This document shows, piece after piece, positions 1 to 30,331 of a stretch of DNA of 30,331 nt. Source of the DNA: a virus. Its lineage: Duplodnaviria; Caudoviricetes. A program made the translations under genes and the position numbers. The stretch spans positions 1 to 30,331 of the IMG/VR virus record IMGVR_UViG_3300030329_002035; one strand, written 5' to 3'. Every line of letters starts with the position of its first letter. Position 1 is the first letter of the stretch. Below the pieces are notes generated by a model. It was not told the origin of the DNA. It saw nothing but the letters and a program-made list of their open reading frames with translations, and ran no database searches.

Positions 1-2667
1 AAAACAGATGATGAATATGCTATATCAATAGCATCGTTAGTTAAAAATGTTTATGCTAAAGGTAGTTTTCAAAAGAAAACAGAACTAAATATGTCATCAA
101 ATAATTTGATGAAACAGTTTGATTTGGTAGATAGTCCTAGAGGTGGAAATCAAAGAGCATCCTTGAGAACAATAATGTCTTTAGCTACTGATAATATCAA
201 TCAATATATCTTGGATAATAATATAGAATTTCCTACATTACACCCAGCAGATGTTCAAGCATTAATATGGTTTCCAGAAAAGAGATTATATGATAAATTA
301 AGAACATCTAAAAGCATTTTAAAGGAGACTAGTTATGAAGACGAAACAATCGCAATACTTAAATCCAGAGGATACGATGATAAACGAATATCAGACATCC
401 TCAATACCACTAAAGGATTTAGTACAGAAGGTGGGTCGTTTAATGTTGAAGGCGAATTTGATCAAAGCGAAGGAATAAGAAGAAATTACAGACTCGAACC
501 AGTAGACCCAGACGAATTAACCCCAGAAATGATAGATGAACAAGCTAAAAGAGAAAGGCTTGATAATATCTATGACGAAATACCCACTGATTCTGACCCA
601 GAAAAAAAACCATTAAATATAGGTCTTGAAATAGACAGAACTATTAGACCAATTTCAAGTGTATTGAAATCTATTAATCCTATCTTAAAAGAAAAATTAA
701 GGAAGTATGAATTTAAAGTTCATACAAAAACTAGAGATAGGAGAGCAGTTGTTAATAATTTTTATACAAGCGATAAATATAAAAAGATGGACAAGAAAGA
801 CCAGCATATTTTAGACCTTGCTTTTAAGAATGCAGATGGCGATAAGATTAATGAAATTGTTTCTAAATATGACCTTACAGATGAATATAATTCTATAAGA
901 ACTGTATTAGAAGAAATCCACACAGAGGCAGTTGCAAACGGCTATGAAATAGGATACCTAGAAGATTATGTTCCTAGATTATTAGTTAATAGAGATGCTT
1001 TATTAAAAGAAATTCTACAAATTGATCCAGAATATAATACAAAAATTCAACAAGCTGTGAATTTAAAATCAGAAGAACTTGGTAGAGAGCTTGAGGTAGA
1101 TGAAATTGAACATATAATAGATATGACTTTAAGAGGATATAACACTTTGGATGGTGGAAAACCAGCTAATATTAAAGAGAGAAAAATTATGGAGATAAAC
1201 AATATTCTAAATAAATATTATGCACACTCATCTGAATCTCTTCTTAAATATATTGACATTATGACAAATGGAATAGAGAAAAGAACATTTTTAGGTCAAT
1301 CAGATACCGAAGGAGGTTTTAGTGAATATGTTAGAAAGGTGGCTGATGAATATGGATTAACTGTAGATGAAGAGGCTTTAATTACCGAGGTTTTAAAAGC
1401 AAGATTTGGTACTCATCAAGGTGGGAGTTTAGTTCCAGTCGTTAAAAATGTAACATATATTGCTACTATGGGTAATCCTATATCTGCTATTACACAATTA
1501 GGAGATTTGGTTTGGTCTTATAATGAGGCTGGAATATGGGGTACTTGGAAATCTGCTTTTGGTGAGAAAAAAATAACAATTGAAGATTTAGGCATAGACA
1601 AGATAGGCCAAGAATTTGAAACAAAGGGTTTATCTGGAAAGGCTGTTGAAAAAATATTTAAACTCGTTGGGATTGCTAAAATAGATAGACTTGGAAAAGA
1701 AACCCTTATTAATTCTGTTTTTAGCAAATATCAAAAAGAAGCCAAATCTGGAAAATTGTCGAAAAAATTTGAAGAAGATATTGAAAACTATTTTGGTGAG
1801 ACAACACTAGAACAAATGGATCAACTTGTAAAAGATATAGCAGATGGGAATATAACAGATGATGTTAGATATTTATTATTTAATAAATTATTAGACCATC
1901 AACCAGTTGCTGATTCCGAGATGCCTATTAGATATTTAAGGTCTCCAGATGGAAGATTATTTTACCAACTTAAAACATTTACAATAAAACAGCTAGATGT
2001 TACTAGAAATTTAATAACAGATAAAATTATTAATGCAAAAACAAACAAAGAAAGAATTGCTGGTATGAGAGATTTTACAAGATTGCTTTCTATGTGGATA
2101 TTAGCTGGTGCGACTAAAGATATGATTAAAGATTTAATATTAGGAAGACCTATAGATACTGACTGGATACCTTGGGAGAACGATTATGTTATAGAGAATG
2201 TATTGCAGTTTGCTGGTGCAAGTAGGTATCATATTTATGTAGGGAAGAATGAAGGTTTAGATGGCTTTATTAATAAATTCATACAGCCTCCATCGGTTAG
2301 TGTGGGAGCAGAAATTTTAGAAGATATATATAAGCTGACTCCGTTTGATGATTCTCTGACCAGAAAAAGAATGGAAGGTATGCTAGAAGAAGAAATAGAG
2401 GAATTTTTAGGTGATGAGCAAAGGGAAGATTATTTTAATATTCTTAATAGGATACCAGTTTTTGGGAAGATTGCTTTTTGGAGGAGTGAGCCGGGAAGAA
2501 TAAAAATTATAAATCAACAATTAAGAGATTTTAAGTCAATATTAAATAAGAGAGAATTAGATGATCACGAAATAGAAGAATATCAATACTGGCTAGACGA
2601 GGCTTTTGAATATGATATTATAACTTGGCCATCTTACGAAAACAGATTGGAACAAATGTACAAATGA
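1..2667 (+). CDS. C-terminal part of large virion ejection / polyvalent protein (5'-truncated)
   Basis: Frame is open from base 1 (KTDDEYAIS...) into the 858-aa ORF at 91. The helical C-terminal region with TMGNPISAITQLGD and PDGRLFYQLKTFTIKQLD resembles podovirus large internal/ejection proteins, and it lies just before the lysis genes. Confidence 0.7.
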   Translation, partial: KTDDEYAISIASLVKNVYAKGSFQKKTELNMSSNNLMKQFDLVDSPRGGNQRASLRTIMSLATDNINQYILDNNIEFPTLHPADVQALIWFPEKRLYDKLRTSKSILKETSYEDETIAILKSRGYDDKRISDILNTTKGFSTEGGSFNVEGEFDQSEGIRRNYRLEPVDPDELTPEMIDEQAKRERLDNIYDEIPTDSDPEKKPLNIGLEIDRTIRPISSVLKSINPILKEKLRKYEFKVHTKTRDRRAVVNNFYTSDKYKKMDKKDQHILDLAFKNADGDKINEIVSKYDLTDEYNSIRTVLEEIHTEAVANGYEIGYLEDYVPRLLVNRDALLKEILQIDPEYNTKIQQAVNLKSEELGRELEVDEIEHIIDMTLRGYNTLDGGKPANIKERKIMEINNILNKYYAHSSESLLKYIDIMTNGIEKRTFLGQSDTEGGFSEYVRKVADEYGLTVDEEALITEVLKARFGTHQGGSLVPVVKNVTYIATMGNPISAITQLGDLVWSYNEAGIWGTWKSAFGEKKITIEDLGIDKIGQEFETKGLSGKAVEKIFKLVGIAKIDRLGKETLINSVFSKYQKEAKSGKLSKKFEEDIENYFGETTLEQMDQLVKDIADGNITDDVRYLLFNKLLDHQPVADSEMPIRYLRSPDGRLFYQLKTFTIKQLDVTRNLITDKIINAKTNKERIAGMRDFTRLLSMWILAGATKDMIKDLILGRPIDTDWIPWENDYVIENVLQFAGASRYHIYVGKNEGLDGFINKFIQPPSVSVGAEILEDIYKLTPFDDSLTRKRMEGMLEEEIEEFLGDEQREDYFNILNRIPVFGKIAFWRSEPGRIKIINQQLRDFKSILNKRELDDHEIEEYQYWLDEAFEYDIITWPSYENRLEQMYK

Positions 2668-3113
2668 TTGAAATGAAAAAAATTATATCAGAAGTTTTAG
2701 ACAAACTAGAAAAAGAAACTAAAATTAAAAAAACTCCAGAAGCTATTGATTTAATATATGAGACTGGTATGGCTGAATCTGGGTATAGAGCTTTAGTTCA
2801 AAAAGGTGGTGGCCCAGCATTAAGTTTTTTCCAGATAGAACCAGCGACTGCTAAAGATATTTTTAATAATTATGTAGAATATAGAGAGCCTTTGGTAGAG
2901 GCATTAATTCATTTAGGTTTAGACCCAATGGATTTAGACTTTACTATAAAAACAAACATAGCTATTGCTATATGTATGTGTAGGTTTCATTACAGAAGAG
3001 TTCCATCTGCAATACCTAAAACAAAAGAAGGTAGAGCAAAATATTGGAAGGCTCACTATAATACTGAACTTGGGAGGGGAACGGTAGAACATTATTTAAA
3101 GGCCAATAAATAA
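2664..3113 (+). CDS. Endolysin, lysozyme-like/transglycosylase fold
   Basis: Motifs ETGMAESG...Q.GGGPA..FQIEPAT and YWKAHYNT.LG.GT. The ATG at 2664 overlaps the upstream stop (ATGA), and membrane proteins follow. Confidence 0.7.
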   Translation: MIEMKKIISEVLDKLEKETKIKKTPEAIDLIYETGMAESGYRALVQKGGGPALSFFQIEPATAKDIFNNYVEYREPLVEALIHLGLDPMDLDFTIKTNIAIAICMCRFHYRRVPSAIPKTKEGRAKYWKAHYNTELGRGTVEHYLKANK

Positions 3114-3421
3114 TGGAGTGGTTGGAATTATTAGAAAGATATGGAGTTCCTATGGTGGTTGCTTGTGCCTTCTGGTTTTTCATACAAAAACAAAACAAGT
3201 TTATACAAGACGAACTACAAAAAGAATTAAGAGAAAGTTTTACTAGGGTTGAGGGAATTATTGTCAAGCTAATTGATCAACAAAAGAAAATGCAGTTAGA
3301 ACAAAAAGGATTGGAGAACTCTTACAAGACTTTAGTTGAGGTCATAGCATCTTTATCTGGTAATGGACTCAAGGACAAATTTATGAGAATGCAAGAAAGA
3401 AATGAAAATAAAAAATATTAA
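3113..3421 (+). CDS. Holin-like membrane protein (N-terminal TM + coiled coil)
   Basis: Hydrophobic GVPMVVACAFWFFI followed by a coiled coil; translationally coupled to the endolysin. Confidence 0.55.
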   Translation: MEWLELLERYGVPMVVACAFWFFIQKQNKFIQDELQKELRESFTRVEGIIVKLIDQQKKMQLEQKGLENSYKTLVEVIASLSGNGLKDKFMRMQERNENKKY

Positions 3422-3424
3422 GGA

Positions 3425-3613
3425 GTGAAGGTGAAAGATACATTACAAACATTAAGCAATCAGCCAGAGATAGGAATAGGAACATCGTTAGGCTCTGGGT
3501 TAATTTATTGGATGGACATTCTAAACCCTATACTATCATTCTGCACACTTGCTGTAGGTTTGCTAATTGGTTTAGTAACTCTGGCAATAAAAATTAGGGA
3601 GTGGAAAAAATGA
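3425..3613 (+). CDS. Small membrane protein, putative holin
   Basis: AAGGAG then GTG start; TM segment ILSFCTLAVGLLIGLVTLAI and a basic C-terminus. Confidence 0.55.
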   Translation: MKVKDTLQTLSNQPEIGIGTSLGSGLIYWMDILNPILSFCTLAVGLLIGLVTLAIKIREWKK

Positions 3614-3882
3614 TACAAGGTATGATAGTCAAATTAATATTCAATGCTATAATGAAAAAGATTAATGAAAAACATAATCTTAAAAAAATAGATAGATATG
3701 TGAATGAAGATAATGAGCTTGATATTAAAGTTAAAAATTTATATAAGACTACAACAAAGTATGGTAAATACATAGAGGTAATAGAAAAAGATGTTGGACA
3801 ATTAAAAACAGACTCGCATCCACCAATTAAAAATTTAGAGAAAAGAATCAAATGGCTAGAGAAACAAGCAAGAAAAAAATAG
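3610..3882 (+). CDS. Hypothetical protein (lysis region)
   Basis: ORF track 3601..3882; ATGA overlap at 3610 is the likelier start. Confidence 0.6.
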   Translation: MIQGMIVKLIFNAIMKKINEKHNLKKIDRYVNEDNELDIKVKNLYKTTTKYGKYIEVIEKDVGQLKTDSHPPIKNLEKRIKWLEKQARKK

Positions 3883-3989
3883 ACTGGAAATGGTTAATGA
3901 GTTTACCAAAATTCCAAAGAGATTTTGAAATAAAAAAGATGGCTAAAAAAGAAAAGGAAGAAGATGAACTTAAAAAAACAAATAGCTGA
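3852..3989 (+). CDS. Small hypothetical protein (45 aa)
   Basis: Hand-translated MARETSKKKIDWKWLMSLPKFQRDFEIKK...; fills the gap between neighbouring ORFs. Confidence 0.35.
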   Translation: MARETSKKKIDWKWLMSLPKFQRDFEIKKMAKKEKEEDELKKTNS

Positions 3990-4155
3990 TTGGGTTATGG
4001 CTAAATTAGATGATCCAGAAACAAAAGAAAAAGTTGTATCTAAATGGAATAAGAATGTTAACATCCCTATTTTAAATGAATCTACTGAAGAAAAAATCTT
4101 TGGTGCAATTTATGATTCTGTTAAAGATGTTATAAAGGATGTGCTGATTAAGTAA
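3964..4155 (+). CDS. Hypothetical protein
   Basis: 63-aa ORF with AAGGA upstream; NxxVNIPILNExTE motif. Confidence 0.6.
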   Translation: MNLKKQIADWVMAKLDDPETKEKVVSKWNKNVNIPILNESTEEKIFGAIYDSVKDVIKDVLIK

Positions 4156-4192
4156 TTTCGGTTAGCGAGGATAGGCTTTTATGGAGAGATTA

Positions 4193-4226
4193 GGACACTG
4201 GGCATACCCAAGTATACCCAGCATCC
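4193..4226 (-). other. 15-bp RNA hairpin between convergent genes
   Basis: Minus strand GGAUGCUGGGUAUAC-UUGG-GUAUGCCCAGUGUCC is fully paired with 3 G-U pairs. No clear U-tract. Confidence 0.6.
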
Positions 4227-4237
4227 GTTGTTTTATC

Positions 4238-4510
4238 TTATTTTATTTCTTTGTCTTTTCGCAAAAACCATTTTCTAAACTCTTTCCAATTAGTTAATTT
4301 AGTTTTCCAATGAGACTTTTTATCTAAAGTCCAATTTTTGTATCTAATATTAACACTAACTAAAACAAGTTTTTTCTTATTAGGAACTTTAACCTCCAAG
4401 TTCCAACCAGTATAGCCATATTCTATTAGGTGCATAATTTGTTCTGCATCTAATTCTATTTCATTATTAGAATTTAAATATTCGTAATCTGGTATTGCTT
4501 TATTTTTCAT
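4238..4510 (-). CDS. Lone leftward hypothetical protein
   Basis: ORF track 4238..4591; GGAG RBS precedes the ATG at 4510 (MKNKAIPDYE...), downstream of a sigma70-like promoter. Confidence 0.65.
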   Translation of the reverse strand: MKNKAIPDYEYLNSNNEIELDAEQIMHLIEYGYTGWNLEVKVPNKKKLVLVSVNIRYKNWTLDKKSHWKTKLTNWKEFRKWFLRKDKEIK

Positions 4511-4546
4511 TTTGAAATTCTCCAATTCCGTTTTTGTTAACATTAC

Positions 4547-4576
4547 AATATACACATAAAGTAATATATAAGTCAA
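4547..4576 (-). promoter_or_regulatory. Sigma70-type promoter (leftward)
   Basis: TTGACT-N18-TATATT with an upstream A-tract. Confidence 0.6.
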
Positions 4577-4688
4577 GTCTTTTTTTTTCACGACGGAAAA
4601 TTCAGAAATTTTTTTTTCTAGTTTTTAAAATTTATTATAATTATATTATAAAAGCGATTAAGTTAACTAAATAATAAGGAGATTCGTT

Positions 4689-5432
4689 ATGAGTAATAAA
4701 CATACTATAGAATCAATAAGAAATACACTTTCTAATTATAAAATTCCAGATAAGCATATAGAGGTTTTAAAATTTAAGCAAGGTAATAAACCAGCTAAAT
4801 ATATTAAATGGTCTTATGCTTTAGGTATATTTTTAAAACATTATCCAGAGGCTCGATGGGAATTTGTTCAATATGAACAAGCTGATGGAACAATGTTAGA
4901 TATTCAAATATATCCAGACAAAAGCTGTATGGTTGAATGTAATGTTTGGATTGGTGATATTAAAATGCATATGTGGTTACCAGTAACTAAAGGTCAAACT
5001 ATGAACCCTTCTCTTAATAGTTTTGATATTAATACCACAAAGATGAGATGTCTTACCAAGTGTATATCAGTTTGCTTTGGATTAGGTGCTGATATATATG
5101 GTATGGATATGTTACCAACAGAATTTGAGGGTGGTGTAGGAGACTCTTCTAACGAATCTCCAATTCCTAAAAGCACTCCTACAATTAAGCCACCCTCTAC
5201 CTTTACACCAGAACCAGATAAGGTTTTTGATGTAAACTCCTCACAACCAGTAGGTTATAATAAAGGTAAGCCTTACTCTGAATATAATAATGATATTCAA
5301 AAGGTTCGTAAAGATATAGCTTATTGGAAACCTAAAAAGAACCTCAACCCAGATCAACAACAGCACTTGGATAATTTATTATCACTTGAGAAAGTTATTA
5401 TCGCAATGCACGAAGAGGCATTTAAATCGTGA
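4689..5432 (+). CDS. Sak-like (Rad52 superfamily, DUF1071-like) ssDNA annealing protein
   Basis: YIKWSYA...KHYPEA...MWLPV...FDINT.KMRCL.K...FGLG.DIY pattern; AAGGAG RBS. Confidence 0.75.
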   Translation: MSNKHTIESIRNTLSNYKIPDKHIEVLKFKQGNKPAKYIKWSYALGIFLKHYPEARWEFVQYEQADGTMLDIQIYPDKSCMVECNVWIGDIKMHMWLPVTKGQTMNPSLNSFDINTTKMRCLTKCISVCFGLGADIYGMDMLPTEFEGGVGDSSNESPIPKSTPTIKPPSTFTPEPDKVFDVNSSQPVGYNKGKPYSEYNNDIQKVRKDIAYWKPKKNLNPDQQQHLDNLLSLEKVIIAMHEEAFKS

Positions 5433-6187
5433 GTTATCCACGAATCTATCCAAGAACACATTATGGTAGATTCTACGAGATTGCAGAGGGTGTGATAGTT
5501 CCCTCTGCAACTACTCTCTGTAGATATGGAAACCCTATGGCTCATTCAACATTACTATATGTTATTAAACAATCAGAAGGTTCTGTTGATACCTACTATA
5601 ATAAAAAAACTCAAGCATTAATAGATGGAACTGATGTTCATAAAGGCATAGAGGACTATGAGGATGGCCAGTTGGTAGACTTTGAAGGCAAATCAAGAGA
5701 GGCTACTAAAGGAATGATTAGTTATGTGTGCTGGAGAGAACAACATAACCCAGAAATGATAAGCATTGAGAAAATGTTATACTCACCAAGAATGTCTAAA
5801 GGTAAGTTAGTATTTGGCTTTGCTGGAAGGTGTGATATGGTGGCCAGAATAGATGGTGAGGTCTGGATGCTTGATGCTAAAACATCTGTTAATTATAAAG
5901 ACCCTAATTATATGTATCAATTATCTATGTATAAAATGTTATGGGAAGAAATGGGTGGCGAAAAGATTGATAGGTTAGGTGTTATTCGTTGCAGTAAAAC
6001 ATTCAATGGAGAAAGACCTTCACCTAGAACCAATCTATTACACGAGGTTGATTATAATCCAGAGGCAGTAGGGCATTTAGTATATCAGTTTAATATGTTC
6101 TACGAGCAGTATGATAAGGATCAAAAACCTAAACGGAAACCACAATTACAATCTACATTTCAATTAGATAAGTCGGAATCTAAATGA
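5429..6187 (+). CDS. PD-(D/E)xK exonuclease
   Basis: PSATT...GTDVH...E...FAGRCD...LDAKTS...QLSMY; adjacent to the annealase. Confidence 0.8.
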   Translation: MSYPRIYPRTHYGRFYEIAEGVIVPSATTLCRYGNPMAHSTLLYVIKQSEGSVDTYYNKKTQALIDGTDVHKGIEDYEDGQLVDFEGKSREATKGMISYVCWREQHNPEMISIEKMLYSPRMSKGKLVFGFAGRCDMVARIDGEVWMLDAKTSVNYKDPNYMYQLSMYKMLWEEMGGEKIDRLGVIRCSKTFNGERPSPRTNLLHEVDYNPEAVGHLVYQFNMFYEQYDKDQKPKRKPQLQSTFQLDKSESK

Positions 6188-6339
6188 GTTGTAGAGTGTG
6201 CAAAGAAACCCTTACTCAAAAAGAAAAAAAACTCATTAGGAGTAGGGGTTATATTTGCCTTGAATGTTATAAGTCTCACCAAAAAAAATATTACCAAAAA
6301 AGAAAAAAAGCAAACAAGTTATTTAAGGAGTGGGTATGA
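6184..6339 (+). CDS. Small Zn-finger protein (51 aa)
   Basis: Hand-translated MSCRVC...YICLEC...; ATGA overlaps at both ends. Confidence 0.65.
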   Translation: MSCRVCKETLTQKEKKLIRSRGYICLECYKSHQKKYYQKRKKANKLFKEWV

Positions 6340-7142
6340 ACAAATTTATTACACATAAAAAAGAAAACTTTACTATGATAGATAATAATCTTATTTACGA
6401 TAACACTATATCAGCAAAATCTAAAGCAGTTTTAATTTATTTATTATCTAAACCTAATGAATGGAACACTAGCATTAAAGATATATCCCGTAATTTTAAA
6501 GATGGATATGATTCTATTAAGTCTGCATTAGTGGAACTTGAAAAGCAATTCTATTTAACGAGAACTAAATCAAGAACAAGTGAAGGAACTTTTGTTACTG
6601 AATATAATGTATATGAGGACAAGCATCAAAACCCTAAAAATATAAATTATAAACTTAAAGAGGTAGTCCAGAGGGTAAATTCCACTACCGACCAGAGTGG
6701 AAATTCCAATAGTGGAAAACCCACTAATAATAATAAGACTATAAATAATAATATAAAAAAAATAAAGCCGATTGAAATTAGAATAAAAGAATTTAAAGAT
6801 GAGGCTTTAACACATACTCAATACCTACCTTCAATGCTGGAAGACTTTGTTAGTTATTGGACTGAAAAAACAAGGACTGGTAAGAAATTTTTAGCAGAGA
6901 CTAAACCAACATTTGAAATAAGTAAAAGACTTAACACTTGGTACAGAAGGTCTACAGCTAATACAAGAGGTATGAGTGATGCACAATATGATCAAAAGAA
7001 AAAAGAAGAATTGAGAATGATACAATCAGAAGAAAGAAGAGAGGCTGAAAGAATAAGAAGAATACAAGAGCAAAACAAACCAGTAGATACAGCATCACCA
7101 GATGAAATTAAGGATATGTTAGGGCAATGGATAAAGAAATAA
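6336..7142 (+). CDS. Replication initiator / replisome organiser (N-terminal HTH)
   Basis: NFTMIDN...ISAKSKAVLIYLLSKP..W N-terminus, low-complexity linker, C-terminal F..YW...TFE...RL.TW domain; AAGGAG before ATG 6336. Confidence 0.75.
   Translation: MNKFITHKKENFTMIDNNLIYDNTISAKSKAVLIYLLSKPNEWNTSIKDISRNFKDGYDSIKSALVELEKQFYLTRTKSRTSEGTFVTEYNVYEDKHQNPKNINYKLKEVVQRVNSTTDQSGNSNSGKPTNNNKTINNNIKKIKPIEIRIKEFKDEALTHTQYLPSMLEDFVSYWTEKTRTGKKFLAETKPTFEISKRLNTWYRRSTANTRGMSDAQYDQKKKEELRMIQSEERREAERIRRIQEQNKPVDTASPDEIKDMLGQWIKK
6668..6766. repeat. Putative replication origin: three iteron-like repeats + AT-rich tract
   Basis: ccagagggtaaattccacta, ccagagtggaaattccaata and tagtggaaaacccacta followed by about 40 nt of nearly pure A/T, inside the initiator gene. 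Confidence 0.6.
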
Positions 7143-7396
7143 AAGAACAAACATTTATATATAAAGGCTTTTGCACTAATGAAGAGGTGTTTAAAGGTCT
7201 TGATGAACATCCAGATGGAACTATTGTATTATGGAATGATATTATATATTGGATTACATCTCATAAAAGGTCTGATGGAGTTAGGGCTTTAGGTTTAGAG
7301 CCTAAAGGAAAGTTTAATAGACCTAAAAGAAACAAACCTTGCTGGTGTGGGTCTGAAAAAAAATATAAAAAGTGTTGCTGGAAATACACTAGATGA
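7127..7396 (+). CDS. SEC-C motif protein
   Basis: C-terminal RNKPCWCGSEKKYKKCC. Confidence 0.8.
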   Translation: MDKEIKEQTFIYKGFCTNEEVFKGLDEHPDGTIVLWNDIIYWITSHKRSDGVRALGLEPKGKFNRPKRNKPCWCGSEKKYKKCCWKYTR

Positions 7397-7509
7397 GATT
7401 GCAGTATTATAGATGTAGTAATTGTAAACGAGTAGGTCATAATAAAAGGAGTTGTAGATATGAAACAAAACGAAAAAGATATTTTAGATTCCGTAAACAA
7501 AGAGTTTAA
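7393..7509 (+). CDS. CCHC zinc-knuckle peptide (38 aa)
   Basis: Hand-translated MRLQYYRCSNCKRVGHNKRSCRY...; exact CX2CX4HX4C; ATGA coupling to the upstream gene. Confidence 0.55.
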   Translation: MRLQYYRCSNCKRVGHNKRSCRYETKRKRYFRFRKQRV

Positions 7510-7858
7510 TATAAGTTTAAAATGGAGTGACTACGAGTACAATAGATTTGATGCTGAAGACAATAACTATATTGTCGAGATTAAAGATAGGAAAAGATAC
7601 TACGATAATACTATGATAGAGTTTGATAAGTATAGTTATAATATTAAATATTCAGAACTTGCTAAAAAGAATTTTATATATGTGGTAAGAGTTGATGGTC
7701 AAATATATATCTTTAATTTAAGCAAGAAAGATGTTACATTTGGATGGGAGTGGAAATTAATCGAGGCCACTACCAATTTTAAAAATAGAGAGAAGATTAA
7801 AAAGTTAGTTGGTTATATAAGACTAGAGGATTGTACTAAAAAAATTGCTACACATTAA
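7460..7858 (+). CDS. PD-(D/E)xK-like nuclease
   Basis: FDAEDNNYIVEIKDR motif; AAGGAG RBS. Confidence 0.6.
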   Translation: MKQNEKDILDSVNKEFNISLKWSDYEYNRFDAEDNNYIVEIKDRKRYYDNTMIEFDKYSYNIKYSELAKKNFIYVVRVDGQIYIFNLSKKDVTFGWEWKLIEATTNFKNREKIKKLVGYIRLEDCTKKIATH

Positions 7859-7994
7859 AGACATATATAGAGTAATAGATTTGCTTGAAGAGGCAAAAGA
7901 AGAGATAGGTAGAATCTATGGAGATAGAGTTAAAGATTCTATACCTATCTATAACAAACTAAAGAAAACGATAAAGGAGATAAGATGCGAATAA
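7845..7994 (+). CDS. Small hypothetical protein (49 aa)
   Basis: TTG-start ORF (LHIKDIYRVIDLLEEAKEE...) filling the gap between neighbours. Confidence 0.4.
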   Translation: MLHIKDIYRVIDLLEEAKEEIGRIYGDRVKDSIPIYNKLKKTIKEIRCE

Positions 7995-8272
7995 TAGGAA
8001 TGAGAAATGTAGATTGGAACAAAGTAAAAGCAATCTTAACTATTGAAACATCAGAGGGTTTTGAGATTAAAAACTGCAAACTAGTAGAGGGTCAGCACGG
8101 ATTGTTCGTAGCATCACCTTCTGTTAAAGGGAAGGATGACACTTACAGAGATATCATTTGGTTTCCTAAAGATAAAAGAGATGAGATAAATGATATGGCT
8201 AGTAAAATATATGATCCTTCTGGAGAGTATAGTCAATTTAATCAAGGGGGAAAAGATAATATCCCATTTTAA
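7985..8272 (+). CDS. spoVG: SpoVG-family nucleic-acid binding protein with SSB-like tail
   Basis: KVKA...FEIKNCKLVEGQHGLFVASPS.K..D.TYRDI matches SpoVG; ends in DNIPF. Confidence 0.75.
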   Translation: MRIIGMRNVDWNKVKAILTIETSEGFEIKNCKLVEGQHGLFVASPSVKGKDDTYRDIIWFPKDKRDEINDMASKIYDPSGEYSQFNQGGKDNIPF

Positions 8273-8274
8273 AT

Positions 8275-8466
8275 ATGTATGAAGAACTTATAAACTCAAA
8301 CAATTCTTTATCTGGTCGTATTAAGGAATTAGAATTAGAACTTAAACAACTTAAAGCAAAGTATGAATGTGTTAAGGCCTTTGCAAAAGGTGTATCATTT
8401 AATAGTCCTATTCAATACGAAAAACTACGAGAAGAAATAAAGAGGATAGAAAGTGAAGAAACATAA
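8275..8466 (+). CDS. Hypothetical coiled-coil protein
   Basis: 63-aa ORF within the operon. Confidence 0.55.
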   Translation: MYEELINSNNSLSGRIKELELELKQLKAKYECVKAFAKGVSFNSPIQYEKLREEIKRIESEET

Positions 8467-8644
8467 AACAGCAAGAGAGAAGGCCAAGTCTTGCAAACCA
8501 CCAAAGGATAGCATTGTTGTAGATGCATCAAGTTCTATTAGAAATACCTTGACATTTAGTATGTCTGGCTCTGTATCAAAAGAAAGATGGGAGAAGATAT
8601 TTGGGAAGAAAAATAACAAGAAAAGGACTGATAAAAAAACTTGA
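8453..8644 (+). CDS. Hypothetical basic protein
   Basis: 63-aa ORF ending ...ERWEKIFGKK; AGAGGA upstream. Confidence 0.5.
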   Translation: MKKHKTAREKAKSCKPPKDSIVVDASSSIRNTLTFSMSGSVSKERWEKIFGKKNNKKRTDKKT

Positions 8645-8978
8645 TAGGATATTCTCAAAGTATATCAGATTAAGAGATAAGTATTGTGTGTTATGTGGAT
8701 CACCAGACAATGCAAATTGTGGTCACTTATTCAGTAGAAGGCATTACTCTACCAGATGGGATGAAGAGAATTGCTTTCAGCAATGTTATCCTTGTAATTT
8801 TAAGCACAATCATCAACCATATCATTATCATAAATGGTATATAGAAAAGTTTGGTAAAGATAAAATGGATGAACTCCATACTAAACATTTACAAAGTAAA
8901 AAGTTTTCAAACACAGACCTAGAGGAGTTATATGAGCAAATCAAAATCAAATACGAAGAACTTGAAAAACAAGTGTAA
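8601..8978 (+). CDS. NinG/Rap-like HNH endonuclease
   Basis: LD.IFSKYIRLRD..CVLCG...CGH..SR....TRWDE.N..QCYPCN. Confidence 0.8.
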   Translation: MGRKITRKGLIKKLDRIFSKYIRLRDKYCVLCGSPDNANCGHLFSRRHYSTRWDEENCFQQCYPCNFKHNHQPYHYHKWYIEKFGKDKMDELHTKHLQSKKFSNTDLEELYEQIKIKYEELEKQV

Positions 8979-9171
8979 TATATGTGATAGTGAAATAGAA
9001 GAAGACAATGGAGATATAGTTGGACAATTTGGTATTTGTCCCGTTGCATTCTGTGTTTGGTGTATGTCCTCAATAACTGATATGGTAATCCAATTAAATA
9101 ATTTTGACGATGTTGAAACATTAAAAGAAAGAATAAACGATTTAAATGAAGAGCAAACATATAGATTTTAA
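8962..9171 (+). CDS. Zn-finger protein
   Basis: CNIC...CVWC; start uncertain (8932 in the ORF track, or TTG at 8962). Confidence 0.55.
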   Translation: MKNKCNICDSEIEEDNGDIVGQFGICPVAFCVWCMSSITDMVIQLNNFDDVETLKERINDLNEEQTYRF

Positions 9172-9337
9172 TAGACTTAACGATCAAATGGATACTGCAA
9201 TAAGGGATGCAGAAATCAAAGCATTTTGGAAAGGTTTAAGCTATAGCAAACTGAACTCCAATGATAAAATATCTATTATAAAAGAACACTACTTTATATC
9301 TGATGAATCAGTAACCAGAATTATATATAACAAATGA
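9146..9337 (+). CDS. Hypothetical protein, possible small HTH
   Basis: 63-aa ORF, ...IKEHYFISDESVTRIIY. Confidence 0.5.
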   Translation: MKSKHIDFNRLNDQMDTAIRDAEIKAFWKGLSYSKLNSNDKISIIKEHYFISDESVTRIIYNK

Positions 9338-9732
9338 GTCTTATGGTAGGCACTGCTGGTGAACACTTTGTTTGCTTTGATTGTTTCTACAAGGGTCATA
9401 ATGCTACTATTGTTAATGGACAAATGCCTTACGATGTAGTTATAGCAGAGAATGGTTATGTTTATAAGGTTCAAGTTAAAACATCCAACACAACAACTAC
9501 TGATGGTCGTTCATTCCAATATGTATTAAAGTATACCAGAGAGATGGCTTTAAAAGGTGGATACAGAAGAAGGGATGTTGACTTGTTTGCTTTTGTTAAT
9601 CCAGAATTAAGGAAGGTGGCTTACATTCCATATGATAAAGTGGCTACAAACTGGAAGGTCACAATCCAAACTACAGACTATGACCTTCACTCTATTGATA
9701 CTGCTATTGATTATTTAAAGACTACTTTTTAA
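9334..9732 (+). CDS. PD-(D/E)xK endonuclease (homing-endonuclease-like)
   Basis: G.AGEH.V...PYDVV...KVQVKT...DLFAFV. Confidence 0.8.
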   Translation: MSLMVGTAGEHFVCFDCFYKGHNATIVNGQMPYDVVIAENGYVYKVQVKTSNTTTTDGRSFQYVLKYTREMALKGGYRRRDVDLFAFVNPELRKVAYIPYDKVATNWKVTIQTTDYDLHSIDTAIDYLKTTF

Positions 9733-10147
9733 ACCGAGATAAAGACTTTTGAATTTCTTTTTCAAAATTTAAAATAAGACCAAGAAAACCATCTAATAGG
9801 TCTTTTTCTTTTTCATCCTCATAATCCAATACATTATTAGCATCATTCCAGACATCTCTAAAATCAGAAACCACATCAAAGTAACCACCTATATCAGCTT
9901 TAATTTCTTTAAGGTCTTTGATTTGAATTAGATATTCCAAGCATCTAACTGCTACACCAGACATTGTTCTGTTACCATTCTCAATACCACAGATAATATC
10001 TTTTCTGGTATATCCTAAAGCATCAGCCATCTGTTGTTGGCTGTAGCCTAATTCCAAACGAACTTTTTTAAGAACAACTTGACCCATATGTTCAACATAA
10101 TTTTGTTCTTTTTCTTTTTCTAAAAACTCTGCATATTCTTTTGTCAT
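9722..10147 (-). CDS. XRE-family HTH protein
   Basis: LKKVRLELGYSQQQMADALGY...ICGIENGNR; AGGAG RBS. Confidence 0.8.
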   Translation of the reverse strand: MTKEYAEFLEKEKEQNYVEHMGQVVLKKVRLELGYSQQQMADALGYTRKDIICGIENGNRTMSGVAVRCLEYLIQIKDLKEIKADIGGYFDVVSDFRDVWNDANNVLDYEDEKEKDLLDGFLGLILNFEKEIQKSLSRFKK

Positions 10148-10452
10148 TACACATTCTCCTTAATTAATTTATTTAAAAAATACTTATTAACTTTATCTCC
10201 TTTATGAAGACTATCAGAACTACAACCATATTTTTTTACAAACTTTTCTTCATCCTCATTCCACCAAAGAATTGCTTTTTTCAACTCCATCATATGTCTT
10301 ATTTCCATTGCAATTAACTTTGCTTTTTGAACTGCTGGAGAATCAGTTTTTCCATCTACTACAATAGGTTTCATTGGTTTCTCCTTTATTATTTTTTTTA
10401 ATTTATTATTAACATTTTTATCATTTGCTATCATTCCTAATATATCCATCAC
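10147..10452 (-). CDS. Hypothetical early protein
   Basis: 101-aa ORF with AGGAGATTC RBS, immediately downstream of the hammerhead. Confidence 0.65.
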   Translation of the reverse strand: MMDILGMIANDKNVNNKLKKIIKEKPMKPIVVDGKTDSPAVQKAKLIAMEIRHMMELKKAILWWNEDEEKFVKKYGCSSDSLHKGDKVNKYFLNKLIKENV

Positions 10453-10465
10453 GAATCTCCTATTT

Positions 10466-10530
10466 TGGCTTTATCATCAGATGCAAGAGAGCCACTCTTA
10501 CATTATGCCTCTGGGTAGAGGCATTTCAAA
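10466..10530 (-). ncRNA. Hammerhead ribozyme, type II, with loop I pseudoknot
   Basis: UUU GAAA [UGCCUCU-ACCC-AGAGGCA] UA| [AUGUAAGAG-UGGCU-CUCUUGCAU] CUGAUGA UAA AGCCA. Full catalytic core, stems I and III, and loop UGGCU complementary to the 3' AGCCA. Confidence 0.88.
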
Positions 10531-10698
10531 TTACCATTTACTATTATCAGTTCTATAAGTAACCCATACACATATGATCATAAAAATCCAAATTAAGAAT
10601 AAAGGCATCCAATTTAAGCCTCTACACATATGATTTAACATTAAAATACTCCACAGAACTAAAGACACACTCATTGAAATAGTCATCATATATTTCAT
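10531..10698 (-). CDS. Small two-TM membrane protein (55 aa)
   Basis: Hand-translated MKYMMTISMSVSLVLWSILMLNHMCRGLNWMPLFLIWIFMIICVWVTYRTDNSKW; GGAGGT RBS and TAATG coupling. Confidence 0.7.
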   Translation of the reverse strand: MKYMMTISMSVSLVLWSILMLNHMCRGLNWMPLFLIWIFMIICVWVTYRTDNSKW

Positions 10699-11024
10699 TA
10701 TTTTACCTCCTCTACAAATCCATCAAACCAACCATCACCAGCAGTTGAAGGGTCTTGACAATGATTCTTTGCTTGTTCCAGAGTAAGACCAGTTAATATT
10801 GTTTTCTCTTCCAATCCCATTTGATAGAACCTAACTATTTTATATGAAGGCTCATCATTCTGAACTACATTATCTTTATTTATCAATTCCATACTTTTTC
10901 TAAAAGGTTCAAAGGAATTTATATTACAATCCTCACATAGACACTGGTCATCATCACCATAATAAGCCTCTTCAATATCTATATCAATCCTTCTTTCACA
11001 ATCTACACATTTAGTTATACTCAT
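10698..11024 (-). CDS. Modular early protein (Zn finger + VQNDEP + small domain)
   Basis: CVDC...CEDC, then VQNDEP, then YKIVRFY...TGLTLEQA..HC.DP...WFDGF; AGGAGATTC RBS. Confidence 0.7.
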   Translation of the reverse strand: MSITKCVDCERRIDIDIEEAYYGDDDQCLCEDCNINSFEPFRKSMELINKDNVVQNDEPSYKIVRFYQMGLEEKTILTGLTLEQAKNHCQDPSTAGDGWFDGFVEEVK

Positions 11025-11713
11025 TTGAATCTCCTTTTTATTTAATTAAAATTTAGTTGTTTATAAGACTTAACAAATGAATATAAACTATCTAATGATA
11101 TATATTCATAATCCCAATCTGACGATCTATTTTTTACTTTAACACTCCAATTATAAGTATCAAACCAACACTCATCATTTTCTCTACCATACCACTGACC
11201 TTCAACCTCTACAATCTTACCATAGAATTTAAAGATTATAAATAGGTCAGATTTAAAGTCATTTTTCTCTGCTCTATAATAATTATACCTCGCAGTTTTT
11301 AATGCCTCATATTCACCATAATTATTATGAAACATAGCCTCTACAACCTCTCTTACTATTCCAGTATTAGTATCTGGAATCACATCTATTTGTTTACTTG
11401 TTAACATTATCGAATCTCCTTATTTTTAAAATCTCTAACCATTTCAACATTATACATCTTTTCACATTTTGAACATTTCCATACCTCATAAGGAAAACAT
11501 TCACCTTCTTCTACCCATTCTAAATTATCATCATCATCGCAACATTTAGGCTCATCATTCTGAACTTTAGTTAAATCATCCTCATCAACCATATCAGAGA
11601 AAATAGAACAATCACCATTATATTCATATAAAGTTTGATTACCTTCATCATCTTCTCTATAGAATGTAATATCCCAAACTCCAATATTACCTTTAGGCTC
11701 ATCATTCTGAACT
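10848..11713 (-). repeat. Three identical 19-nt direct repeats AGTTCAGAATGATGAGCCT
   Basis: At 10848-10866, 11548-11566 and 11695-11713; the last two match over 22 nt. All are read in frame as VQNDEP. Confidence 0.9.
11042..11407 (-). CDS. Hypothetical early protein
   Basis: 121-aa ORF with AAGGAGATTC RBS. Confidence 0.7.
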   Translation of the reverse strand: MLTSKQIDVIPDTNTGIVREVVEAMFHNNYGEYEALKTARYNYYRAEKNDFKSDLFIIFKFYGKIVEVEGQWYGRENDECWFDTYNWSVKVKNRSSDWDYEYISLDSLYSFVKSYKQLNFN

Positions 11714-12393
11714 CCATCAAGATTAACTATAGTATCATTATACTCATCACCATAGTCAATTACTGCTTTATTATCTTTAGGCATATAATTTCCGATAGGA
11801 CTAACTCCCATTATATAGAAACAATCAGTATAATCAAGCATATTACAATCTTCAAATAAATCTCTATATTTCTCATCCATTTCAGCATCTACTGAAACTA
11901 ACTTATCTTTAGATATTGAATAGTGAAAGTAATCTTCAGAATTAGATGTTCTATCATACCAAGTGCTTAAAACCAAAATAGTATCTTCATCTATACGAAC
12001 ACCATTGTAAAATTGACCATCACCTTCATCTGCATTACATCCTTCTGCAACCATATCACAGAAATCTTTATCAATCTCCTCTACTTTGGTTATTTGTTTC
12101 TGAAGGTTATTAAGAACTACTGCTTTATCAAGTTTAGATAAGATAGATTTAAGGTTTTGATATTCTTTTTCAGAGGCTTGACAAGGGTATAATACAAACA
12201 CGCTATCTTTAAGTTTAATCATCTCATCATTTAAGAACTCTCTGAACTTATCTACATTTTCAATTTCAATCATATGACTCTTGTCTTCCATTCTAGTTTT
12301 AATCCACTTGAATCCTCGTGCTATAGATGATGTACCACAAATTGAAATTGTATTATATTCTGTATCTGTTAATTTTAAAGTTATTGTTTTCAT
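11407..12393 (-). CDS. Acidic modular early protein with two VQNDEP junctions
   Basis: ORF track 11407..12405; GGAGATTC precedes the ATG at 12393; C-terminal CC...CSKC module. Confidence 0.7.
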   Translation of the reverse strand: MKTITLKLTDTEYNTISICGTSSIARGFKWIKTRMEDKSHMIEIENVDKFREFLNDEMIKLKDSVFVLYPCQASEKEYQNLKSILSKLDKAVVLNNLQKQITKVEEIDKDFCDMVAEGCNADEGDGQFYNGVRIDEDTILVLSTWYDRTSNSEDYFHYSISKDKLVSVDAEMDEKYRDLFEDCNMLDYTDCFYIMGVSPIGNYMPKDNKAVIDYGDEYNDTIVNLDGVQNDEPKGNIGVWDITFYREDDEGNQTLYEYNGDCSIFSDMVDEDDLTKVQNDEPKCCDDDDNLEWVEEGECFPYEVWKCSKCEKMYNVEMVRDFKNKEIR

Positions 12394-12436
12394 TTGAATC
12401 TCCAATTTATTTATTTGTTTTGTCTAACTTGTAATT

Positions 12437-12466
12437 AATTTAGTTTACTTAAAGTATTATATGCAA
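12437..12466 (-). promoter_or_regulatory. Sigma70-type promoter for the leftward early cluster
   Basis: TTGCAT-N18-TAAATT. Confidence 0.5.
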
Positions 12467-12564
12467 GAAAAATCGTAATTTATTTTTCGCATCGACCAGA
12501 AAAAAGTGATAAAGGTCACAATATTTACCTACCATTTATCAAATTAAGTAGTTTAAAATTAGTT

Positions 12565-12807
12565 ATGATAGAATCAATCTATTTAATAGTGGGAGTATTA
12601 ATGGGAGTTATTATTACTATTGTAGGTACAAAACTGGGTTCAAATACTTATAAGAATGCAGTTAGTGACATTACACAGCCACCTCAATTCAGCGATGAAG
12701 ATAGAACTGCTGATACACCTCCAGACTATGAAACATCCTATAACTATGATAACTACAAAGACTACATAGAGTCACTAGATGATGAGAAAACAGAGGATAT
12801 AAACTAA
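12565..12807 (+). CDS. Single-TM membrane protein
   Basis: IYLIVGVLMGVIITIVG followed by an acidic tail. Confidence 0.6.
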   Translation: MIESIYLIVGVLMGVIITIVGTKLGSNTYKNAVSDITQPPQFSDEDRTADTPPDYETSYNYDNYKDYIESLDDEKTEDIN

Positions 12808-12808
12808 T

Positions 12809-13192
12809 ATGTCAGAGATAGTAAAGAATGGAGTAAATCCAAACGATGCAGTTATAGAGGAGAAAATAGACGACTCCGACGATCAACCGAAGAGACATAA
12901 AGATGGTAAGTGGAAAGCTGGTCAATCTGGTAATCCAAAAGGCAGACCAAAAGGTAATGCAATAGTTGATGAATTTAGAGCCAATCCAAAAGGTGAAACT
13001 CTAATTGAAAATATCTTCAAAATAGCCGGAACATTAGGAACTCAATCCCAACACAAAGATGCAATGACTTGTGCTAAACTAGTAATAGAGAGATTAATAC
13101 CTTCACTTAAAAGCAGTGAACTTAAAGTGGAGAATAACGAGAATTTAGGCTTTGTCTATTTACCAGAACAGAAAAAGCCAGAAACAGAATAA
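12809..13192 (+). CDS. Putative terminase small subunit (DUF5681-like motif)
   Basis: GKWKAGQSGNPKGRPKG; directly upstream of TerL. Confidence 0.65.
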   Translation: MSEIVKNGVNPNDAVIEEKIDDSDDQPKRHKDGKWKAGQSGNPKGRPKGNAIVDEFRANPKGETLIENIFKIAGTLGTQSQHKDAMTCAKLVIERLIPSLKSSELKVENNENLGFVYLPEQKKPETE

Positions 13193-13231
13193 AGCCGTGA
13201 TAAACACGAAAATAACACGGATTACAGCTTT

Positions 13232-14644
13232 TTGAAATCAATCTGGAAACCACACGAGGGTCAACAGACATTAGCATTATCCATAGACACATCAGTGTAT
13301 GAAATACTATATGGTGGTGCGAGGGGTGGTGGAAAAACAGATGCTGGAATATGTTGGTTATTAAAGGGGACTACAAATCCTAATTTCATAGGACTAGTAG
13401 TTAGGAGGAATCACTCTGATTTAAGGAATTGGTTAGATAGAGCCAGTCAATTATATGTAGGAGCAAAGTTTACTGGTAAGCCTACTACAATAGAATTTCC
13501 TAATGGTAGTAAGATATACACTGCACACTTAAAAGATAAGGATGCATATCAATCTACTCAAGGGTGGAACATTAATAGACTCTTAATTGAAGAGGTAGGC
13601 CAGATACCAAGAGAGGAAGACTATCTAAAGTTGTTGTCTAGTGTGAGGTCTACTACCGATGTGAAGCCACAAGTGTTTCTTACTGCTAACCCGGGAGGGA
13701 GTGGTCATAACTGGCTCAAGGCTCGATTCTGTATCGGAGAAAAAAAAAGTGGGGTCGCATTTGCCGGTAAGGTAAGTAAAAGATATAGGATTTATATTCC
13801 AGCTACCATAGATGATAATCCAACTCTAAAGAACTCTGATCCAGACTATGTAAATTTTTTAGAAAGTTTACCAGAGCCTTTAAAGAGTGCTTGGAGGAAC
13901 GGAGACTGGGATGTATTTGCTGGACAATATTTTAAAGAGTTTCACCCAGCGAAGCATATAATTTCCGAAGAAGATGCTAAATCGAAAGGATTTGGCGATA
14001 TAAATAATTTTAGATACATTGGTATAGACTGGGGATATTCTGCACCATTTTGTGCATTATGGATTGAAGTAACACCAGAGAATAAGGTTTTTTGTTATAG
14101 AGAATTATATGGTACTGAAAAGCATCCAATGGAATGGGGTGAGATGATTCGTGACTTAACAAGAGAAGATATTGTAATGTCATTAGGAGACCCATCTATG
14201 TGGACTCGAAATCCGATGAGTTGGAAGAATCCAGCCAGTCAGATGTATACTGATAGGAGTATAGCGAATGCTTTGATGGGTGATGCTGGAAATCCTTTAG
14301 TGCCGAATTTACAACCAGCTAATAATGATAGGGTTAACGGCTGGAGAAATTTAGCACAAATGATGCATCATAATAAAGAGGTCGAACCAAATTTTTTTAT
14401 AATAAATGGAGCTTGTCCAAATTTAGCAAGGACTATTCCAGAACAAATTTGTGATGATAGAAGACCAGAAGATTTAAATACGAATTTAGAAGATCACTGT
14501 GTGGATGCTTTGAGATATGCTTTGACTCATACTCAAGCACCATCAAAGGTTAAAAAAGAAAAAAAGAATGCAATGCAAAAAGACTTTGAAAGACTAACAC
14601 AAGAACCAAGTCCAAGTGGATTTGAGTATAATTTTGAAAAATAA
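13232..14644 (+). CDS. terL: Terminase large subunit
   Basis: PH.GQ, Walker A GGARGGGKT, Walker B LLIEE, TANPGG, RNase H-like GIDWG...DH..DALRY. Confidence 0.95.
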   Translation: MKSIWKPHEGQQTLALSIDTSVYEILYGGARGGGKTDAGICWLLKGTTNPNFIGLVVRRNHSDLRNWLDRASQLYVGAKFTGKPTTIEFPNGSKIYTAHLKDKDAYQSTQGWNINRLLIEEVGQIPREEDYLKLLSSVRSTTDVKPQVFLTANPGGSGHNWLKARFCIGEKKSGVAFAGKVSKRYRIYIPATIDDNPTLKNSDPDYVNFLESLPEPLKSAWRNGDWDVFAGQYFKEFHPAKHIISEEDAKSKGFGDINNFRYIGIDWGYSAPFCALWIEVTPENKVFCYRELYGTEKHPMEWGEMIRDLTREDIVMSLGDPSMWTRNPMSWKNPASQMYTDRSIANALMGDAGNPLVPNLQPANNDRVNGWRNLAQMMHHNKEVEPNFFIINGACPNLARTIPEQICDDRRPEDLNTNLEDHCVDALRYALTHTQAPSKVKKEKKNAMQKDFERLTQEPSPSGFEYNFEK

Positions 14645-14660
14645 CAAGGAGTGAGTAAAA

Positions 14661-15299
14661 ATGGCTAAAAGGAAAGTAGGTGATTATGTAAAAGGGAAGG
14701 GGATTATAAAAAGTATAAACCCTAATTCTGGTAACATAATGTACGAAAGAAATTCAATAAAAAAAGAAGAGATAAAGAAGAATGAACCTAGAAGAAATTA
14801 CAGTTATAAAACTACTAAAGATTCTTCAGATTCAGAAAAAGGCACTGGTCTCTTTAGAAGGTTGTTTGGTATAAAGAGCAAGGATGTTTTAGAACACGAT
14901 AAGATTAAAGAAAACCCACATCACGATTTGCAGACAAAATCTGAATTAATTGGGAAGGATATTGAGAAAGTCCAAGATGAGGCTTTCTATCCCGGAAAAG
15001 GTGTAGAGATCAAAAAGCTAGAAGAAGACAAGGCTAGGATTGACAAAAGAAGAAGATATGCTAGTGGTGAAGAGGGTGATATTCAATTTGCAATTGATGG
15101 ATTTGTTGGCGACAGAACTGAATTAAGAAATACTTTAGCTCAACTTGATGCTGATAGAAAGGCTAATAAATTAACTGATTGGGAATATAAAAATAGAAAA
15201 AAATCTATTGATTATAAATTAAGTGAGGTTCAAAAGCAAATAAATAATCTATACGGTCAAATGAAAAATATAAAGACAAAGAAATTAGCCGAGGGTTAA
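14661..15299 (+). CDS. Hypothetical charged protein
   Basis: 212-aa ORF with AAGGAG RBS. Confidence 0.65.
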   Translation: MAKRKVGDYVKGKGIIKSINPNSGNIMYERNSIKKEEIKKNEPRRNYSYKTTKDSSDSEKGTGLFRRLFGIKSKDVLEHDKIKENPHHDLQTKSELIGKDIEKVQDEAFYPGKGVEIKKLEEDKARIDKRRRYASGEEGDIQFAIDGFVGDRTELRNTLAQLDADRKANKLTDWEYKNRKKSIDYKLSEVQKQINNLYGQMKNIKTKKLAEG

Positions 15300-15300
15300 A

Positions 15301-15537
15301 ATGAGTATAAAAATAAAAAAAGTTAAATCTGTTAAAGATAAAAACTCCATTAAAGCTGTCATTAAAAAAGCAGAAAAGAAAACTGGTGGAAGCTCTTTGG
15401 ATATCAAAATTAAAACAACATCTTCTATTAGAGTTAAAAAAACAAAAGCAAGTAGGGGTGAAGTTAAAACTGATAGACAAAAATGGAAACTACCAACTGG
15501 ATTTCAAGAACAAGAGCAAGGTGGAGGAATTCAATAG
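15301..15537 (+). CDS. Small Lys-rich basic protein
   Basis: 78 aa, strongly K-rich, located between TerL and portal. Confidence 0.6.
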   Translation: MSIKIKKVKSVKDKNSIKAVIKKAEKKTGGSSLDIKIKTTSSIRVKKTKASRGEVKTDRQKWKLPTGFQEQEQGGGIQ

Positions 15538-17325
15538 ATGGCTCGAAAAGAATATCCCGATACTGGTGAGCCTATAGAGGTTCAAGCTGGATACTCTCCA
15601 GCAATAAAGGATTTTGAGCTTTTAAAGAAACTTGAAGGAAAATTTCAGTCTGCAAGAGAATCAAAAAAATCTAAAGTTCCACGATGGAGAAGAAACGAAG
15701 AATTATATGCTGGTGAGTTTTTAAAGCCATTTAACTTACCAAAATATAAATCTCGTATAGAGCCTAATATTGTTCACTCTATTGTTGAAACAATGTATTC
15801 TATTCTTACGGATCGTAATCCTAAAGTTGACTTGATGCCAAAAAGAGAAGACCAAATTCAACAAGCTAGAATTTCTCAAGAGGCTATTGAATCTGAAATG
15901 GAAAAAAGAAAAGTTTCTAGAGCTGTAGCTGGAATGAAAAGAGATGGTTTGATTTTTGGAAATGGGTTTTTGAAATGTGCAATGCATAATGGAAAAGTTG
16001 AATTTATCGTTCCAGACCCTTATACTGTTTATTTTGATCCACTTGCAACAAATATTGAAAATGCAAGTTGTGTTATTTTTGCAACACCTACATATATAAG
16101 CGATATAGCAAATCAATACCCTAATGGAAAGTATTGTAAAAGCGAAGGTAAGCTCAATGAATATAAATCTTTTATTAGACAATCTGATAAGTTAGCAAGT
16201 CCTTCTGGAAGAGTTGACTCTGTAGAGGTTGAAACAAAATCTCCAATTAGAACAGATTCAGATAATGCTGAAACTTATGGTAAGGGTCAAGCTCTATTGA
16301 AAGAGGCTTGGTATTATGAAGGAGGGGAATTATATTTAGCCACTTGGTGTGGTAATGTAATCCTACAGAGAGAAAAAGCACCCTATCCTTTTATACCGTT
16401 AGTAATGTTTCAAAATTATAAATCATCACATAGTATATGGGGTAAGGGTGAACCAGAGGTTGTGGAGTCTTTAGCAGTGGGTTCATCAATAACACTGTCT
16501 CAAGCTATGGATAATTTAATATATCACGGAAATCCAGCAGTGGTAATGCCTAAAAGTATGATGAAAACTCCGGGCAATAGGCCTACAGATAAACCCGGAC
16601 AAGTTTTTTATACTAATGGGCCACACGAAGTTATTAATAGATTACCGGCTGGAAATATAAGCCAATCTAGTTTACCGATGGCTAACAGTTTAATACAATT
16701 AGCTGATACTGTAAGTGGTGTTCACGACATAACTCAAGGCCGAAATCCGTCGGGAGTTACAGCTTCCCGGGCTATAGCTCAACTACAAGAAGCATCACAG
16801 CAAGTAATCAGAACAAAGGAAAGAGAGGTTGGTCAAGATGCCATTATCAGCCTTTATAAATATGTTTTATATATGCTTAAAAATAATTATTCAGAAAATA
16901 TCAAAGTAAGAACATATTCTCAACAAGATAGTATGTATGAATTTTATGAGGTAACACCTTATTTGCTAGATATTGATATGGATTTTAAATACATTCCGGG
17001 TTCAAGTATGCCAGAATCTCGTGCAAGTCGTTTTGATCAAGCATTAGACCTTGTTCAAATGGGATTATTAGATGCTGAACAATTCTGGAGATGGACACAA
17101 AAAGATATTTCTAAAGAAATATTAGAAGAAATGATGGAACAGAAGAGAATGCAACAAGAACAAATGGAACAGCAACAAGCTGTAATGCAACAATCTACTG
17201 ACCCTCAAGAAATTGAAGATGCTATGCTAATTCAACAAATGATGGAACAAGAACAAGGTGGTGGAGAACAGCAAGAGACTGGTCAACAACCATCACAACC
17301 AAGACCAAAAAGGTATAGACCATAA
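15538..17325 (+). CDS. Portal protein (P22-like)
   Basis: 595 aa; DGLIFGNG..K, DP.TVYFDP.A, SGV.D..QG....TASRAI, Q-rich C-terminal barrel. Confidence 0.9.
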   Translation: MARKEYPDTGEPIEVQAGYSPAIKDFELLKKLEGKFQSARESKKSKVPRWRRNEELYAGEFLKPFNLPKYKSRIEPNIVHSIVETMYSILTDRNPKVDLMPKREDQIQQARISQEAIESEMEKRKVSRAVAGMKRDGLIFGNGFLKCAMHNGKVEFIVPDPYTVYFDPLATNIENASCVIFATPTYISDIANQYPNGKYCKSEGKLNEYKSFIRQSDKLASPSGRVDSVEVETKSPIRTDSDNAETYGKGQALLKEAWYYEGGELYLATWCGNVILQREKAPYPFIPLVMFQNYKSSHSIWGKGEPEVVESLAVGSSITLSQAMDNLIYHGNPAVVMPKSMMKTPGNRPTDKPGQVFYTNGPHEVINRLPAGNISQSSLPMANSLIQLADTVSGVHDITQGRNPSGVTASRAIAQLQEASQQVIRTKEREVGQDAIISLYKYVLYMLKNNYSENIKVRTYSQQDSMYEFYEVTPYLLDIDMDFKYIPGSSMPESRASRFDQALDLVQMGLLDAEQFWRWTQKDISKEILEEMMEQKRMQQEQMEQQQAVMQQSTDPQEIEDAMLIQQMMEQEQGGGEQQETGQQPSQPRPKRYRP

Positions 17326-17477
17326 TGAGATTAATTGAATATTGTAAAATAAATGGTTTTGGAAATGGCATTAGCAAGGAATGTGTAGATAGTGCTTTTC
17401 ATTCAAAAGATGAAAAAGTTGTTGCACAAGCAAAAAGATATAAATTAAATAAACTAGCAGATAATAAGGAGAAATAA
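17325..17477 (+). CDS. Small hypothetical protein (50 aa)
   Basis: Hand-translated MRLIEYCKINGFGNGISKECVDSAF...; TAATG coupling to the portal gene. Confidence 0.55.
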   Translation: MRLIEYCKINGFGNGISKECVDSAFHSKDEKVVAQAKRYKLNKLADNKEK

Positions 17478-17478
17478 A

Positions 17479-17844
17479 ATGGCTGGGCAAACCCACGACA
17501 TAGAAATCCAAAAAATGATACAAAGAATTGTTGAAGATGAAGAGGTTGATAAAAAACAGTCTTTACATCACGATTCAACACATCATAAAACTCGTGCAGA
17601 TATTACAGCAGAACAAAAAAGAAAAGAAAAAGAAGAAGAAGAGAAAAAAGAGTCTGAAAAGAAAAAAGGAGATGATTCCCCACCAGAATATACTAGAGAT
17701 TATATTCAGTGGGTTGATTTGAATTATGGTGAAAAATTTAAAGGGAATCAAGAACAATTAAATAGGGCTCAAGCTGATCCTAGGGTTCAACGAGCTTATA
17801 CTGATGCAACTGGTCAACAACCCGTTGAATCTGGTAAAAAATAA
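17479..17844 (+). CDS. Hypothetical protein
   Basis: 121 aa, TAAGGAG RBS. Confidence 0.65.
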   Translation: MAGQTHDIEIQKMIQRIVEDEEVDKKQSLHHDSTHHKTRADITAEQKRKEKEEEEKKESEKKKGDDSPPEYTRDYIQWVDLNYGEKFKGNQEQLNRAQADPRVQRAYTDATGQQPVESGKK

Positions 17845-17886
17845 ATTTTTGATTAAATAAGAGCAACTCAATAAGGAGACTCTGAA

Positions 17887-18744
17887 ATGAGCAATAGTAA
17901 AGAAGCCTATAATAATGTAGAGATTTCTCAAGAAGAGATGTCTGCAATAAATGGCGAACAGACCACAGTGTCTGAAGAAACACCAAAGGAAGAGGCTTTG
18001 ACTGTTGAAGATAATTCAACAAGAGAAGTAACAAATCCAGAGGGCAGTGACAGTGATTATGTTTATCAAGTTGAGATAGATGGAAAATCTTATTCGACTG
18101 ATGATGTGGCAAAGTGGAAGGCTGATTCTGATAACAAAAGTAATTGGAGCAAGTCTAATACTGAAAAGGCACAAAAAATCGCTGGAGTGGGGAAATTCAT
18201 TGAAAAATTCAATGGAGATGAAAAACTCCAAGAACACCTTAAAAGTTATTTTGAGGATGAAAAGGAGTATGATTCTTTAGGTTTAGAAGGGAACGATATT
18301 ATTGAAAGAGTTCCAGAAGAACCTAGTGTAAATGATACACGATTAGACAGATTGGAAAGAGCTGAATACAACCGAATAGTTGAACATAGAACCTCAAACC
18401 TAGAGCAAGAGTTGTCGTCACTTGAGGAACAGTATCCAAACATACTGGGAGACAATGAAAAAGTGATGGACTTTCTTCAATTTGCAGAAAATAATTCTGC
18501 GAGGTATCGTGACAGCAAAGGAGTAGTCAATCTTTCTCATATGTTTAAAGAGTATTCATTTGACCATATGAAGAGTGAATTAAGCCACTTTAAAAAACTA
18601 AATGACAATAGTAATCGTAATGTTAATACCGTCATAAATAGATCGGAAATCGGAGCAGTTGAAACTGTAACACCAACATCTTATAAATCTTGGAAAGAGA
18701 TTGATGGTAGTGATCCCGATATTAAAAAATATTTTGACGAGTAA
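17887..18744 (+). CDS. Capsid scaffolding protein
   Basis: Acidic N-terminus, V.IDG motif and coiled coil; immediately upstream of the capsid gene. Confidence 0.75.
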   Translation: MSNSKEAYNNVEISQEEMSAINGEQTTVSEETPKEEALTVEDNSTREVTNPEGSDSDYVYQVEIDGKSYSTDDVAKWKADSDNKSNWSKSNTEKAQKIAGVGKFIEKFNGDEKLQEHLKSYFEDEKEYDSLGLEGNDIIERVPEEPSVNDTRLDRLERAEYNRIVEHRTSNLEQELSSLEEQYPNILGDNEKVMDFLQFAENNSARYRDSKGVVNLSHMFKEYSFDHMKSELSHFKKLNDNSNRNVNTVINRSEIGAVETVTPTSYKSWKEIDGSDPDIKKYFDE

Positions 18745-18776
18745 TTAATAGTTACATAATTAAGGAGTAATAAGTT

Positions 18777-19937
18777 ATGGCTTTAAGTACATCAGTTAGT
18801 GCTTTAACTCGTGATAAATTTATTCCAGTATTGGTTGACAATATTTACAATTCTAATGTCCTCTGCTTAAAACTTTTAAAAAATGCAGACAAATTAGATG
18901 GTGGTGCAAATATTGTAATCCCAGTTGAGACAGCTACTATGACTAGTGGTGCAAGTGGATGGGTAAACTACGGTGGTGGAACACCGGGTGCAACAACTGT
19001 AGGTGAAGTTGAAACATACCAAAAAGCAACATATCAATGGGCAACTGGTTATTCTGGAGTAAAAATTCCCGGTGAGGAGGAATTAGTAAACAAAGGTTCT
19101 AATATGGTTATTTCATTATTGAAAGCCAAATTAAAATCTGCTGAAAAAACATTAAAGGACTTGTTTGGTACTGGAATGTTTGCCTCATCTGTAGTAGCAA
19201 ATGGATTAACAACATTGAATGGTGTTGGTACAACTAGTGCTGGATTTGACGGTTCAACATTTGATGATGGTGTAGCTGGTCTTTTAGAGACTGCTCTACC
19301 AAATTCAACGGCTGTTATATTAGCAGATGGTGGAGTAGCTGGGTCTGTATGTGGCTACAACCGTGCATTAGGTGGATTAACAGCTGGAAATGTAGCATCT
19401 GGTACTGGATACTGGGCTGGTAAATTAGGTTCTTTTGAGTTAATATCTTTCAAAAGAGATTATTCTAATGATACTGGTGCATTTTCTTGGAGTGATGCAA
19501 TATCTTTAAACACATCAAATGTAGCATTTATGACAGTCGCTATGACTAGAATGTATGGTGCTTTGACTAAAGATAATGATCAGCCAGATTTAATCGTAAC
19601 AACTCAAGCAATTTACGATGCATATGAAACATCATTACAAGCAAACAAAAGATTTGCTGGTGATGAAGCTATCGCAAATGCTGGTTTTGATTCTTTACGA
19701 TTTAAAGGTGCGACAGTTGTTGTGGATTCACATTGTCCGGCTGGACATATGTATTTCCTAAATACTGATTACCTTGACTTTAAAGTTCACAAAGAAAGAA
19801 ATTTCCAATTTGAGGACTTTAGAAGATTAGAAGGTTCTGACAATATTCAGTCTAGATTATTCTGGATGGGTCAGTTAACTTGCTCTAATCCTTCAATGCA
19901 AGGTGTTCTTTATAATGGGCCGGTTGATTATTCATAA
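18777..19937 (+). CDS. Major capsid protein (HK97 fold)
   Basis: LVDNI..SN, DGG..I.IP, PDLIVTT...Y..Y, NAGF..L.FKGA.VV.D.HCP.G.MYFLN; strong RBS; followed by a terminator. Confidence 0.9.
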   Translation: MALSTSVSALTRDKFIPVLVDNIYNSNVLCLKLLKNADKLDGGANIVIPVETATMTSGASGWVNYGGGTPGATTVGEVETYQKATYQWATGYSGVKIPGEEELVNKGSNMVISLLKAKLKSAEKTLKDLFGTGMFASSVVANGLTTLNGVGTTSAGFDGSTFDDGVAGLLETALPNSTAVILADGGVAGSVCGYNRALGGLTAGNVASGTGYWAGKLGSFELISFKRDYSNDTGAFSWSDAISLNTSNVAFMTVAMTRMYGALTKDNDQPDLIVTTQAIYDAYETSLQANKRFAGDEAIANAGFDSLRFKGATVVVDSHCPAGHMYFLNTDYLDFKVHKERNFQFEDFRRLEGSDNIQSRLFWMGQLTCSNPSMQGVLYNGPVDYS

Positions 19938-19939
19938 AC

Positions 19940-19961
19940 CGTAAGTTAATCGTAAGTTAAT
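19940..19961 (+). repeat. Tandem 11-nt repeat CGTAAGTTAAT x2
   Basis: Exact tandem between the capsid stop codon and the terminator. Confidence 0.8.
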
Positions 19962-19991
19962 AATGGGGGTATCTTCGGATACCCTCATTTT
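19962..19991 (+). terminator. Intrinsic terminator after capsid gene
   Basis: AATGGGGGTATC-TTCG-GATACCCTCATT stem with cUUCGg loop and a short U-run. Confidence 0.8.
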
Positions 19992-20005
19992 AAAGGAGAA
20001 ATTCA

Positions 20006-20863
20006 ATGACTGGAGCTGAATTAGTTGCAGAGTTAGGGAGAAGAGTTGAGGATGAATCATTTGACAATTTTGCTTTAAGCCACAAACTACAAGCTATAAA
20101 TAATGCATCTAAAACTTTAACAACATTATTGCATAATTATTATTTATCTGATTTCAAAGTTGTAGCATTAAACAAATCTTTAATTTCTGGAACAAGATAT
20201 AAATATGCCACATTTACAAGTATATTTGTAGCATATCAAATAACTGGAGTTACTGCTACATCTCCAACAAATGGAAACCCTTCAGTTTTCACTAAAACCT
20301 CACACACATTAATTAATGGAGACACTGTTGAATTAAGTGGTTTTTCTGAAATGACAGATGTTAATGGTCTTACTGGAATAGTGGAGGGTGTTTTTGGAAA
20401 TACTTTTAAAATTAAAGGTGTCTTGGGTTCTCCAGCAGAGACAACTGGAGGAACTGTAACAAAAGTTGATGATGGTAGTGGTTATCCTATAAGAAATGGT
20501 ATTACAAAGGTTTATGATAGGTCACATAAGAGGTATGCACAAATAGTAAGTCAGAGGTCTTTTATGCCTAGTCCTACTTATGACTATGGAACTATATGTT
20601 GTTTAGATGATGATAAGTTGGAATTAGCTCCAACAAGTTGTACTGGTATTGATGTACACTACATTAAAGAACCAGATGAAATTGCAAGTAATTCTACAGA
20701 ATGTGAATGGAATAATAGTCTTGAACCTATACTTTTAGATTTAGCTGAATCAGAAATATGGTATGCAGACAATAGACCTAATCGTGGAAATTTAGCTTAC
20801 CAAAGAGCTGTTAATATGATACAATCTTTAAATGATAGAATATTAGGAAAATTGAGTGAGTGA
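20006..20863 (+). CDS. Head-tail adaptor (tail tubular A-like) with inserted FCCH-like beta domain
   Basis: Position after capsid; helical termini; insert ITGVT...NPSVFT..SHTL.NGDTV.LSG..EM.DVNG...NTF.I. Confidence 0.6.
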   Translation: MTGAELVAELGRRVEDESFDNFALSHKLQAINNASKTLTTLLHNYYLSDFKVVALNKSLISGTRYKYATFTSIFVAYQITGVTATSPTNGNPSVFTKTSHTLINGDTVELSGFSEMTDVNGLTGIVEGVFGNTFKIKGVLGSPAETTGGTVTKVDDGSGYPIRNGITKVYDRSHKRYAQIVSQRSFMPSPTYDYGTICCLDDDKLELAPTSCTGIDVHYIKEPDEIASNSTECEWNNSLEPILLDLAESEIWYADNRPNRGNLAYQRAVNMIQSLNDRILGKLSE

Positions 20864-23800
20864 GATAGTAAAAATAAAATTAGAGGGTGGTTTTAATAAA
20901 CAATATGATCCAAAAATAGTTGGCTCTGGTTTTATAGTTTTAAAGAATATGCATAATTTAGATACGGGTTCTTTGAAAAGTAGAAAAGGCTATGGAACTC
21001 CAGTAACTATATCTGGAAGAAATGTTTTAGATATGGTGTGGTGGCTTGAACCAACATCAGAAACATTGTATTGGCTAGGCTATGATTATAATGGAAGTAA
21101 ACAAATATTTAGAGTTGATAATGCTTTTACTAATAATGTAAATTTAGAAACACTAACTGGAACAACTCCCTCAAGAATGCATATATACAATTATGGTAAT
21201 GCAGTTAGATTTGCTAAAGGGTTAAATCATAATGTTTCAGTTTATTCAAAAATAGATAGAAAATATTTTAATGTAGGTGTATCTGATGCACACTTTCAAT
21301 TCTCTTCTAATATGGACACTGGCGAAACTATTCAATTGGTAGATACCTCTGGAGTAACAAAAATATATGAAGCTATAAATGGAGACAACTCTGACCAGTT
21401 ATTTACTGGAGCAGTTAAAGGGGGGTCTTATACTGCTATTCTTTTTGGTGAAAGTAATGCAGATGTTCAAGATTATGATGCAGACACTTTATTAATAAGG
21501 GGATTAAAATCAGACGGCTCTACAAACGATGTAACTTATTATTTTGAAGGAGATGGAACAAAAGCAACTGGTCAAGTAGGGGGTGGATATACTTATGTAG
21601 ATATTAGTAGTTGTACCTCAAGTATTGATGTTGCAACAGAATTTAGAAATGCAGTAGGAAGCGATGGTGGTCACAAAAATGAAATCAATTTTGCTCCAGA
21701 TGTTTCTTCTAATGCAGTATATTTAAGGCAACTGATTGCTGGTTCTAGTGGGAATACAACAATAACTCACACTGGAGATGCAAGTATAACACCGGGTAGT
21801 GCAACTTTTATTGGTGGCAGTTCTGATACAAATATACTAGTTTGCAATCTATCTGACACATCTGGACCAGTTGAGGAAACAGCAACAACTATGGCCAATG
21901 AACTCCGTGATGCTATAGAGGGTGTGTCTGGTCATAATGGTGGAATTACTGTTGTTACTCAAGTTGATTCAGATGCAACGACATCACTAGCTGGTGGTGT
22001 TTATTTAAAACAACTTGTATATACATCTACAACTGGAACAACTATAACTGTAAGTGGTGGCTTTAATGATGATTGTGCAATTAATCCACCAGCAACTTTT
22101 TCTTCTGGTTGCAAGTGGACATTTAATGATTTTTATTATGATCCTATAAATTATCCAAGATTTGCAACAGTAACAACATCAGACCCAACATTTGTTGATG
22201 GGGGAACTCTACCTTTCACTACAAGTTCTAGAAATGTTCATTACAGAATATCTCCAATCTTTGATGGGGTTCAAGAAGGATTGTTAGATTCTAATGTAAT
22301 AGGGCCAATTAATTTTAGTGGTGATGATACAAACACGGTTTTATTTGATATTACATTTAATGACACTGACTACAACCCAAGATTGACTGGATTTAATCTT
22401 TACAGAGCTATAACAACTGGGGAGTACCCAGAAGATGGAGCATATTATTTTATAAAAACTGTAAATATAACTGCTGGAGTTAAAGACCAGTGGATTAATT
22501 CTCGTTTTGGATACAAAGGTAGAAGTATTTTTAGTGCTTGGGATACAGATGATTTTACTCATTCTTATGAGCCTTCAACTTATACTAATGTTGCTGGAAA
22601 ATTCTCCGTATCTGCAATAGGTACACAACCAGTCAATGTGGATGAGGGAGACCTCTATATGGATCAAGATTCAGCCTCATCTGGATTTTGGGCAATTGAC
22701 CAAAGCAGAAATTCTTCTACTTGGAGAACTACTCAAAATTCACAAAGCCAATGCACAAGAACTATAGAAGAGGTTAAAAAAAGATTTATGCTTTTAGATG
22801 ATGATACTTATAATGATAGGTTTGGAGAAGATAGAGATTGGGTTATAATGTCAGATAATTGGGCAAGTTCTGGAAGGTTGGCAAGTAGAAATGGTAATGC
22901 TACTTGGGGAACTTTTAATTCTACCACTGGATTAAATGTATCTAATGGTAGTTCAAATGGAACATATTATTCTTATGGTTTGACAGCTTTTATGGGACCG
23001 GGTGGTAGTGTAACAACTAATTTGTGTACTCAATCTGTACCATTTTCTGGATTTAATGGTGGGGAACTTTTTTACTTTAAAATGGATTGTGCTGGGGATA
23101 CGGGCAACGGTACTCCAACCGTAAGATTAAATATGTATATAGATGATTGGACTGGAGGTTCTCAAGGTTCTAATATTTTATCTACATTCCAAAGCTGGGG
23201 TCATACTGGGGGATATTCTTCTACTATTAAAAAATTTATGTTTAAAATACCAGATACTTGTACTGCTTTTGGATTAAGATTTTCTATGACAAGGTATGCA
23301 GATTCAGATCAAAATCTAAATTCTTCTTGGGGAATAAGAATGAATGATTTAATTATATCTCAAGTAAAAAGAGCTGGTTCTAAATCTTGGTCTCATCAAT
23401 CTTTATGGGCCGTAGATGGATTAGGATTGCAAAATGACCAAGCTGTTGGAAATAGGGTTGTAATAGATGGGGTGAGCTATTTCGTTTCTAATAACATTGA
23501 TGATGTTGTAAGAAATGCTGGGAGCAGTGGTTTTTTAAATCTATCTCAAGCAGAATCTAAAAATAGAGTAATAGCTGGAACAGATACAGCTTGGCAATCT
23601 AGTGCAAATGAACACACCTTAACAGTTGTTGATGCTGGTCTTGGGGATGGTGCAGTGAGTCCATTAAATGGAGTGACATCTTTAGATACTAGATACAAAG
23701 TTTCTGATACTGTTAGTGGAAGAACTTTTGGGTGTAATGTTAATTTATTTGATTCATTCGGCAATAATGATGAATATAATGATATGGTTATATATAGTGA

Positions 23801-24761
23801 AATTCAACAGCCAGATGTTTTGCCAATATCAAATTATATAAGGTTAAATGATTTGCAAGGTGGAGCTATAGTTGGTGTTGCTGGATTAATGTCTGATTTA
23901 GTTGTGTTTGCTGAAAGGGGGATATTTAGATTAAATGTTCCTTCAATTGATCCTACTGGGTGGAGCTTGGTAGAATCAGAACCCAATTTAGGATGTTCTC
24001 AACCATTCTCTATAAAAAAATGGAAGAATGGAGTTTTCTTTGCTGGTACAGATAACATATATTATATTACACCAAACTTTGAATTTATAAGTATTTCAGA
24101 AAATTGGAGAGACTTATATCAAAGTTCTTTTAGTAATGTTACAGATACTAATCAAACAGTTATAGAAATTGATAATAACAATGAAAGATTGATTGTTAAA
24201 TTTGGGGATGAAGATGAAATAATAAATATTATGGATTTAAAAGCATTCGCAAATCAAAAGTTGATTTGGTATGAATATAGCTCTCTATCTGGGAATGCTA
24301 TCAATGAGGGAGATATAGATCACTTAATAGTTAGAAATGATAGCAAGGTTTATATTTTAAACATAACAGATGGTGGAGCTGACACTAAAGTAAGAGAGCT
24401 TGAACCAGATACTAGTCAAGGAGAATCTAAATATTCACTTAAAACTGGCTATATTAGTTTGGCTACAATGACAGATAAAGAAGATTTGTTTATAAGGAGA
24501 GTTAATTTGCATTTAGCACAAAGCTCTAATAATTGTGAAATTACAATTTATTTAAACCACCAAACAAACTGGACTGGTAATGCAGAGGTTTCAAGTGGAA
24601 ACACTATTACAAAACAATTTACTCCAAGCACTGGAGGGGATGACAATATTTATAGCATAAGAATAGGTAGAAGAGCAAAAGGATTTCAATTGAAAATCAG
24701 AAGCACTGGAACAGATACGGGAACAACTGTATTAAGGGATTTAGAAGTTGAAGTCGACTAG
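20856..24761 (+). CDS. Tail nozzle / tail tubular B-like protein with large insertions
   Basis: 1301 aa; GGFN...N...TG.LK.RKG start, beta-propeller-like C-terminus (LVVFAERGIFRL, NLGC..P.SI...GVFF). Confidence 0.7.
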   Translation: MSEIVKIKLEGGFNKQYDPKIVGSGFIVLKNMHNLDTGSLKSRKGYGTPVTISGRNVLDMVWWLEPTSETLYWLGYDYNGSKQIFRVDNAFTNNVNLETLTGTTPSRMHIYNYGNAVRFAKGLNHNVSVYSKIDRKYFNVGVSDAHFQFSSNMDTGETIQLVDTSGVTKIYEAINGDNSDQLFTGAVKGGSYTAILFGESNADVQDYDADTLLIRGLKSDGSTNDVTYYFEGDGTKATGQVGGGYTYVDISSCTSSIDVATEFRNAVGSDGGHKNEINFAPDVSSNAVYLRQLIAGSSGNTTITHTGDASITPGSATFIGGSSDTNILVCNLSDTSGPVEETATTMANELRDAIEGVSGHNGGITVVTQVDSDATTSLAGGVYLKQLVYTSTTGTTITVSGGFNDDCAINPPATFSSGCKWTFNDFYYDPINYPRFATVTTSDPTFVDGGTLPFTTSSRNVHYRISPIFDGVQEGLLDSNVIGPINFSGDDTNTVLFDITFNDTDYNPRLTGFNLYRAITTGEYPEDGAYYFIKTVNITAGVKDQWINSRFGYKGRSIFSAWDTDDFTHSYEPSTYTNVAGKFSVSAIGTQPVNVDEGDLYMDQDSASSGFWAIDQSRNSSTWRTTQNSQSQCTRTIEEVKKRFMLLDDDTYNDRFGEDRDWVIMSDNWASSGRLASRNGNATWGTFNSTTGLNVSNGSSNGTYYSYGLTAFMGPGGSVTTNLCTQSVPFSGFNGGELFYFKMDCAGDTGNGTPTVRLNMYIDDWTGGSQGSNILSTFQSWGHTGGYSSTIKKFMFKIPDTCTAFGLRFSMTRYADSDQNLNSSWGIRMNDLIISQVKRAGSKSWSHQSLWAVDGLGLQNDQAVGNRVVIDGVSYFVSNNIDDVVRNAGSSGFLNLSQAESKNRVIAGTDTAWQSSANEHTLTVVDAGLGDGAVSPLNGVTSLDTRYKVSDTVSGRTFGCNVNLFDSFGNNDEYNDMVIYSEIQQPDVLPISNYIRLNDLQGGAIVGVAGLMSDLVVFAERGIFRLNVPSIDPTGWSLVESEPNLGCSQPFSIKKWKNGVFFAGTDNIYYITPNFEFISISENWRDLYQSSFSNVTDTNQTVIEIDNNNERLIVKFGDEDEIINIMDLKAFANQKLIWYEYSSLSGNAINEGDIDHLIVRNDSKVYILNITDGGADTKVRELEPDTSQGESKYSLKTGYISLATMTDKEDLFIRRVNLHLAQSSNNCEITIYLNHQTNWTGNAEVSSGNTITKQFTPSTGGDDNIYSIRIGRRAKGFQLKIRSTGTDTGTTVLRDLEVEVD

Positions 24762-24885
24762 TTCATCAAGGAAACCAACAGATAAAGCTAGTGCAGAAGC
24801 AGTTAGAAGATTTGAAATAATTATAAAAGAGTTGCAAATAGAAATAGAAAAATTAAAAACAAGAGTTACAGCATTAGGGGGATAA
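24748..24885 (+). CDS. Small coiled-coil protein (45 aa)
   Basis: TTG-start ORF ...IIIKELQIEIEKLKTRVTALGG filling the gap. Confidence 0.5.
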   Translation: MKSTSSSRKPTDKASAEAVRRFEIIIKELQIEIEKLKTRVTALGG

Positions 24886-25803
24886 ATGGATAAATCGTGG
24901 AGACAGTTAGCAGATAGGTGTCAGTTGTTTTATGAAGCAAATGACGGCCTATATATAAGTTTGCTTAAAGAGGCAGAGCTTGTTATGGCCAATAAATGCA
25001 GTTTGTATAAAGAGCATTTTACATACAAGTTTAATGCTAACACAGATTCAAATTCGCAAGTATTACCATCAAATTATAAAAGTATGATTAATGTCTGGGT
25101 TGATGGAAACTTAATCCCATACAGAGATAAATCTAATTGGTCTTTTACAAAAGGAGATGATGCACTGTATCCCGTTATGAAGGTATCAGAAGGAACACCT
25201 TCTTTTTATGATCTGGCAAATGGTCATATAGTATTCGACAAAGTTCCTTCATCTTCAACAACTATAGATATTTATTATAGAGCTAATGTTGATAAGACTT
25301 TAACAAAGCCACTTTTAATGCTACCAGTTGCTGGAGGCAAAGTTAAGATAAACACTAATTTAGGTGCTGAAATACTTGGTGCTACAGTAGTGTGTGAGGA
25401 TAATGGCTCTGCTAACACAATAATTTTAGATGGGCAAGTTTCTACAACATCACAACAATATGTAACACCATCACAAATACAAGATTATAATAACACAGTA
25501 GTTGGGGAGAAACATCAAATATTATTAACAGAATATGTATCTGGTAGTGATTGGGATGTAAATGAACCTCCTACTCAATTATATTTACAACAAGGATGGA
25601 TTGAAAATTACAGAAATTATGCTCCTTTGATAGATGGGGATTATCATTTAGACTTGTGTGAATATGCTATTTATATTGCTAGTGCAAAGGTTGATCCAGA
25701 CCTTTCTATGAAACATTTACAAATTTGGGAAAGTCGTATTCAAGAAATTTTAAACGACAATATAGATAAGGAATTGCCAACGGGTATAAGGGAGGAGATA
25801 TAA
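24886..25803 (+). CDS. Second adaptor-like tail protein
   Basis: LPSNY....V.VDG, GTP.FY, F..VP....I.IYY, P.I...YH..L.EYA pattern typical of adaptor paralogs. Confidence 0.5.
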   Translation: MDKSWRQLADRCQLFYEANDGLYISLLKEAELVMANKCSLYKEHFTYKFNANTDSNSQVLPSNYKSMINVWVDGNLIPYRDKSNWSFTKGDDALYPVMKVSEGTPSFYDLANGHIVFDKVPSSSTTIDIYYRANVDKTLTKPLLMLPVAGGKVKINTNLGAEILGATVVCEDNGSANTIILDGQVSTTSQQYVTPSQIQDYNNTVVGEKHQILLTEYVSGSDWDVNEPPTQLYLQQGWIENYRNYAPLIDGDYHLDLCEYAIYIASAKVDPDLSMKHLQIWESRIQEILNDNIDKELPTGIREEI

Positions 25804-25804
25804 A

Positions 25805-26407
25805 ATGTTACCAGTAATAGGAATGAGCCTTCTAGGTAGTGCTTTTAGTGGAATGAGTGCTAATAAAAGAGCATCAAGAATGAGGAGTCAAGCGATAAAG
25901 GATGCTAAATATCAATCACCAGAAGAGTTGGCTTGGATTAAAAAAACACAACAAAGGTCTATATATGGTGATGAAAATTTTGAGCAAAAGAAAAATTTAG
26001 CACTCCAGCCTATAAAGTCAATGGGTCAGCAAACTAAACAACAAGCTGTAGGTCAAGCAATCAGACAAGGCCTAGAAAATTCAGTAATAGCTAATGAGAT
26101 TCGTTCAAGGATGGATGCAAAGACTCAAACTCAAATGTCTCAAGTAGCCAAACAAATAGCTTTAATGAATGAACAATATAAAGATCAACAAGAACAAGCT
26201 CTAGATAAATACCATTTAGGAAGAGCTGATAGAATTAGAAACATAACTAGTCAAGCTAATCAATCATATTTACAAAACCAAGTTGGAGGACTAGACATAC
26301 TAGGTGGATTTATGAGCCAACTTGCAAGTACTGGTATGGGAACGAAAGGTTTTCAAGATAGTCAATTTATGGGGTGGCTGACTAGTGGAAATTGGACAAG
26401 AAAATAG
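25805..26407 (+). CDS. Small ejection / internal virion protein
   Basis: Hydrophobic Gly/Ser N-terminus, Q-rich helix, Gly-rich C-terminus; position before the larger ejection genes. Confidence 0.65.
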   Translation: MLPVIGMSLLGSAFSGMSANKRASRMRSQAIKDAKYQSPEELAWIKKTQQRSIYGDENFEQKKNLALQPIKSMGQQTKQQAVGQAIRQGLENSVIANEIRSRMDAKTQTQMSQVAKQIALMNEQYKDQQEQALDKYHLGRADRIRNITSQANQSYLQNQVGGLDILGGFMSQLASTGMGTKGFQDSQFMGWLTSGNWTRK

Positions 26408-26428
26408 TGGAATTAATAGGGAGCTAAT

Positions 26429-27214
26429 ATGAGTAAAACATCTAGATTAGAAGAAACATTAGGAATAAATTGGGATGATCCAAATTTAGACCCAGAAATA
26501 AAGTCTTATTATAATACACATATAAAAAACAAGGATGCAATTTATTACAATGAAGCACAAGAACATATTAAGGCAATTCAGAAAATTCAGAACAAAAACA
26601 AAGAATTGTCAAAAATGGATAAAGACCTTTTATTTTACTCTAGTGTTTTAAAACAAACTCCAGAATTTAAAGCTATGGATTTCACAACACAACAAGCAAG
26701 TCTAGACTCTCTTCCATTATATTTATACAACAAGAGTGATTTTTACTCCTTCAAGCCAGAGGCATTAAAGAAGATGGATAAAAAAACAGCTATAGATAAA
26801 GAGAAAGAAGAAAAATCTGAAGAAAAGAAAAAAATTACACCTAAAACTGAATACCAATTTAATGTAGATGAATTACTAGAAAGTAATCCAGAGGTATTAG
26901 ATTTGTTTCCAAATTGGGAAGGGGAAGAATTAATACTTGATAAATCGCAGTTAAACGAGGTAGAAAAAAGAATCAATAAAAAATACAATGTCAAAACAAA
27001 ATCATTTGAAATAAAAGATAAAGCTAAATATGATGAAAAATATGAATTGTTTGTTGATAAAGTTGCAAATGAAAAATTTAAAGTAGCAGAAAAATTAAAG
27101 ACACAGTTAGTAGCAATGAATCCAGATGCTGAAGCAGATTTAAATGCTATAATTCAATACAAGAAAGACAATCCTACTGCGAAATTCTCTAATATGTGGA
27201 ATCTTTTTAAGTAA
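26429..27214 (+). CDS. Putative second ejection protein
   Basis: 261-aa charged helical ORF between the small and giant ejection genes. Confidence 0.5.
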   Translation: MSKTSRLEETLGINWDDPNLDPEIKSYYNTHIKNKDAIYYNEAQEHIKAIQKIQNKNKELSKMDKDLLFYSSVLKQTPEFKAMDFTTQQASLDSLPLYLYNKSDFYSFKPEALKKMDKKTAIDKEKEEKSEEKKKITPKTEYQFNVDELLESNPEVLDLFPNWEGEELILDKSQLNEVEKRINKKYNVKTKSFEIKDKAKYDEKYELFVDKVANEKFKVAEKLKTQLVAMNPDAEADLNAIIQYKKDNPTAKFSNMWNLFK

Positions 27215-30200
27215 TGTCTAGCCCAACTTTTAATATATCATCAAGGGCAGTTGACCACTGGAAAGACCCAGACAATATTGCTAAATATGAAGAACTTTTA
27301 AACAATCTTCCTACATTAGAAGATTATGAAAAAATGCCAGTTCAAGAACAAACTAAATTATTTGAATTGTATACAAATGCAATTGACTATAGAACAAAAA
27401 CAGACCCAGAATTTAAATTATGGATGGAAGATTTTGATCCTTCATATGCTACTGATGAAAAAGATGATGATTTAAAAAATGAATTTACATTTAAAGACGA
27501 GGTAAATAAATATCTAACAGATTCCAAGACTGAATATAATTTAAAATATGGCAAGGATGGTATTAAATTTGATGGTGTACCCGGATTAAAATTTGAAACA
27601 GAATATCAAGATAATACATCTGTAGATTTAATTAGTAATTCAGAATCACTAAACTACACCTATCAAATCCAAGAGGATGGCTCAATAAAAAAAGTATATA
27701 AAGACGAAGATGGAGGCCTCCTTGAAAACGAGTGGAAAAATCTAAACTTACCGGGTGTTCTTGAAAGAGATTGGGTTAGAGGAGTTCCTAAAACAGTTTT
27801 AGAGATTTTTGAATGGATGACATCTGGATATATTACAGCTCCAGAAGGAACTTTTATAGGAGACCCATTTGGGGATGTCGGTTTATCAGAAGATTTCCAA
27901 TCAGCTCGTGATTACTGGAATAAAACTCATATGGTAAAATGGGGTAGTCATTTTGAAGGAGCTTTTCACGATGAAGCTATTGAAGATTTTTTTAGTATGA
28001 TGAGAAAAAAAGGGATTCCTATATATGAAGAGGATGGGTATGGAATAGAACTTGGTGCAAATTTTACAGTTTTATATCGTAAAAACCCAGAAGAATTAAA
28101 ACAAATTTTAGAAGATTCAAGTATAATATCTGTATTGGAAGATGCTCAAGAATTTGTTATGAAAAATCCTATTACTGTTGATAGTTGGGAAGACATCAAG
28201 CCTACTTATATAAATACAATTGTAGGAGCTATTCCAGATTTAGCAATACAGATTGGAGCATCATACTCGAATCCAGTATATGGAATGATGTATGCTGGTA
28301 TGATTACTGGATCAGATTCTTATCAAACAGCAAAGCCTTATATAGAAAAGGGAAATTTAACCGTAAATGAAGCTCACGAACTTTCTGTGTTGGTAGCATC
28401 AGCAAGTTTGCTATGGAATTATGGGCCAAGCAAATTATACAGTAATGCCTTTAAGCAATCAGCTAAAGATGAGTTTGAAAAAAGATTATTTGATAAAATA
28501 TTTCAAAAAGGGTTGCATAAAAAAATCAGTATGGAAACTTTAAAAAGTGGTCTTGTAGAGGCGATTCAAGAGACTGGAGATGAAGTTACCAATTTGTATG
28601 CAGAATCTACTTATAGAGATGACTTGACTTGGGCCGAAGGTGAACAGAGAATTAAATTGTCTGCTGTTTCTGGTTTTGTTTTGGGTTCTGGTGCTAATAT
28701 AACATTGAATCATTTAAATCAAAAACAAAAAACGGCATATTATAAAGAGTTAGTCGAAACAGAAAAGTTTTTGTTACCTAAAAATTTATCTATTGATGAC
28801 AATGGTATATTAACAGTTGATTTAGATAAAAATAATTTTGAATCAGATGAACAATATGAGCAAGTTAAAACTAGGTATGACAGCATTGTTAAAAATATAG
28901 ATATAGAAAAGTTAAGGAAAGAATATCCCAACACACCTTTAAACTTACTAGTATTTAATCATTTATTTAATAATAATCCTTTATTTGAAAATGATGATAT
29001 AGAATATGATGCACCACTGATAACACAGATAATGACAGCTGAACAACTTATAAGGGCAAATTATGACCCAGATAATTTAAAATGGAAAAAAGTAGAAATA
29101 AAAGAGGGGGATGAAAATTATGTCGAAGGAGAAAGAAGGTTCAAAGTATGGACACTCGGGTCGAACATATATGATGATACCGGAGGGAGAATCATACTCA
29201 CTGAAGGAGCAACTCAAGATGTCTTTGTTGAAGAGATGGTCGAACTCACATATAAACGGCTTGAAACAGAAAATCCGGAACTTAAACAGCGAATAGATAG
29301 ATGGATTTCTCAAACCGAGAAAATTTTAAATGGCAAAGGGCCAACTGGTATAGAGCTGTTTTCAAAATTCTATACATTTAATTATTTAGGATATGCTGAT
29401 ACAGAGTTTGATTTAGGTGAAATAACGATGATGCCTAAAGATATACTAGATGGTATGGATAATATAATAGGTCAACAATCAGATGGATCAAACCTATCAT
29501 TTTTATTTAATGGGGATATAGAAAAAACTCTAAAACTAAATGTAGACGAACAAGTAGATGAAACTGTAGAGCCTATAGAAGAAACTACAGAAGAAATTGT
29601 AGAACCTATAGAAGAGGTTATAGAAGAACCTATAGAAACTAAAGATGTTGAAGAAGGTGAAACTTTTAGACTTACACCACAACAAGAAGAGTTCTTTAAG
29701 GATTCTAAAGTAAGAGATGATAATGGTGAATTAATAAAAGTATATCACGGAACAACAGAAGATTTTGATAATTTTGATAGGGGTGGTTGGTTTGCAATAT
29801 CTCCAGAAATTTCAAATATATATACTCGTTTCGACATAGAAGGTGAATCAGATTTATTAAAACCAAAAAGTTTCCCAGCATATATTAACCTTAAAAACCC
29901 TCTTAATTTTAATGAAGCCTTTGATGATGGAAGCAATTTTACAACTTGGGAGGAGTTTTCAGATTTTCTTGAAAGCAAAACTGGGGAAAAACCTCCAAAA
30001 CCATCAGAAGCCGAGTATATAGATGAAAATAGTGCATTGTGGGAATATACAAATTTAATAACAGATTTTCGAAGTGGTTATCCACCATTAAGAGATTGGA
30101 TTATGAGTTTTGGTTATGATGGGTTAGTAATGAATGAAGGTGATAAAACTTATTATGCATTTAAACCAGAACAAGTTAAATCTCAATTCAATCCAGAGCC

Positions 30201-30331
30201 TACAAGTGACCCAAGAATGTCATTTAGACTTACACCACAACAAGAAGAGTTCTTTAAAGACTCTAAAGTAAGAGATTCTGGTGGAAATCCATATGCAGAA
30301 ATGTTAGGTTTAGAAAAAAATTATCTATTAA
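27214..30331 (+). CDS. N-terminal part of giant ejection / polyvalent protein (3'-truncated) with ADP-ribosyltransferase-like domain
   Basis: Missing from the ORF track because it has no stop. TAATG start MSSPTFNISS..., read open to the window end. Contains VYHGT..DFDNF..GGWF..SP...PAYINLKNP...GYDG...YYAFKPEQVKS. Confidence 0.8.
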   Translation, partial: MSSPTFNISSRAVDHWKDPDNIAKYEELLNNLPTLEDYEKMPVQEQTKLFELYTNAIDYRTKTDPEFKLWMEDFDPSYATDEKDDDLKNEFTFKDEVNKYLTDSKTEYNLKYGKDGIKFDGVPGLKFETEYQDNTSVDLISNSESLNYTYQIQEDGSIKKVYKDEDGGLLENEWKNLNLPGVLERDWVRGVPKTVLEIFEWMTSGYITAPEGTFIGDPFGDVGLSEDFQSARDYWNKTHMVKWGSHFEGAFHDEAIEDFFSMMRKKGIPIYEEDGYGIELGANFTVLYRKNPEELKQILEDSSIISVLEDAQEFVMKNPITVDSWEDIKPTYINTIVGAIPDLAIQIGASYSNPVYGMMYAGMITGSDSYQTAKPYIEKGNLTVNEAHELSVLVASASLLWNYGPSKLYSNAFKQSAKDEFEKRLFDKIFQKGLHKKISMETLKSGLVEAIQETGDEVTNLYAESTYRDDLTWAEGEQRIKLSAVSGFVLGSGANITLNHLNQKQKTAYYKELVETEKFLLPKNLSIDDNGILTVDLDKNNFESDEQYEQVKTRYDSIVKNIDIEKLRKEYPNTPLNLLVFNHLFNNNPLFENDDIEYDAPLITQIMTAEQLIRANYDPDNLKWKKVEIKEGDENYVEGERRFKVWTLGSNIYDDTGGRIILTEGATQDVFVEEMVELTYKRLETENPELKQRIDRWISQTEKILNGKGPTGIELFSKFYTFNYLGYADTEFDLGEITMMPKDILDGMDNIIGQQSDGSNLSFLFNGDIEKTLKLNVDEQVDETVEPIEETTEEIVEPIEEVIEEPIETKDVEEGETFRLTPQQEEFFKDSKVRDDNGELIKVYHGTTEDFDNFDRGGWFAISPEISNIYTRFDIEGESDLLKPKSFPAYINLKNPLNFNEAFDDGSNFTTWEEFSDFLESKTGEKPPKPSEAEYIDENSALWEYTNLITDFRSGYPPLRDWIMSFGYDGLVMNEGDKTYYAFKPEQVKSQFNPEPTSDPRMSFRLTPQQEEFFKDSKVRDSGGNPYAEMLGLEKNYLL
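29665..30276 (+). repeat. 54-nt in-frame direct repeat pair
   Basis: 29665-29718 and 30223-30276, 52/54 identical, both encoding FRLTPQQEEFFKDSKVRD. Confidence 0.92.

What the first reader, a model, noticed from the sequence alone, without database searches (positions are those of the whole stretch)
10453..10530. Type II hammerhead ribozyme splitting the leftward early operon
Seen: intact core (CUGAUGA, GAAA, AUA cleavage triplet), a 9-bp stem I, a 7-bp stem III, and a 5-bp pseudoknot (loop UGGCU with AGCCA). It fills the space between a stop codon and the next RBS. The predicted cut is between 10504 and 10503. Stem II is minimal and atypical (extra U, then AAA/UUU instead of the usual G-C). 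Established: hammerheads occur in phage intergenic regions, with mostly unknown function. Inference: cleavage releases a 5'-OH mRNA for the 101-aa gene and the XRE regulator, changing its stability relative to upstream genes.
Basis: partly seen in the sequence, partly recalled or inferred. Interest (0 to 1): 0.85.

Follow-up and report, generated by a model that had tools for sequence, protein, structure and literature searches.

The report
Phage hammerhead ribozyme, A/U-only stem II
A small RNA motif with the full layout of a type II hammerhead ribozyme fills the gap between two small genes of an uncultured marine phage and likely cuts their shared message in two; such elements have been known in phages since 2011, and this one differs only in an unusually weak stem II that makes the standard Rfam search miss it.

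Summary
On the minus strand, 10530-10466 holds an intact hammerhead core, stem III, an AUA triplet, a 9-bp stem I and a loop-I/tail pseudoknot. None of 60 shuffled windows gives this. Rfam misses it. Two models built from unrelated phage type II hammerheads find it as the only clear hit (54 and 32 bits). Four distinct versions in related phage sequences are more conserved than the adjacent gene, and their changes keep the fold.

One correction: stem II more likely opens with a U10.1-U11.1 mismatch than with a bulged U; Perreault 2011 already reported this variant.

Most likely it cuts the cassette transcript into separate messages, as proposed in 2011. Cleavage and expression are untested. The scan has found this class before on other DNA. 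Side result: 40 of 55 comparator hammerheads start 2-6 nt after a stop codon. Ordinary; interest 0.25.

The parts
10531..10698 (-). Upstream 55-aa hydrophobic ORF; its stop codon (10533-10531) ends 3 nt before G12
   Evidence: same gene upstream in window, L123, L249, L260; no family hit, 4 close homologues
10528..10530 (-). Stem II 5' strand, UUU (U11.1 = 10528)
   Evidence: kept in 4 of 4 versions
10524..10527 (-). Core G12 A13 A14 A15.1
   Evidence: invariant in 4 of 4
10505..10523 (-). Stem III hairpin: 7 bp (10523-10517 / 10512-10506), loop 10516-10513, U16.1 = 10505
   Evidence: pair probabilities 0.87-1.0; C-G to U-A change on both sides in L249; loop differs in L249 and L260
10503..10504 (-). 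Predicted cleavage site, between A17 (10504) and A1.1 (10503)
   Evidence: position follows from the core consensus (PMC3088659 methods); cleavage not tested
10481..10503 (-). Stem I hairpin, 9 bp, with loop UGGCU (10494-10490)
   Evidence: invariant in 4 of 4
10474..10480 (-). Core C3 U4 G5 A6 U7 G8 A9
   Evidence: the only core change seen is U7 to C, the free position (L260; run X4)
10470..10473 (-). Stem II 3' strand: likely U10.1 (10473) opposite U11.1, then one or two A-U pairs and a linker A; alternative is a bulged U plus A-U pairs
10466..10470 (-). Pseudoknot strand (A)GCCA, complementary to loop I; 4 bp, or 5 with A10470
   Evidence: terminal U-A is U-G in L123
10457..10461 (-). Shine-Dalgarno AGGAG, 4 nt after the pseudoknot, 42 nt after the cut
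   Evidence: 41-45 nt in the four versions
10147..10452 (-). Downstream 101-aa ORF (the gene at this position differs between strains)
9722..10147 (-). XRE-like HTH gene, last of the leftward cassette
   Evidence: weak PHROG hits; Pfam HTH_3 just below its cut-off

Best explanation
This is a type II hammerhead ribozyme motif that likely cuts the leftward cassette transcript once, between 10504 and 10503, into an upstream and a downstream message. Shown: core, stems, pseudoknot complement, position between a stop codon and a Shine-Dalgarno site, and fold-preserving conservation. From established hammerhead chemistry (PMC11300833 introduction): G12 as general base and the G8 2'-OH as general acid give a 2',3'-cyclic phosphate and a 5'-OH. 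Inferred: the loop-I/tail pseudoknot compensates for the A/U-only stem II and holds stems I and II in the active position. Also inferred: each product keeps a terminal hairpin (stem III at the new 3' end of the 55-aa gene message; stem I from the first nucleotide of the 5'-OH product, 42 nt before the Shine-Dalgarno site), so the two halves would decay independently. It acts as a portable punctuation mark for whichever gene sits behind it, not as a regulator of one gene, and it is dispensable in some lineages.
For: 0 hits in 60 shuffles. Only clear hit with model R1 (54.2 bits; next best 10) and with R2, trained without the sequences picked by this element's own stem III letters (32 bits, E 7e-8). 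The ribozyme is more conserved than the adjacent coding gene: 64/64 vs 142/165 nt in L123, 60/64 vs 127/165 in L249, 59/64 vs 138/165 in L260. 92 of 92 pair cells are standard pairs, with one two-sided and one one-sided change. Changes fall in loop III, N7 and the flanks. Further contigs show a one-pair insertion in both arms of stem III and a U-G intermediate (read by hand). Context matches the class: 40 of 55 comparators begin 2-6 nt after a stop codon and 42 of 55 have a Shine-Dalgarno-led ORF within 70 nt. PMC3088659 reports one- and two-pair stems II, a U10.1-U11.1 opening, pseudoknot dependence, and cleavage of phage polycistronic RNAs in vitro and in E. coli. AUA occurs in active natural hammerheads (PMC1636495).
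Against: No cleavage or transcript evidence: the one RNA run laid has two contigs in the cassette, both in the XRE gene and none on the element. All 55 comparators have G10.1-C11.1; none has an A/U-only stem II. AUA is the slowest of four triplets post-transcriptionally. Stem II is not predicted to form without the pseudoknot (probability 0). Rfam RF02276 gives no hit. Covariation is thin: 4 sequences, 118 of 500 shuffles reach the observed score, and stems I and II never vary. L249 and L260 were fetched with a pattern fixing 23 positions of the element, so only L123 is an unbiased homologue. In the window's own 241-nt naked-RNA context, stem I is only 56% formed. PMC3088659 found 4 of 18 consensus hammerheads inactive.
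Confidence: 0.68

Rival explanations
1. Slow, translation-gated ribozyme. A ribosome terminating on the stop codon 3 nt before G12 would cover the UUU strand and GAAA (ribosome footprint recalled, not tested). With so weak a stem II, cutting would happen mainly when the 55-aa gene is not being translated, coupling downstream mRNA processing to upstream translation.
For: The stop ends 3 nt before G12 in the window and L260, and in L123 by alignment. Among comparators 40 of 55 lie at 2-6 nt (19 of 29 counting one per locus), against 105 of 1014 random GAAA sites and 149 of 519 such sites that have a stop within 60 nt. The upstream gene is the constant partner.
Against: Compact genomes give the same spacing with no regulation, because a type II hammerhead begins with stem II. 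L249 has 8 nt. Ribosomes dwell briefly at stops, and one free moment suffices for an irreversible cut. Comparators are clustered (11 from L188) and are not a random sample.
Confidence: 0.12
2. Inactive or nearly inactive relic, kept as a double hairpin that blocks exonucleases or pauses polymerase; no cleavage needed.
For: A/U-only stem II (0 of 55 comparators), AUA triplet, no Rfam hit. Both hairpins are stable on their own. An earlier scan note describes plain hairpins replacing hammerheads (e1-10021045, unchecked).
Against: The single-stranded core is invariant except at N7, while loop III and the neighbouring gene vary. The pseudoknot pair is kept through a U-A to U-G change. No U-tract follows the hairpins, and the terminator scan does not list them.
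Confidence: 0.1
3. Active but selectively near-neutral passenger that travels with the 55-aa gene when cassette modules are exchanged at the shared ribosome-binding-site boxes.
For: Absent from 4 of 5 relatives' whole records. One contig in run X3 joins the same upstream gene straight to a Shine-Dalgarno site and the same kind of downstream gene, without the element (27 nt on the shorter side). Cassette genes are shuffled at GGAGATTC boxes.
Against: It is more conserved than the protein gene it travels with, which neutral hitch-hiking does not predict.
Confidence: 0.07
4. DNA-level element: a sigma-70-like promoter (TTGAAA-16-CATAAT, 10529-10502) with palindromic operator sites, for instance for the XRE protein.
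For: 10 of 12 consensus match overlapping the element; an XRE-like gene lies downstream.
Against: 24 such sites found against 25.2 expected from shuffles. In L249 the two hexamers are 23 nt apart while the hairpin is kept. G-U pairs work only on the minus-strand RNA. It does not explain CUGAUGA or the pseudoknot complement.
Confidence: 0.03

Closest known systems
Type II hammerhead ribozymes with loop I / 3'-tail pseudoknot in phage and prophage intergenic regions (Perreault et al. 2011, PMC3088659; Rfam RF02276)
   Same: Permutation (stems I and III closed, stem II open), full core, short stem II, 4-5 bp pseudoknot, position between small phage genes. Rfam-positive comparators L204, L190, L202 and L215 have closely similar stem I, loop and tail geometry.
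   Different: Stem II has no G-C pair and likely opens with U-U; all 55 comparators have G10.1-C11.1. No RF02276 hit. Single copy in the genome record, not a cluster.
Natural U10.1-U11.1 hammerhead variant (PMC3088659, Fig. 5 and S6)
   Same: Same mismatch at the base of stem II in the preferred register.
   Different: I saw only the main text and a garbled text extraction of Fig. S6, not the figure, so I cannot say whether that example also lacks G-C pairs or is type II. My six search strings were not found in the 11 readable supplements, but gapped alignments would hide them.
Hammerheads with an extra nucleotide between A9 and G10.1 (CChMVd plus strand; passages in PMC3705267 and PMC1636495)
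   Same: 10 of 55 phage comparators have an extra U.
   Different: Those keep G10.1-C11.1, and 9 of the 10 comparators have the linker A one position later than this element.
Pseudoknot-containing (PK) hammerhead (Zhan et al. 2024, PMC11300833)
   Same: Hammerhead core, pseudoknot, greatly reduced conventional helix II.
   Different: There the pseudoknot replaces helix II and an extra helix IV is present; here the pseudoknot joins loop I to the tail behind an open stem II, with no helix IV.

Membership tests
Hammerhead ribozyme (structural class) | Core C3 U4 G5 A6 N7 G8 A9, G12 A13 A14 A15.1, U16.1, H17 | tested here: met
   criteria from PMC3088659 methods
Hammerhead ribozyme (structural class) | Stems I and III paired up to the core (1.1-2.1, 15.1-16.1) | tested here: met
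Hammerhead ribozyme (structural class) | Stem II closing the three-way junction (10.1-11.1 paired; U-U is a published exception) | tested here: inconclusive
   Either U-U then 1-2 A-U pairs, or a bulged U then 2-3 A-U pairs; the models align U-U. It would fail Perreault's automatic filter and need an activity test; U-U is reported there as natural.
Hammerhead ribozyme (structural class) | Site-specific self-cleavage giving a 2',3'-cyclic phosphate and a 5'-OH | not testable with these tools
   No raw RNA reads available; only contigs, none from RNA over the element
Type II hammerhead with pseudoknot | Stem II open, stems I and III hairpin-closed | tested here: met
Type II hammerhead with pseudoknot | At least 4 bp complementarity between loop I and the tail directly after stem II | tested here: met
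   (kept in 4 of 4; one U-A to U-G change, no two-sided change)
Rfam RF02276 Hammerhead_II | Score at or above the gathering threshold (37 bits) | tested here: not met
   No hit at E<=1, at E<=10 on 241 nt or; L123, L249, L260 also missed while 9 comparator hits passed. Filters were on, so no bit score was obtained. Not filed as an RF02276 member.
PK hammerhead (PMC11300833) | Helix II replaced by a pseudoknot formed from an extra stem-loop (helix IV) | tested here: not met
   No helix IV in the layout compared with the description

The most novel reading that the evidence does not exclude
Phage type II hammerheads are translation-gated switches: they abut the upstream stop codon so that terminating ribosomes block core assembly, and this lineage has tuned the gate by losing every G-C pair in stem II, making cleavage depend on the pseudoknot, on low temperature and on the translation state of the 55-aa membrane-peptide gene.
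Probability: 0.12. Interest if true: 0.6.

Novelty: new member of a known kind. Interest (0 to 1): 0.25.

Why it matters
As it stands it adds one weak-stem-II lineage that Rfam misses, so Rfam-based counts of phage hammerheads are probably low. Why phages carry these ribozymes is still open (PMC6765202). The natural with/without pair between the same two genes and the swapped downstream genes suggest a clean reporter test, but the phage is uncultured and its host unknown, so the question is no more testable here than in cultured phages. The stop-codon spacing across comparators is the part most worth following up.

Tried and rejected
Rfam scans of the window gave no hammerhead hit; weak Bacteroides-1, HYMAI and S15 matches (E 2.4-5.7) are chance. 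blastn against GenBank phages: no record covers the element. The 101-aa protein found no related viral loci. The tightest pattern found nothing in viral contigs. Looser patterns gave mostly chance matches; after filtering only the L123 contig remained. L099 passed the descriptor with 5/5 pairs but has long irregular loops and was fetched by a pattern that forced its stem II letters; I dropped it from the 55 comparators as probable chance. Host: terminase relatives in genome contigs were only 37% identical, on short contigs of two unrelated MAGs, so no host is assigned. A whole-record search with R2 missed the positive control G001 and was discarded; R1 found it. The loose core pattern was uninformative. 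Ribosome-binding-site switch: upstream sequence hides the Shine-Dalgarno site in the window's naked-RNA fold (unpaired probability 0.20 vs 0.68 after the cut) but not in L123, L249 or L260, so it is rejected. ESM Atlas for the 55-aa protein: best score 0.87, unnamed clusters only. RNA run X19 does not cover the element; this says nothing about expression. Runs with a small share of words that I did not lay are not used. L287 and L288 were fetched but not analysed. Paper searches for stop-codon-coupled phage hammerheads found no direct treatment, and 'stop codon' does not occur in PMC3088659's main text; the library lacks most subscription papers, so this does not show it is unpublished.

Full report
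Setting. The window is a whole linear virus record of 30,331 nt, estimated 88% complete. The two runs that hold nearly all of the region are marine metagenomes and may be its source. It is a tailed phage. Rightward recombination and replication genes (Sak, exonuclease, initiator, NinG) run up to 9732, and rightward packaging and head genes (terminase, portal, major head) start at 12565. Between them lies a leftward cassette of six ORFs (12405-9722), five without a family hit and an XRE-like gene last. The finding is the 78-nt gap between the 55-aa ORF and the 101-aa ORF.

Observation. A descriptor for GAAA - hairpin - UH - hairpin - CUGANGA found two sites in the window at its loosest setting: a 2/3-pair chance site at 17884 and this one with 7/9 pairs. 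Sixty shuffles gave 0.63 loose hits each and none with at least 4/5 pairs. The minus strand folds into the two hairpins (z -3.11) and the plus strand is unremarkable (z -1.30). Rfam reports nothing relevant, even at E<=10 on 241 nt.

Independent profile test. A pattern scan of viral contigs and a descriptor run over all 284 loci then held plus the window (1.3 Mb) gave 60 distinct strict hits. Four belong to this element's family, one (L099) was dropped as probable chance, and 55 from 29 loci served as comparators. Four of six comparator loci tested carry Rfam Hammerhead_II hits (9 hits). Model R1 (25 comparators) scores the element 54.2 bits, next best 10. Many R1 sequences were fetched with this element's own stem III letters, so I built R2 from 22 comparators that lack those letters. 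It gives a single hit, 32 bits, E 7e-8. E-values from these models are rough.

Stem II. All 55 comparators have G10.1-C11.1, 45 directly after A9 and 10 after an extra U. In 33 of the 45 an A stands at the fourth tail position; in 9 of the 10 extra-U cases it stands at the fifth. This element has A fourth and G fifth, as 28 of the 45 do. U10473 therefore likely occupies position 10.1 opposite U10528, and both models align it so. Nearest-neighbour energies slightly favour the bulged form (-17.8 vs -16.6 kcal/mol, pseudoknot not counted), so the register is not settled. Both oddities have precedent. PMC3088659 (I read main-text parts 1-5 of 8, the supporting-information legends, a text extraction of Fig. 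S6 and a string search of the supplements) reports stems II of two and even one pair, a U10.1-U11.1 opening, and strong dependence on the pseudoknot. PMC3705267 and PMC1636495 (passages only) describe an extra nucleotide after A9 and natural AUA triplets. The figures and one .doc supplement could not be seen and may bear on whether an all-A/U stem II was already shown.

Relatives. Of 28 terminase-related loci, one (L123, 85% terminase identity) carries the element; many do not reach the cassette. A metagenome pattern scan gave 13 matches, four real. L252 is identical to the window and L261 to L123, leaving four distinct versions: window, L123, L249, L260. The element is more conserved than the adjacent gene in all three comparisons (64/64, 60/64, 59/64 against 142/165, 127/165, 138/165). 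All 92 pair cells are standard pairs, with one two-sided change in stem III and one wobble change in the pseudoknot. With four rows this does not beat the shuffle control (118 of 500), and L249 and L260 were selected on 23 fixed positions. Contigs from four runs add a version with one extra pair in both arms of stem III, a U-G intermediate, a U7-to-C change, and one version whose third stem II base is C (its tail was not printed) (read by hand).

Context in relatives. The upstream 55-aa gene is the same in all four versions. The downstream gene is the 101-aa type in the window and L260, a different gene in L123, and another in L249. Loose ends show two more, each behind an AGGAG. The cut-to-Shine-Dalgarno distance stays 41-45 nt. 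The cassette is shuffled at recurring GGAGATTC boxes. Model R1 finds the element in 1 of 5 whole records, and in neither of the two other near-complete ones. One contig in run X3 has the same upstream gene and downstream gene type with only a ribosome-binding spacer between them (a single contig, 27 nt on the short side). The element is thus accessory, tied to the upstream gene, and not specific for the 101-aa gene.

Mechanism. The best reading is one self-cleavage event that punctuates a polycistronic cassette transcript. The chemistry is established for the class (PMC11300833, part 1 read). Folding predicts that the 5' product ends in the stem III hairpin and the 3' product starts with stem I at its first nucleotide. 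A 5'-OH slows end-dependent decay (one sentence in bioRxiv 2020.07.22.216051, passages read), though which nucleases the unknown host has is open. PMC3088659 proposed and partly showed such processing for phage hammerheads, and PMC6765202 (passages) states that its purpose remains undefined. No direct evidence of transcription or cleavage was obtained: all runs offered were contigs, and the one RNA run does not touch the element. 'Early' is an inference from small genes with strong Shine-Dalgarno sites.

Side result. In 40 of 55 comparators an ORF of at least 40 codons ends 2-6 nt before G12 (19 of 29 counting one per locus). The controls are 105 of 1014 random GAAA sites, and 149 of 519 such sites that have a stop within 60 nt. 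This element sits at the mode (3 nt). Genome compaction explains this most simply; gating by terminating ribosomes is the bolder reading. Four paper searches found no treatment of it. An earlier scan note (e1-10014305) mentions one type II hammerhead fused to a stop codon.

Verdict. A real, conserved type II hammerhead motif and a new member of a kind described in 2011. It has a rare weak stem II of a type already reported, and it does not pass the Rfam RF02276 threshold. The scan holds 25 notes matching similar search words, none in this genome or its look-alikes. Interest 0.25; the translation-gated reading has probability 0.12 and would deserve 0.6.

Noticed in passing
window 9722-12405 (-); L123, L130, L133, L139, L249, L260: The leftward cassette is hypervariable between fixed flanks (a PD-(D/E)XK-like 132-aa gene and an 80-aa gene before the small terminase). 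Genes and gene halves are swapped at recurring GGAGATTC ribosome-binding boxes (10460, 11034, 11419, 12403); L139 has a single gene there.
   Followed up: partly
window 10842-10866, 11542-11566, 11689-11713: Three copies of a 25-nt repeat inside the 108-aa and 332-aa ORFs (encoding a QNDEP peptide); several contig joints fall near 10845, so it may be another module junction.
   Followed up: no
window 10385-10147 (-): The 101-aa ORF contains an internal AGGAG at 10385 followed by an in-frame ATG. Relatives share only its first ~25 codons and then diverge at this box, so it may be a short leader module fused to a separately initiated gene.
   Followed up: partly
window 12466-12437 (-): A TTGCAT box upstream of the cassette is shared with L123 and L130 (TTGGAT in L249), with an AT-rich hexamer about 17-18 nt downstream; a possible cassette promoter, below the scanner's threshold.
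   Followed up: partly
L188:116-4919 (+): A viral contig with at least 11 distinct type II hammerheads (13 sites) within 5 kb, one per intergenic gap; L202 has 6 by my strict descriptor, and L190 has 4 plus two further Rfam hits.
   Followed up: partly
55 comparator hammerheads, loci within L150-L227: The stop codon of the upstream ORF ends 2-6 nt before G12 in 40 of 55, often overlapping the 5' strand of stem II.
   Followed up: partly
window 27215-30331: The last 3 kb hold no ORF longer than 78 aa under table 11, unlike the densely coded rest of the genome.
   Followed up: no
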